The notes under the pieces are model-generated. The model was not told the origin of the DNA. It saw only the letters and a list, made by a program, of their open reading frames with translations, and did no database searches. Positions 1 through 52,140 of a stretch of DNA of 52,140 nucleotides are shown here, in pieces. The position numbers and the translations under genes are program-made. Source of the DNA: Deltaproteobacteria bacterium (lineage in GTDB: Bacteria; Myxococcota; JACRCW01); the NCBI GenBank assembly GCA_016218805.1, contig JACRCW010000101.1:1-52140 (forward strand), in the 5' to 3' direction. Every line of letters begins with the position of its first letter. The first letter of the stretch is position 1.

Positions 1-287
1 GGCTGTGCCGGTGCATGGCGACGTCACGGGTGTCCCGCTGGCGTCCCGGCCGGGGGCGGCCGGGCCACACCGCGCTGGCGTGCTACCTGGCCGCAGCGGC
101 GTTGTCGATCCCAGCGTCTACAACCATCTCGCATCACACCCATGCCAGGTGGCGCGCAACTGGGGGCCTGAACGGGCCTGAACGGTTAGGCGCTGGGTGG
201 ACCCTTGACAGAAGAACCGGCGCGATCTGACGCTCCAACAACCCACGAGTTCTGGGAGGAGGCGTACCATGACGTTGCCCAAGCCGT

Positions 288-554
288 ATGTCGTGCACCC
301 GTTGCATCCCGCGCTGCCGGTCGCCATTTGGCTTTGGGTTTCGGGATCCGTGCGACAAACACGATGAGTGCTACCAAACGTGTGGCAGTGACAAGGCGGC
401 GTGCGACGAGGCCTTTCGGCAGAGCCTGCTCCGCGTCTGCGGCTCCAACCCGTCCTGCAGGGGGCTAGCAAACACCTACTACAACATGGTCCGTGACTAT
501 GGTCAGAGTTCCTATGACGGCGATCAGCTGTACTGGTGTCAATGCTGCCCATGA
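288..554 (+). CDS. Secreted-type phospholipase A2-like domain (CxxHDxCY), probably an orphan toxin C-terminal fragment
   Basis: Translation contains GFGFRDPCDKHDECYQTCGSDKAACDEAF...C...C...ANTYYNMV...Q..CQC, a group XII/prokaryotic sPLA2-like pattern. In-frame stops lie just upstream (270-272) and there is no signal peptide, so the start is uncertain. Confidence 0.7.
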   Translation: MSCTRCIPRCRSPFGFGFRDPCDKHDECYQTCGSDKAACDEAFRQSLLRVCGSNPSCRGLANTYYNMVRDYGQSSYDGDQLYWCQCCP

Positions 555-1561
555 CCCAACGTCAGTGGCTGGCGCGTTCCGGCATGTTGATGCCCATCCT
601 GGGGTTGGCCGGCTGCTACGCCGTCCTCCCTCCTTGGCTGGGCAACCTGTTGAATACCTTTCATCCAGGGAACTGGCCTCCCGCAATCCTGAAAGGGCAG
701 GACCTGTTCAAGCGCACTCCTGTTCCAAATGAAGCCGCGGGGCCACGCGGGGTCTTTGACAAAGGGCGTGGTCTTGAGATCGCGCATTTCACTGACACGG
801 AAATAGAATTCTTGGATCCAACGACCTTCGACGTCCGTGAGCGAGTACCGTTCTCCGGTGTTCCGTGCTTCGGGTACAATCGCCCGGCCGGCCTTCGGCC
901 CTGCGACTTGATCAGCATTCGAAGCGACGGCGTCCTGAACTTCATGGCCGGGAGATCCGTTGGCGGCGATGACGTTGGACTTGCCGACGTAAATGGTGAG
1001 GAGGTGTGGAGGTTTCAGCCAACTCCCGGGGCCCACGCAGACCGAATGATCGCGGTGGACCTCGACGCAGATGGCGAGAAGGAGTTCTATGCCATAACGA
1101 TGGACGCGCTCTTTCGTCTCGACTCGACCGGGCGCGTGGTGTGGCGGGTCTCCACGCCGGCGTTCAACTGGTCATTGGATTGGATGCCGTCGTACCAAGA
1201 CCGGCCCCCAGCCGTTGTGACGGAGGCTGGCTTGTGGAACGCTAGGGGTAACCTTGTCCAGGAGATGAGGATTCGCGATCCATACTCGGTCAAGGTGGTC
1301 AGATGGAATGCGCATCCCTGCCTCGCACACGTCACGGACAGCGGGTCTGGCGTGCACATTCATGAGGTGAACGGGTCGCTCCAGTCCCAAGGGGAGATAG
1401 GACCGTTTGCTGTCAACGAGATCTTCACGGTCCGGTTGAAGCCCGACGCCCCGGAATGGGTCGTTGTGCGGGGCTTCACTCACTGGGTCAAACACGGGGA
1501 ACTCAGCATCTTCAATCACGACGGCGCGCTTGTGTACCGGGAGATTCGCACCGGCCGATGA
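551..1561 (+). CDS. Putative lipoprotein with beta-propeller/FG-GAP-like repeats; candidate immunity protein; C-terminus probably frameshifted
   Basis: The ATG at 551 overlaps the PLA2 stop (ATGA). It has a lipobox-like ILGLAGC, an AVDLDADGEKEF motif and repeated GxxxW strands. Confidence 0.6.
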   Translation: MTQRQWLARSGMLMPILGLAGCYAVLPPWLGNLLNTFHPGNWPPAILKGQDLFKRTPVPNEAAGPRGVFDKGRGLEIAHFTDTEIEFLDPTTFDVRERVPFSGVPCFGYNRPAGLRPCDLISIRSDGVLNFMAGRSVGGDDVGLADVNGEEVWRFQPTPGAHADRMIAVDLDADGEKEFYAITMDALFRLDSTGRVVWRVSTPAFNWSLDWMPSYQDRPPAVVTEAGLWNARGNLVQEMRIRDPYSVKVVRWNAHPCLAHVTDSGSGVHIHEVNGSLQSQGEIGPFAVNEIFTVRLKPDAPEWVVVRGFTHWVKHGELSIFNHDGALVYREIRTGR

Positions 1562-1650
1562 TTCGGGTTGTAGAAGGGCCGCCCAATGGCCCGGACGAGC
1601 TGTTTATCTCGGAGTTCAATGGTCCTGTGGTCCGCTGGGAGTTGCCCTGA
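1558..1650 (+). pseudogene. Probable out-of-frame C-terminal tail of the 551..1561 protein
   Basis: MIRVVEGPPNGPDELFISEFNGPVVRWELP reads like a final propeller blade and starts on the preceding stop (ATGA). Confidence 0.4.
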
Positions 1651-1976
1651 GACGCCGATGGGTGATGTCGCCCGAAGGTTGCGCGGCGCCGACGAGGCCG
1701 CCGTGGTGGTTACCGTTCCTTCCCGCCAATTCGAGGATGTGGCTGAGGAGACGTCGCGTCTCCAAGGTCGTTCCGCTTCCAGCGGCGGTCTTGCCGGGCG
1801 GTTATCACTGCGCAGGTGACGCGGCGTCGTGGAGGAGGCGCTGCGCGCGGTGGTGGCAGCCAGAAGCGGTCGGAGGCCGCGTAGTTGAGGCAGCCTACTG
1901 CGTGCACAACTGGTTTCCGGCCGGCCGGCCGGCTACCGGATGCACTTTCTGTTTCTGACTGCAGCGCGAGGGCAAG

Positions 1977-2729
1977 ATGACCATGTTACTTGCAGCTCTT
2001 GCCCTTTTGACAGCCGGACAGGTGCCGGACGATGAATGTGCGAAACAGCTGCGGTTCATCCGGGCCGCGACAGGTGCGGAGAAGGACGAATGGACACGGA
2101 GGGTTATTGCTGCCTCAGCGCGACGTGAGACGGCGCACGATCCGATTTGCTTGGTAGGCGCAGTGACCCCAGAAGACCAGTGGTTGATTCCTACCTTGGG
2201 TGAATTGCTGCGAAGCCCCGTCGACTCGGTGGCCCTCGCAGCGCACCACAAATTGCTGGATCTATTTCGGCCGCAGGCAGCCGACGTGTATGCCGCTGCC
2301 CTGACCGATCAAAGGACCATCCCGTACGTCCGGAAGCTGATCCTGGTGGATCTTGCTTGGTTCGGGCTCAACCACCCAACGGTCATCGCAGCGCTGGATG
2401 AAAAATGCAGGGAGCAGGAAAAAATGTCATGGGGGATCTTCCTGTTAGGGCACGGCGGGTGTCGTGAGGAGGGGGGACAGTGCCCTTTCTTCGTGGAAGT
2501 CCCGTATATTTGCAGCAGGGGTTTGGCCGCGAACACTCCGCTCAAGCGCCACGACCTGATCAATAGCGTGGATGGCACCGTTTTCAAGGAGGGGGAGGAC
2601 CTCCTGCTCTATCTGTCATCGCGGTCATCCGCGGTGTTTGAGGTGGAGCGCGGCGGGAAGGTGATGACCTTTAAGATCACCAGGGAAGGAACCGGAGTTA
2701 ACCTCAATTCGAGGGGGCACGCCAAGTGA
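1977..2729 (+). CDS. Exported hypothetical protein with a helical region and a C-terminal PDZ-like domain
   Basis: Signal-like N-terminus MTMLLAALALLTAG. The C-terminal GLAANTPLKRHDLINSVDG...FEVERGGK matches the PDZ AxxAGLxxGDxIxxVDG...VxRxG pattern. Confidence 0.6.
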   Translation: MTMLLAALALLTAGQVPDDECAKQLRFIRAATGAEKDEWTRRVIAASARRETAHDPICLVGAVTPEDQWLIPTLGELLRSPVDSVALAAHHKLLDLFRPQAADVYAAALTDQRTIPYVRKLILVDLAWFGLNHPTVIAALDEKCREQEKMSWGIFLLGHGGCREEGGQCPFFVEVPYICSRGLAANTPLKRHDLINSVDGTVFKEGEDLLLYLSSRSSAVFEVERGGKVMTFKITREGTGVNLNSRGHAK

Positions 2730-2748
2730 GGGGCAATCCAGGGAGAGG

Positions 2749-3974
2749 GTGACAACAGATGAGCTTGACGCCACGCCAGCGTTTGCCGAGATTTCGGTCA
2801 GCGAACCGGGCTCCAAGGGAGCGGACATGGCAGCATTGCGCTCGGCACCATTGGAGTTCCAACAGCATGCTCCCCTGATGGCGGCACCGGCGAGGGTCTC
2901 GGTGCAGCCCAAACCGGGGGCGCCGGGGGTCGCTACTGCCGCGCAAGTCTTCATGCCGCAGCGCATTGCTGTCGCGTCGGCACCCGCGCGCATCGTCCTT
3001 GGAGACCTACGGCCTCGCGTTGTCGCTCCCACGAGCGCAGCGCACTCCTGCAGTGGATGCTCAGGGTGCGGCACCGGCGGTGCCTGCAAGGGATGCAAGT
3101 GCAAGGGGTGCCCTGCCAGCGGCTGTCCAAAGGGCGGCACCGGCGGTGCCTGCAAGGGATGCAAGTGCAAGGCGTGCCCCTCCAGCGGCTGTCCAAAGGG
3201 GTGTTCTGCAAGTGCGGCGGGAGACAGGGAACGGCGGCGAGGGCCGCCCGCGCCACAGCCGATGGCGACCATACATATCACCGAGACAGAAGAGGGGACC
3301 TCGGCGGGCAGCCAAGGTGGGGCCGCCGGAGGAACCTCCGGGTCCGCCGGAACAACGTCCTCAGGGAGCCAGGCTGAGTCCTGCGCAACGAGGGCGAGGC
3401 GCCAGTGGTTGCAGTGCTTGGCGTGGGTGGACGAGGAGAACGGGACGGCGAACACCCCACAGCGTCGTGCGGCGATGGCGGCCTGTCGCTCCCGGTATGC
3501 GGACGAAGCGGCGGCGTGCCGGGCGGGTGGCGCGGCGGTGGCCCGGAAGAGGAAATGCGTCACTTCGCACAACAGGCGCGCGCTCACGCGCCGAGGCAGC
3601 AGGCCATCGTCGACAATCCGCCGGGGCCGGAGTGGGGGAGTTCAGCTCCGAGCAGCGAACCAGGCGGTGCCGGAGATGCGGTGACCCCCGGGGATTTCCA
3701 ATTGGGCGGGCGCCCGGGTGCGGGCCTCGGGATCCAAATTCGCGACGAAAGCACCACGGGCTGTCAACTGAAGGCAAAGTTCCTCGACGACCCGTCATTG
3801 CCGTATTGCGAGAACACAGAGGACGCAACCGCATACTGCGTGGCTGAGTTTGGCAACTACAACGAAAGGGTTGGCCGCTGGTATCGTCAAGATGCGCCAA
3901 CAACGGGACTATTGCAGAGTGCTGGTATTGCCCGGTTACTGGGGCTCGGAGACCAAGTTCATGACCGCTCATAG
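2749..3974 (+). pseudogene. Cys-rich hypothetical gene, probably frameshifted near 3530 (frames 2749..3684 and 3405..3974)
   Basis: GTG start after GGGAGAGG. The reading is protein-like in the first frame up to ...AAACRAGG, then in the second frame (GGGPEEEMRHFAQQ...PYCENTEDATAYCVAEFG). Confidence 0.45.
3068..3200 (+). repeat. Two 66-bp tandem copies encoding GTGGACKGCKCKxCPxSGCPKG
   Basis: gcggcaccggcggtgcctgcaagggatgcaagtgcaagg occurs at 3068 and 3134. Confidence 0.95.
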
Positions 3975-4028
3975 CCGGTGATTGGAGCCGGCCGCCCGCG
4001 CTGGCTTTCACACCAAGGGGGAACTCGG

Positions 4029-4379
4029 ATGCACCTGTGCACCAACGCTTCAAGATGCTCGGCGCTGGTTGGCTTGATTGCGCTGGGATGCCCGGGGGCC
4101 GCTGGGCCCGAACCCGCACACCCCGCCCCATCGGGTGTCACGCCCTCGTCCGGGCCGCATTCGCGTGAGTCCGGGGACCGCGAGTCGCTCGATGAGGTCT
4201 CGCGCCGCGGGACGATGGCGCCTCCCAGTGATCCGGGCTCCCTGGCGGCGACTCGCCGCGAGACGTACTGCAAAGAGAAGCCCCGTCTCGAGGCGCTCCT
4301 GCGGGAGAACCCAAGCGGCCCCAAAGCTGAGCGACTGAGGCTGATTCTTGCCGGGCCGGAACTGAAGGACTGCCCGTGA
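4029..4379 (+). CDS. Small hypothetical lipoprotein-like protein
   Basis: AAGGGGGA upstream of the ATG at 4029; hydrophobic segment ending LIALGC. Confidence 0.45.
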   Translation: MHLCTNASRCSALVGLIALGCPGAAGPEPAHPAPSGVTPSSGPHSRESGDRESLDEVSRRGTMAPPSDPGSLAATRRETYCKEKPRLEALLRENPSGPKAERLRLILAGPELKDCP

Positions 4380-4452
4380 AGCTTTCGGCGGCATGCAAGC
4401 GGGCAACGCTTGCTGAGCGACCCCAGTTCACCCGCGAGGCCCCGTTGCGCTC

Positions 4453-6909
4453 CTACGCGGCGTCCGCCCCCACGGACGCCACCGGGATGCTGGGCACGGG
4501 CATGCCGTACGGAAGCCGCACATCAGGGCGGTACTCAAACTTGCAGCTGCCCATGTAGATGAGCGCCTGCGCGCGCTGGTTCAGGAAGCCCACGTAAGAC
4601 TGGTAGACCGCATCCTCCGGGGAGAGGCCCGCGCGGATGAGCGCGTTGTAGATGCCCTCACCCTCGCCGAGCACCAGCCGCACCAGCCCGTCCAGCGCAG
4701 GCACGTCCAGCGTCATCCAGTCCACCGCCTGGTCCAGGAAGGACGGGTAGGGCCCCGCCAGGCAGACGTAATGCAGCATCCCGTCCACGATGTAGAGCGC
4801 CGCGTAGTGCCCGGCCTGCGACGTCAGGGAGAACGCGCCGGTGGCCTTCTGGGTCTGGTAGGCCTGCAGGAGGTGTCCCATGCGCGCGGTGTGCGTCTGG
4901 CCCTGGTGGCGCGGCGGGTCGCCCAGGCCGGGGAACAGCGTCAGCGAATCCAGCCCGAACAGCGCGCCCAGGTCCGCGGAGTTGCGCGGCGCGCTCTGGG
5001 GCAACGCCACGGTGAACTGGCGCGGGTTCTGCGCGTTGGCCATGAAGCTGACGACCTCACGCGCGTTCATGGCGGCGGGCGGCTGGCCGGGGACCTCCAG
5101 CGTGTACGGCGCGTCCGGGCGTGACACGCCGCGGGTGGGCGCGCCGCGCCGGCTGGACGGCGGAGGCGACAGGATGGGCGCGACGGCGGGGGCCGGGGCC
5201 GGCGGCGCCGGTGGGGGCGGGGCCTGCGTGAGGAGCGCCGGTTCGTCCGCGGGCTCCAGCGCCTCTACGCGGCCACCCCCGGCAATGACCGCCGGCGCTG
5301 CGGGCTCCTCCACGTGGGTCTCCGTGGCGGCGGGGGCCGGCGCGGCCAGCCCCAGCGCCTCGTCGGAGGGAATGGGAATCTCGGTGCCGGTTTCCTCGTC
5401 GGGCCCCACCAGCAGTTCCACGCTGCTGCCCTGGGAGGCCGCCTCGCCTGAGGCGAACACCGACTCATCCACCGCGGGCATGCCGGCGTTGGTGAGTTGC
5501 ACGCCGGGCAGTTCGCCGGTGGTGTCCGGGAACGCATCCGGTCCGGGCGCCGCGGTCAGGCCGGTGAAGGACAGGGGTTCCGCTTCCTCCTCCGGCAGCG
5601 GCTCGTCCGCGCCGGGGCCCGGTCGCGTGGGTGGGTCCACAAACGCCTCAACATCCACGCTGGAGGAATCCTCCTCCTCGGGCGGACCGGGCCGCGTGGG
5701 CGGGTCCACAAACGCGTCCAGCTCCACGCCGGAGCCGCCTTCCGGCGGTGCGTCATCATCTTGCAGGGGCGGCGGCGGGGCGGGGGGCGGCGCCTCCGCG
5801 CGCACGTCCTCCATCCGCGTGCGCACGCTGTCCTCCACGCTGGCCAGCGGCCGGTCAAAGCTCTCATTGAACAGGCCCCAACTGGAGGTGGTGTCCTCCT
5901 CCGGCAGGTCCAGCTCCTCGGCCATGGTGACGTTCTCCACGGGGCGCGGGAGCGCGGCAATCTCCTCCGGGGTGAGCACCTTCACGTACTGGCCCAGCAG
6001 CTTGGCCAGCGCCTGGCTCAATGCGCGCGGGTTGGTCCCGGCCAGCCCGGGCAGCAGCGCCTTCTCCAGCGCGGCCGCGGTTTCAAACCGCGCCTCCGCG
6101 TGGCGGGACAGCGCCTGCAGGCACGCCTGGGACACCGCTTCCGGGCACGCCGGCTCCACCTGCCGGGGCGCGGGCACGTCCTGGGTGAGCACGGCGGTGA
6201 TGATGTCCATGTCGGACTTGCCCTTGAACAGCCGCTTGCCCGTCAGGCACTCCCACAGCAGCACGCCCGCGCTGAACACGTCGGCGCGCTGGTCGCTCTG
6301 TTCCTGCTGCATGACCTCAGGTGCCATGTAGCTGAGCTTGCCCTTGAGCTGGCCCAGGGTGGCCAGCACCATGGGGTCCGCGCGGCTGGCCACGCCAAAG
6401 TCCGCCAGCTTCACCACGCCGTCACGCATGACCACCACGTTGGAGGGGCTCACGTCCCGGTGGACCAGCATCAGCGCGCGGCCCTTGGCGTCCTTGAGGC
6501 CGTGCAGGTGCACCAGCGCGCGCACCACGCTCCACACCACGTAGGTGGCCAGCTGCACGGGCAGCTTCTTGCGCGCGCGCGCCAGGAACCCCAGCAGGCG
6601 CCCCAGGTCACACCCGTCCGCGTACTCCATGACCAGGAAGCGCTCGTCGCCGTCCGCCTCCATGCCGTGCACCACCAGCACGTTGGAGTGCCGCAGGCGC
6701 GCGGCCAGGCGGGCCTCGCGTTCCAGCGCTTTGACCACGTTCTCGTCAACGCTCAGCGTGGGACGGATGCGCTTGAGCGCGTACAGCTTGCCGGCGTCCT
6801 CGCCGGTGCGAGGCTCGGCCAGGAACACCTCACCCATGCCGCCGGAGCCCAGCAGCGCCAGGACGTTGAACCGTCCCAGGATGAACGGATTGAAGGCCTC
6901 CGCCGTCAC
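4453..6909 (-). CDS. Hanks-type Ser/Thr protein kinase with an acidic Pro-rich linker and a C-terminal DUF4388/PATAN-like domain
   Basis: GSGGMGEV, ALKRI, HRDVSPSN, DFG, GKLSYMAPE and DVFSAG motifs; C-terminal ATGAFSL...LYIVDG. Confidence 0.95.
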   Translation of the reverse strand: MTAEAFNPFILGRFNVLALLGSGGMGEVFLAEPRTGEDAGKLYALKRIRPTLSVDENVVKALEREARLAARLRHSNVLVVHGMEADGDERFLVMEYADGCDLGRLLGFLARARKKLPVQLATYVVWSVVRALVHLHGLKDAKGRALMLVHRDVSPSNVVVMRDGVVKLADFGVASRADPMVLATLGQLKGKLSYMAPEVMQQEQSDQRADVFSAGVLLWECLTGKRLFKGKSDMDIITAVLTQDVPAPRQVEPACPEAVSQACLQALSRHAEARFETAAALEKALLPGLAGTNPRALSQALAKLLGQYVKVLTPEEIAALPRPVENVTMAEELDLPEEDTTSSWGLFNESFDRPLASVEDSVRTRMEDVRAEAPPPAPPPPLQDDDAPPEGGSGVELDAFVDPPTRPGPPEEEDSSSVDVEAFVDPPTRPGPGADEPLPEEEAEPLSFTGLTAAPGPDAFPDTTGELPGVQLTNAGMPAVDESVFASGEAASQGSSVELLVGPDEETGTEIPIPSDEALGLAAPAPAATETHVEEPAAPAVIAGGGRVEALEPADEPALLTQAPPPPAPPAPAPAVAPILSPPPSSRRGAPTRGVSRPDAPYTLEVPGQPPAAMNAREVVSFMANAQNPRQFTVALPQSAPRNSADLGALFGLDSLTLFPGLGDPPRHQGQTHTARMGHLLQAYQTQKATGAFSLTSQAGHYAALYIVDGMLHYVCLAGPYPSFLDQAVDWMTLDVPALDGLVRLVLGEGEGIYNALIRAGLSPEDAVYQSYVGFLNQRAQALIYMGSCKFEYRPDVRLPYGMPVPSIPVASVGADAA

Positions 6910-6985
6910 GACTCCACCGCGCCGGGACCCACCCGGCGCCGGCGTCCTCTTTGGAATGGAACGGACAGACCGTCAACCACGCGGG

Positions 6986-7528
6986 TCAACGGTACGCGGG
7001 CGAAGGGAACAACCCTGTCAGCGTGTCCCGCAGCGCGCCCGCGGACGGCGTGGCGGTGTCCAGGCCCCACCAGCGGTAGTCCGTGAGGCCGGGGAGGTAG
7101 AAGTTGCGGCACTCCCAGGACAGGCTGGTTTCCAGCAGCAGCTTGTCCCCGGAGAAGAACCGGATGCCCCACGCCGGCTTGTGGCAGGACCGGGCCTGCC
7201 CGGCGGCAAACGCCTGCTGGCGCCACAGGCCGGCCAGCCGGGCGGCGTCCTGCGCGTCCAGCACTCGCACGGCGCGCACCTGCGCAAAGTCCCCGTAGGG
7301 ATAGACGGGGAAGGGGGGCGCGGTGGCGGACGCGCCGGAGGAGTCCGGGCGCGGCAGGCGCGGCCCCAGCAGCGCCACCTCCACGCGGTCCACCGCCGGC
7401 AGCTCCCGCAGGAACGGCGCGGTGCGCGCATCCTCAGCATTGTTTCCGCGGGCGGCCCCCAGCAGGGCCAGGGCCGCCACTGTTGCCGCCACGCCCCGCG
7501 GCCGGCTCCACCACGTGCTCCCGAACAT
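6986..7528 (-). CDS. Exported conserved hypothetical protein
   Basis: Signal-like N-terminus; CHKPAWGIRF...LETSLSWECRNFY motif; GC3-rich codon use. Confidence 0.7.
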   Translation of the reverse strand: MFGSTWWSRPRGVAATVAALALLGAARGNNAEDARTAPFLRELPAVDRVEVALLGPRLPRPDSSGASATAPPFPVYPYGDFAQVRAVRVLDAQDAARLAGLWRQQAFAAGQARSCHKPAWGIRFFSGDKLLLETSLSWECRNFYLPGLTDYRWWGLDTATPSAGALRDTLTGLFPSPAYR

Positions 7529-7561
7529 GCCCGGCGTTCTACCACGCCTGGTTGCGCCGGC

Positions 7562-10500
7562 TCACGTGCGCGTCTCAGCCAGGCGCGTGGTCAGCCGCTG
7601 GATGCGCTCGGTCTTGTCCTTGATCTCGCGCGCCTGGCGGTCCGCCCGCTCCTTGAGCTCCTCCACCTGGCGCCGCAACTCCTCCACGTCCGGCGGGAGC
7701 GGTGCAGCGGGGGAGGGCGCTGCCGCCTGCGCCGCGGTGGCCTTGAGCGCCTCCAACTCGCGCACGGTGGTGGACATGGAGGCGCGCGCCCGTTCCAGTT
7801 CCTTCTTCAGCTCCGCCGCCTCCGTCCAGGCCTGGTCCGCGGTCTGCGCGCGGATGCGCAGCTGGTCCGCGTCCGTCAGCACCGGCACGGGGCCGTCCAC
7901 GTGCGCCAGCTTGGCGCGCAGCTGGGACATCTGCTGGTTGATGGTGACCAGCTCCGCGCGCAGCGAGATGACCTGGGTATCCCGGTCCTTCAGCTCGCGC
8001 GCCAGCGTGGTCAGCGAATCCGTGGTCGTCACCGGGCCACCGCCGCGGGCGGGCTCGGATTCCAGTGTGCGGATGCGCTCCTTGAGATCCTTGGCCTCGC
8101 GCGCGCTCTCGTCTGACTTCCGCCCGGCCTGCTCCAGCCGCGCCCGGGTCCGCGCGAGTTCATCCTGCAGCGCCTGGTTCTGCTCGCCCGCCGCCTTCAG
8201 CGTGGCGGCCAGGGCGCCCTGGGCGTTGAGCAGCTCCGCGTCCCGCTCCTGCAACTGTGTCTGCAGGGCGGTGGACCGGGCGCGCTCGGCGTCCAGCCCG
8301 GCGTCTGTGCCGGGGGCGGCGGCGGCGGCAGCGCGCCCCGCCAGCGCAACATCCAGCTCCACCTGCAGGTGGGCCAGCTGCCCCTGTGCGGCCGCCAACT
8401 CGGCGCGGGCCTGCGTCAGGCGCGCCTCAGCGTCGTCAGCGGTGCGGGTCGCCCGCAGGATGGACTCGTCCCGTTCGGCGGCCACCGTCGTCAGCTGGGC
8501 CTGCAGGCGGGTGCACTCGGCCTCCAGGTCCCCTGCGCGTGTCTGCAACACCGCGCCGGCGGCCGCGCGGGCCTCTGCGGCCTCGGCCCGGGCGTGGGCC
8601 GCGGCGGCCTCTTGCTGCGCGCGCGCCAGCTCGCTCTCCAGCGTGGTGGTCCGTGCGCCGGCCTCAGCCGCGTCGTGCAGGCGGGCGTCGGCGGCGGCGG
8701 CCAGCGCGCGCGCCTCGGCCAGGTCCGCGCGGACGCGCGCCATGTCGGTCTCCAGGGCGGCGGCGCGCACGCGGGTGGCTTCCAGCTCCGCGTCCGCGGA
8801 GCGCCGCGCGGTCACCAGTTCCTCCTGGAGACGCGCCGCCCGCTCACGGGCCTCGGTGGCGGCCTGGTCCAGCTCTGCGGCGCGGCGCGCCGCTTCCTCG
8901 CGCTCGGTGGCGGCATGGGCGCGCAGGGTGGCCAGCGCCTCCAACTGGGCCGCGGCGTGCAGTGACGCCTCCTGTTCGGCCGCCGCGGCGGACTGGCGCA
9001 GCCGCGCAAATTCCACCTCCGCCTGCTGCCGGGCCGCATGGGCCTCCGCGGTCTCCGCGCGCGCGCGCTCCACTTCCGCGCGGTCCAGCTGATAGGCCAC
9101 CTCGGCATCGCCGTGGCGCGAGCGCTCCTCCTCCAGCAGGCGGCGCGCATCTTCCAGCTCGGCGTGCGTGGCCTGCGCGCGCGCCAGGGCCTGGGCGGTC
9201 TGGGCGCGCGCCTCGTCCAGGGTGCCACGCAGGGTGCGGGTGTCGTCGGTTGCCTGGGCCAGCCCGCCGCGCGCGGCGTCCAACTCCTGTTGCAGGGCGG
9301 CGGCGTGCTGGCGCGCCCGGTCCGACTCGGCGGACCAGCCCGCCGCGTGTTCCCGCGCCTCCTCCAACGCCGCGCGGGCATGGTCGGCGTCGTTGGCGGA
9401 GCGGCGCGCCTGTTCCTGCGCCTCCTCCAGGGCGGCGCGCACGTGGTCGGCGTCGTTGGCGGAGCGGCGCGCCTGCTCCTGCGCTTCCTCCAGCGCGGCG
9501 CGGACATGGTCGGCGTCGTTGGCGGAGCGGTGTGCCTGCTCCTGCGCCTCTTCCAGGGCGGCGCGGACATGGTCGGCGTCGTTGGCGGAGCGGCGTGCCT
9601 GCTCCTGCGCCTCTTCCAGGGCGGCGCGGACATGGTCGGCGTCGTTGGCAGAGCGCTGTGCCTGCTCCTGCGTTTCCTCCAGGGCGGCGCGGACATGGTC
9701 GGCGTCGTTGGCGGAGCGGCGGGCCTGCTCCTGCGTTTCCTCCAGGGCGGCGCGGACATGGTCGGCGTCGTTGGCGGAGCGGCGGGCCTGTTCCTGGGCT
9801 TCCTCCAGGGCGGCGCGGGCATGGTCGGCGTCGTTGGCGGCACGCCGGGCCTGTTCCTGCGCTTCCTCCAGCACGCTGCGCAGGTGCTCCACCTCGCTGG
9901 CGCGGCGCGCCAGCTCGTCGCGGGCCTGGTCACCCTGTTGTGACACCTGGCGGGCCGAATCCAGCTCGCCACCCAGCCGTTCCACCTCGGTGCGCAGGCG
10001 CGCAGCTTCCTCCTGGGCCTCCTGCGCGTCCTGCCGCGACAGGGCGAGCTGCTCGGTCATGGCGCCCAGGCGCTGGCCCGCCTTGCGGTTGTCCTCGTGC
10101 TGCTGGGTCCCCAGCTGGTCCACCTGCACGCGCAGCCCGGCCACCTCGGACTCCAGGGTGTCCGCGCGGCGCGCCCGCTCATCAGCCGCCGCCAGGCGCG
10201 CCTCCAGCTGCGCGGTCCGCGCGCGCTGGGCGGCCAGCTCCTCCTCCAACTGGGCCGCCCGCTGCGCCTGCTCCGCGGCGCCGCCCGCCTGGGACTCCAG
10301 GGCGCGCGCGCGCTCCAGCGCGGCCTTCAGGTCCTCGCCCAGGACCTGTTCCACGTCCACGGCCCGCTGCGCCGCCTCCGCGCGCGCGGCCTGGGCGTCC
10401 GCCAGGGCGCGCTCCGCCTCCACCAGCCTGGCGCGGACCCGGCCCACCTCGTCCTCGGCGCGTGCGCGCTGCTCGCGCGCCAGGAACGTCTCCCGCGCGG

Positions 10501-13225
10501 CGTCTTCCGCGCGCGTGGTGGCGGCCTCCAGCGCGCTGCGCGCCTGTCCCAGGTCGGATGCCCCCGCGCGCCCCTCGCGCACCGCCGCGGCCAGCTCCGC
10601 CTCCAGGCGGGGCAGGTCAGCCAGGCGCTGCTCCGCGGTCTGCTGGCTGGCGCGCGCCCCGGCCGCCTCCGCCTCCACCAGTGCCAGCTGCCCGCGCAGC
10701 TTCTCCAGCTGTTCGGCCAGGTCCGCCGCGGTCCGCCGCGCCGCCTCCGCCTCCGTGTGCTCCTGGCGCAACTCCTCCTTCACCGCACCAAACTGGTTCT
10801 TCAGCAGCTCAATCTCGCCCGCCGCCGCGGCCGTGGCCTCCCGCACGGAGGCCCGGGCCTGCTCCTGCGTGGACTCCGCGGCTTCGCGCAGGCGCGCGGC
10901 CGCCTCCTCCTCGTGCGCCAGCCGCTCCTGCAGCTGCGCCACGCGCGCGCTGGACGCCTGCAGCTTGATGGCCAGCTCGCGGCGGCCCTCCTCCTCCTCC
11001 TCCAGGCGTGTTGCCGCCTCGCGGCGCGTGCGCTCCGCCTCGGCCCGCGCGGCTTCCAGCGCCCGCTCGCTCTCCGCCAGGCGCGCGTTGGCGGACGCCA
11101 GCGCGTCCGACCGGCGCGCCACGTCCTCCTCCAGCATGGAGAACGCGCTCTGCCGGGAGCGGAACTCGGCCCGCAGCGCGCTGAGTTCAGACTCCAGGGC
11201 GGCCCGCTGCGCCTCCAGGGTGTCCGCCTTCTGCTGCAGCTCGCGCGCCGCCGTCTGCGCCGTCGCCAGTTCGCGTTCGCGCTGGGACAGCTCCTCGCGC
11301 AGCGCGCCGTTCTCGCGGGCGCGCTCCAGCATCTTGTCGCGCACGCCGCGGCCCCGCGCTTCGGACTCCTCCAGCTGTTGTTGCGCGGCGGCCACCTGCA
11401 GGGACAGCGCCTCCTGCTGGCCGCGCAGCACGTCGCGCTCGCGTTCCGCGTTGGAGATCTGCGCGCTGGCGGCGTCCATCATGGACAGCACCTGGCGCGC
11501 GCGGTCTTCCAGCTGCACCACCTGCCGCTGCAGCGCGTGCCGCTGTTCCACCACCTCCGCCAGCGCCCGCTGCGAATCCGTGCGCGACGCCTCCATGGCC
11601 GCGCGCTCCTGCGCCAGCGCCTCCAGCCGCGTGCGGGCCTGGTCCAGCTCCGCGTTCACCGCCGTCCACGCCTCGCGCGGGAGCCGCTGTTCCAGCTCGC
11701 GCGTGAGCCGCTGCACGTCCTTCTCCGCCTTGGCCAGGGCGCTCTCCGAGCTGTCCAGCCGGGCGCGCAGGCCGGCCACCTCGTCCAGCAGCCGCGCGTT
11801 CTCCCCGGCCACGCGCTCCAGCTCCGTGCGCCGCACCTCCAGCTCCGCGCGCGCCTCCGCCTGGCCGCGTGCCGCGCCCTCCAACTCGGACCGGACCGCT
11901 CCCAGCGCCGCCGCCTGCGCGCTGCTGCGCTGGCCCGCCTGGTCAGCCAGCTGCATGAGCTCAGAAACCTGTGCCTGCAGGGCGCTGCGCACCGTGTCGG
12001 CCGCGCGCAGCCCCGCCGCGGCAGACTCCAGCTCCAACGCCAGCCGCGTGCGCGCCGCTTCGGAGGCGGCCACCTCCGCGCGCAGCTTCTCCAGCTGGTT
12101 CTGCATGGTGCCGGAGCGGCCCTCGGCCATCTCGTGCGCCATGCGGGACAGGTCCAGGTCCGCGCGGATCTTCTGCAGCTCCTGGTGCGCGTGCCGGTGC
12201 GTCTCCCGCTCCTGCAGCAGCGCCGCCGCCGTGGCGCGTCCCTCCTCCACGGCCTTCTCCAGCGCCGCCACGCGGGCATCCCGTGCGCGCAGCTCCGTTT
12301 CCAACCCGGCCGCCTGCGCCTGCAGCGCCGCGTGCGCCACCCGCGCCGCTTCGCCTGCCTCCGCCTGCAGGATGATTTCGTCGCGCAGCAGCGGGAGCTT
12401 CTCCGCCACGGTGGTGAGCGCACGGTCACGGTCGGCCAGGGCGGAACGGATCCGGGCCACCTCCGCCTGGGCGCCCCGTTCCTGTTCGCCCGCCTGCTCG
12501 CGCAGGGCGTCCACGCGGTCCAGCAGCACGGCGGCCAGCTCACCAAAGGGCAGCTGCACCAGGGTCAGCTCGCCCGCGTCCGGGAGCGTGGCGCCGGCCA
12601 GGAACAGGTAATGCGCCACCGGTTCCGCCTGCCCGTCCATCAGCCCGGTGTCCAGCGCCACCGCCGGCTCTTCCGTTGTGGAGAACGGCGTGAACGAAAA
12701 CCCCAGCAGCGGCGCCTGCCCGTACACCGCCACCTGGGCAAACGCGCCGGACAGGTGCTGCACCATGTCCGCGTAGGAGGACTCTGCCGCCGGTTCGTCA
12801 TCCAGCAGCAGGCCGGGTGAGGTCCCCTCCGGGTTGAGCACGGAGGTCACCAGGAACCCCTGCTGCCCCAGGATCCGCGCGTACTCGTCCAGGCGCCAGG
12901 TTTCCCCGCGCTGCAGCGCGCCCGGCAGCGCAAAGTCAAGGATCACGTCAAACGCGCCGTCATCCGCGGGCACGCGGTTGCCGTCCGTCATGGCGCGGAA
13001 GTCCACCTTCTTGCTGCCCAACGTGCGGCGCGCTTCGGCCACCACCGCGGGGTCCACGTCCACGCCCACCACCCGCGTGGTCTCCATGCCCGCCACCAGC
13101 CGCACCACCGCGCCCCCGCCGGCGCCCAGCACCAGCACGCGGCGGCCCTTCAGCGCCGGCTCCAGGAAGCTGAGCCGGGGCAGCAGGTCCGCCAACGCCG
13201 CGTGATCCTGGAAAAGACGTTCCAT
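7562..13225 (-). CDS. Class I SAM-methyltransferase-like domain fused to a very long coiled coil
   Basis: N-terminal VLVLGAGGG, VVGVDVD and FDVIL motifs, then ~1,600 aa of A/E/Q/R/L heptads. Start set at the ATG of MERLFQ. Confidence 0.9.
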   Translation of the reverse strand: MERLFQDHAALADLLPRLSFLEPALKGRRVLVLGAGGGAVVRLVAGMETTRVVGVDVDPAVVAEARRTLGSKKVDFRAMTDGNRVPADDGAFDVILDFALPGALQRGETWRLDEYARILGQQGFLVTSVLNPEGTSPGLLLDDEPAAESSYADMVQHLSGAFAQVAVYGQAPLLGFSFTPFSTTEEPAVALDTGLMDGQAEPVAHYLFLAGATLPDAGELTLVQLPFGELAAVLLDRVDALREQAGEQERGAQAEVARIRSALADRDRALTTVAEKLPLLRDEIILQAEAGEAARVAHAALQAQAAGLETELRARDARVAALEKAVEEGRATAAALLQERETHRHAHQELQKIRADLDLSRMAHEMAEGRSGTMQNQLEKLRAEVAASEAARTRLALELESAAAGLRAADTVRSALQAQVSELMQLADQAGQRSSAQAAALGAVRSELEGAARGQAEARAELEVRRTELERVAGENARLLDEVAGLRARLDSSESALAKAEKDVQRLTRELEQRLPREAWTAVNAELDQARTRLEALAQERAAMEASRTDSQRALAEVVEQRHALQRQVVQLEDRARQVLSMMDAASAQISNAERERDVLRGQQEALSLQVAAAQQQLEESEARGRGVRDKMLERARENGALREELSQRERELATAQTAARELQQKADTLEAQRAALESELSALRAEFRSRQSAFSMLEEDVARRSDALASANARLAESERALEAARAEAERTRREAATRLEEEEEGRRELAIKLQASSARVAQLQERLAHEEEAAARLREAAESTQEQARASVREATAAAAGEIELLKNQFGAVKEELRQEHTEAEAARRTAADLAEQLEKLRGQLALVEAEAAGARASQQTAEQRLADLPRLEAELAAAVREGRAGASDLGQARSALEAATTRAEDAARETFLAREQRARAEDEVGRVRARLVEAERALADAQAARAEAAQRAVDVEQVLGEDLKAALERARALESQAGGAAEQAQRAAQLEEELAAQRARTAQLEARLAAADERARRADTLESEVAGLRVQVDQLGTQQHEDNRKAGQRLGAMTEQLALSRQDAQEAQEEAARLRTEVERLGGELDSARQVSQQGDQARDELARRASEVEHLRSVLEEAQEQARRAANDADHARAALEEAQEQARRSANDADHVRAALEETQEQARRSANDADHVRAALEETQEQAQRSANDADHVRAALEEAQEQARRSANDADHVRAALEEAQEQAHRSANDADHVRAALEEAQEQARRSANDADHVRAALEEAQEQARRSANDADHARAALEEAREHAAGWSAESDRARQHAAALQQELDAARGGLAQATDDTRTLRGTLDEARAQTAQALARAQATHAELEDARRLLEEERSRHGDAEVAYQLDRAEVERARAETAEAHAARQQAEVEFARLRQSAAAAEQEASLHAAAQLEALATLRAHAATEREEAARRAAELDQAATEARERAARLQEELVTARRSADAELEATRVRAAALETDMARVRADLAEARALAAAADARLHDAAEAGARTTTLESELARAQQEAAAAHARAEAAEARAAAGAVLQTRAGDLEAECTRLQAQLTTVAAERDESILRATRTADDAEARLTQARAELAAAQGQLAHLQVELDVALAGRAAAAAAPGTDAGLDAERARSTALQTQLQERDAELLNAQGALAATLKAAGEQNQALQDELARTRARLEQAGRKSDESAREAKDLKERIRTLESEPARGGGPVTTTDSLTTLARELKDRDTQVISLRAELVTINQQMSQLRAKLAHVDGPVPVLTDADQLRIRAQTADQAWTEAAELKKELERARASMSTTVRELEALKATAAQAAAPSPAAPLPPDVEELRRQVEELKERADRQAREIKDKTERIQRLTTRLAETRT
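9366..9869 (-). repeat. Eight 63-bp tandem repeats (EEAQEQARRSANDADHVRAAL) inside the coiled coil
   Basis: tggtcggcgtcgttggc recurs every 63 bp from ~9381 to ~9822. Confidence 0.95.
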
Positions 13226-13371
13226 GCACCGCCCACGTCGTGCACCGGGCATTCCCCCGGCGACGTTGTGGGACCGTAGGCCCCCTCATGACCCGCTTCA
13301 ACTTTCCGGCTCGCGGCTCCGCCGGATTCCGCTTGCCTCCGCTGTCCCACCTTGTCCTAGAAACGCTCCCC

Positions 13372-14787
13372 ATGGGCCACCTTGCTGACCGCCTGGAGAC
13401 GCGCGCCCCGCCCGCCGTGGCGGACCGCGCGTGGGAACTGCTGCGCCATCCCCACGTGCTGGGCTCCTTCCTCCAGCGCCAACTGCCGCCCTCCCAAACC
13501 GGCCGCTTTGCCCTGCCCCTTTCCGACGCTGACCCTGCGCCCCACCTGGTGGTGACGCCGGATGGCCGCGGCGTGACCTGCCTGGCGGCGGGCATGATCA
13601 CGGACAGTCCCCGTATCCCGTGGCCCCGCGTGGCGGCCTACCTGGACGCGCAGGCCCAGGACCTGCGCCAGCGCGTGGCCAGCGGGCGGCTGGCTGCGGA
13701 CGCGTCGCTGCATGAGAGCCTGGAGCGGTCCGTCCAGCGCGCCTACCGCATGACCCGCGCCGAGTTTGACCGCGTCCGCCTCCTGGCGCCGCTGCTGCAT
13801 GACCTGCTGAGAGAGATGCTGGACAAACAGCTCCGGCGCCTGGAGCGGGTGTCCAATGAGAGCCGGCGGCTGGCCCGCTACGCAGTGGACGCGCACGCGG
13901 ACGCCGAGTGGTCCCTGTACACCGCCGCCTGCACCATGCTGCTGGCCTGCGCCAATGAGCCCGGCGTGGAAATCCCCGCCGTCATGTCCATGAGCCCGCT
14001 GGATCCCCTGTTGAGCGGGCGCGGCCTGTGGGTCCTGGTGAACTGGCCGGAACGCACGCTGGCCCTGGCGGACCGCTGCCTGCGCGAAGACCGCCGGTCC
14101 TTCATGCCCTACCTCCGCGGCGCGTTGTCGTGCATCGGCTGGCGGTTCGCCTGGCACCGCCGGGCCGCGGAGCAGGCGCGTGCCACCATGCTTGCGGTGA
14201 CGCGCCAGGACTTCGTCACCCCCCCCGGCCTCACCCTGACGCGCCAGGACTGGCTGGAACAGGCGCTGGACGTGGCGCGGGATTCGGCCCGGGCGGGCCT
14301 GCCCCAGGATCCGCCGGCCCCCGCACCGCTGCGCAACGCAGAGGAACGGGACCTGCTCAAGGACCTGCAGCGCGCCGCCGCCGGTGACCCCGCCGTCCTG
14401 CGCGAACTTGACCGCCTGGACCCCGTGCGCGGCCTGTTCTCCGACCCGGTGGAACGCCGCTGGCCACCGCCGCACCTCCCAGCCGTGGTGGACCCCGCCG
14501 CGTTCTGGCAACGCCACATGCTCCACGCAACCGAGGAGTCGCCCTTCATGGAACTCAGCGTGGGGCTGTGGTGGTCCAACGCGTCCCTGGACGCGCTGGC
14601 TCCTCCCCCGGAACCAGACCCGTTGTGGTCCGCCGCGGACGGGCGCGCCTACGTCCGTGAAACGCTGGTCCGCAACCTGCGCGGCCCGCAGCCCCGTGAA
14701 CCCGATCGCGCCGCCCCCAAGCCCGGCCGCAATGAACCGTGTTCGTGCGGCAGCGGTAAGAAGTTCAAGCGCTGCTGCGGCGCGTGA
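13372..14787 (+). CDS. SEC-C motif protein, paralog A
   Basis: C-terminal PGRNEPCSCGSGKKFKRCC; N-terminal PHLVVTPDGRGVTCLAAGM shared with 16081..17469. Start chosen by alignment of the MGH N-termini. Confidence 0.85.
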   Translation: MGHLADRLETRAPPAVADRAWELLRHPHVLGSFLQRQLPPSQTGRFALPLSDADPAPHLVVTPDGRGVTCLAAGMITDSPRIPWPRVAAYLDAQAQDLRQRVASGRLAADASLHESLERSVQRAYRMTRAEFDRVRLLAPLLHDLLREMLDKQLRRLERVSNESRRLARYAVDAHADAEWSLYTAACTMLLACANEPGVEIPAVMSMSPLDPLLSGRGLWVLVNWPERTLALADRCLREDRRSFMPYLRGALSCIGWRFAWHRRAAEQARATMLAVTRQDFVTPPGLTLTRQDWLEQALDVARDSARAGLPQDPPAPAPLRNAEERDLLKDLQRAAAGDPAVLRELDRLDPVRGLFSDPVERRWPPPHLPAVVDPAAFWQRHMLHATEESPFMELSVGLWWSNASLDALAPPPEPDPLWSAADGRAYVRETLVRNLRGPQPREPDRAAPKPGRNEPCSCGSGKKFKRCCGA

Positions 14788-14792
14788 GGATG

Positions 14793-14912
14793 TGCGGCGG
14801 ATCCCATCCTGAGCAAGACGGTGAGGCGGGTACGCATGCACGCAGAACGTGCATGCAGTCCGGACGGGGCATTCGTGGCGCAGATGCCGGCTCAGGATGG
14901 GAGCCGCTCGCA
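14793..14912. other. Structured intergenic element (17/18-bp terminal inverted repeat with two internal hairpins); ncRNA, MITE or REPIN candidate
   Basis: gcggatcccatcctgagc (14797-14814) pairs with gctcaggatgggagccgc (14890-14907). Internal hairpins are GCATGCACG-cagaa-CGTGCATGC (14834-14856) and GGCAT...ATGCC (14868-14888). Confidence 0.7.
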
Positions 14913-15034
14913 ACTGCACCGGGAGCACCAGACTCCTGCCGAGCCCGTCGCGCGGTCCGGGACGGCCATTGACAGCCCGTTGAAAGCTATGGTTTTCACG
15001 GCGGCAACAAAACAACGCAAAGGAGGGGTTTCCC

Positions 15035-15778
15035 ATGCCCAACGGCACCCATCTCACCATTGACGAAATGGAACGCGTCATTGACGACCTGCTCGCCCGG
15101 CGCTCCCCGGCGCTGGCCCGGTTGAGCGCGGGCGGCATCTACCGCGCGCTGCTGGAGAAGAAGCAGGCGGAACTCAAGGCGCTGCCACCCGCGCTGCGCG
15201 GCCTGCCGCGCGCCGAACAACTCCGGCTGTTGGACGTGGACCACGACCGCTGCATCCGGGCCATCAACTACCTGCGCGAGGCCCTGGAGGCCTGGCCCTA
15301 CGCCACCCCCGCCATGCGGGCCGCCAGCGCCACCCTGGTCACTCACTTCATCACCGGCCCCGGGATGACCCAGAAGCCGTACGGCGTGCAGTCCCGCGTT
15401 GCCGCGGAAGCCGAACCCAAGCTCACCACCCACGGCCCCGCATTGGCCGCCGTGCCCACGCCGGACGGCGCCAACCTGAAGGTGTGGGTGGAGAAGTATG
15501 TGGCGGCGGGCAAGGCGCTGGGCAGCTCGCATTCGGGCCGCGCGGATGACCTGGCGGGGCGCGGGGACGGCGCCGCGGCCGCCCCACTGCGCGGCGCGCT
15601 GATTGGCATCTTTGTTGACCTGCGCACGGCCATCGCGCGTGAGCTTGAGGTCAACGCCGCACTCCCGCGCAGCCTGGAAGATGACGTCCTGGGCTACCTG
15701 GACGAATTGGAGCGCCTGGCCCTGGCCCGCGCCGCTGGCCCCACCGCCGCTCCGCCGGCCGGACCGGGCCCGGTCTGA
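15035..15778 (+). CDS. All-helical hypothetical protein, DUF6261-like by motif resemblance
   Basis: Strong SD (AAGGAGGGG) before the ATG. EQLRLLDVDHDRCIRAI and AASATLVTHFITGPGMTQKPYGVQ resemble the DUF6261 'ADxxRD' and 'AxxLxxxF...xxPYxxE' pattern. Confidence 0.85.
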   Translation: MPNGTHLTIDEMERVIDDLLARRSPALARLSAGGIYRALLEKKQAELKALPPALRGLPRAEQLRLLDVDHDRCIRAINYLREALEAWPYATPAMRAASATLVTHFITGPGMTQKPYGVQSRVAAEAEPKLTTHGPALAAVPTPDGANLKVWVEKYVAAGKALGSSHSGRADDLAGRGDGAAAAPLRGALIGIFVDLRTAIARELEVNAALPRSLEDDVLGYLDELERLALARAAGPTAAPPAGPGPV

Positions 15779-15794
15779 CCCCCGTCACAAAACC

Positions 15795-16020
15795 CGGTTG
15801 CAGCCGCCTTGGGCGTACCCCCGGGGTATGGGCTGGGCGGTTTCGGCCGTCTTGGGGGTGCCCCTGGGGTATGTGCCGGGCGGTTTCAACCGTCTTGGCG
15901 GTACCCCCGGGATAGGGGCCGGGCGGTTTCAACCGCCATGGAGTATCCCCGGGGTATGAGCTGGGCGGTGTCATCCGGCCTGGAGGTACCCCCTGGGTAT
16001 GGGCCGGGCGGTTACAACCG
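15795..16020. repeat. Non-coding tandem array of 43-bp units (5 full plus 1 partial), each with two palindromes
   Basis: Units start at 15795, 15838, 15881, 15924, 15966 and 16009. Consensus CGGTTTCAACCGyCTTGGnGGTACCCCCGGGGTATGGGCyGGG. Confidence 0.92.
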
Positions 16021-16080
16021 GGCGGTCACCCGCCACGTACGTGATTTCATGCGGCACTTGCCGGAGTGGGAGGAACGCGC

Positions 16081-17469
16081 ATGGGGCACGCCGCGCATTT
16101 CCTGGAACGGCTGGAGCGCGCTTCAGCGGCGGAGGCGGATGACGCGTTGGCGCTGTACCGGGATGTCCCCGGGTTGGCGTTCATGGTGTTCCGCTGCCTG
16201 CCGGACCTGGCGGCCGAGGCGCGGGTGGCGCTGTCACTGAATGCGGCGGACAAGGGCCCGCACCTGGTGGTGACGCGCGAAGGGCAGTTTGTGACCTGCC
16301 TGGGGCGGGGGATGGCGCCGCGGGGGTTGCCGGTGGTGAACCACCAGGCGTTGACGGCGGCGCGCGCGGAGCTGGCGGAGCAGCGCCGCCGCATGCAGCT
16401 TGCGCGGGAGCTGGCCGGCAGCGAGGACCTCAAGGGGTTGTGGCAGCGGCTTCTGGCCAAGGCGGAGGCGGTGTCGCGGGAGGAGTTCCTGGCCGTGGCG
16501 GCGCTGCAACCGTTGCTCAAGAAGCGCTTGTTGGTGTCGCACCTGCGCATTGCGGATGACCTGGCGGAGGCCCGGGAGTTGCTCAAGAAGGTGCAGCGGC
16601 CCACGGCGGCGCAGGCCAAGCACCTGCGGGCGTTCTGGCAGTCCGCGTGGTTCATGGGGGACCAGCTGGTGCTGGGGTGCCTGGACGGGCGGCGCGGGCT
16701 CACGCAGGAGTTGATCCGCGTCCTGTCCGCGGAGGGGTACCTTGCGTGGGGCGTGTTCCGCCAGGGCGAACAGGTGCTGGCCCTGCGCGCACTGTGGGCG
16801 ATGGGGCGGTGGGGCAAGCCGCTGCTGGAGGGGCTGACCGCGATGTTCAGCAAGGCCAGTACGCTGTTGAGTTGGATGTATTCGGCGTGCGGGCTGCTGA
16901 TGATTGCGCTGCGCTACCCGCAGTACCGGCGGCGCATCACGGACCTGGTCACGGCGTCCCGCCCACCGGATATCCTGCTGGACCACCTGGGCAAGGCCGC
17001 AGGGGCGTTTGCGAAGATCCTGGTGAAGTACCGCACCAGCCCGGAGGACCTGACGGACCTCAGCCTGCAGTGGTGGCGGCGCGAATACGTGCGCTTCCAG
17101 GACAAGGTGCACAGCCCGGCGCATCTGAGGTTTGCGACGGCCGCGGAGGTGCCGGAGGACCTGGCTCTGACGTGGGGCGCCAACCAGGAGGCGGACCTGA
17201 TGAATGACCCGGCCGCGCCAGTGGCGCTGTTGATGTGGTTGCCGTGGCTGGCCCGGGTGGAGGCGCAGGAGTTGTACCTGCCGGCGGAGGTGGCAGCCGT
17301 GTGGCGGACCCCGTGGCGCCCGGAGCGCGCACTGGCGTGGGTGCAGCGGTACGAGGACCACTACGGGCCGCGGCAACCCGTCACGGTGGCCGCGGTCCCC
17401 GGGCGCAACGCGCCATGCACCTGCGGGAGCGGCAAGAAGTACAAGCGCTGCTGCGGCGCCGCGGCGTAG
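16081..17469 (+). CDS. SEC-C motif protein, paralog B
   Basis: SD GGGAGGA before the ATG at 16081; GPHLVVTREGQFVTCLGRGM; C-terminal PGRNAPCTCGSGKKYKRCC. Confidence 0.9.
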   Translation: MGHAAHFLERLERASAAEADDALALYRDVPGLAFMVFRCLPDLAAEARVALSLNAADKGPHLVVTREGQFVTCLGRGMAPRGLPVVNHQALTAARAELAEQRRRMQLARELAGSEDLKGLWQRLLAKAEAVSREEFLAVAALQPLLKKRLLVSHLRIADDLAEARELLKKVQRPTAAQAKHLRAFWQSAWFMGDQLVLGCLDGRRGLTQELIRVLSAEGYLAWGVFRQGEQVLALRALWAMGRWGKPLLEGLTAMFSKASTLLSWMYSACGLLMIALRYPQYRRRITDLVTASRPPDILLDHLGKAAGAFAKILVKYRTSPEDLTDLSLQWWRREYVRFQDKVHSPAHLRFATAAEVPEDLALTWGANQEADLMNDPAAPVALLMWLPWLARVEAQELYLPAEVAAVWRTPWRPERALAWVQRYEDHYGPRQPVTVAAVPGRNAPCTCGSGKKYKRCCGAAA

Positions 17470-17517
17470 GCCGCCACCCGTTGCGTGCGGCCGCGGGTCT
17501 GCAGCAGAAGGCGCTCC

Positions 17518-18540
17518 ATGCCTTCCAAAACCATGCAGCGGGACCTGTTTGCCCCGCCCCCCGCCCTGGAGCTCAGCCCGGAGTCCCGCCGGTTGGCCAC
17601 GCTCCAGCAGGAACACGACAAGCTGCTGCGCCGGGTGCAGGAGACCGGCGAGACGGCCGCGAAGCTGCGGCGCGAGATGTCCGAGGGCATGGAGGATGTG
17701 GTGCGCGTGCTGGAGTCTCGGATGGTGGCGGTGCACGGGCTGCAGGAGGAGTTGCGGGCCGTGATGGACGCCCTGGCGGCGGACGGGCGGCGCAGCCGGC
17801 GCGCGCGCACGGCCATCCGGGAGGCGCGGGTCTACCTGGAGCGGGAAGGCTTCCTGAGCGAGGTGAGCGTCCGGGCCGGGCCGGGGGCGGACCCGCCGGA
17901 ACGCGAGCCGTACGCCCTGGAGGAGGAGGAGCAGGACGAGCCGGAGCAGGTGTCCGCGGAGCGGCCGGTGAACCGCGCTGAGATCAAGGGGGTGTTCCGG
18001 CGTCTGGCGGCGGCGGTGCACCCGGACCGCGCGCAGGATGATGAGACGCGCGCCCGCCACACGGCGGCCATGAAGGAGGTCACGGCGGCGTACCATGACG
18101 GGGACTTTGCGCGGCTGCTGGAACTGGAGAAGGCGCTGGGAGTGGGGTTGCCGCAGGGCGGGCAGGACCCGCAGGCGCGCGTGGCGGCGCTGGAGCGCCT
18201 CAACAAGGAGCTGCGCCGGCAACTGCGGATCCTGCAGACGGAGGTCCGCCGGACGCGCCGCACGCCGGAATACGCGGCGCTGCGGGAGGCCCGGACGCCG
18301 GCGGGCCGCGCCAGAATGCAGCAGGAGGCTGACGCCGAGGTGAAGCAGATGCGCACGCTGGTGGAGTTTGTCACCGCGTTCCGGGACGGGAAGATTTCCG
18401 TGGCGCAGTTTGAGGCGGGGCCGGCGGCCGACGCGGCGAGCGTGGCGGAGAGCCTGGATGCGTTTGCGCGGGAGATGGAGGCGATGTTCGCCGCCGAGAA
18501 GCCGTCCCCGCGGCCGCGCAAGAAGAAGGGACGGCGGTAG
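17518..18540 (+). CDS. Coiled-coil protein with an internal J-domain (HPD motif)
   Basis: EIKGVFRRLAAAVHPDRA...AMKEVTAAY is a J-domain helix II-HPD-helix III, flanked by coiled coils. Confidence 0.85.
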   Translation: MPSKTMQRDLFAPPPALELSPESRRLATLQQEHDKLLRRVQETGETAAKLRREMSEGMEDVVRVLESRMVAVHGLQEELRAVMDALAADGRRSRRARTAIREARVYLEREGFLSEVSVRAGPGADPPEREPYALEEEEQDEPEQVSAERPVNRAEIKGVFRRLAAAVHPDRAQDDETRARHTAAMKEVTAAYHDGDFARLLELEKALGVGLPQGGQDPQARVAALERLNKELRRQLRILQTEVRRTRRTPEYAALREARTPAGRARMQQEADAEVKQMRTLVEFVTAFRDGKISVAQFEAGPAADAASVAESLDAFAREMEAMFAAEKPSPRPRKKKGRR

Positions 18541-18558
18541 GGCGCCGCGGCGTGGCAG

Positions 18559-19086
18559 TCAGGGGCGCCACAGGTCCTGGACCGGCACGCTCCAGCCCGC
18601 CGCCAGCCGGGATTCCATCCGGTCACCCACAGTGACCATCTGCGTCAGGGACGTGCTCAGTTCCACGCAGCGGAGGTGCGGGTCCACCATCCAGTATTCG
18701 CGGACGCCGGCGCGCATGTACATGAGCCGCTTGGCCATCCGGTCATACGCGCGGTTGGCGGAGAGTATCTCCACCACCAGTTCAGGAATCTGCTGCAGGG
18801 GTTGGGCGTCACCCGGATGGCTCAGGAACAGCGCCAGGTCTGGCTGCAGGACGGTGTCCTCGCCAAAGAGCACGTCAATGGGCGCGTACACCGCCCACGC
18901 CGGCGGGTGGGCCACCGCCCACGCGTCCAGCGTCCTGAACAACCGAACGGATACCTGCTGGTGCCTTGGGTGGGGCGCTGGCGCCAGCACGACTTCCCCC
19001 TCGACGAGCTCAACGTGCGCCATGGACTCCGGAAGCGCCAGGAACTCAGCCAGGTTCACATACGCCTTCTGGGACACGGTCAACAT
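18559..19086 (-). CDS. Uma2 family (PD-(D/E)XK) putative restriction endonuclease
   Basis: ELVEGEV..PAP...HQ, LQPDL, PELVVEILS, KRLMYMRAGVREYWMVDP. Confidence 0.92.
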   Translation of the reverse strand: MLTVSQKAYVNLAEFLALPESMAHVELVEGEVVLAPAPHPRHQQVSVRLFRTLDAWAVAHPPAWAVYAPIDVLFGEDTVLQPDLALFLSHPGDAQPLQQIPELVVEILSANRAYDRMAKRLMYMRAGVREYWMVDPHLRCVELSTSLTQMVTVGDRMESRLAAGWSVPVQDLWRP

Positions 19087-19129
19087 GACGTCAGTGTGCC
19101 CGTGGCGCGCGCGTGGCTCAATCCAGGAA

Positions 19130-19150
19130 GTGTCTCAATATCTGAGACAC
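19130..19150. promoter_or_regulatory. Perfect 8-bp inverted repeat GTGTCTCA-N5-TGAGACAC (operator or hairpin)
   Basis: An AT-rich palindrome in the 73-bp gap between the transporter stop and the Uma2 start. Confidence 0.5.
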
Positions 19151-19159
19151 CTCGGCGGC

Positions 19160-19867
19160 CTATGCGCCCAGCCGGAACGGCGAGAAATCCGTCTCCCAGT
19201 CGAAGTAGTCCTCGTGCTCACGCGCCTTGAGGAACGCCACCACGCGGTAGGTCACCGGCGTCATCAGCGCCTCCCACGCGCACTTGAGCGCGTAGTTGGT
19301 GAGCATCACCTGCAGCACCAGCGCGCTCTCCCACACGCCCAGAAATGCCAGCGGGTAGAAGATGAGGCTGTCCACCGCTTCGCCCACCACCGTGGAGCCG
19401 ATGGTCCGCAGCCACAGCCGCCGGCCCCCGGTGCGCAGCTTCATCTTGGCCAGCACAAAGCTGTTGGCGAATTCGCCACAGAAGTAGGCCAGCAGGGAGG
19501 CCGCCACCACGCGCGGCGTATTGCCAAACACCCCCTCCAGCGCCGCCTGCCCGCCGAACCCCGGCGCCGGCGGCAGCCCCACCACGACGGCGGACATCAC
19601 CGCGGCAAACACCAGCGCGCCGAAGCCGGCCCACACCACGCGGCGGGAGCGCGCGTAGCCGTACACCTCCGTGAGGATGTCACCAAACACGTAGGACAGC
19701 GGGAAGAACAGGATCCCCGCGCCAAAGGTGAACCCGCCCAGCGCCGCCACCTTGGCCGGTCCAATGAGGTTGGCGCACAGCAGGATCACCACAAACGCCA
19801 CCATCACAAAGTCAAAATACCGGTACTGCCGCGCAGCGGCGGGGGGAGGCAGGGTGGTTGGGGCCAT
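19160..19867 (-). CDS. yhhQ: Queuosine precursor transporter (VUT/YhhQ family)
   Basis: FFPLSYVFGDILTEVYGYARSRRVVWAGF, ASLLAYFCGEFANS, LWLRTIGSTVVGEAVDS; multiple TM segments. Confidence 0.9.
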   Translation of the reverse strand: MAPTTLPPPAAARQYRYFDFVMVAFVVILLCANLIGPAKVAALGGFTFGAGILFFPLSYVFGDILTEVYGYARSRRVVWAGFGALVFAAVMSAVVVGLPPAPGFGGQAALEGVFGNTPRVVAASLLAYFCGEFANSFVLAKMKLRTGGRRLWLRTIGSTVVGEAVDSLIFYPLAFLGVWESALVLQVMLTNYALKCAWEALMTPVTYRVVAFLKAREHEDYFDWETDFSPFRLGA

Positions 19868-19949
19868 GGACGCCCCACGTAGCGGAGCCGGCGTGGCGGC
19901 GCAGGCACCCCGGGTGCCGTGCCCCGGGGATGGTGGTAGGACACCGGGC

Positions 19950-21416
<1,467 letters not shown>

Positions 21417-21425
21417 GGAGCAGAC

Positions 21426-22817
21426 GTGCTGGCGACCCTGGAGTCGGTCTTGGATGGAGCGGGCTTCCTGGAGCTGCGCATGCATGAGCGCCGCGCGCTG
21501 CGCATCCACGTGGAGGAGGGCCGGGTGGACGCCGCCATGGGGACGCACCAGGCGGGGGTGGGGGTGCGCGCGCTGGTGGACGGGGCGTGGGGGTTTGCGG
21601 CCAGTGCGGACCTGTCCCCGGCGGCGCTGCGGGACGCGGTGCGCCGGGCGCGCGCGGCGGCTGCCGCCACCGCGCCGCACCGCGCGGCCAAGGTGGGCGC
21701 GCTGGGGAGCGCCGGCCTGGCGCGCGGGTACAGCGTGGGCACACCGGCGCGCGGCCCGGTGAGTGCGGTGCCGGTGGAAGCCAAGGTGGAGCTGTGCCTG
21801 CGCACGTGGGAGCGCGTGCGGCACGCACACGCGCACATGCGCGGCGCGGAGGTGGGCTGGCTGGAGCTGAATGATGAGAAGTGGATTGTCACCAGTGACG
21901 GTGTGCGCGCCCACGTGGTGGATGTGAAGCCGGAGTTCCGGGTCAGCGCGGTGGCGGGGTTTGAGGGGGAGCTGCAGACGGCGCAGGAGGCGGTGGGCAA
22001 GACGGGCGGGATGGGGGACCTGTTCCACGCGGAAAGCGCGGAGGAACTGGCGGACAAGGCCGCGCGCACCGCGGTGGACCTGCTGCGCGCGGGCTACCCG
22101 GCGGCGGGCAACCGGCGCGTGGTCCTGGCCCCGGACGTGGTGGGACTGCTCATCCACGAGGCCATTGGCCACACGGTGGAGGCGGACTTTGTCCTGTCCG
22201 GGTCCGCGGCGGCGGGGCGGTTGGGCCAGCTGGTGGCCAGCCCCCTGGTGAACCTGGCGGACAGCGGGGACAGCCCCTACGAGCCCGGCGCGGGCGGCTG
22301 CGTCCCGGTGGACGACGAGGGGATCATCGCCCGGCGCGCGGACATCATCCGGGAGGGCCGCCTGGTGGGTTACCTGCACAACCGGGAGACGGCGGAGAAG
22401 TTTGGCGTGGCGCCCACGGGGAACGCGCGCGCGTACGAGTACGACAACACGCCGCTCATCCGCATGCGCAACACGTACCTGGAGCCCGGGCGGCAGACGC
22501 TGCCGGAGCTGCTGGACGGCGTGGAGGACGGTTACCTGTTGGCCGGCGCGCGCAACGGGCAGGCGGATGCCAACGCGGAGTTCATGTTTGCCGTGCAGGA
22601 AGTCTATCCGGTGAAGAAAGGGAAGCTGGGCTCCCTGCTGCGCGGGTGCACCATGACGGGGAACGCGTTTGACGTGCTGCGCAGCGTGGACGGGCTGGGG
22701 GACCAGTTCAGCTGGCGGCTGGGGAGCGGGTTCTGCGGCAAGGGGCAGCCGGCCAAGGTGGACGCGGGCGGGCCGCACCTGCGCTGCCAGGTCCTGCTGG
22801 GCGGCCGCGAATCCTGA
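21426..22817 (+). CDS. tldD: TldD/PmbA family metalloprotease (TldD type)
   Basis: GVGVRALVDGAWGFA, HEAIGH, DDEG, PTGNARA, IRMRNTY and C-terminal CGKGQ. SD GAGGAG before the GTG. Confidence 0.92.
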   Translation: MLATLESVLDGAGFLELRMHERRALRIHVEEGRVDAAMGTHQAGVGVRALVDGAWGFAASADLSPAALRDAVRRARAAAAATAPHRAAKVGALGSAGLARGYSVGTPARGPVSAVPVEAKVELCLRTWERVRHAHAHMRGAEVGWLELNDEKWIVTSDGVRAHVVDVKPEFRVSAVAGFEGELQTAQEAVGKTGGMGDLFHAESAEELADKAARTAVDLLRAGYPAAGNRRVVLAPDVVGLLIHEAIGHTVEADFVLSGSAAAGRLGQLVASPLVNLADSGDSPYEPGAGGCVPVDDEGIIARRADIIREGRLVGYLHNRETAEKFGVAPTGNARAYEYDNTPLIRMRNTYLEPGRQTLPELLDGVEDGYLLAGARNGQADANAEFMFAVQEVYPVKKGKLGSLLRGCTMTGNAFDVLRSVDGLGDQFSWRLGSGFCGKGQPAKVDAGGPHLRCQVLLGGRES

Positions 22818-22823
22818 CTCGAC

Positions 22824-25118
22824 TCAGCCCAGCTCCCGCAGGGCGGCCGCGGCCACGCGCGCATTGACCACGGACAGCAGGCGCTCACGCGAGAAGGGCT
22901 TCTCCAGCACGCGGTCCCTGAACGCCGCCAGCGGCGGGGCGTCCTCCGGGGCCACCGGGCCGCCGCTCATGAACACCACGCGCTCGGCCAGCACGGGGTC
23001 CTTCTCCAGCAGGCGGCGGTGCAGCTGCAGGCCGCTCATGCCGGGCATCAGCAGGTCGCACAGGATGGCGTCGTAGGCGGTGACGTCCAGGGCCAGCGCC
23101 TCCGCGCCACTGGCGGCAATGTCCACCACCATGTCCGTGAGCATGCGGCGCAGGCCGTTGCGGAACATGGGCTCGTCATCAATGACCAGCAGGTGCCAGG
23201 CGGGCGCGGCCGCATGGGCCGGGCGCTCCCCCGTGGCGGGGGCGGCCTGCTCCCGCGCCACGGGCAGGGTCACGGTGAACACGCTGCCCGTCCCCGGCGC
23301 GCTGCGCACCGCCAGGGTCCCGCCGCGCGCCGTCACAATGCCGTGGCACACCGACAGACCCAGCCCCGTGCCGCGCCCCACCGCGCGCGTGGTGAAGAAC
23401 GGGTCGAAGATGCGCTCGCGGTCCTCGTCCGCGATCCCCGCCCCGTTGTCCTCCACCTCCACCACAATGCTGGCGCCCGCCTGCCGGGTGCGGACGGACA
23501 CCCGCCCGGGGCGGCCGGTGCCTTCGCACGCGTGGGCGGCGTTGATGACCAGGTTGAGGACGGCCTGGGCCAGGAGGGCTTCGCCGCCCCGGGCCATGGG
23601 GACGGGTGCCAGGTCCGTGACAATCTCCGCGCGCTGGCGCAGCTCCACGGCCGCCATGCGCAGCGCCTGTTCCACGGCGGCGTGCACATCCGCGGGGCCC
23701 TCATCCGAATCATCCGTCCGGGCAAACGCCTTGAGGTCCCGCACAATGTCACGCACGCGGCGGACGCCCGCGGACATGTCCCGCACCGCGTCCCCCAGCT
23801 GCGCCAGGCCCTCATCACCGGCCCGCGTTGCCAGCGCGGCCTCCAGCGCCTCCAGGTTGGACTGGATGAACCCCAACGGGTTGTTGATCTCATGCGCCAC
23901 GCCGGCGGAGAGCGTGCCAATGGCCGCCAGGCGGTCCGCGGTCATCAGGCGCTCGTGCAGGACCTGGCGCTCCGTGAGGTCCCGCGCCAGCATGACCGTC
24001 ACCGGTGCGCCGTCCAGGACCACCACCACCGCGCTGATCTCCACCTGGGCCGCCGGGCCGCCGGTGCGGCGCAGGCGTGCGGGCGTGGGCGGCAGCGAGG
24101 CGCCCGCCTGCGCGGGCATGCGCAGCCAGGGCGGTTCCGCGGCGTCCGCGCGGCTCATGAGCAGGGAGGCCACCGGCGTGCCCTCCACCGGGTCCGCGCG
24201 GCCAATGAGCCGGCGCGCCGCCTGGTTGGCCAGCAGCACGCATCCGTCCCGGTGGGCAATCACGGCGTCCGGCAGCGCTTCCAGCAGCGCTTTGAGCGAC
24301 GCCTGGCTGCGCTGCAGGTCCTCCAGCGCGCCCGTGGTCCGCGCCAGCGTGGTGGCCAGCAGCGCGTTGGTATCCGCCAGTTCGCGCGTGCGTGCGGTGA
24401 CCGCGCCGGCCAGGTCACGCCGGAGCCGGTTGTACCGGACGGAGACCAGGAAGCTGGTCCCCGTCCCGATGATCAACATGACGTAGTCCGTCAGGTGCAC
24501 GGAGGTGACCAGCTGCGCCAGCATGGCGGTGTCATTGAGCGCCATCAGCACGGTGACCAGCAGGCCCCCGGCCAGCAGGCGGCGGTCTGAGGTGGGCAGG
24601 CTGGGCGAGCGCCACAGCGACTGCACGCACCACCCCAGCAGGCACAGCCCGTAGAGGGAGAACAGCGGCAGTGCGGGCCCGGGCCGGGCTGCCAGGTAGC
24701 GGACCCCGGAACTCTCCAGGCGCACGTAGGTCTCCGGCAGGACAAACCACGCCGTACGCCACAGCAGCCCCACCGCCACAATGTTGCCGCCCACCAGGGC
24801 CACCCACGTGCTGCCGGCCAGCGGGCGCCCGGCCAGCTCCGTGGTGATGGCCAGCGCGGTCAGCCCCGCGGCGTACGCCACGGCCAGCGTCACGCGCGTG
24901 CAGGTGTGCGCCGTGGCGGGGTCATCCGTGGCGTGCTGCACCACCAGGCTCCACAGGTGCACCACCGCAATGCCAAACCAGACGGTGATGTACAGGTGGA
25001 GCCGGTCATCACGTTTGCCCAGCCACAGCGCCGCGTGCTGCAGCAGCAGGTACACCGCCACCGCAAGCCCCATGGCCAGGGGGACCGCGGACGGGTGGCG
25101 GAGCAGGTCCACGCCCAT
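22824..25118 (-). CDS. Hybrid sensor histidine kinase (multi-TM N-terminus, PAS, HisKA, HATPase, REC)
   Basis: AGVAHEINNPL, NLVINAAHA, VEDNGAGI, FDPFFTT, GTGLGL; REC with IDDEP, CDLLMP and EKPF. Confidence 0.95.
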   Translation of the reverse strand: MGVDLLRHPSAVPLAMGLAVAVYLLLQHAALWLGKRDDRLHLYITVWFGIAVVHLWSLVVQHATDDPATAHTCTRVTLAVAYAAGLTALAITTELAGRPLAGSTWVALVGGNIVAVGLLWRTAWFVLPETYVRLESSGVRYLAARPGPALPLFSLYGLCLLGWCVQSLWRSPSLPTSDRRLLAGGLLVTVLMALNDTAMLAQLVTSVHLTDYVMLIIGTGTSFLVSVRYNRLRRDLAGAVTARTRELADTNALLATTLARTTGALEDLQRSQASLKALLEALPDAVIAHRDGCVLLANQAARRLIGRADPVEGTPVASLLMSRADAAEPPWLRMPAQAGASLPPTPARLRRTGGPAAQVEISAVVVVLDGAPVTVMLARDLTERQVLHERLMTADRLAAIGTLSAGVAHEINNPLGFIQSNLEALEAALATRAGDEGLAQLGDAVRDMSAGVRRVRDIVRDLKAFARTDDSDEGPADVHAAVEQALRMAAVELRQRAEIVTDLAPVPMARGGEALLAQAVLNLVINAAHACEGTGRPGRVSVRTRQAGASIVVEVEDNGAGIADEDRERIFDPFFTTRAVGRGTGLGLSVCHGIVTARGGTLAVRSAPGTGSVFTVTLPVAREQAAPATGERPAHAAAPAWHLLVIDDEPMFRNGLRRMLTDMVVDIAASGAEALALDVTAYDAILCDLLMPGMSGLQLHRRLLEKDPVLAERVVFMSGGPVAPEDAPPLAAFRDRVLEKPFSRERLLSVVNARVAAAALRELG

Positions 25119-25150
25119 TGGTCGTCAGGTGGAGGCGCGGCGGGGGGCGG

Positions 25151-26200
25151 TCAGTCCCGGCCCTGGCGCTTGAGTCCCCACTCCGCCAGCTTGCGGCGGA
25201 TGGTGTTGTGGGACAGCCCGGTGGCCTTCTCCATGTCCTTGTTGGACATGGTGGCGTAATGCTTCTGGATGAACGTGTTGGCGTCCTCCACGGACATGGC
25301 GCCCTTGCGCGGCGTGGTGCTCTTGGCGGAGGCCTTGCCGGGCAGAATGGTGGGCGCCTTCTGCGGGAGGACGGACTTGCCGCGCGGCGGCGGCGGCGGC
25401 TGGGTCTTCCCCTTGGGCGGCGGCGTGCTCTTGCCGGTGGCCTTGTGCGGCACCTGCGTCTTGCCCGGCGGCGCCTTGCTGGGCGCCTTGGAGGGCGGCA
25501 ACGTCTTGCCCTTCTGCGGGAGCACGCTCTTGAGGTCCTTGCCGCGCGGCGGCAGTGGCCCGTCCAGCGGCCGGGTCCCGTCATCCGCGGGGGATGGCAC
25601 CCGGCTCTTGTTCCCCTTCTTGGCGCTCTCATCAGGCAGCGTGGGGATGGCGTCCTTGGGCTTGGCGGCGGCCTTGCCCTTGGACTTGTCCTTGCGGTCC
25701 TCGTCCACGCCGGCCGGGTTCTCCAGGCCGGGGATGGCGTCGTGCCGGACCAGGCCCAGGCGGTTGAGGTGGCCCTGCACCTCGGTCTCCGTCAGGCCCA
25801 GCTGGGTGGCCAGCTCCGCCGCCGTCTTCCCGCGGTGGTTCTCGCGCAGGTAGGCTTCCACGTCGGGACGGCGCCCGTACTCGCGCTCGCCGCCGCGGAC
25901 AAACTGGATGCAAAGGTAGCCCGGCACGCTGCGCTTGACCCGTCCAAACTTCCCCTCCGCCGGCTCAAACAGCAGCGTCCCGATCTCATAGACCTTGTTG
26001 GGGTCCACCGGGCGGCCCTTGGCGCGCTTCACACGGCTGTAGCTCTCCTCCAGCGTGGCGCGCCGCCACTCCATGCTGGGTTCGGCTTGGACTTCCTCTT
26101 CGTCGTCGTCCTGCGCCTCGTCGTAGAGCCCGGTGCTGTCCGCCAGGCTCTCCAACTCCTCAAGTTGCTTGTTGAAGACGGTGGTGTTGACGTCGACCAC
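25151..26200 (-). CDS. Hypothetical protein with two HTH-like motifs joined by a Lys/Pro-rich linker
   Basis: YLRENHRGKTAAELATQLGL...LNRLGL and FIQKHYATMSNKDMEKATGLSHNTIRRKLAEWGL. SD GGAGG before the GTG. Confidence 0.8.
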   Translation of the reverse strand: MVDVNTTVFNKQLEELESLADSTGLYDEAQDDDEEEVQAEPSMEWRRATLEESYSRVKRAKGRPVDPNKVYEIGTLLFEPAEGKFGRVKRSVPGYLCIQFVRGGEREYGRRPDVEAYLRENHRGKTAAELATQLGLTETEVQGHLNRLGLVRHDAIPGLENPAGVDEDRKDKSKGKAAAKPKDAIPTLPDESAKKGNKSRVPSPADDGTRPLDGPLPPRGKDLKSVLPQKGKTLPPSKAPSKAPPGKTQVPHKATGKSTPPPKGKTQPPPPPRGKSVLPQKAPTILPGKASAKSTTPRKGAMSVEDANTFIQKHYATMSNKDMEKATGLSHNTIRRKLAEWGLKRQGRD

Positions 26201-26383
26201 GTGCAGCCTCCGCGTGCGCCCCTCCGCCCCGGGGGTTCCCGGTTACGGCGGAAGTGGCGGTATCCACTGGAAAAACGCCCCGCGCGCGCGGGGGGACGCA
26301 GGCGGATAGAGGACGCCCTGCCCGCCGTCAAGCACCGGGCGCAGCGAGGGTGGGTGCCGTCCTACGCGTGGCCCATGCCGGCG

Positions 26384-28420
26384 TCACTCCGGCGCGGGGT
26401 CGTTCCAGATGCGGCGGTAGCGGCGCGCCTGGGTCAGCAGGTCTTCGTCATGGATCCGGACCGCGTCCACCACCTGCCCGTCCTGCACCACCGGCACCAC
26501 CCGCGGGTAGACGTGCGCGCGCATGGTGGGCAGGTCCAGCGGCTCCGCGCGCCGGCGGACCTCCTCACGCAGCACCGGGTCCAACCGCGTGCCCAGCCGG
26601 TCAAACAGCTCCGTGGCCGCCCTGTCATCCGCGGTGGACTTGTACTTCTGCAGCACGGTCAGCAGCTCCGCCACACCCGCGCGCGCCTTCTTCAGGTCCA
26701 CCACCGTGTGAAACGTCTTCCCGTCCGTCTTCACCCGCCGCACGCCCAGGTCCTTCTTTCCCGTGCCGCCGTTCACCAGGTACTCGGTGACCAAGTGGTA
26801 GCCGCGGCGGTGCGCCTCGCGCAGCTCCAGCTCCGGGTCCGTGCGCATGGCCATCAGGTCCCCGTTCAGGTAGCCCACGTAGCCCACCCGGGCGGTGGCC
26901 TCCTGCTGCCGGGCGTCCTTGAACGCGCCCACCTCCACCAGCTTGGGATCCAGCACCATGTACAGTGCCACCAGGTCTGCGCGCGTCTCCTCCAGCGCTG
27001 ACCACGTGCGGCCCGCCAGCACGCGGTCCGCGCCCTTCACCGCCGGGTCCGGTTGCCCGCTGCCGTGGCCAATGACCTCGTGCATGTACACCAGCCAGCG
27101 CCGCGCCTCGTCGGACAGCGCCAGCCCGTCCGCCCGGTCCGCGGGCGGATAGAACTCGTTGATGAGCGCGCGGCGCACCTCTTCGGAGCGCGCCAGCTCA
27201 ATGTTCAACAGCACCACGTTCTTGCTGCCGTGGTCGCGCCGCAGGTCCGAATAGTTGGGCAGGTTGTACGCCGCCGCCGACATGGGGCCGGCATCGCCGG
27301 TGGCCGTGACCACGTTGACCACGCTGGCCACCGGGACCTCCACCTTGGCGCGGCGGTACCTGCTGTCAAACGGCATCTTCCCTTCAAAGTACTGCGCGTT
27401 CTCCGCCAGCCGCCGCACCAGCGCGCTGTCCGCGCGGAAGCTGACATTGGCCTCAAAGCTCCCCACCACGCCGCGCGGGTCCAGGTAGGACTCCACAAAG
27501 CCGTTGAGGTAGTCCACCCGCGTGTCGCTCTTGAGCCAGTGCACGCTGTGCTCGCGGAACAACGCCTCGTCACCGGTGGTGTAGAAGTCCAGCAGCGCGT
27601 GCATGGACCGGCGCTGTTCTTCGGATTGCGCCAGCGGCAGTGCCTTGCGCAGCCAGTGGGACACCGCCTTGAGTTCGTCCGAATACACCCCGCCAATGCG
27701 GTAGGGCTGCATGAACAGCCTGCCGTCACGCAGGTCAAACCGGACGTTGATCTTCTCCTGCCAGTACCCCAGCAGCCCCTCAATCATCGGCTGGGTCACG
27801 CCGCGCGCGTACAGGTCCGATGCGCTGCCCGCGATCATGTCGCGGTCCTTGCCCTGCTCCACGTGCACGGCTTCAAACTCCCCGTCCAGCAGCACGGGCG
27901 ACAGCCGCGCCAGCATCTGCGCGGTGGTTTCACCCGGGAGCCGCGGGAGGTGTGCGCCCGCGCGCGCCGCGGCCTCCGTGGCATCCGCCAGGTCCTGGGG
28001 CGTCAGGCCCCAGCGTTCATGCTTGCGGTGCATGCGCAGGTCATACGGCCCGTGGTGCACCAGCGCGCGCAGCAACTCTTCGCGCACGGCGGCGGCCACC
28101 GCGGGGTCCAGCGTCTCATTGCGCTGGTCAATCTCATCCAGCAGCGTGATGACGTCCGGCGCGTACCGGTGCACCTGGCGCGTGAAGATCCGGTCCCCGG
28201 CAATGGCCGCCCGGTTGAGCAGGTACACCAGCGCGCGCTCCCGCGGCGCCAGGTCCTCAAAGCCCGGCGCATCCACGCCCACAATGAGCGTCTGCTTTCC
28301 CGGTGGCCCAATGCGCCCCAGCTCGCCGAGCATGGGCGGGTCAGCCAGCGCGGCGGCACCGGACAGGAGGATCCCCAGCAGGGTGAGCAGACCCCGCGGA
28401 GTGCGCGTTGAAGTTGTCAT
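26384..28420 (-). CDS. Dipeptidyl-peptidase III family (M49) zinc peptidase, exported
   Basis: HEVIGHGSG (HExxGH), LEETRAD, NGFVESYLDPRG, NLPNY, GSKNV; N-terminal signal peptide. Confidence 0.92.
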   Translation of the reverse strand: MTTSTRTPRGLLTLLGILLSGAAALADPPMLGELGRIGPPGKQTLIVGVDAPGFEDLAPRERALVYLLNRAAIAGDRIFTRQVHRYAPDVITLLDEIDQRNETLDPAVAAAVREELLRALVHHGPYDLRMHRKHERWGLTPQDLADATEAAARAGAHLPRLPGETTAQMLARLSPVLLDGEFEAVHVEQGKDRDMIAGSASDLYARGVTQPMIEGLLGYWQEKINVRFDLRDGRLFMQPYRIGGVYSDELKAVSHWLRKALPLAQSEEQRRSMHALLDFYTTGDEALFREHSVHWLKSDTRVDYLNGFVESYLDPRGVVGSFEANVSFRADSALVRRLAENAQYFEGKMPFDSRYRRAKVEVPVASVVNVVTATGDAGPMSAAAYNLPNYSDLRRDHGSKNVVLLNIELARSEEVRRALINEFYPPADRADGLALSDEARRWLVYMHEVIGHGSGQPDPAVKGADRVLAGRTWSALEETRADLVALYMVLDPKLVEVGAFKDARQQEATARVGYVGYLNGDLMAMRTDPELELREAHRRGYHLVTEYLVNGGTGKKDLGVRRVKTDGKTFHTVVDLKKARAGVAELLTVLQKYKSTADDRAATELFDRLGTRLDPVLREEVRRRAEPLDLPTMRAHVYPRVVPVVQDGQVVDAVRIHDEDLLTQARRYRRIWNDPAPE

Positions 28421-28466
28421 GTGGCTTCCCCTGGAGACGGGTACGGCCCCCCGTCAGGGCGGAGGG

Positions 28467-29660
28467 TCACTGGCTGGAGGACGTGCCCATGGAAGACGCC
28501 GTGCCCGTGGAGGACGCAGCATCCGCGGAGGAGGCGGGCGCGGCGCTGGAGGCTGCCGTGGCGCTGGACGCGGGCGAGGCGCTGGACGCAGGTGCGGCGC
28601 TGGACGCCGGTGCGGCGCTGGACGCCGGCGCGGCGCTGGAGGCGGGTGCGGCGCTGGACGCAGGCGCGGCGCTGGACGCCGGCGCGGCGGCGGAAGAGGA
28701 CTGCGGCGCCGGGCCGGACGACGACGTCAACGGCGGGTCCACCGCAAAGATCACGGTGTCCGTGGCCTGGTTGCCCAGGCGATCCACCGCGGTGAACAGC
28801 GCGGTGAACTGGCCACCGCGATTGTAGGTGTGGGTGGCGGCAAACGCGGCCTGCCCGCCCGGGTAGGCCGGGTAGACGTTGTCGGACTCGTCGCCCCAGG
28901 CCACCAGCAGCGTCATGGGCGGCTCACCGGTGGCGCGCAGCACCAGGCTGACGTCCAACGGCGCACGGCCGGTGGTGGTCGCCGCCTGGGCATCCGCGGT
29001 CACGGCGGTCACGCCGGAAATCACAATGTCCTGCGTGTGACTGGCCATGGACCCCAGCGTGTCCTGCGCCAGCAGCGTGACCGCGTAGGTGCCCGCCACG
29101 GCGTATTCATGGTGGACCACCGGGCCGGTGCGCGGCTGTGTGCCGTCACCCAGGTCCCACCGGAAGTTGAGCGCGTTCACGCCGCCCTCCGCGGTGCCAA
29201 ACAGCGTCACGGACGACCCGGGCACCGCGTCACACGGGACGGCGCTGCAAGTGCCGGCGGTGTCACAGGTGCGGCACGTGAATGCCACGTTCTTCACCGG
29301 GCTCACCACGTGCGCGGTGGTGGACGCGGAGCCTTCGCCGCCGCGGCTGGTGGTGGCCTCCACGCGGACCTCAAAGTTCCCCGGCTCCAGGAACGTGTGG
29401 CCCAGCGAAAAGCGGCCGTCACCGCCCACATCCAGGTCCTGTTCCGCCGTCCCGTCTCCAAAGCTGACCTTGGCGGACAAGGACCCGCCCGTGGCGGAGG
29501 GCACGTGCACGCGGCCGACAAGCATGGCGGTGGCAGGGGCGTACGGCTCGTTGATCTCCACACGCAGGTCCTGGAACTCGACGGTGCGGTCGGTGCAGCC
29601 GGCGGCGGCGAGCACGGCGGTGGCGAACAGCGGGAGTAGGCGGGTGCTTCGGAGCGTCAT
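28467..29660 (-). CDS. PKD-domain lipoprotein with a C-terminal Ser/Ala/Pro repeat tail
   Basis: Lipobox LAAAGC; SFGDG, WDLGDG...HEYAVAGTYAVTL and WGD...THTY (three PKD-like units). Confidence 0.85.
   Translation of the reverse strand: MTLRSTRLLPLFATAVLAAAGCTDRTVEFQDLRVEINEPYAPATAMLVGRVHVPSATGGSLSAKVSFGDGTAEQDLDVGGDGRFSLGHTFLEPGNFEVRVEATTSRGGEGSASTTAHVVSPVKNVAFTCRTCDTAGTCSAVPCDAVPGSSVTLFGTAEGGVNALNFRWDLGDGTQPRTGPVVHHEYAVAGTYAVTLLAQDTLGSMASHTQDIVISGVTAVTADAQAATTTGRAPLDVSLVLRATGEPPMTLLVAWGDESDNVYPAYPGGQAAFAATHTYNRGGQFTALFTAVDRLGNQATDTVIFAVDPPLTSSSGPAPQSSSAAAPASSAAPASSAAPASSAAPASSAAPASSAAPASSASPASSATAASSAAPASSADAASSTGTASSMGTSSSQ
28535..28700 (-). repeat. 18-bp tandem repeats encoding SSAAPA
   Basis: gcggcgctggacgccggc-type units recur about eight times. 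Confidence 0.9.
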
Positions 29661-29851
29661 GACCATTCCTCGTGAGATGAGCCGGGCCGCGTGGGGGGGG
29701 CGGCGCGGGGCTGCGGCCTATAGCAGAAGTGGGCCGGGAGAAAAGGGGACGCGCCGCGGGAGCGTGCGCAGGGTTGACCCAGCAACGCGCTCTGCTAGGT
29801 ACGCGCGCCCGCCGGGGTGGGGACCCCGGCTGGCAACTGCGAGGAAAGCAC

Positions 29852-30724
29852 ATGGTGGCGATTGATCTGACGGGCAAGCATGCCCTGGTGACGGGCGTTG
29901 CGGATGACGTGGGCTTTGGCTGGCACATTGCCAAGGCGCTCAAGGCGGCGGGGGCCAAGGTGTACCTGGCCAGTCACCCGCGCACGGTGGCCATGGTGGA
30001 GCGCATCCTCAAGCGCGCCACCAGCCTGGAGGGGCGCCTGCTCCCCTACGGCACCCCCGGCGAGTTCCTGCCGGACGCCATCTGGCCGTGCGACGTGGAG
30101 TTTGACACCGAGGAGGACATCCTCCCCGAGCGCCGGCTGGTGAAGGGCTATGACGGGGACGTGTCCATTGCCGGGTGCATGAAGCGCGTGAAGGAGACCG
30201 CGGGCGGGTTGGACATTGTCATTCACTCGGTGGCGTTCTCGCCGGAAATCCAGAACGGCCACCTGGACACGTCCCGCAAGGCGTACCTGCAGGCCATGAG
30301 CATCAGTTCGTATTCGCTGGTGGCGCTGGTGCGGGCGGCCATGCCGTTGATGGAGGGCCGCCACGGCGCGGTGGTGGGGCTGTCCTACCTGGGCGGCGAA
30401 CGCGTCATGCCGTTCTACGGCGGCGGCATGGCGGCGGCCAAGGCGGCGCTGCAGCAGGATGCGCGGGTGGCGGCGTTCTTTGCCGGGCAGCAGGGGCACC
30501 GCGTCAACATTGTCAGCGCCGGGCCGTACGCGTCCCGCGCGGCCAGCTCCATTGGGGCCATTGATGCGGCCGTCCAACACGTGGCGGAGCACAGCCCGCT
30601 CAAGCAGCCCATCACCGCGCAGGACGTGGCGGACACCACGCTGTTCCTGTGCTCGCCCCTGTCCCGGGCCATCACCGGCGAGGTCATCCACGTGGACATG
30701 GGCTACCACGCCATGGCCGTCTGA
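29852..30724 (+). CDS. fabI: Enoyl-ACP reductase, plant/chlamydial-like FabI
   Basis: GVADDVGFGWHIAK, HSVAFSPE...DTSRKAYL, SSYSLV, YGGGMAAAKAAL, SAGPYASRAA. Confidence 0.92.
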   Translation: MVAIDLTGKHALVTGVADDVGFGWHIAKALKAAGAKVYLASHPRTVAMVERILKRATSLEGRLLPYGTPGEFLPDAIWPCDVEFDTEEDILPERRLVKGYDGDVSIAGCMKRVKETAGGLDIVIHSVAFSPEIQNGHLDTSRKAYLQAMSISSYSLVALVRAAMPLMEGRHGAVVGLSYLGGERVMPFYGGGMAAAKAALQQDARVAAFFAGQQGHRVNIVSAGPYASRAASSIGAIDAAVQHVAEHSPLKQPITAQDVADTTLFLCSPLSRAITGEVIHVDMGYHAMAV

Positions 30725-30856
30725 CCGCCCACCCCGGCACACCCCCCGGGGCCGCCGGGGCCACGGGCGGCTTGACCGCAAGGGTGCCGCGCCCGCTAGG
30801 ATGCCGCCCCACGCGTGCGCGCGGACGCGGTACTCAACACGGGGTCTTGGAACGAC

Positions 30857-31564
30857 ATGGGCAACCACAGCATCGTCCAAATCTTCGAAGAGGGCGGCTT
30901 CTTCATGTACGTCACGCTGCTGTCCAGCGTGGTCGCCGTCGCCTTCATGATCGAACGCGCCGTCACGCTGCTGTGGGCCTTCCGCATCAAGCCCGCGCCC
31001 CTCAAGCAGGCCATCAAGGAGGCCATTGCGGAGTTCAACATCAGCCGCGCCCTGCAGGTGTGCGCCCTCAATCCGGAGCACCCGCTGTTCATTGTGATCA
31101 AGGCGGGCCTGATGAAGGCCAACCGCGGCGAAAAGGAAGTGCTGCGCGCCATGGAGGAGGCCACCCTGGAGGTGAGCCCCCGCATCACGCGCCTCACCAA
31201 CTACCTGAACATGCTGGGCAACATGGGCACGCTGCTGGGGCTGCTGGGGACGGTGTTCGGGATGATCCGCGCGTTTGGGGGCCTGGGCACCGCGGACGCT
31301 TCCGCCAAGCAGGAGATCCTGGCCAAGGGCATTGCCGAGGCCATGTACAACACGGGGTTTGGGCTCATTGTGGCCATTCCGTGCACCCTGGCCGGCGTGT
31401 TCTTCACCAACCGGCAAGAGCGTCTCATCCAGATCATTGACGAGTTCACCATTGCCGTGACCACCAGCCTGGCCGCCGCGAACAAGGACCAGGCGGCCAA
31501 GGCGGCTCAGGCCGGCGGGGCCCCCGCGGGGCGCGCACCCACCGGCCAGGCCCCGCGCGCCTGA
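30857..31564 (+). CDS. MotA/TolQ/ExbB proton channel protein
   Basis: GGFFMY, GTLLGLLGTVFGMIRAF, LAKGIAEAMYNTGFGLIVAIP. Confidence 0.95.
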   Translation: MGNHSIVQIFEEGGFFMYVTLLSSVVAVAFMIERAVTLLWAFRIKPAPLKQAIKEAIAEFNISRALQVCALNPEHPLFIVIKAGLMKANRGEKEVLRAMEEATLEVSPRITRLTNYLNMLGNMGTLLGLLGTVFGMIRAFGGLGTADASAKQEILAKGIAEAMYNTGFGLIVAIPCTLAGVFFTNRQERLIQIIDEFTIAVTTSLAAANKDQAAKAAQAGGAPAGRAPTGQAPRA

Positions 31565-31593
31565 ACGCCACCTGAGGAAAGCGGGGTGCCCCG

Positions 31594-32091
31594 ATGAAGC
31601 GAAGACCGGCCAGCACCGACCAGCCGCTCAACGTCACGCCGCTCATTGACATCCTGAGCAACATTGTCTTCTTCCTGATGCTGTCCATTTCCTTTGTGCA
31701 CCTGCGGATGGTCAGCGCGTCCATCACGCAGGCTTCGGACAGCAATGACCTGGACACGGAGACCGCGCTCACCGTCACCGTGATGATGGGGGACTACGGT
31801 TACCGCGCCAACGCGCGGGACCCGCAGAAGAAGCCCACCGAGGGCGGCGAAGAAAAGAAGGACTTCCCCAAGGTGGGTGACAAGTGGGACAACGACGGCC
31901 TGGCCGCGTGGTTGCGCGGCATCAAGCTGCGCGCCCCCAAGTCTGACAGCGTCATCATCACCCCGGAACCCAGTGTGCCGCTGTCCCGCGTGGTGGATGC
32001 CATGGACCATTGCCGCGAAGCGCCCGTGCAGGGCGGCGGCGGCATGATGCCCACCTTTCCCAAGGTGGTGCTTTCCTCGCTTGTGAAGTGA
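31594..32091 (+). CDS. ExbD/TolR family protein
   Basis: LNVTPLIDILSNIVFFLM (conserved TM Asp); C-terminal VVDAMD. Confidence 0.9.
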   Translation: MKRRPASTDQPLNVTPLIDILSNIVFFLMLSISFVHLRMVSASITQASDSNDLDTETALTVTVMMGDYGYRANARDPQKKPTEGGEEKKDFPKVGDKWDNDGLAAWLRGIKLRAPKSDSVIITPEPSVPLSRVVDAMDHCREAPVQGGGGMMPTFPKVVLSSLVK

Positions 32092-32103
32092 CGGAGAGAT
32101 GCG

Positions 32104-32604
32104 ATGGAAGGCGGCATCCGCAAGAAGCGCCACAAGAAGCACCACACCGAGGAATTGAACATCATTCCGCTCATTGACATCACGGCGAACCTGCTGTTCT
32201 TCCTGATGGTGGGCATGGACCTCAAGGAGAAGGCGGAGGCCGGGGAAAAGGTGGAGCTGCCGGTGTCCTCCAGCAAGAGCCAGGAGGAGGTCTCCATGGT
32301 CCGGGTGGCCGTGACCAAGGAGGAACTGCTGCTGGAGGGCGTGAAACAGGCGTCCCTGGAAGGCGGCAAGATTGCCAGGTCAGACATCAACAAGGACGGG
32401 TTTCTGGGCAAGCTGCGCGCGGAGTTGGAGAAGAAGCGCAAGGCCATTGAGGCCAGCGGGCTGGACATGACGCTGGAGAAGAACAAGCCGGTGGTGTTCA
32501 TGCTGGCGGACCGGTCGCTCGAATACGACACGGTGGAGCTGGTGATGCGGACGGCGGGCAGCGCGGGCTTCCCGCGGTTCCGTTTTGGCGTGCTGTCCAA
32601 GTAG
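32104..32604 (+). CDS. Second ExbD/TolR family protein
   Basis: LNIIPLIDITANLLFFLM, VELPVS, ADRSLEYDTVELVMRTAGSAGF. Confidence 0.92.
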   Translation: MEGGIRKKRHKKHHTEELNIIPLIDITANLLFFLMVGMDLKEKAEAGEKVELPVSSSKSQEEVSMVRVAVTKEELLLEGVKQASLEGGKIARSDINKDGFLGKLRAELEKKRKAIEASGLDMTLEKNKPVVFMLADRSLEYDTVELVMRTAGSAGFPRFRFGVLSK

Positions 32605-32645
32605 GCCGGTTGTCCACCGGTGTGCGCGGTGCCAGTGTTCCCGGC

Positions 32646-33212
32646 ATGGTGAGTGTTCGCCCCCTGCCGCGGGTCCCGTACACATACGAGGCGTACCGCC
32701 TCATCCCCCACGACGGGCGCCGCTGGGAGCTCATTGACGGAGACCTGTACGTGAACCCCGCCCCCACGCCCTGGCACCAGGTGGTGTCGCGCCGCCTGCA
32801 GCACACGCTGATGGACCAGTTGGAGGAGCCGGGCATTGCCTGGGTGTTTGACGCACCCGTGGACGTGATCCTGGACCCTACCAACACCGTGGAGCCGGAC
32901 CTGGTCCTGGTGCGCTGCACCCGCCGGGAGTCCATCACCGGCCGCGGCATTGAGGCACCGCCGGACGTGGTGGTGGAGATCCTGTCGCCGTCCAACCGCG
33001 CGCATGACCAGGTGCTCAAGCGCCTGACGTACGCGCGGTTCAACATCCCGGAGTACTGGGTGGTGGACCCGGAGGTGGGCTCGGTGGAGGTGCTGCGGCT
33101 GGTGGACGGGCAGTACCAGCAAGGCGCCCGGTTTGACCGCGCCGGCGTCCTGCAGTCCGCGGAGTTCCCGCAGGTGCGCGTGCCCCTCCCCGCCGTGTTC
33201 AAGCCGCTGTGA
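32646..33212 (+). CDS. Uma2 family putative restriction endonuclease (second copy)
   Basis: WELIDGDLYVNPAPTPWHQ, VEPDL, PDVVVEILSPS, KRLTYARFNIPEYWVVDP. Confidence 0.93.
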   Translation: MVSVRPLPRVPYTYEAYRLIPHDGRRWELIDGDLYVNPAPTPWHQVVSRRLQHTLMDQLEEPGIAWVFDAPVDVILDPTNTVEPDLVLVRCTRRESITGRGIEAPPDVVVEILSPSNRAHDQVLKRLTYARFNIPEYWVVDPEVGSVEVLRLVDGQYQQGARFDRAGVLQSAEFPQVRVPLPAVFKPL

Positions 33213-33267
33213 CGCGCCCGTCCCATCCCTGCTAAGAGCCCGCCCGCCAAAAGACGCGGAGGACGGC

Positions 33268-34137
33268 ATGCTGGAGGAGACCGAGGCGGTGCAGGCCCTG
33301 TTGGATCTCGCGTTCCGCGAGGACGTGGGACCCGGTGACATCACCACCGACGCCGTGGTGCCGGAGGACGCGCGCGCCACCGCGCGGCTGGTGGCCAAGA
33401 CGCAACCCGCGCTGGTGCTGTACGGGCTCAAGGTCTTTGCCGAAGTCTTCCGCCGCCAGGATGACACCGTGTGGGTGGAGCTGCTGGCCAAGGACGGGGA
33501 CCTGGTCCCGGCCGGCACCGTGGTGGCCAACATCAACGGCCCCGCGCGCTCCATGCTCACCGCTGAACGCCTGGCCCTCAACCTGCTCATGCGCCTGTCC
33601 GGCGTGGCCACCTCCACCCGCGCCATGAAGATGGTCCTCAAGGACCACCCCACTGTGAAGCTGCTGGATACGCGCAAGACCACGCCGGGTCTGCGCGCGC
33701 TGGAGCGGGCCGCGGTGCGCGCCGGCGGCGGGACCAACCACCGCTACGGCCTGGCGGACGGCGTGCTCATCAAGGACAACCACGTGGCCGTGGCCGGCGG
33801 CGTGAAGAACGCCATTCAGCGCGCGCGCGCCCACGTGCACCACCTGATCCGCATTGAATGCGAAGTGTCCGACCTCCCCGGCGTGAAGGACGCGCTGGAG
33901 GCCGGCGCTGACGCCATCCTGCTGGACAACATGGACGCCGCCGCCATGCGTGAGGCGGTCGTGCTGGTGCGCGGGCAGCCCCGCCCGGTGTTTGTGGAGG
34001 CGTCCGGGAACATGACCATGAAGCGCCTGGTGGAGGTGGCGTCCACCGGCGTGGACGGGATCTCCGTGGGGGCCATCACGCATTCGGCGCCCGCGGTGGA
34101 CTTCAGCCTGGAGTTCACGCCCGCGCCGGCCACCTGA
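33268..34137 (+). CDS. nadC: Nicotinate-nucleotide diphosphorylase (quinolinate phosphoribosyltransferase)
   Basis: EDVGPGDITT, LDTRKTTPGLR, HRYGLADGVLIKDNH, LLDNM, EASGN. Confidence 0.97.
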   Translation: MLEETEAVQALLDLAFREDVGPGDITTDAVVPEDARATARLVAKTQPALVLYGLKVFAEVFRRQDDTVWVELLAKDGDLVPAGTVVANINGPARSMLTAERLALNLLMRLSGVATSTRAMKMVLKDHPTVKLLDTRKTTPGLRALERAAVRAGGGTNHRYGLADGVLIKDNHVAVAGGVKNAIQRARAHVHHLIRIECEVSDLPGVKDALEAGADAILLDNMDAAAMREAVVLVRGQPRPVFVEASGNMTMKRLVEVASTGVDGISVGAITHSAPAVDFSLEFTPAPAT

Positions 34138-34138
34138 G

Positions 34139-34753
34139 ATGGAGGACGCGTTCACCCGCGCCGAATCCCGCGCCCTGGACCGCCTGTCCACCGTGCACGC
34201 CATCCAGGCCTTCCTGGACCGCACGCCGTACTCCGTGGAGAAGGTCTACCGCTGCCCGCGCAGCGTGCTGCGGGACCGGCGGGCGCACTGCTTTGACGGG
34301 GCCGTGCTGGCGGCCGCCGCGCTGGAGCGCCTGGGGCTCCCGCCGCTCATCCTGGACATGCGCAGCGCCCGGGACGACGACCACGTCCTGTGCGTGTACC
34401 GCGTGCGCGGCGCGTGGGGCGCCGTGGCCAAGAGCAACTTTGTGGGACTGCGCGGGCGGGAGCCGGTCTACCGCTCCCTGCGCGAGCTGGTGATGAGCTA
34501 CTTTGACCACTACTTCAACATGGAGCGTCAACGCTCTTTGCGCAGCTTCTCCCGCCCGTTGGACCTGGCCAGGGTCCGCCTGCCGTGGCGCACCACCGAC
34601 CGGCCCATGGCCCGCATTGCGGCGCGGCTGGACCGCATGCCGCACACCCCCGTCCTCACGCCCGCGCAGCTGCGCGCACTTCGCCCCGTGGACCGCCGCA
34701 CCTTCCGCGCACACCAGCTGGGGACGGACCTGCGCGGCGTGTATTGGCCCTGA
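34139..34753 (+). CDS. Transglutaminase-like / vasohibin-like cysteine hydrolase
   Basis: AHCFDGAVLAAAAL, DDDHVL, WGAVAKSNF...PVYRSLRELVMSY; starts 1 nt after the nadC stop. Confidence 0.75.
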   Translation: MEDAFTRAESRALDRLSTVHAIQAFLDRTPYSVEKVYRCPRSVLRDRRAHCFDGAVLAAAALERLGLPPLILDMRSARDDDHVLCVYRVRGAWGAVAKSNFVGLRGREPVYRSLRELVMSYFDHYFNMERQRSLRSFSRPLDLARVRLPWRTTDRPMARIAARLDRMPHTPVLTPAQLRALRPVDRRTFRAHQLGTDLRGVYWP

Positions 34754-34914
34754 AGGAACCGCATCCAGGCGGGGCCTGGTGGTGGCCGGGCCGGAGGCGG
34801 CCCGGCTGCCGGGAGCCCAGGGCACGGTGTGCTTGATCGCCGGTCGTCGCGTGTCGTCGTGCGGTGGGGGATCGCGCCGCGGCGCGTGCGCGGCGCGGTG
34901 ACGGCGACCGGCGG

Positions 34915-35724
34915 TCAACGCGCGGCAGTGACCTGAAGGTGAATGGTGCCCATGCGGTTGCTGGTTTCCGGGACATACAGCGCGCGGGCGTGGTCCGGCC
35001 GGCGGAGGCTGGGCAGCACGGGCAACCCGCAGCGGGTGACGCCCAGGCCCACCGCCTCCCCGCTGCCATCCAGCGTCCAGAGCGCAAGGACCACTCGGTC
35101 CTCGTCCACCAGCTCCCGCGCGGTGATGTCCAGACGGACAAATGCGTTCCACTGCGCAGCGTCCGCGGTGCGCGCCCACGGCGTACACGCGATGTAACCG
35201 GTGGCCTCCTCGTACCAGCACGCGGACAGGTCCCCCGCGGGTGCCGGCACGCTGGCTTCAAACTCCACGGACCGGAAAAGCACATCCCAGCGGGAATCCG
35301 GCGCCACGTCGGGGCAGTTGGAGTTCCACGGGATGCTTGCGCACCATCCCTGGGGACAGACGGTCTCCTGGATGCGCCCGTTGGTGCATTGCAGGAGCAG
35401 GGTTTCATCCGCGGAGCAGAACGGACTGGGCGGCGGCAGCCACGTCCGGCACGCATCCCCTTGCCGGTTCCCGGACTGGTCACAGGAGTGGCACGTTTCG
35501 CCTTCCATGCTGCCGGTGGCGTAGCAGCCCCTTGGACCGCGGCACGGGACCGCGTGGTATTTCTCGTCGCCCGGGTCGCACTCCATCAGCACGCCGTCCA
35601 CGCACTGCGCGCAGCCGAAGTGCAGCGTGTTGCAACGCTCTCCTTCCGCCACCCGGGTGGGCAACAGGTCACACGCCGCCGCGAGGATCAGGAGGCACAG
35701 CAAAAGGGGCCTGTGGGTGTCCAC
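34915..35724 (-). CDS. Cys-rich putative lipoprotein
   Basis: SD AGGAGG before the GTG at 35724; lipobox ILAAAC; CRGPRGC and other Cys-rich repeats. Confidence 0.7.
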   Translation of the reverse strand: MDTHRPLLLCLLILAAACDLLPTRVAEGERCNTLHFGCAQCVDGVLMECDPGDEKYHAVPCRGPRGCYATGSMEGETCHSCDQSGNRQGDACRTWLPPPSPFCSADETLLLQCTNGRIQETVCPQGWCASIPWNSNCPDVAPDSRWDVLFRSVEFEASVPAPAGDLSACWYEEATGYIACTPWARTADAAQWNAFVRLDITARELVDEDRVVLALWTLDGSGEAVGLGVTRCGLPVLPSLRRPDHARALYVPETSNRMGTIHLQVTAAR

Positions 35725-36051
35725 GTCTGCCTCCTGGAAGCCATCAAAGGCAACGCCGCGTTCCGGGGACCGGTACCACCCGCCTGCATGAACGCAGCCA
35801 CGCCGTCGCTGGGCATGGAAGCCGGTTGAAACCTTGGTGTTGGTGTGCGGCCTGCCGGCGCCGCCACACCGCTGGCCCTCCACGGTCACACCCCCGCCAA
35901 ACACACCATGTGTTCATGGTCGGTGGATGCACCGAAGCCGCGCGGACGGGCCTCACGGCGCCACGGCGCACGAGGCGCGCCCAGGCAGCACCTCCATGCC
36001 CCGCGCGGGTCTTCCCCTCGGCGTGCAGGTCCTCTTGCGCGGTTCCCGCGA

Positions 36052-36360
36052 GCGTCGCTGCGGTTGGGGAACCTCAACGGTCTTCCTGCGCAGCACAGCC
36101 GGGGGCTGTGTCCAGGGCGGTCGCATTCTCGTTCCTTGCCAGGCGGTCACTTGGGTGGCGCAACCCGCGCGAGGCGCCTCCAATCCTGAGCGCGTCGTGA
36201 AAGGGGCCTGAGAGGTGTGGCCCAGCCGCCCCCGGCTGGGCCGCGTCGCTGCGATGGAACCCTCAACGGCCCTCCTGCACGGCACAGCCGGGGCGGCTGT
36301 GCCACACCGCCTAGCCCGTTCCCCAGAACGCGACCGCCCTGGGGCTGTGTATCCCACAGC
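36052..36360. repeat. REP/REPIN-like cluster upstream of purD
   Basis: Inverted REP doublet ggtGTGGcccagccgcccccggctggg (36214-36240) / cacagccggggcggctgtgCCACacc (36283-36308). Degenerate direct copy 36052-36110 vs 36243-36301. 17/18-bp inverted repeat 36112-36129 vs 36325-36342. Confidence 0.75.
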
Positions 36361-36409
36361 GCCGGGGCACCGTGTGCCAGGCCAAGCGCTGTGCTACCCA
36401 GCCGCGCCC

Positions 36410-37681
36410 ATGAGAGTCCTGCTCATCGGCAACGGTGGACGCGAACACGCGCTGCTTTGGCGGTTCCGGCATGACGCACCCCAGGCGGAACTCCACGTCA
36501 CACCCGGCAACGCGGGCATGGAAGCCTGGGCCACGCGCCACGACGTGGCGGTGGATGACAGCCCGGGGATCCTCCAGCTGGCTCTGCGCATCCAGGCGGA
36601 CCTGGTGGTGGCCGGGCCGGAGGCGGCCCTGGCTGCAGGGACGGCGGACCTGTTGGGCACGCAGGGCATCCCGGTGTTTGGCCCGCCGGAACACGCCGCG
36701 CGGCTGGAGACGTCCAAGCTGTTTGCCAAGGAGGTGATGGCCAGCTGCGGTGTGCTGACCGCGCGCCACTGGCAGGTGGATGACGAGGCGGACCTGCGTG
36801 AAGCGGTGGCCGGCGGCGCGCGCGTGCTCAAGGCGGACGGGCTGGCCAGCGGCAAGGGCGTGGTGGTCACCGCCACCGCCGAGGCGGCGCTGGAGGCGGG
36901 GCGGTTGTGGCTCAAGCGGTTTGGCGCGCCGGTGGTGGCTGAGGAACTGCTCCCCGGCCGCGAGGTCAGCGTCATGGCGCTGTGTGACGGCACGCGGGCG
37001 CTGATGCTGCCCTCCGCGCAGGACCACAAGCGTCTGCAGGACGGGGACCGGGGGCCCAACACCGGCGGGATGGGCACGGTCAGCCCGGGCACGCACCACG
37101 GGCGGCTGGGCATGGATGAGCCCACGCTGCTGCGGCGCACGCAGGAGGAGGTGATTGCCCCGGTACTGGCGGAGATGCGCGCGCGCGAAGTGCCGTTTGT
37201 GGGCGTGTTGTTCGCCGGGCTGATGGTGGAGCCGGAGACGGGGAAGATCCGCGTGCTGGAGTTCAACGCGCGCCTGGGTGATCCCGAGACGCAGGTGGTG
37301 GTGCGCCGGCTGGACGGCAGCCTGCTGGAGGCCATGCGGGCGTGCGCCGCGGGGAACGCGTCCCGCGTGCGGCTGGGGATTCGGCCGGAGGCGGCGGCGT
37401 GCGTGGTCCTGGCGGCGGACGGCTACCCGGATGCGCCGCGCCACGGAGACCCCATTGAGGGCCTGGAGGAGGCGGGCGCCCTGGAGGCGGTGACGGTGTT
37501 CCACGCCGGCACCGCGCGCAGCCCGGAGGGGCGCGTGGTGGTGCGGGGCGGGCGCGTGCTGGGCGTGTGCGCGGCCGGCGGCAGCGAAGCGCAGGCGCTG
37601 GAGCGCGCGTATTCCGCCAGCGCGCTCATCCGGTGGCCCGGCGTGCAGTACCGGCGGGACCTGGGGCGGACGGGCGCGTGA
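36410..37681 (+). CDS. purD: Phosphoribosylamine--glycine ligase
   Basis: GNGGREHAL, LETSKLFAK, KADGLASGKGV, QDHKRLQDGDRGPNTGGMG, EFNARLGDPETQ. Confidence 0.97.
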   Translation: MRVLLIGNGGREHALLWRFRHDAPQAELHVTPGNAGMEAWATRHDVAVDDSPGILQLALRIQADLVVAGPEAALAAGTADLLGTQGIPVFGPPEHAARLETSKLFAKEVMASCGVLTARHWQVDDEADLREAVAGGARVLKADGLASGKGVVVTATAEAALEAGRLWLKRFGAPVVAEELLPGREVSVMALCDGTRALMLPSAQDHKRLQDGDRGPNTGGMGTVSPGTHHGRLGMDEPTLLRRTQEEVIAPVLAEMRAREVPFVGVLFAGLMVEPETGKIRVLEFNARLGDPETQVVVRRLDGSLLEAMRACAAGNASRVRLGIRPEAAACVVLAADGYPDAPRHGDPIEGLEEAGALEAVTVFHAGTARSPEGRVVVRGGRVLGVCAAGGSEAQALERAYSASALIRWPGVQYRRDLGRTGA

Positions 37682-38952
37682 AGGACGGCGGGGCCGTGCG
37701 CTGGCTGGCGGTGCTGGTGGCGGCCGGCGGCGGGGCGCTCACCTGGGGCGCGGGGGCCGCGTGCGTCATCGTGGGGCTGGTGGGCCTGGTGGCGGCCGGG
37801 CCGGTGGCGGCGGTGCTGCTGCCGGCGGCGGGCGCGCTGGTGGCAGGTGCCGCGCTGCTGCATTCGCCCTGGCTGGCGGCCCCGTGCGTGCTGGGCCTTG
37901 TGGCGCACGGGTTGGACCGGCGCTCTGATGGCGGCCCGCCCGGGTGGCTGCTGCTCCTGGCCGGCCTGGCCGGCGCGGGCCTGCTGGTGCTCCCCACGTG
38001 GCTGCCCGTGCAGGAACTGGTGGCCGCGCGCCCGCTGGGCGCCACCGCGCCGGTGGCCGCCGCGGTGCTGTCCACTTGTGTGCTGTGGCTGCTGGGCGCG
38101 CGCGGCGGTGCGTCCCGCGCGCTGGCGGCGGGCGTGGGTCTGGCGGGGCTGCAGGCGGTGGGCGCCGCCGCGTGGCGGGTCGCGGCGGGGACGGCCGGGA
38201 CGGCGGGGGACCTGCTGGAACGGGCGGCGCGGGCGGAGGTGCGCGGGCAGCGCGCGCTGCAGGCTGACCTGGTGGCGGCGGCCATGGAGCGGTCGCGGGA
38301 GGACGCGGCCGCGGTGCTGCGCATCTACCGGACGCAGACGCATGAGGGTGACGCGGCGCGCCTGCGGCCGGAGGTGCTGCACGCGGCGGCGCGCGCGCTG
38401 GAGCGTTCCGGCGGGCCCGCATCCGACGTGGACGCGCTGCTGGGGCGGTCCCTGCGGCGCACGGACCCGGCAGACACCGCGCGCTACTTGGACTGGCCGG
38501 GCCGGACCCGCGCCGCCGCCAGCGCGTGGCGCGCCCGCGCGCGGGTGGGTGCGTCCCTGGGGGCGCCGCCGTCCGCCAACGTGGATGACGTGATGGAATG
38601 CTGGGGCGGAACGTGGTGCCTGGTGGATGCGCACTGGCCGGCCATGGTGCGGACGGGCAACCCCGCGGCAGTGCGCCTGCGTTGGCGCAAGGTGGCGCCG
38701 GGGACCGGGGCGGTGCGCGTGGTGGTGCAGCTGGGCTGGGAGGGCTGGCAGGTGGAGGCGGGGCTGGCGGACGACGCCGTGGCGGTGGGGGGCGTGCTGG
38801 AGCAGGCCGTGCCGCTGGACCTGTCCGCGTGTGACGGGAAACCGCGTGACCTGTGGGTGCGGCTGGTCCCCGCCGACGGCGGAGGGTCCCTTGGGATGCT
38901 CAACAAGCCCGGCGCGCTGCTGCACCTGGGCTGGATGCGGCCGCCGCCCTGA
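37678..38952 (+). CDS. Hypothetical membrane protein
   Basis: The GTG overlaps the purD stop (GTGA); multiple hydrophobic segments followed by a soluble domain. Confidence 0.6.
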   Translation: MKDGGAVRWLAVLVAAGGGALTWGAGAACVIVGLVGLVAAGPVAAVLLPAAGALVAGAALLHSPWLAAPCVLGLVAHGLDRRSDGGPPGWLLLLAGLAGAGLLVLPTWLPVQELVAARPLGATAPVAAAVLSTCVLWLLGARGGASRALAAGVGLAGLQAVGAAAWRVAAGTAGTAGDLLERAARAEVRGQRALQADLVAAAMERSREDAAAVLRIYRTQTHEGDAARLRPEVLHAAARALERSGGPASDVDALLGRSLRRTDPADTARYLDWPGRTRAAASAWRARARVGASLGAPPSANVDDVMECWGGTWCLVDAHWPAMVRTGNPAAVRLRWRKVAPGTGAVRVVVQLGWEGWQVEAGLADDAVAVGGVLEQAVPLDLSACDGKPRDLWVRLVPADGGGSLGMLNKPGALLHLGWMRPPP

Positions 38953-39345
38953 TCACTGGTCCGGGCAGAGCACCGTGACCTGCTGGTAGCCCGGGCGCTC
39001 CACCTTCACCGCGGTGAAGCGGCTCTCATGCGCGTCATCCACAAACGTGTTGCAGAGGTTGCGGCCGGACTCCAGCGGCGTGTCCGAATACCGCGTGTAC
39101 ACCACGCAATCATTGGGCTCCGCCGTGAACACCAACTCATGCCCGCGCGCGGGGACGTCCTTGACCGTGAGCGTGCGGCGCGGGCGCACTTCGCGCACCG
39201 CCTCACCGTCCAGTTCCACAAACAACGTGCAGACCGGGTGCCGGTTCACCACCACAATGCTGCCCGACCCGCCGCCGTCACCGCACGCCGCCCCCAGGAC
39301 GGACAACAGCACGGCAGACCCGATGCGGCGCATGGCGCTGCGCAT
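38953..39345 (-). CDS. Small putative lipoprotein
   Basis: MRRIGSAVLLSVLGAACG lipobox; beta-rich body. Confidence 0.7.
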   Translation of the reverse strand: MRSAMRRIGSAVLLSVLGAACGDGGGSGSIVVVNRHPVCTLFVELDGEAVREVRPRRTLTVKDVPARGHELVFTAEPNDCVVYTRYSDTPLESGRNLCNTFVDDAHESRFTAVKVERPGYQQVTVLCPDQ

Positions 39346-39443
39346 GTAGGCACCCCTCACGTGATCGTCAACCGCGCGGGGCGCTTGCGCACCGGCGCGC
39401 CCTCCTGCCAAGGAGGCGCGCGTTGGCGGACAAGGAGCGGAGC

Positions 39444-39890
39444 ATGGGAGCGCTGAAGGACAAACTGTTGGCGCCGGGGGTCCGGCCCCGTGTGTTGGAA
39501 GATTGCGTGCAGGTGATTGACGCCGAGGTGCAGGCCAAAGGCGGCCTGACCGGCCTGGCCATCAAGGGCGCCTACAAGATGGTCAAGACCGTGGGGCCCA
39601 GCATCATCCGGGATTCCATGGATGGCCTGCTGGATGACTTTGCGGGCCGGTTGGAGCCCATTTACGACGAGTGGAAAGAGAAGGGCGCCGGGCAGAAGCT
39701 CCAGGCGTACATGGCCGCGCGCACCGCGCAGGTGGCCAATGCGCTGCTGGGCATCACGGATGACCGCGCGCGCCGCGCCAACAGCGGGACGCTCAAGAAG
39801 GCGTATGAAACGCTCCGCCCCACGGGCCAGAAGCACGTGGAGGAAGCCGTGCCGCGCATTGGCGGACTGCTGGAGAAATACGCCGCCTGA
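39444..39890 (+). CDS. Conserved hypothetical protein (DUF6918-like)
   Basis: SD AAGGAG; RPRVLEDCVQVIDAEVQAKGGLTGLAIKGAY...VANALLGITDDRA. Confidence 0.8.
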   Translation: MGALKDKLLAPGVRPRVLEDCVQVIDAEVQAKGGLTGLAIKGAYKMVKTVGPSIIRDSMDGLLDDFAGRLEPIYDEWKEKGAGQKLQAYMAARTAQVANALLGITDDRARRANSGTLKKAYETLRPTGQKHVEEAVPRIGGLLEKYAA

Positions 39891-39927
39891 GCGGCCGGGT
39901 GGGGCAGGACACCATCATGGCGCCCCC

Positions 39928-39950
39928 GGTGTAACGGCTGGCGTTACACC
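39928..39950. terminator. Perfect 9-bp hairpin between convergent genes (possible bidirectional terminator)
   Basis: GGTGTAACG-gctgg-CGTTACACC; no U-tract. Confidence 0.5.
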
Positions 39951-39962
39951 CGCGCCGGCGCT

Positions 39963-41351
39963 TCAGCCCAGCATGCCCGCCAGGTGATCAATCAGGTCAA
40001 TCTTGGTGATCACCCCGGCCAGGCGCGTCCCGTCCATGACAATGACCACCTTGCCGCGGTTGAAGTGGTCCGACAGGAACGCCACGGACGACTCCGGCGC
40101 CACCGTGGCGAAGTTGTCCTCCGCGATGTCCCGCACCGGCGTCTTCATGTTGGCCGCGCCGCCCACCAGGTGCTTGAGGATGTCCACCTCATTCACAATG
40201 CCCATCAGCTTGCCCGCCTCCAGCACCGGCACCTGGCTGATCCCGCGTGACTTCAGGCGCTCCACAACGACGCCAACCGCTTCATTGGCGTCCGCGGTGA
40301 TGACCTCCGGGTCCTTGCGGCGCGCCAGGATGTCCCGCACCTTGCCGGCGCTGGTCTCCGGTCCCAGAAACCCGTTTTCTCGCATCCAGTCATCATTGAG
40401 GAACTTGGACAGGTAGCGGCTGGAGCTGTCCGGGAGCAGCACCACAATGTTCTCCCGCTTGCCGCTCATCTCCGCGTACTTCACCGCGCCGGCCACCGCC
40501 GCGCCCGCGCTGCCGCCAATCAGGATGCCCTCCTTGCGGATGAGGTCGCGCGCGGTCATGAAGCACTCGCGGTCCGTCACCTGCACCACGTCGTCAAGGA
40601 TCTTGAGGTTCATGGTGGACGGCACAAAATCTTCGCCAATGCCCTCCACCTTGTACGGGTGCGCCTTGGTCATGCGGCCCGTCTTGTACAGGTCGTAATA
40701 AAGGCTCCCAATGGGGTCCACGCCCACAATCTTGACGGCCGGTTTCTTCTCCTTGAGGAACTTGCCGGTGCCGGACAGCGTGCCGCCCGTGCCCATGCCG
40801 GACACAAACACGTCCAGCTCACCCGCCGTCTGCTCCCACAGCTCCGGCCCCGTGGACAGGTAGTGTGACTCGGGGTTGGCGGGGTTGTGGTACTGGTTGG
40901 CGTAGAACGCGTTGGGCGTCTCCTCGGCAATGCGGCGTGACACGCAGTAGTACGAGCGCGGATCATCCGGTTCCACGTCGGTGGGGCAGATCACCACCTT
41001 GGCGCCCACGGAGCGCAGCGCCTGGCGCTTCTCTTCGCTCTGCTTGTCCGGCATCACAAACACGGCCTTGTACCCGCGCACCGCCGCCACCAGCGCCAGC
41101 CCCATGCCGGTGTTGCCGGAGGTGGCCTCCACAATGGTGCCGCCCGGCTTGAGCTGGCCCATCTTCTCGGCCAGGTTGACAATGTTGATGCCAATGCGGT
41201 CCTTCATGGAGCCGCCGGGGTTCATGTACTCGCACTTGACGTACAGGTTGGCCCGCGTGTGGTTGCCCACCTTGTTCAGTTTGACAATGGGCGTGCCACC
41301 CACCGCGTCCAGGATGCTCGCCTTGGCACCGGTCATCAGCTTGTCAGCCAT
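39963..41351 (-). CDS. cbs: Cystathionine beta-synthase (PLP-dependent) with a C-terminal CBS domain pair
   Basis: KCEYMNPGGSMKDR, EATSGNTG, GMGTGGT, YKVEGIGED, LPDSSSRYLSKFLNDDWM; C-terminal CBS repeats. Confidence 0.92.
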   Translation of the reverse strand: MADKLMTGAKASILDAVGGTPIVKLNKVGNHTRANLYVKCEYMNPGGSMKDRIGINIVNLAEKMGQLKPGGTIVEATSGNTGMGLALVAAVRGYKAVFVMPDKQSEEKRQALRSVGAKVVICPTDVEPDDPRSYYCVSRRIAEETPNAFYANQYHNPANPESHYLSTGPELWEQTAGELDVFVSGMGTGGTLSGTGKFLKEKKPAVKIVGVDPIGSLYYDLYKTGRMTKAHPYKVEGIGEDFVPSTMNLKILDDVVQVTDRECFMTARDLIRKEGILIGGSAGAAVAGAVKYAEMSGKRENIVVLLPDSSSRYLSKFLNDDWMRENGFLGPETSAGKVRDILARRKDPEVITADANEAVGVVVERLKSRGISQVPVLEAGKLMGIVNEVDILKHLVGGAANMKTPVRDIAEDNFATVAPESSVAFLSDHFNRGKVVIVMDGTRLAGVITKIDLIDHLAGMLG

Positions 41352-41403
41352 CTGCTTCACCTGTCTGTAGCGCACCCGGGACGGGCGCCGTTATGACGGC
41401 GCG

Positions 41404-41432
41404 GACGTACGGGCCGGCGCGCAGCCCGTCAA
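41404..41432 (-). promoter_or_regulatory. Possible sigma70-type promoter for cbs
   Basis: Minus strand TTGACG-N17-TACGTC, about 50 bp upstream of the start codon. Confidence 0.3.
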
Positions 41433-41496
41433 CGCGGACGGTGTCGTCGGCAGGACGAACGGACGTTCGTCCGCCATGGTGGGCGCACCCAGCGCG

Positions 41497-41898
41497 TCAG
41501 GCGGGCTTGCGCAGGTGGTCGGCCAGCCGCTGGTCTTCGCCGCCAATGTGGTGCGCCAGCCAGTCCTTGAGGAAGTTCATGGTGGTGATTGAGAGGGTGG
41601 CGCTGCCCGCCTCCAACGCCGCCTCCAACTCCAGGACCTTGCGGGTGAGATCGTCGTGGATGGCCTTGTGGCGGGCGTACCCCCCGTAGCCGGACTCCTG
41701 CATGAACTTCTCTTCCGTCTGGAAGTGCGTGACCGTGTAGTGGCGCAGGAATGCCAGCACCTGGCCCACCTCGGCGCGCCCGTGCCCGGCAATCATGGCG
41801 TCATGCAGCCGGTTGACTCGGTCAAACAGCTCAGCGTGCTGGCGGTCAATCTCCGGGTGACCGACCCTGAAGCGCTCCTCAAAGACCACGAAGGGCAT
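41497..41898 (-). CDS. Bacteriohemerythrin
   Basis: IDRQHAEL, HFQTEE, HKAIHDD, WLAHHIGGED; SD GGAGG. Confidence 0.95.
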   Translation of the reverse strand: MPFVVFEERFRVGHPEIDRQHAELFDRVNRLHDAMIAGHGRAEVGQVLAFLRHYTVTHFQTEEKFMQESGYGGYARHKAIHDDLTRKVLELEAALEAGSATLSITTMNFLKDWLAHHIGGEDQRLADHLRKPA

Positions 41899-41946
41899 GG
41901 CGACCTCCAACCGCCCCCGACACCCCCCGCGCTTGCACTTGCAGCG

Positions 41947-43479
41947 TCACGACGCAAGCGCGTGTTGCCCTTCTAGCATGACCTGGGCACGCAGGCTCAC
42001 CAGGTCCCGTCCCACCGTGGCCACCGCCAGCGTGCGGTCTCCGCCCAGGAACGTGACGGTGGCATCGCGCGCCTGCAGGCTCCCGTCGACGACGATCCGG
42101 TCCCACGTTTCCGCGTGACCCACGTATGCAATCGTCACGTCGTAATGCTGACTCCAGAAGAACGGGACCAGGGTGCAGGGTTCACGGCGGCGCAGCATGT
42201 TGCGCGCCGCCAGCTGCCCGTGGCGCTGCGCCACCACCCAATGCTCCACGCGGATGCTCCGGCCCGAATGCGGGTCCGGCCAGCGCGCAATATCCCCCGC
42301 CGCGTAGATGCCGGGAATGCGGGTCTGCAGGTAGGGGTCCACCAGCACGCCACCATCCACCGCCAGCCCCGCCTCCTGCGCCAGCGCCACCGCGGGCCGC
42401 ACGCCAATGCCAACGACGACGACGTCCGCCGGCAACACCCGGCCGCTCTCCAGCACGACCGCGCCCGCCTCGATGGCGCGCGGGGACTGGCCCAGGTGGA
42501 AGATGACGCCGTGCTGTTCATGCACGCTGCGGATGAAATCCCCCAATTGCGGACCCAGCACGCGCTCCAGCGGCCGCGCTTCGCGGCCCACAACGGACAC
42601 CTGGAGGTTGCGCGCGCGCAAGGACGCCGCCACCTCCAGGCCAATGAAGCTGGCGCCCACCACGACGGCGCGCTGGGCCCCGCCGAGCGCAGTGATGAGC
42701 GCGCGGCTGTCCGCGAGCGTGCGCAGGTGGTGCACGTGGGGGAGGTCCGCGCCGGGGATGGTGAGCCGGACGGGTTCCGAGCCCGTGGCCAGCAGCAACG
42801 CGTCAAACGGGTGGGTGCGGCCCGCGGTTGTCTCCACGCAGCGCCTGGCCACGTCAATCCGCGTGACGCGTACGCCCGTCACCAGGTCAATGCGCTGCTG
42901 TTGGAAGAACTCCGCAGGGCGCAGGGGAATCCAGTCCTCGGGTGCCGTCCCGGCCAGGTAGTCCTTGGAGAGGTTGGGGCGGTCGTACGGCGCGGCGGGG
43001 TCGGCGCTGAGCAGGGTGAGCGCGCCGGCGTATCCTTCGCGGCGGAGCATCTCCGCGGCGGCGTGCCCGGCTGCACCACCGCCCACAATCACCACGGACG
43101 CAAGCCCGGCCTGCACCGGCGCGCGCGCGGTGGTCCGCACGGGCGACCGGCCCGTGACGACGATCCGCGTGCCGCGCTGCTCCACCTCCCAGCACGCCAG
43201 GGGCTTCAACGCCGGCGCCGCCAGCGCCTCACCGGTGCGCAGGCTGAAACACGCGTGGTGCCACGGGCAGCGCACCGTGTCGTCGTCCAAGAGGCCGTCC
43301 GCCAGCGGACCACCGTAATGCGTGCACGTGGCTGCCACGGCCAACAGCTGCGTGCCGCGCCGCGCCACCAGCACCGCTTCCCCGTCCACGTGCCCCAGCA
43401 CCACCCCGCCCTCTGCCAGGTCCGCCGCGGGAATGCCCGCAGCCAGATCAGGTCCCTTCAAATCACCGGTTTCTGCCAT
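41947..43479 (-). CDS. Rieske [2Fe-2S] / FAD-dependent oxidoreductase fusion (AIF-like ferredoxin reductase)
   Basis: CTHYGG...CPWHHA; GGGAAG, YDRPNLSKDYL, GASFIGLE, YAAGDIA, VPFFWSQHY. Confidence 0.95.
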   Translation of the reverse strand: MAETGDLKGPDLAAGIPAADLAEGGVVLGHVDGEAVLVARRGTQLLAVAATCTHYGGPLADGLLDDDTVRCPWHHACFSLRTGEALAAPALKPLACWEVEQRGTRIVVTGRSPVRTTARAPVQAGLASVVIVGGGAAGHAAAEMLRREGYAGALTLLSADPAAPYDRPNLSKDYLAGTAPEDWIPLRPAEFFQQQRIDLVTGVRVTRIDVARRCVETTAGRTHPFDALLLATGSEPVRLTIPGADLPHVHHLRTLADSRALITALGGAQRAVVVGASFIGLEVAASLRARNLQVSVVGREARPLERVLGPQLGDFIRSVHEQHGVIFHLGQSPRAIEAGAVVLESGRVLPADVVVVGIGVRPAVALAQEAGLAVDGGVLVDPYLQTRIPGIYAAGDIARWPDPHSGRSIRVEHWVVAQRHGQLAARNMLRRREPCTLVPFFWSQHYDVTIAYVGHAETWDRIVVDGSLQARDATVTFLGGDRTLAVATVGRDLVSLRAQVMLEGQHALAS

Positions 43480-43692
43480 GGAGCGCCTCCCCGGATGGGG
43501 ACATACAGGTGCGGGGCCATCCCGGCAGGCTGGGGTTGTGACGCTGCCCGGGCGGCCGAGTACGCTCAACGACATGGGGCCCGCGCCGGCTGGAAACCAT
43601 GACGTGATGGGGAACGACAGCGCCGCTGTGCGGGCGGACGTGCTGGAGCTGGGTTGCCGCAAGGTGGCCGGGACGGCGCAAGGACGGGAGAG

Positions 43693-45066
43693 ATGAGCGT
43701 GACTGCTCGCGGGGCGGACCGCGCAAGGGAAGGGCGGCTGGTGCTCGTCAATCCTTCGCGGCTGTATTCAGACGGCTGGTCCACGGACGCGGAGGCGGGC
43801 CGCAACAACCCCGCGTTTGAGATCCTCCGCGGCGCCGTGCAGGGCGCGGTGAACGTGGAAGTGCTGGACCTTCCCACGCAGGTGGGCGTGCCGGAGAGTG
43901 ACGCCCAGCGCGAAAAGTTCCTGGCGCTGACGTGCGCCCTCATTGACGGCACGGACTGGGACGGCGCGCTGGTAGGGATTTCCTGCTGGTCATCGCTGCA
44001 CTACCTGGCCACGCTGGAAGTGGCCCGCATGATCAAGCGCCGCAGTCCGGGCACGCGCATTGTTGTGGGCGGCTATCACCCCACGGCGGTTCCCGGTGAT
44101 TTCCTGGAATTCCCGGATTTGTTTGACCACGTGGTGCAGGGGGCGGGGGAGCGGGTGCTCAAGGGCATCCTGACCGGGCGCATCAAGCAGCGCCTGGTCC
44201 ACGCGCCTGCAACCCGCGGTGCGCCCCGTGAGCTGTTGCACCAGCGGCCGCCCGAGCGCCCCACGGCGGTGCACTACGTGTACCTGAGCCGGGGCTGTCC
44301 GTTTGAATGCAGCTATTGCATGGAAAGCACCATGAGCCTGCGCCAGTGGCGCGCCCTTGGGCCCCGGCAGGCCGCGGACCTGGTGGTGGCCATTGACCGC
44401 ACGGGACACGCCGGGCGCATTGCCATCTGTGACCCGTGTTTTGGCGCCAATCCCAAGTGGCGGCATGCCTTCCTCCGCCGCCTGGTGGACCGGGGAATCA
44501 CCACGCAGGTCTGGGCGGAGACCCGCCCGGACACCTTCCAGGAGGAGGATTTCCAGCTGCTGCAACAGCTCCCATTTCAGGTGGATTTCGGGATTGACTC
44601 CGCGTCGGAGACCATGCTGCGCATCATGCGGAAGACCAACAATCCCCGGCGCTACCTGGACCGGACCGCGGACGTGTGCCGCCAGCTGGATGCGCGCGGC
44701 GTGCGCTTCTGCCTCTACCTCATCTTCAACCACCCCGGAGAAACGGACTACACCATCCACGAAACAGTGGAATATCTCTCCGCCCTGCGCAGCAGCCTGC
44801 GGAACAATCACGGGCATTTTGTGGCGGGCACGTACTTCTACGTCCCGGGCACCGCGGTGGAGACGGAGCTGGCGCAATTGGCGGAGGATCACGGGACCGT
44901 GGTCCATGAGCCGGCGTGGTGGAAACAGCGGTCACCGCACCACCCGCTGGCCACGCGCGTGGACGCCACCACCGGGCGGCCCGGGTCCGAAATCCACGGC
45001 GACCATTGGTGGCGCGCCATGGAACGCCTCAACCGGCCGCTGGGCGCGTGGCGGTTCCTGCGGTGA
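43693..45066 (+). CDS. Cobalamin-binding radical SAM protein
   Basis: LVGISCW, IVVGGYHPT and VVQGAGE (B12 domain); SRGCPFECSYC (CxxxCxxC); GIDSASETMLRIMRK; HPGET. Confidence 0.92.
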   Translation: MSVTARGADRAREGRLVLVNPSRLYSDGWSTDAEAGRNNPAFEILRGAVQGAVNVEVLDLPTQVGVPESDAQREKFLALTCALIDGTDWDGALVGISCWSSLHYLATLEVARMIKRRSPGTRIVVGGYHPTAVPGDFLEFPDLFDHVVQGAGERVLKGILTGRIKQRLVHAPATRGAPRELLHQRPPERPTAVHYVYLSRGCPFECSYCMESTMSLRQWRALGPRQAADLVVAIDRTGHAGRIAICDPCFGANPKWRHAFLRRLVDRGITTQVWAETRPDTFQEEDFQLLQQLPFQVDFGIDSASETMLRIMRKTNNPRRYLDRTADVCRQLDARGVRFCLYLIFNHPGETDYTIHETVEYLSALRSSLRNNHGHFVAGTYFYVPGTAVETELAQLAEDHGTVVHEPAWWKQRSPHHPLATRVDATTGRPGSEIHGDHWWRAMERLNRPLGAWRFLR

Positions 45067-45086
45067 ATGGGCGGGGGCCGCGCGCG

Positions 45087-45974
45087 CTACTGCACGCGGC
45101 AGCAGCGGGCCTTCACGCGCGCATTGGTGTTGGCGGACACGCCGCAGCCGGAATCACTCTGGGTGAACGCGCCAATCCCCGTGAACACGTACCCCGCGTT
45201 GCAGGCCGGCGGAGCGGGGTCCGGGTAGGCGGTACAACCCGTGAAACTTCCCCAGCCCGTCGTGTAACAGTCCAGGGTGGCGCCCAGAAAGCCCGTGGCC
45301 GTCACGGTGCCCGTGGCGGACACGTTGCCGGACTGGTCCACGTGAAACACGCCCGCGGTCCACGGGTGATTGACCAGGCGGAAGGTCCCGTTGAGATTCT
45401 CCAGGTACATCACCGTGCCATTGGCGCCGGCGAGCTGCAGCACCTGACCTTCAGCCGCCCGCCAGGAAAAGGCGGCATTTCCGCCATTGATGCTCACGTC
45501 ACCGCTGAAAGATGCCGTTTCCGCGGCCAGGTCCTTGGCGCGTGCCGTCACCAGCGAACTGGGCGCGGACATCAGCCGCTGCCGTCCCGCCAGTGGCACG
45601 TACGGAGCGCCGGCAGCGGGCGCCACTTCCACGGCCAGGTAGACCTCTGGGTAGGTGAACACGGTCGCCGCCAGTGTCGTCCGGGCGCCCAGTGCCACGC
45701 CGAACCGCCCAGCCCGTACTTCCACCAGCGGCGCTCGCGCGTCGGCGCCATCGTGGGTTTCGGCCCACAGTTCGGTGCCGCCGGTGGCAGCATCAAACAT
45801 ACGGAAGTTCATGGCCACGCTCCCGTTGATGGGCACGCCGTTGTCCTCCAGCATCCCCTCGTAGCCAATGAGCCGGGGAGGAATCCCGTAGTTTCCCGTC
45901 GTGGCGGTCACCGCCACCGCCACCAACGCCAGTGCCAGGGTGGCGCCGAGGAATCCCAAGAAACGCTTTGACAT
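45087..45974 (-). CDS. Exported protein with a tail-fibre/adhesin-like architecture
   Basis: Signal peptide; IGYEGMLEDNGVPING...FRMFDAATGGTELWAETH; beta-rich stalk; Cys-rich tip ending CCRVQ. Confidence 0.75.
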   Translation of the reverse strand: MSKRFLGFLGATLALALVAVAVTATTGNYGIPPRLIGYEGMLEDNGVPINGSVAMNFRMFDAATGGTELWAETHDGADARAPLVEVRAGRFGVALGARTTLAATVFTYPEVYLAVEVAPAAGAPYVPLAGRQRLMSAPSSLVTARAKDLAAETASFSGDVSINGGNAAFSWRAAEGQVLQLAGANGTVMYLENLNGTFRLVNHPWTAGVFHVDQSGNVSATGTVTATGFLGATLDCYTTGWGSFTGCTAYPDPAPPACNAGYVFTGIGAFTQSDSGCGVSANTNARVKARCCRVQ

Positions 45975-46070
45975 GGTCCGCCTTCCAGGTTGTGCGCCGC
46001 CGCCGCGGCCGCGCCGTCGTCGGACCGCTGATACGTGGCCGCCTGCCAAACGGCAAGGCCGCGCTTTCCG

Positions 46071-49000
46071 TCACCGCCGTGCTCCAGGCGAAGAAGCCGC
46101 TCCGGGCATAGCGAGCCGGTGCAGCGTCTCCGGCACGGCGATTTCAACGCTTTGATCGCCGGAGCCCATTTGCACCGGCGCTGTGAAGTACGCAGGCCCG
46201 CCGGTGGGGTCATGCTTGATCACCACCAGCGTGTGCGCCCCGCCCGGCACGTTGCGGAACACCAGCGCGTTGCCGGCGGTGGTGTCCGCCATGCGGCCGG
46301 CCATCATCAGTGACACCAGGTCCTCCGCGGACTGGATGCTTCCCTGCGCGCCGGCCACCAACACGCCCATGGCGCCCGCACCCGCCGACGGAACCAGGCG
46401 CACCGTGAGGGTGCTCCCGTCCGCGGGCTCGGCCAGGTCCACCGTCACCTCCGCCCCCTCCGGCAGGTCCGCCGCGGCCTTCAACATTGACGCCGCGCTG
46501 GATACCTCCCGGAATGGCGCCCTTTTGCCCGCCGCAACGGGAAAAGCCATGATGAAGTACTTGCCGGCGGTGAGCCCGCTGAAACGGTAGGTTCCATCCG
46601 GTCCGGTATCCGTCGCCTGCGGCGCAACAAACGCGCTGCCACCGCCGGCCAGATTCACACGCACCCGGGGCCAGGGCTCTCCCTTGGCGTTGGAGATCCT
46701 GCCGCGGATCACCCCGCCCGCCGCCAGGACGATTTCCAGGGTTTCCACGCCGGGGGCCGCCGTAGCGCGCCCCGGCGCGTGGTCCGGGTGCACGGCGGAG
46801 AGGGTCGCGGCGGTGTCGGGTACGTTCTTCAAAACAAACGAACCGGTCGCGTCCGTCGTCGCGCCGGCGGACGCCGGTTTCTCCGGAGACATGACAAAGA
46901 AATCCCCGGCATCCGCGACAACTACGGTGACCTGCGCACCGGCCACCGGTGCCCGGGCCGCGGACAGCACCTGCCCGCGCAGGACGCGCCCGCGGCCCAG
47001 GACCACGTCCTCCACTTCCAGGTCCGCGTCATCCGGGGCGGTCACCTCGCGGTGATACGGGGCGTACCCGTCGGCCACCACGTGGAGAGCCAGCGGCCCC
47101 GGCCGGTCCACGCGCACCTCAAACGCGCCGGTGGCGTTGGCAAACGCCTCGTTGTTCACGGTGAAGGTCCGGACCGGATTGGCACGCCCGTCCACCACGC
47201 GGCCGCGCACGCGTCCCAGCGGGCGCAGCACCACCCGCACGTCGGATTGCGGCGCCTCCACCACCAGCGCGCCCGCATCCGGTAGGACCTGCAAATAGCC
47301 ACGCTTGCGCGCCACCAGGATGACCCGGCCCGGATGCACGCCGTGCAATGAGAACGTGCCGTCCGGGTCGGAGTGTCCAAAGGCCCGCCCCGGCCGGCCG
47401 TCCGCGGCAGCCTCCGACTGCGGCGCTTCATTGACGGCGGACAGCATCACCTCCGCCACCGGGCGCTGCTGCATGTCCACCACAACGCCGTCAATGAACT
47501 GCCCTTCGTCCACCACCAACCGCACCGGCGGCGCGCTCCCGTGGGCCACGGTGACCACCGCTTCGGCGCTGGCGGGGCCCGCGCCCGGAGGCCTGGCTTC
47601 CACCTTCCATGCTCCGTCCTCCAGGCCGCGAAGCTGGAATTCACCCTGTTTACCCGTGGTCGTGGAACGCAGGGTCTCCTCCTTGCGTTCTTCAGGCGCG
47701 CTGGCATGGACCCTGGCGCCCACCACGGGCTCATCCCTCCCATTCACCACCACGCCGGCAACCACGCCACCAGGCTCAAGCACCACGCGCAGGCGCGCGT
47801 CCGGCGCGCGGGCGGACAGGCTGCGCGGGAGGTAGTCGTCATGCGCTAAGCGCAGCGCGTACTCCCCGGGGGCCAGCCCGGTCACGGAGAACGTTCCGTC
47901 GTCGTGACTGCGCGCCCATTGCGGCTCAGCCGGCCCACCGCCGGACAAAACGGCGGATATGCTGACGCCTGTCAGCGGCGCGCCCTCCGGGTTGACGATG
48001 ATTCCCTGCAGGGTGGCCGCGGGCGCCAGGACCACGTCAAGCGCTGTGGCGGCACCCGCTTCCACACGGATGGGCTCACTGCGGTGCGTCACGTACCCAT
48101 CCGCGGACACCGTCACGGTGAAGGATCCGGCCGCCAGCGGGGCAACGCTGAAGTGTCCCGCGGGGTCCGTGCGGCGTGCTGATTCACGGGATTTCCAGGA
48201 CGCGGTATCGGACAAGCTCGCCTTGACCTCTGCTCCCGCCACAGGCCGCCGCTCAACGTCACGGACCGTGCCGCGCAGGGAGCCGCACGCGTGCAGCACC
48301 AGGTCAACCACGCATTCCGTCGTGCCCTCGCGGACCGTGGCGCTCGCGAACGCGCCCCGCGTTTCGTCGCCCGCCTCCAGGGAGTAGCTGCCAGGGCGCA
48401 GCCCGGGAAACGCATACGTGCCGTCCGGCGCGGTACGCGTCTCCAGTTTCTTGTGCTCGCCGTCCAGTCGCACGGCCATGCCCGCGGCCGGCTCGTCGTT
48501 GTCCAGGACGCGGCCGTGCAGGCGCTTGGCGGAATACAGCTTGATGGTGTGTTCGCCGTCCCGGCCTTCCGTGCGCGTGTGTCCCGGGAGCAGCGCGCCG
48601 GCGCTCGCCACCAGCGTGTAGTCACCCGCCGGCACCGGCCCCACGCGGAACCGGCCGTCGGCCGCGCTGGTCACTTCAAAGAAGCGGCTGTGGGGAGCGT
48701 AGATGGCGGTGACCACCGCGCCGCCCACCGGCTGGTCGGAGTCCGTCACCGCACGCCCCGCCAGGAACTGCCCGGGCGCAAGCAACACATCGGCCGCGAG
48801 TTCGCCCGCCCGGACGTCCACCCGCACGCCGACAGCGCCGTCTGCCTCGGCCCACACCGCCACCGGCTGGTCGCCGGTGCCGCGCAGCTCATAGCTGCCG
48901 TCGGACGCGGACCGCGCGAAGCCCAGTGGCGGCGGCTCGCCCAGGCGGCGCCCCACCACGTCCAACAGTTGCGCCGCCGCTTCACCGCACCCACACTCCA

Positions 49001-49376
49001 ACAACCGGCGCCCGCACCGGTTGCTGCATTGGCACATCATTCCGGAAAGCACGTCTTCCGGCGCGGCACCCGTGGCAAGCACAGACGCTCCGCCCACCGG
49101 GCCGGCCGCGTTGCGGATGACGCCGCGTATCACCGTCTCAGACGCAGCCGAGGCGCCACCGTCGGAGGAAGCACGCCCGCGCGCGCGCGGGGCGGCCGCC
49201 GTCGTGCCGCCGGCTTCCAGCGCGGTCGTGGTGGCGTCGGACGCGGTCGCGGCGTCTTCGGAGCGCAGCAACCACCACGCGGCCAGGGCCAGTGAACCCA
49301 GCACACACGTCGTGACCGCCACACGCGCAGTGCGGTGACGTTTGACCGGTTCCGACAATTGCCCGGATTTGGTCAT
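46071..49376 (-). CDS. Membrane-anchored protein with many carboxypeptidase regulatory-like (prealbumin-like) repeats
   Basis: N-terminal TM segment, then repeated GxVxDxxGxPVxGAxV...TxxDGxFxxxGLxPGxY units. Confidence 0.9.
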   Translation of the reverse strand: MTKSGQLSEPVKRHRTARVAVTTCVLGSLALAAWWLLRSEDAATASDATTTALEAGGTTAAAPRARGRASSDGGASAASETVIRGVIRNAAGPVGGASVLATGAAPEDVLSGMMCQCSNRCGRRLLECGCGEAAAQLLDVVGRRLGEPPPLGFARSASDGSYELRGTGDQPVAVWAEADGAVGVRVDVRAGELAADVLLAPGQFLAGRAVTDSDQPVGGAVVTAIYAPHSRFFEVTSAADGRFRVGPVPAGDYTLVASAGALLPGHTRTEGRDGEHTIKLYSAKRLHGRVLDNDEPAAGMAVRLDGEHKKLETRTAPDGTYAFPGLRPGSYSLEAGDETRGAFASATVREGTTECVVDLVLHACGSLRGTVRDVERRPVAGAEVKASLSDTASWKSRESARRTDPAGHFSVAPLAAGSFTVTVSADGYVTHRSEPIRVEAGAATALDVVLAPAATLQGIIVNPEGAPLTGVSISAVLSGGGPAEPQWARSHDDGTFSVTGLAPGEYALRLAHDDYLPRSLSARAPDARLRVVLEPGGVVAGVVVNGRDEPVVGARVHASAPEERKEETLRSTTTGKQGEFQLRGLEDGAWKVEARPPGAGPASAEAVVTVAHGSAPPVRLVVDEGQFIDGVVVDMQQRPVAEVMLSAVNEAPQSEAAADGRPGRAFGHSDPDGTFSLHGVHPGRVILVARKRGYLQVLPDAGALVVEAPQSDVRVVLRPLGRVRGRVVDGRANPVRTFTVNNEAFANATGAFEVRVDRPGPLALHVVADGYAPYHREVTAPDDADLEVEDVVLGRGRVLRGQVLSAARAPVAGAQVTVVVADAGDFFVMSPEKPASAGATTDATGSFVLKNVPDTAATLSAVHPDHAPGRATAAPGVETLEIVLAAGGVIRGRISNAKGEPWPRVRVNLAGGGSAFVAPQATDTGPDGTYRFSGLTAGKYFIMAFPVAAGKRAPFREVSSAASMLKAAADLPEGAEVTVDLAEPADGSTLTVRLVPSAGAGAMGVLVAGAQGSIQSAEDLVSLMMAGRMADTTAGNALVFRNVPGGAHTLVVIKHDPTGGPAYFTAPVQMGSGDQSVEIAVPETLHRLAMPGAASSPGARR

Positions 49377-49577
49377 GCGGATCCCCCAGGAAAGTCATGC
49401 CGCCGAAGGGTGGCCCGCTGACTGCGTGGGCGCAAGGTCCTCGGTTCAGGTCGCGACGTGTGAGGGCGGCCTCAGCCAATCTCCGCGCAATGCGCCTGGA
49501 CGCGCGGAAACTCAGCGGCGGCGGTGGGTTTCCCGGGAATTGCAGCCGCGGCCGCCACAGCGCGCCTTCCGCGCTGC

Positions 49578-50459
49578 TCAGCGCGCCACCACCGCCGCAG
49601 GCCGATTGGCGATCCACACGCCGATGAAGATGATCCCGCCGCCGGCAAGGACGGCGGGGGAGGGCACTTCGCCCAGGACGGGGTAGGCGGCCAGCGCGGA
49701 GAACACCGGTTGCAGGTAGATGAACACCGCCACCAGCGACGGGGGCGCGTCCCGCAGCGCCACGGCGTTGAGGTAGTACGTCCCCACCGTGGGACCCAGC
49801 ACCACCCACGCGATGATCGCCACCAGCGCCGGCGTCCACGCAATCTCCGCCCCAACGAGCGATGGCACAGTGACGGGCGCCGCGAACAGCGCGCCCCAGA
49901 AGAAGATCCACGGCACCAGCGCCAGCGGGCTGAGCTCGCGTGACAGGGAACGCGTGACGACGAGATACCCCGCGTAGGACAGCGTGCTGGCCAGCAACAT
50001 CAGGTTGCCCTGCAGGGCGTCCGGGCCCAGTTGCACGCGCCCCGCGCCCGTCACAAACAACGCTCCGCCCAACGCTGTTGCCATGCCCAGTACGCGGTGG
50101 CGCGTGGGTTGTTCCGCGCGCAACAGCAACGCCAGGGCGAGCGTGAACACCGGGATGGTGGTGGCGAGAACGGTGCTGTTCACCGCGCCGGTGCGCTGCA
50201 GTCCGCCAATGAACAACAACTGGTTGACGGTGATTCCCAACAGGCCCGCCGCCGCCACGCGCACGTGCTGCTGCACGGTGAGGCGCGCCATCCGTCCCAA
50301 TGCGACAAACAGCAGCGTGGCCAGGCCGGCGCGCAGCCCAATGAGCGCCGGCCCCGGCATGGCGCGCAGTGCGATCTTCCCGATGACGGGCCAGGTCCCG
50401 AACAGCAGTTGCACGACGAGCAGGGCGCCGTGCACGCGCCATTGGAAACGGTGGAACAC
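49578..50459 (-). CDS. DMT/EamA family transporter
   Basis: About ten TM segments in two repeats; GLQRTGAVNS, TTIPVFT, FIYLQPVF...LGE. Confidence 0.92.
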   Translation of the reverse strand: MFHRFQWRVHGALLVVQLLFGTWPVIGKIALRAMPGPALIGLRAGLATLLFVALGRMARLTVQQHVRVAAAGLLGITVNQLLFIGGLQRTGAVNSTVLATTIPVFTLALALLLRAEQPTRHRVLGMATALGGALFVTGAGRVQLGPDALQGNLMLLASTLSYAGYLVVTRSLSRELSPLALVPWIFFWGALFAAPVTVPSLVGAEIAWTPALVAIIAWVVLGPTVGTYYLNAVALRDAPPSLVAVFIYLQPVFSALAAYPVLGEVPSPAVLAGGGIIFIGVWIANRPAAVVAR

Positions 50460-50550
50460 GGCTGGCCCCTACCACGTGGCGCGCTCGCGGGGGTCCGCGC
50501 GCAGTGAAACAGGAATCCGTCAGGGATGGCGCGGACGGCGCCGCCGCGCC

Positions 50551-52107
50551 TCACAGCGAGAAGACGTACGTCGCTCCGCTGGCCAACGCAGTGTTGTCGG
50601 ACTGGATGCCATTGATGCCCGTGGCGGCGCTGTCCTCAAAAGCGGCGCCTACCGCCAGCGTGCGGCCGTCCGCTGACAGGGCAAACTGAGTGCCGAACTC
50701 GTCGCCCACGTCGGTGTTGGAGGCCTTCACATAGGTGGGCGCGGTCCACGGGCCCGCGGTGGTTCGGGTGAACACGTACACCGCGCCGCTGCTGGCCACG
50801 GAGTTGTCCACCTGGTTGCCGCTGAAACCGGTGGCAGCGCTGTCCTCCCAGTCCGCAACCACCGCCAGCGTGTTGCCGTCAGCGGCCAGCGCCACGACGA
50901 CGCCGAAGTGGTCCATGGCGTCCGTGTTGGTGGCTTTGAGGTAGGCCTGCTGGGTCCAGACCCCGCCGGCGCGCGTGAACACGTACGCCGCTCCAGCGCC
51001 GTTCTGCGAATTGTCCACCTGGTTCGCATTGATGCCTGTGGCGCCGCTGGCCTCGCCGTACGCGCCCACCGCCACCGTGTTGCCATCCGCAGCCAGCGCC
51101 ACGGACCAGCCAAACTGGTCGTTGCTGTCGGTGTTGGAGGCCTTGAGGTAGGCCTGTTGGGCCCAAGCCACGCCGGAGCGGGTGAAGACGTAGACCGCGC
51201 CGCTGGACCAGGCGTCGTTGTTGGACTGATTGCCCTGGACGCCGGTGGCGTTGCTGTCTTCCTCGGGCGCGCCAACGGCCAACGTGTTGCCATCCGCGGA
51301 GAGGGCAAGCGCACCAAAGTAGTCAATGGCGTTTGTGTTGGAAGCCTTGAGATAGGCCTGCTGGGTCCAGGTACCGGCCGTGCGGGTGAAGACGTACGCC
51401 GCGCCGCTGGCGGACGCGGTGTTGTCCGCCTGGTTGCCGTTGACGCCGGTGGCGGCGCTGTCCTCCAGAGTGGCCCCCACCGCCAGCGTGTTGCCATCCG
51501 CGGACAGCGCGACGTGCGTCCCAAAATGGTCCGGCGCTCCGGTGTTGGACGCCTTGAGGTAGGCCTGCTGCGTCCAGGTTCCGCCCGTGCGGATGAACAC
51601 GTACACCGCGCCACTGTCCTGCGCGGCGTTGTCCGCCGGGTTGCCGTTGACCCCCACGGCGCTGCCGTCCTCCCCGTGGGCCGCTACAGCCAGCGTGTTG
51701 CCGTCAGCCGAAAGAGCGACGGCGTTGCCAAATTCATCGCCCGAGTCGCTGTTGGCCGCCTTCAGATAGGCAAACAGCGCGGCGGAAAGGCACTGCCCCG
51801 TCCCCGAGCTGCACCCCAGCGGACAGCTGCCGGTTGCACACGGGTCCGCCAGGCACGCGTCGTTGACGCAGGTCTCGCCAGCGTGGGGGCACACCGTGGG
51901 CGGTGACCACTCGCGGCACGGGTCGGCATCGGCGGTGGTGACGCACGTCTGAATCCGCGTGCCGCTGCACTGCGTGGCGCCTTGTGCTGAGCACTCGTCG
52001 GGTGTGATCGCCCATGGTTGTGGCCTCCGTTCCATGGCGACCAGCCGGAACGCAACGCGGGGCCGACGTCGTCTGACGGGCCGTCTTGGCAGGGTGCCGC
52101 GAGACAT
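50551..52107 (-). CDS. FG-GAP/integrin-like beta-propeller protein with a Cys-rich N-terminal region (start uncertain; frame open to the window edge)
   Basis: Six YLKASNT..DxFGxxVALSADGNTLAVGA...SGAVYVF repeats. Confidence 0.88.
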   Translation of the reverse strand: MSRGTLPRRPVRRRRPRVAFRLVAMERRPQPWAITPDECSAQGATQCSGTRIQTCVTTADADPCREWSPPTVCPHAGETCVNDACLADPCATGSCPLGCSSGTGQCLSAALFAYLKAANSDSGDEFGNAVALSADGNTLAVAAHGEDGSAVGVNGNPADNAAQDSGAVYVFIRTGGTWTQQAYLKASNTGAPDHFGTHVALSADGNTLAVGATLEDSAATGVNGNQADNTASASGAAYVFTRTAGTWTQQAYLKASNTNAIDYFGALALSADGNTLAVGAPEEDSNATGVQGNQSNNDAWSSGAVYVFTRSGVAWAQQAYLKASNTDSNDQFGWSVALAADGNTVAVGAYGEASGATGINANQVDNSQNGAGAAYVFTRAGGVWTQQAYLKATNTDAMDHFGVVVALAADGNTLAVVADWEDSAATGFSGNQVDNSVASSGAVYVFTRTTAGPWTAPTYVKASNTDVGDEFGTQFALSADGRTLAVGAAFEDSAATGINGIQSDNTALASGATYVFSL

Positions 52108-52140
52108 GGGGCCCCTGTCTCCCGTTCTACAACCATCCCA

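Follow-up and report, generated by a model that had tools for sequence, protein, structure and literature searches.

A helical DUF6261-like gene and its adjacent helically phased tandem array: a recurring two-part module in bacteria

Here, we examine positions 13372-18540 and their neighbourhood in a window of 52,140 nucleotides (the whole stretch of DNA analysed) from a Deltaproteobacteria bacterium (contig JACRCW010000101.1). SEC-C gene A (13372-14787, plus strand, 471 aa) is followed by a hairpin element (14795-14912), the central gene (15035-15778, plus strand), a tandem array (15795-16020), SEC-C gene B (16081-17469, plus strand, 462 aa), a coiled-coil protein gene with a weak J-domain match (17533-18540, plus strand; DnaJ E 4e-5, under the cut-off), and a Uma2 family gene on the minus strand (18559-19086; a strong match in the Pfam search). 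An earlier note on this DNA gave the same order, strands and coordinates, and all the parts that it listed are present. A 4.9-kb contig piece matches 12500-17366 with 0 differences; it looks independent but may be the source sample. Each SEC-C protein has a C-terminal SEC-C motif as its sole Pfam match, A also having an unnamed conserved N-terminal domain, and the two are 27% identical; gene A is one of four paralogues in the genome, where Uma2 occurs at 18 places (tblastn), including the copy at 18559-19086.

Among 79 loci of the helical-gene family, a SEC-C gene was found nearby once, as a motif-only match, a J-domain gene not at all (0 matches) and the upstream hairpin at none. In three relatives, SEC-C and J-domain orthologues lie in unrelated contexts (four loci), that of the J-domain gene in the closest relative being surrounded by unrelated genes. 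The SEC-C paralogues and the J-domain gene therefore lose the place in a system that they had been given, and they, Uma2 and the upstream hairpin are bystanders of the gene-array unit. The “120-nt multi-stem element” upstream is a real hairpin, with arms (14797-14814 and 14890-14907) that are 94% complementary and a z of -2.7 for the folding of the intergenic region 14788-15034, but not a module member. It is a copy, strand undefined, of a dispersed REP/MITE-like palindromic repeat, as judged from a genome search and the inverted-repeat arms: the genome has 16 places with intergenic copies that carry terminal inverted repeats, and their best 83-nt cores are 83-89% identical, placing it in the general REP/BIME/REPIN kind. 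An Rfam search returned no family for it, and no direct repeat longer than 5 bp flanks it. That the module was inserted between the two SEC-C paralogues is unproven, since no target duplication was found flanking the central gene and array and no empty-site joint was found in the contigs of four runs from one study, where the listed joints (sides of 20-25 letters) look like chance.

The central gene has a strong coding score and expression signals at 14969-15026 on the plus strand, namely a TTGACA box (14969-14974) and a Shine-Dalgarno sequence (AAGGAGG, 15020-15026); a promoter scan of 13200-18700 gave 0 sites and called no full sigma-70 promoter. Its 247-aa product has no match in Pfam, NCBIfam or PADLOC, and was modelled by AlphaFold2 as an all-alpha protein consisting of helices only (pLDDT 93). 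Solved structures offer no clear relative: Foldseek searches of PDB and BFVD had no match at E<=0.001, and VIA-align found at best a four-helix bundle of generic kind (Z 10.1, 107 aligned, rmsd 2.8). A homodimer model reached an ipSAE of 0.59 (0.00 for the best of three controls), judged by a mark that 20 of 30 solved homodimers and one of 23 single chains reach (these counts hold only roughly for a self-made alignment); at least 89% of contacts agree between runs, with pLDDT of at least 75. The protein is thus predicted to form a two-fold symmetric homodimer.

The description of this gene as “DUF6261-like” holds at the profile level and not as a Pfam match. The protein does not pass the 27-bit cut-off of DUF6261 (PF19775; 0 matches), and a Pfam DUF6261 search of 128 family members gave three weak matches (best E 2e-4). 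Profile-profile homology covers most of the chain (hhalign against Bacteroidales DUF6261: probability 94.6, E 7e-8, 193 columns), and the Atlas features of the protein stand at 0.96 to clusters with 14-31% DUF6261, making it a remote homologue within the DUF6261 superfamily. The two groups have D-x-x-[HR]-D and Y-x-x-E motifs and an adjacent four-turn array in common, but the arrays of Bacteroidales DUF6261 genes are 41-42 bp in period and upstream, whereas those of the central-protein family are 42-44 bp and on either side. Relatives of the central protein number 514 clusters at 50% identity (E<=0.001); a word-based search gave only three proteins, and one query each of viral contigs, plasmids and phages gave 0. 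Two phylum samples, of 301 and 401 genomes, had the family in one and four genomes, respectively; they say little on its range because few candidates were scored per genome. The family is mostly myxobacterial, and the gene-array pairing is found repeatedly in two bacterial phyla. For another five helical families in this genome (D-H), sequence does not show kinship to DUF6261, and only one of them gives an Atlas structure lead (TM 0.56).

The array begins 16 nt past the TGA of the central gene and consists of 5.3 units of 43 bp, or four helical turns (unstranded; 78% matches, score 263); three ORFs overlapping it were scored non-coding. The array, its period and its position had all been correctly described; its palindromy needs qualifying, for the units have visible dyads but their symmetry is not above that of column-shuffled controls (p = 0.32; the array is GC-rich). 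The units are degenerate copies with no unique spacers, unlike a CRISPR array, and an Rfam search matched neither CRISPR nor any other family. An orphan sister lies elsewhere (contig C20:1664-1930).

From at least 80 pattern-scan loci with flanks, 40 non-family members were dropped. Clustering of family loci at 70% identity (34 lineages from 50 loci) showed an array of 42-44-bp period touching the gene in 22 of 34 lineages, 11 upstream, 11 downstream and 0 both (p = 0.005 for the lack of overlap), with an adjacent array missing in 12. As background, the either-side rule finds an array at 147 of the 4484 genes in this genome (3%). Counted on the downstream side only, arrays occur at 12 of 34 family loci and in 6 of 94 windows of neighbour genes, with 0 at off-phase periods, and at 7 of 27 family loci in metagenomes. 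Upstream arrays of 41-42 bp accompany 16 of 30 Bacteroidales DUF6261 genes, and distant Sorangium homologues have arrays in 16 of 22 cases; among the six best profile matches of fitting length in this genome, five adjoin an array and the sixth has one beyond a single cargo gene. Homologues lacking linked arrays were the refutation that the earlier note had named; arrays do adjoin homologues of 15035-15778, on one side or the other, in most lineages, and the pairing stood this test. The 69 neighbours of family loci include no conserved partner gene (E<=1e-8) and a single Cas family gene. The central gene with its adjacent helically phased array is thus a recurring two-part module, and the pairing probably marks an undescribed protein-DNA system: our literature search found no description of it, and DUF6261 is absent from the main text of two 2026 preprints on prokaryotic non-coding arrays.

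Throughout the family, the array period stays constant and array sequences are unrelated between loci. Each sequence is private to its gene, with similarity restricted to close proteins (a co-variation expected also from linkage alone), and at two pairs of loci related arrays are inverted. The period is 43.0 bp in the myxobacterial family vs 41.4 bp in Bacteroidales; it follows GC content strongly when the phyla are pooled (rho 0.77) but in neither group by itself (p 0.09 and 0.64), so the comparison does not establish DNA twist as the cause. Dyad symmetry exceeds shuffles in 4 of 34 myxobacterial-family arrays vs 9 of 14 Bacteroidales arrays, hence the reading of a sequence-specific palindrome is weakly supported in the myxobacterial branch. 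A second axis at the half period (11 of 49 arrays, ~12.7 expected) is not above chance.

Most gene-linked arrays of this genome have orphan copies elsewhere in it. Of its 115 non-coding arrays, 74 are phased, with a row at a multiple of ~21.3 bp, many of these lacking such a neighbour gene. Subirana and Messeguer described non-coding bacterial satellites of constant length and variable sequence (20-23 and 52 nt) and proposed an unnamed protein that polymerises on them, the accessible text giving no gene linkage (PMC8161180, PMC6749651). The present arrays likewise have a fixed helical-turn period, unrelated sequences and several families per genome, but are tied to a specific protein superfamily.

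In light of this pairing, what might the protein do with its array? Our best model, to which we give an even chance, is that the modelled dimer coats its cognate double-stranded array. The unit would stand alone and pair a helical protein of the DUF6261 superfamily with a private duplex array in helical phase, the gene having a putative promoter of its own and arbitrary neighbours. A dimer would bind one site per repeat, the four-turn spacing (42-44 bp myxobacterial, 41-42 bp Bacteroidales) would place all dimers on one helix face, and their cooperative assembly might yield a short nucleoprotein track. Working as duplex DNA, the array could therefore sit on either side of the gene and point either way, which is the pattern seen. 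Orphan copies would be further sites for the same protein, so that each paralogue would control its own small set of loci; the likeliest outputs would be self-regulation or a roadblock to transcription where the array lies, together with the bridging of gene-linked and orphan arrays. Counted against the model were the acidity of the family (median pI 5.6), the lack of a DNA-binding domain recognised by Pfam/NCBIfam searches, the weak dyad symmetry, the arrayless lineages and the many phased arrays of this genome that stand apart from any such gene.

Such a mode would resemble the way in which a centromere-binding protein works on its array of repeats, minus the partner NTPase. The F-plasmid sopC, with a 16-bp palindrome in each repeat, and SopB resemble the module in that both have 43-bp tandem repeats beside the gene of a dimeric protein (the dimer here being modelled). 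In this type Ia ParABS system, sopC (parS-F) comprises twelve such repeats (PMC9178275), and 43-bp tandem repeats beside the gene of a candidate binding protein are also what we find. Type Ia ParABS has ParA and a ParB-family protein with CTPase and HTH domains, whereas this module is chromosomal, with no recognised ParB domain and no adjacent ParA ATPase among the window neighbours or the 69 family-locus neighbours (E<=1e-8), and with many paralogous pairs per genome, each of private sequence and with the array on either side. Pfam/NCBIfam gave no ParB family for the central protein, and the fold searches, too weak to exclude the family, list only generic helical bundles.

Foremost among the alternatives, though unlikely, is a selfish satellite, in which the protein or a recruited host helper would make or spread repeats of fixed length, much as RAYT acts on REPINs; arrays beside the gene would then be sources and orphans dispersed copies. 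REP/BIME/REPIN-RAYT elements combine gene-linked repeats with dispersed copies and are targets of insertion sequences. Orphans of one array family do lie at different places among Sorangium strains, residues that hardly vary in the family (D-x-x-H-D, Y-x-x-E and Arg) could be a catalytic site, and at locus L028 the array starts within the last codons of the gene. However, no family or fold of a nuclease, recombinase or polymerase was recognised, no target duplication surrounds the module, and, unlike REPIN-RAYT, there is no HUH transposase, the arrays are head-to-tail with a fixed period, and copy number is low (1-5 per array family). In addition, the orphan of locus L254 keeps what looks like a gene 3' end and points to gene loss instead.

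Slightly less likely still is that nothing binds, the arrays being ordinary constant-length satellites and insertion hot spots beside which solitary mobile genes accumulate. IS1-family transposons sit within such arrays in Sorangium, where their ends abut 43-bp arrays in three of six left ends examined; arrays are split with 8-bp duplications, cargo genes lie between family gene and array at some loci, and two Uma2 genes adjoin arrays in this genome (in which one query found no IS1-like transposase). The P. gingivalis MITE464/PgRS also has tandem non-coding repeats associated with IS ends, a 41-nt tandem Repeat C (the arrays here being of like length in Bacteroidales) forming the interior of a MITE with IS5-type ends, but in the text available to us it has no linked gene family (PMC2575886, PMC4596501). 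Insertion into an array would leave repeats on both sides, and the one-sidedness of the family arrays (0 of 52 loci with both) argues against it, as does the fact that the link exists in two phyla, each branch having its own period.

More doubtful again is an array that works as RNA, either as antitoxin repeats of a type III toxin-antitoxin kind or as a protein-bound leader or trailer. In type III systems, the repeat RNA precedes a terminator and then an endoribonuclease toxin in one transcript, and it neutralises the toxicity. The units at our locus fold into hairpins (z = -2.1), and at the Bacteroidales locus L210 a terminator-like hairpin lies between array and gene, but side and orientation switch among relatives (on a quick tree of the family; the array is downstream here), arrays that precede the gene stop short of the TTGAC box and so lie outside the likely mRNA, the period is tied to helical turns, and neither an Rfam family for the array nor a toxin family for the protein was matched. 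Finally, that the SEC-C paralogues, structured leader, helical gene, array and J-domain protein act jointly is highly improbable, and such a system is largely refuted, for although all parts are co-directional in the window they do not co-occur in the 79 family loci, the orthologues elsewhere stand alone, and the leader is a dispersed repeat.

The coating dimer would give the satellites of constant length and variable sequence a named candidate partner, and dozens of natural protein/array pairs make the idea directly testable. More tentatively, and with our doubts outweighing our belief, DUF6261-like proteins may be a widespread, fast-diversifying DNA-binding class of new fold that reads private four-turn arrays on either side or at distant orphans; they might then be the missing readers of these satellites, their nucleoprotein track a landing pad recognised by IS1-family transposons regardless of repeat sequence. 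If true, this would bring to light a DNA-binding fold whose code can be re-programmed, a supply of orthogonal protein-operator pairs, and a target that transposons use independently of its sequence. The hemagglutinin label that some DUF6261 members carry by Atlas cluster names would then be in question as well, P. gingivalis HagB and HagC presumably being members of DUF6261 (PF19775).

We propose that the 247-aa ORF at 15035-15778 (+) and the array behind it form a two-part module, a helical gene with a phased array (a tandem repeat whose period is a multiple of helical turns). The module spans two phyla and is new to the literature searched, where no such gene-array pairing was found (most subscription journals were not covered). 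Two papers already describe constant-length satellites and hypothesise a protein that partners them (PMC8161180; PMC6749651), and a P. gingivalis MITE containing 41-nt repeats is likewise on record (PMC2575886; PMC4596501). DUF6261 is mentioned in two papers of the literature searched, in one of them as a table row; two preprints of 2026 that deal with non-coding arrays do not name it in the main text. Every part that the earlier note lists is found in the window, which is the entire contig C64 of a 6.4-Mb, 70% GC assembly (genome G000); of its proposed system, the central gene/array unit recurs, while the hairpin, SEC-C and J-domain genes do not belong.

The 247-aa protein has no match in Pfam, NCBIfam or PADLOC, and its profile aligns to Bacteroidales DUF6261 over 193 columns (probability 94.6). 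Its family comprises 514 clusters at 50% identity, the closest homologues being mostly from Myxococcota, which suggests that G000 belongs to a myxobacterial relative; in an alignment of 128 of these clusters, L63, D67, D71, A123, G159, R169, R186, R197, F219 and D223 are nearly invariant and H70, Y116 and E119 strongly conserved. The AlphaFold2 model consists entirely of helices (pLDDT 93), with no clear solved or viral structural relative. A two-copy model supports a dimer, scoring 0.59 (best of three controls 0.00) with at least 89% contact agreement between runs, pLDDT of at least 75 and an interface that is symmetric, with residues 72-91 at its centre; 20 of 30 solved homodimers and 1 of 23 single chains attain this mark, a yardstick that is only roughly applicable here. 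Judging by their upstream sequence, many Polyangiaceae members appear leaderless, and at L020, L026, L028, L045, L064 and L091 (individual family loci) the ATG is preceded, at a distance of about 7 nt, by the end of a TTGAC box plus TA-N3-T box.

The window array (15795-16020, 5.3 x 43 bp) starts 16 nt past the stop of the ORF, and a hexamer model trained on G000 scores it as non-coding. A degenerate pattern scan returned at least 120 genome matches, 80 of them with flanks (40 true family members); in metagenomes it gave 39, every one of them belonging to the family. Among the matches listed, a phased array lies downstream at 12 of 34 genome loci versus 6 of 94 neighbour-gene windows (one of these six being an upstream array of a family gene), with no downstream array of off-phase period; the metagenome figure is 7 of 27 loci. 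Where both flanks were available (52 of the matches listed), the array was downstream in 20, upstream in 15, absent in 17 and never on both sides, and its side changes many times on a quick tree. Linked arrays, for which the earlier note proposed to look beside homologues, are present in 22 of 34 lineages (70% identity clusters without G000, among the matches listed): 11 upstream, 11 downstream and 12 with none (p = 0.005 for the absence of overlap between the two sides), against a background of 147 of 4484 G000 genes under the identical either-side rule.

Over 22 myxobacterial-family arrays the mean period is 43.0 bp, and the unit beside the paralogue on contig C96 is 127 bp (3 x 42.4). Array sequences are unrelated between loci save among close proteins; in two pairs, related arrays lie in opposite orientation with respect to their genes. 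In five Sorangium genomes, 16 of 22 loci of distant homologues, in about five orthologous groups, have an array. In Bacteroidales, where 12 of 101 genomes contain Pfam DUF6261, 16 of the 30 genes fetched from 48 listed matches have a 41-42-bp array upstream and none has one downstream; the mean period over 16 Bacteroidales arrays is 41.4 bp. Of 14 Bacteroidales arrays, 9 show significant dyad symmetry, as against only 4 of 34 from the myxobacterial branch.

In G000 as a whole there are 115 non-coding arrays, of which 74 have a period that is a multiple of about 21.3 bp. Two paralogues there, 89% identical, have one array family in common, and in one of them a 1.4-kb cargo gene separates stop from array. 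Many of the G000 arrays follow helical, Ala-rich orphan genes of 210-310 aa, in about eight families; 21-22- or 42-44-bp arrays stand beside such genes on contigs C10, C13, C15, C21, C42, C54, C59, C73, C78, C99, C133, C143, C144 and C164 (loci L134-L155), and most families have further, orphan copies of their array. Three of these families are tied to DUF6261 by sequence; the others were kept out of the evidence because their kinship is unproven and they were located via the arrays themselves. Cargo lies between gene and array at L248:4138-7315 (an AAA ATPase and a metallo-beta-lactamase-fold gene, bracketed by a 10-bp near-duplication), C42:8119-9303 (a 394-aa protein without assignment) and C133:68283-69709 (an ORF absent from the gene calls).

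What might the protein do? The best-fitting reading, to which we give an even chance, is that it would coat its cognate array as double-stranded DNA, by analogy with SopB on sopC (PMC9178275) but without an NTPase. This putative role fits best because of the independence of side and orientation, the period locked to helical turns, the private array sequences and the symmetric modelled dimer. Against it stand the acidity of the family proteins, the lack of a known DNA-binding domain, the weak palindromy of the myxobacterial branch and the fact that 12 of 34 lineages lack an array.

For most gene-linked arrays in G000, one or two orphan relatives lie elsewhere in the genome (that of the window array, on C20, is flanked by two convergent genes), and one Sorangium array family has two to five matches per genome in differing places. 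Among the 69 genes adjoining genome loci (eight near-orthologous loci excluded), no partner recurs and neither a ParA nor an integrase or transposase gene occurs. That the protein drives the spread of satellites is an unlikely alternative. Slightly less probable is a passive hot spot. IS1-family elements (Pfam) split Sorangium arrays, three of them in So ce375; each time 8 bp of target are duplicated, at a single phase of the repeat unit. The insertions within or against 43-bp arrays (L249:4148, 11042; L250:4436, 4528-12842, 12939-17026; L254:5360; L298:1500) carry passenger genes. In one IS1 subfamily, three of six left ends adjoin 43-bp arrays, of two different sequence families, and three do not; targeting of phased arrays independent of repeat sequence is possible. 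More doubtful again is the array as an RNA antitoxin or leader, given arrays on either side of the gene.

The seven-gene system of the earlier note is very improbable. Its hairpin (14795-14912) is no leader of the central gene but a dispersed REP/MITE-like repeat: it has no Rfam family, is absent from 79 loci of the central family and has 15 further matches in G000, which have terminal inverted repeats in common and are all intergenic by the gene calls or situated at the end of a contig. The left part of the copies is often longer and composite. Bystander status also applies to the SEC-C genes and the J-domain gene; the 79 loci (37 of at least 6 kb) gave one SEC-C match, in motif only, Uma2 at two loci and no J-domain match. 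The window's SEC-C paralogues have orthologues in related genomes, and at four loci in three relatives, orthologous to the SEC-C or J-domain genes, there is no helical gene or phased array and the neighbours are unrelated. Nor did insertion between the two SEC-C paralogues of the window find support: no direct repeat surrounds gene plus array there, and no empty site was seen among the contigs of a single study (four runs).

G000 encodes four full-length SEC-C paralogues with a common, unnamed N-terminal domain that is not in Pfam (motif LVVTxxGxxVTCLxxGM; 13372-14787, 16081-17469; L003, L004). CRISPR-like arrays of two repeat types occur at C59:44220-45848, C97:34754-35272 and C113:35309-36069. 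In the window, 7562-13252 (-) encodes a protein of about 1,890 aa, an N-terminal methyltransferase domain followed by a very long coiled coil containing 8.3 in-frame 63-bp repeats (9351-9871), and 5.5 in-frame 207-bp repeats at 50556-51702 belong to an ORF of 447 aa that probably encodes a propeller-repeat protein.

Follow-up and report, generated by a model that had tools for sequence, protein, structure and literature searches.

A tandem array of fixed period beside the gene for a predicted helical dimer: a candidate two-part module in a Myxococcota genome

Introduction

The intergenic region at 15795..16020 of the window, by which we mean the whole 52,140-nucleotide stretch of DNA that was analyzed, holds a tandem array of palindromic units, and it raises the question of whether the array belongs with the gene that precedes it and, if so, what the pair might do. 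Why unrelated bacterial satellites have the same unit of 21-22 or 43-44 bp, and how they spread, are stated as open questions in passages of two earlier papers (PMC8161180, PMC6749651). The best reading of our results is that the array and the preceding gene form one two-part module. The gene link suggests a possible protein partner for fixed-length bacterial repeats, and with the adjacent protein family named, and many natural pairs of protein and array that differ in sequence, the question could be tested directly by cross-binding assays.

Results

The array consists of two alternating palindromes

The array comprises five 42-43-bp units and a sixth copy of the first palindrome, begins 17 bp 3' of the upstream stop codon, and stops about 60 bp short of a gene for a SEC-C protein. 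TRF called 15795-16020 with a period of 43, 5.3 copies, 78% matches, 1% indels and a score of 263. The first copy of palindrome A (15795..15806) is imperfect, and later copies start at 15838, 15881, 15924, 15966 and 16009. The spacings between A cores are 43, 43, 43, 42 and 43, which gives the count of five full units plus a sixth A. The first copy of palindrome B (15816..15828) is the sole strict copy, and later B centers lie near 15865, 15908, 15950 and 15993. The dyad centers fall at unit position 6.5 for A and 28 for B (27 in the 42-bp unit), and the distances from A to B and from B to A are both 21.5 bp. An earlier reading, made from the sequence alone, had described a 43-bp array of two alternating palindromes 21.5 bp apart, with one 42-bp unit amid the 43-bp units, and the TRF call and core positions bear out both points. 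Both palindromes are imperfect: the strict pattern is present in three of the six A copies (15881, 15924, 16009) and one of the five B copies.

The identity of the array at its best lag, 43, was 0.84; genome-wide, 0.65 was reached at non-triplet lags by 63 of 4959 gene flanks. When the columns of the unit were shuffled (n = 100), the best dyad score was matched by six shuffles and the second by none. The consensus unit and its reverse complement shared 60% identity (p = 0.012, 1000 shuffles), and the unit reads as two inverted halves. These comparisons place the repeat above chance. Arrays built of two inverted halves were also seen at L014, L015, L050 and G000:C1:10866-11156. The array was spanned without differences by one contig of sequencing run X1, which possibly has the same source DNA, and three DNA runs of a single study gave contigs with no informative joint within the array.

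The proposal that the sites are phased along the helix held in part. The period is near two or four helical turns, but with 10.5 bp to a turn a 43-bp unit makes 4.1 turns, and only underwound or bent DNA would keep the supposed single face from drifting by ~35 degrees with each unit. A dicodon gene caller placed the array in an intergenic region, in agreement with the view that it is non-coding. That it is not a CRISPR also stood: its linkers are related and 7-9 bp long, not unique spacers, there was no cas match in the window, and no Rfam family was found (the only match, inside the gene, was a chance one). CRISPR-like arrays with periods of 71-73 and 61 were observed at G000:C59:44220-45848, C97:34754-35272 and C113:35309-36069.

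The array is a member of a published satellite class

The window is an entire chromosomal contig of a 6.4-Mb, 70% GC genome, with housekeeping genes as neighbors. The dicodon caller found 5211 genes in this genome. Among its intergenic TRF arrays, 61 of 98 had a smallest period of 21, 22, 42, 43 or 44, and their sequences were unrelated; no coding array had a period of 22, 43 or 44. The lag spectrum of 1612 intergenic gaps had peaks at 21-22, 42-44, 63-66, 84-88, 105-110 and 126-132. We grouped 82 arrays into 52 sequence families, setting aside 11 further candidates with other periods. The array in the window has 5.3 units, where the class calls for at least four, and it lies outside called genes; its unit is double the 21-22-nt unit, and the genome contains several unrelated families of the same length. 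It is a member of the published fixed-length, variable-sequence class of non-coding bacterial satellites.

The sequence-only reading had likened the array to a centromere or iteron platform, and this did not hold. In the 52-kb window there were no par, rep, cas, integrase or reverse-transcriptase matches among the 38 genes scanned out of 40 called, the other two being ORFs of ~50 aa. The array has inverted-repeat tandem units at ~43-bp spacing, as in sopC/parS; there was no match to ParA/SopA or ParB/SopB among the 38 scanned genes, and we rejected a centromere of this type. A plasmid iteron origin was also rejected: there was no Rep match, and the array lies at 70% GC among chromosomal housekeeping genes, whereas an AT-rich unwinding region would be expected.

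Several other features of the window were recorded. Proteins ending in SEC-C are encoded at 13240-14787 and 16066-17469, flanking the module on both sides, and the 3' coding ends of the two genes are 82% alike over 62 bp. A separate hairpin upstream of the P0001 gene (14797-14907), with inverted arms of 18 bp separated by 75 bp, has the appearance of a MITE or REP-type repeat; it had 16 more BLAST matches in the genome (77-91%) and a high metagenome depth that came from other contigs. A 63-bp coding repeat (9351-9871, 8.3 copies) lies in a gene for a 1896-aa methyltransferase and coiled-coil protein. The GC content is lower (61-62%) at 1-3000, with a match to prokaryotic phospholipase A2 at 288-551.

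The neighboring gene encodes a predicted all-helical homodimer

The partner gene of the array (15035..15778, + strand) encodes a DUF6261-like protein of 247 aa, P0001, which is predicted to be an all-helical homodimer. Signals upstream of it (14969..15028, + strand), read from the sequence, are a TTGACA hexamer at 14969-14974 and a purine-rich putative ribosome-binding site at 15020-15028. A scan of 14700-16200 found no full promoter (no full sigma-70 consensus) and no terminator.

The model of P0001 was all-helical with a pLDDT of 93.9. Fold searches of PDB and BFVD gave nothing at E<=0.001, and the best VIA match was a plant invertase-inhibitor four-helix bundle (Z 10.1, rmsd 2.7, 102 aligned), within the usual range for helical bundles. 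By sequence, the matches in PDB were designed helical proteins only. P0001 contained no enzyme fold, no invariant catalytic column and, in family searches, no known DNA-binding domain, and it is neutral (29 K+R, 29 D+E). The homodimer score was 0.59, compared to 0.00 for the best control, and the runs shared at least 67% of contacts with a pLDDT of at least 72; the mark used was passed by 20 of 30 solved pairs and one of 23 single chains.

P0001 had 293 relatives at E<=0.001 (50%-identity representatives), mostly in Myxococcota. The family was present in five of 251 sampled genomes of the phylum, including its own, and is therefore patchy in the genomes searched. Polyangium genomes each have 9-12 family genes, and viral contigs contained no relative. 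Searches of P0001 and 13-17 other array-flanking helical proteins against Pfam, PHROGs, PADLOC and NCBIfam returned nothing useful.

P0001 had no Pfam match to DUF6261 (PF19775). Three of 123 relatives matched PF19775 at E<=0.01 (best E 2e-4), and the best PF19775 score in its own genome was 21.8 bits, under the curated cut-off of 27. An Atlas feature score of 0.96 connected P0001 to clusters with DUF6261 in 14-31% of members, and its predicted fold had a TM of 0.48 to a 97%-DUF6261 cluster. On these comparisons, P0001 would be at most a remote relative of DUF6261. Clusters of DUF6261 from Bacteroidota carry the name 'hemagglutinin family protein' in the Atlas. Another array-flanking helical protein had an all-helical but weak single-sequence model (pLDDT 67), and for a second the Atlas lead to DUF6261 was only 0.86. 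A single superfamily for all array-flanking helical proteins was rejected; profile pairs were significant in only one of six.

Genes of the P0001 family usually adjoin an array

The sequence-only reading named a repeat dispersed through the genome and unlinked to the gene family as an outcome that would speak against it. The array period is dispersed genome-wide, yet such arrays are also linked to genes. We gathered homologous loci by protein similarity only, leaving out three loci of the own genome, six duplicates, seven hits below 100 bits and eight with an incomplete flank, and counting one microsatellite locus as a miss. An array was called when a score of at least 0.65 was reached at a multiple of 21.5 within 400 bp of the gene. 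Arrays were found at 20 of 35 loci of the family (15 downstream, 5 upstream), compared to four of 193 control windows further out at the same loci, which bears out the proposed link between the array and the gene family of 15035-15778; because three Polyangium species supply many of the 35 loci as orthologues, the 20 are not independent events and Fisher p values overstate the association. The other 15 loci were below the strict cut-off. The best of 130 lags was a multiple of 43 at 27 of the 35 family loci and at 81 of 474 random genes. The same 21.5-multiple criterion gave a background of 137 of 4959 genes in this genome.

DUF6261-like family genes usually adjoin such an array on the 3' or 5' side, and each of these arrays has a sequence of its own. 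Within the P0001 family the period of the array is conserved and its sequence is not: units are 42-44 bp, and their sequences are unrelated except among close orthologues. Arrays were unrelated even between proteins ~50% identical, so that any binding model requires a rapid change in specificity. On the tree, the array changed sides repeatedly, with 5 changes for the 5' position.

Three further helical families were tested in five other genomes, and arrays were found at 4/11, 3/14 and 0/12 loci, compared to 2/148 controls; a fourth gave one weak hit in the five genomes and was not scored. Only the family with 3/14 was shown to be related to the P0001 family, as a remote relative (HHalign 88.9%, E 2.4e-6, 165 columns). 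The family with 0/12 is array-linked in this genome, where we also noted 25 helical-looking orphans of 210-280 aa near arrays, most of them chosen for that nearness.

These results bear on a reading in which an unrelated host factor binds or generates the arrays and the helical genes merely travel with them through variable intergenic slots, without interaction. It draws on the fact that most arrays of the genome have no adjacent helical gene, on the lability of side and sequence, on the helical family without a link elsewhere, and on a slot (L095 versus L089) that contains different arrays in two species, one of them a different 21-bp array. Against it, the enrichment does not extend beyond 400 bp from the gene, and genes of 200-290 aa are not generally enriched for arrays (38 of 982). 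In addition, the array often starts 10-30 bp from the stop codon, and orthologues retain related arrays after relocation. We consider mere co-travel improbable.

The double palindrome is not a general property of these arrays. Two dyads 21.5 bp apart were clear in three of 37 scored 42-44-bp arrays (C64, C78, L004), and as a rule for every unit across the family this fails. None of nine gene-linked 21/22-bp arrays had dyads, and it follows that the conserved trait is the period and not the double palindrome. Dyads were common among 3' arrays of 42-44 bp, and 11 of 36 arrays of this size resembled their own reverse complement.

Arrays and gene-array blocks change neighborhood

A sibling of the window array on contig C20 (71% identity) lies between two convergent unrelated genes, with no family gene beside it. 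Gene-plus-array blocks change neighborhood between species, and sibling arrays without the gene occur elsewhere. Orthologous blocks had sharp ends and different neighborhoods in congeneric species; examples of their limits are from 52 bp before the start codon to the array end, and from the array start to the stop codon. At one syntenic site (L096 versus L092) the array was kept and the gene was absent. Homology was limited to the array in 10 of 14 sibling pairs in this genome, in either orientation and with up to 95% identity. Of the 20 multi-member array families, 11 had a member beside a helical gene and nine had no identified partner (several of these at contig ends). Arrays preferred convergent gaps (17 of 68, versus 193 of 1586), and their strand polarity was mirrored about the gene: the sense strand was G+T-rich in 20 of 30 3' arrays and in two of 14 5' arrays, and ordinary flanks were unskewed.

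Apart from the families with no identified partner, these patterns are consistent with a selfish module, in which the protein would make or spread the array by duplications of 21.5n bp and copying, alone or with a host recombination enzyme. A RAYT gene, for comparison, maintains its own REP family. Several observations argue against such a module, beginning with the lack of an enzyme fold or invariant catalytic column in P0001. Across 61 arrays there was no excess of flanking direct repeats (10/61, versus 16% in permutations) or inverted repeats (13/61, versus 15%), although array ends are fuzzy and short target duplications could escape this test. There was no common end motif, with GTAG at one of 61 arrays, and no shared flanks or TIRs were found. 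On the same figures we rejected a MITE or REPIN, and also a target-site duplication at the C20 sibling, where an 8-bp direct repeat had been a candidate. Excision as a circle and reintegration was rejected as well: the same array flanked the gene on both sides in none of 42 + 23 loci. Remnants of helical genes were found at G000:C44:72547-72824, C97:20668-20915, C76:12206-12331 and C9:11533-11703, and those on C44 and C76 adjoin gene-less arrays, so that plain gene decay also yields orphan arrays. A satellite-transposition mechanism of unknown nature was inferred in part of an earlier account (PMC6749651), which counts in favor of the selfish module. On balance we regard it as unlikely.

A 150-aa ORF lies to the left of the array at G000:C54:79087-79313, and we take it to resemble the N-terminus of a RAYT/Y1 transposase. 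A repeat likewise lies next to its homologue on C6.

The arrays probably act as DNA

We found a -35-like TTG[A/C] motif 41-31 bp (~38 bp) before the start codon in 30 of 41 family genes, compared to 1.6 expected from control offsets. This position suggests that the family mRNAs are leaderless, which would place the 5' arrays outside of the predicted transcript. Stem mismatches across 3' arrays were 15 G-T and 17 A-C. The position of the promoter and the absence of a G-U bias favor a role at the DNA level, and such a role would fit with arrays on either side of the gene. Stem positions were less variable than others (123/1036 versus 406/2376), a comparison biased by the setting of the stems on the consensus.

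The sequence-only reading had offered a multi-hairpin RNA as a second possibility, and it fared poorly here. The array would be co-transcribed with the gene and processed to ~43-nt hairpin RNAs bound by the protein, in the manner of TIGR or of a type III antitoxin. The short distance from the stop codon, with no terminator found, is compatible with this, and the sense strand of the window array folds better than shuffles (z -2.41) where the antisense strand does not (z -0.03). In the window array and its C20 sibling, G-T mismatches outnumbered A-C by 18 to 2, partly at one consensus G-T position. The even mismatches overall, the rarity of compensatory changes (7 cells), the upstream arrays of homologues, the related linkers where unique guides would be needed, and the lack of a Pfam match to Nop or of an Rfam family make an RNA module very unlikely.

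Discussion

A proposed protein lattice

We propose that P0001, as a dimer, binds its own array in the form of a phased DNA lattice, and on the sequence patterns and models we put the chance of this at about even. An elongated helical homodimer would bind the array as double-stranded DNA, with a dimer on each dyad or at each 21.5-bp step, and the resulting phased protein lattice would resemble that of SopB on sopC. The geometry of the protein would set the period, and the sequences of protein and array could drift together. Dispersed sibling arrays would be extra sites for the same protein, arising by array copying or gene loss. The lattice might organize the nucleoid, insulate locally or serve in autoregulation, and nucleoid anchoring is our first guess. 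The neutral charge of P0001, the lack of a known DNA-binding motif, the rapid turnover of sequence, the families and loci without arrays, and the multi-member array families for which no partner gene was identified count against binding. A dimer on each dyad also misfits some arrays, because 21/22-bp arrays are non-palindromic and most 42-44-bp arrays do not resemble their reverse complement.

A broader proposal, which we advance only tentatively, is that DUF6261-like dimers are the missing factor behind satellites of 21-22 and 43-44 bp. Each paralogue would have specific arrays, a re-programmable scaffold would set the period, and a co-mobile module without a known recombinase would seed satellites; this genome has about two dozen candidate paralogues. 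If true, bacteria would have a counterpart of satellite DNA that co-evolves with the proteins binding it. If binding is cognate-specific, the proteins would be a large, fast-diversifying DNA-binding family whose fold differs from known DNA-binding domains and whose targets are ready-made.

The new element is the gene link; the fixed-length satellite class itself has already been published. We add arrays on either side of the gene, orphan siblings, the mobility of the blocks, a predicted dimer and tests that weigh against an RNA function.

Comparison with known systems

The closest likeness in geometry is to sopC/SopB of the F plasmid: tandem inverted-repeat units of 43 bp (also 44-45 bp) lie directly downstream of the gene for a dimeric protein, which in our case is predicted. 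A 43-bp dyad array of this kind can function as a protein lattice, as described in PMC3177203. Unlike sopC/SopB, the locus has no sopA/sopB pair or HTH protein, is chromosomal and has two dyads per unit; the unit sequence varies between loci, and about two dozen such loci occur in one genome.

In TIGR-Tas, as described in the consulted portion of PMC12045711, a lone gene for a dimeric protein is followed by an array whose units each hold two repeats in alternation, separated by short linkers. The window array has the same arrangement, the dimer again being predicted. Unlike TIGR-Tas it has no variable spacers, both linkers being conserved within the array, and on this ground we rejected the assignment. 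Its period is 43, where the TIGR period is 36 nt, and arrays of the family also occur upstream of the promoter. The Nop domain of TIGR-Tas had no Pfam match in P0001 and was absent from the fold matches listed.

In RAYT-REP and REPIN systems each paralogue has its own dispersed family of palindromic intergenic repeats, enriched between convergent genes. In genome layout the arrays here are most like these systems, with helical paralogues that have their own array families and an enrichment in convergent gaps. Unlike RAYT-REP/REPIN, there is no HUH transposase fold, GTAG is nearly absent from the array ends and the tandem period is fixed. BrickBuilt and MITEPgRS of Porphyromonas gingivalis are, in the excerpts consulted, intergenic arrays that lie dispersed and are built of short, imperfect units, which measure 23 nt in BrickBuilt (PMC4596501, PMC2575886). 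They have leader or tail segments and IS-type TIRs, unlike the arrays here, which showed neither common flanks nor TIRs nor target duplications.

The literature searched, which covered few subscription journals, linked no DUF6261-like gene to arrays, and mentioned DUF6261 only in papers on streptococci. On myxobacterial repeats or constant repeats adjacent to genes, the portions covered, including those of PMC13390158, held nothing relevant. As general background, hagB reportedly has a 42-bp repeat, for which we found no support in the literature searched.

The arrays correspond most fully to the known satellites. A 2020 satellite paper in J Bacteriol is said to label the class '22/44 nt'. Like the satellites of Subirana and Messeguer, the arrays are intergenic, with a fixed unit size, many unrelated families and, here too, dispersed siblings. 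In the text consulted, these authors describe units of a fixed 20-23 nt and multiples thereof, with many unrelated families per genome and dispersed siblings (PMC8161180); sections of two papers give further accounts of a non-coding satellite class of constant length and variable sequence (PMC8625621, PMC6749651). PMC8161180 also predicts an unknown protein that needs a constant repeat size, and notes the correspondence to two helical turns, naming no partner gene in the part consulted. Unlike those satellites, the arrays described here adjoin a specific gene family, and many of their units have dyads.
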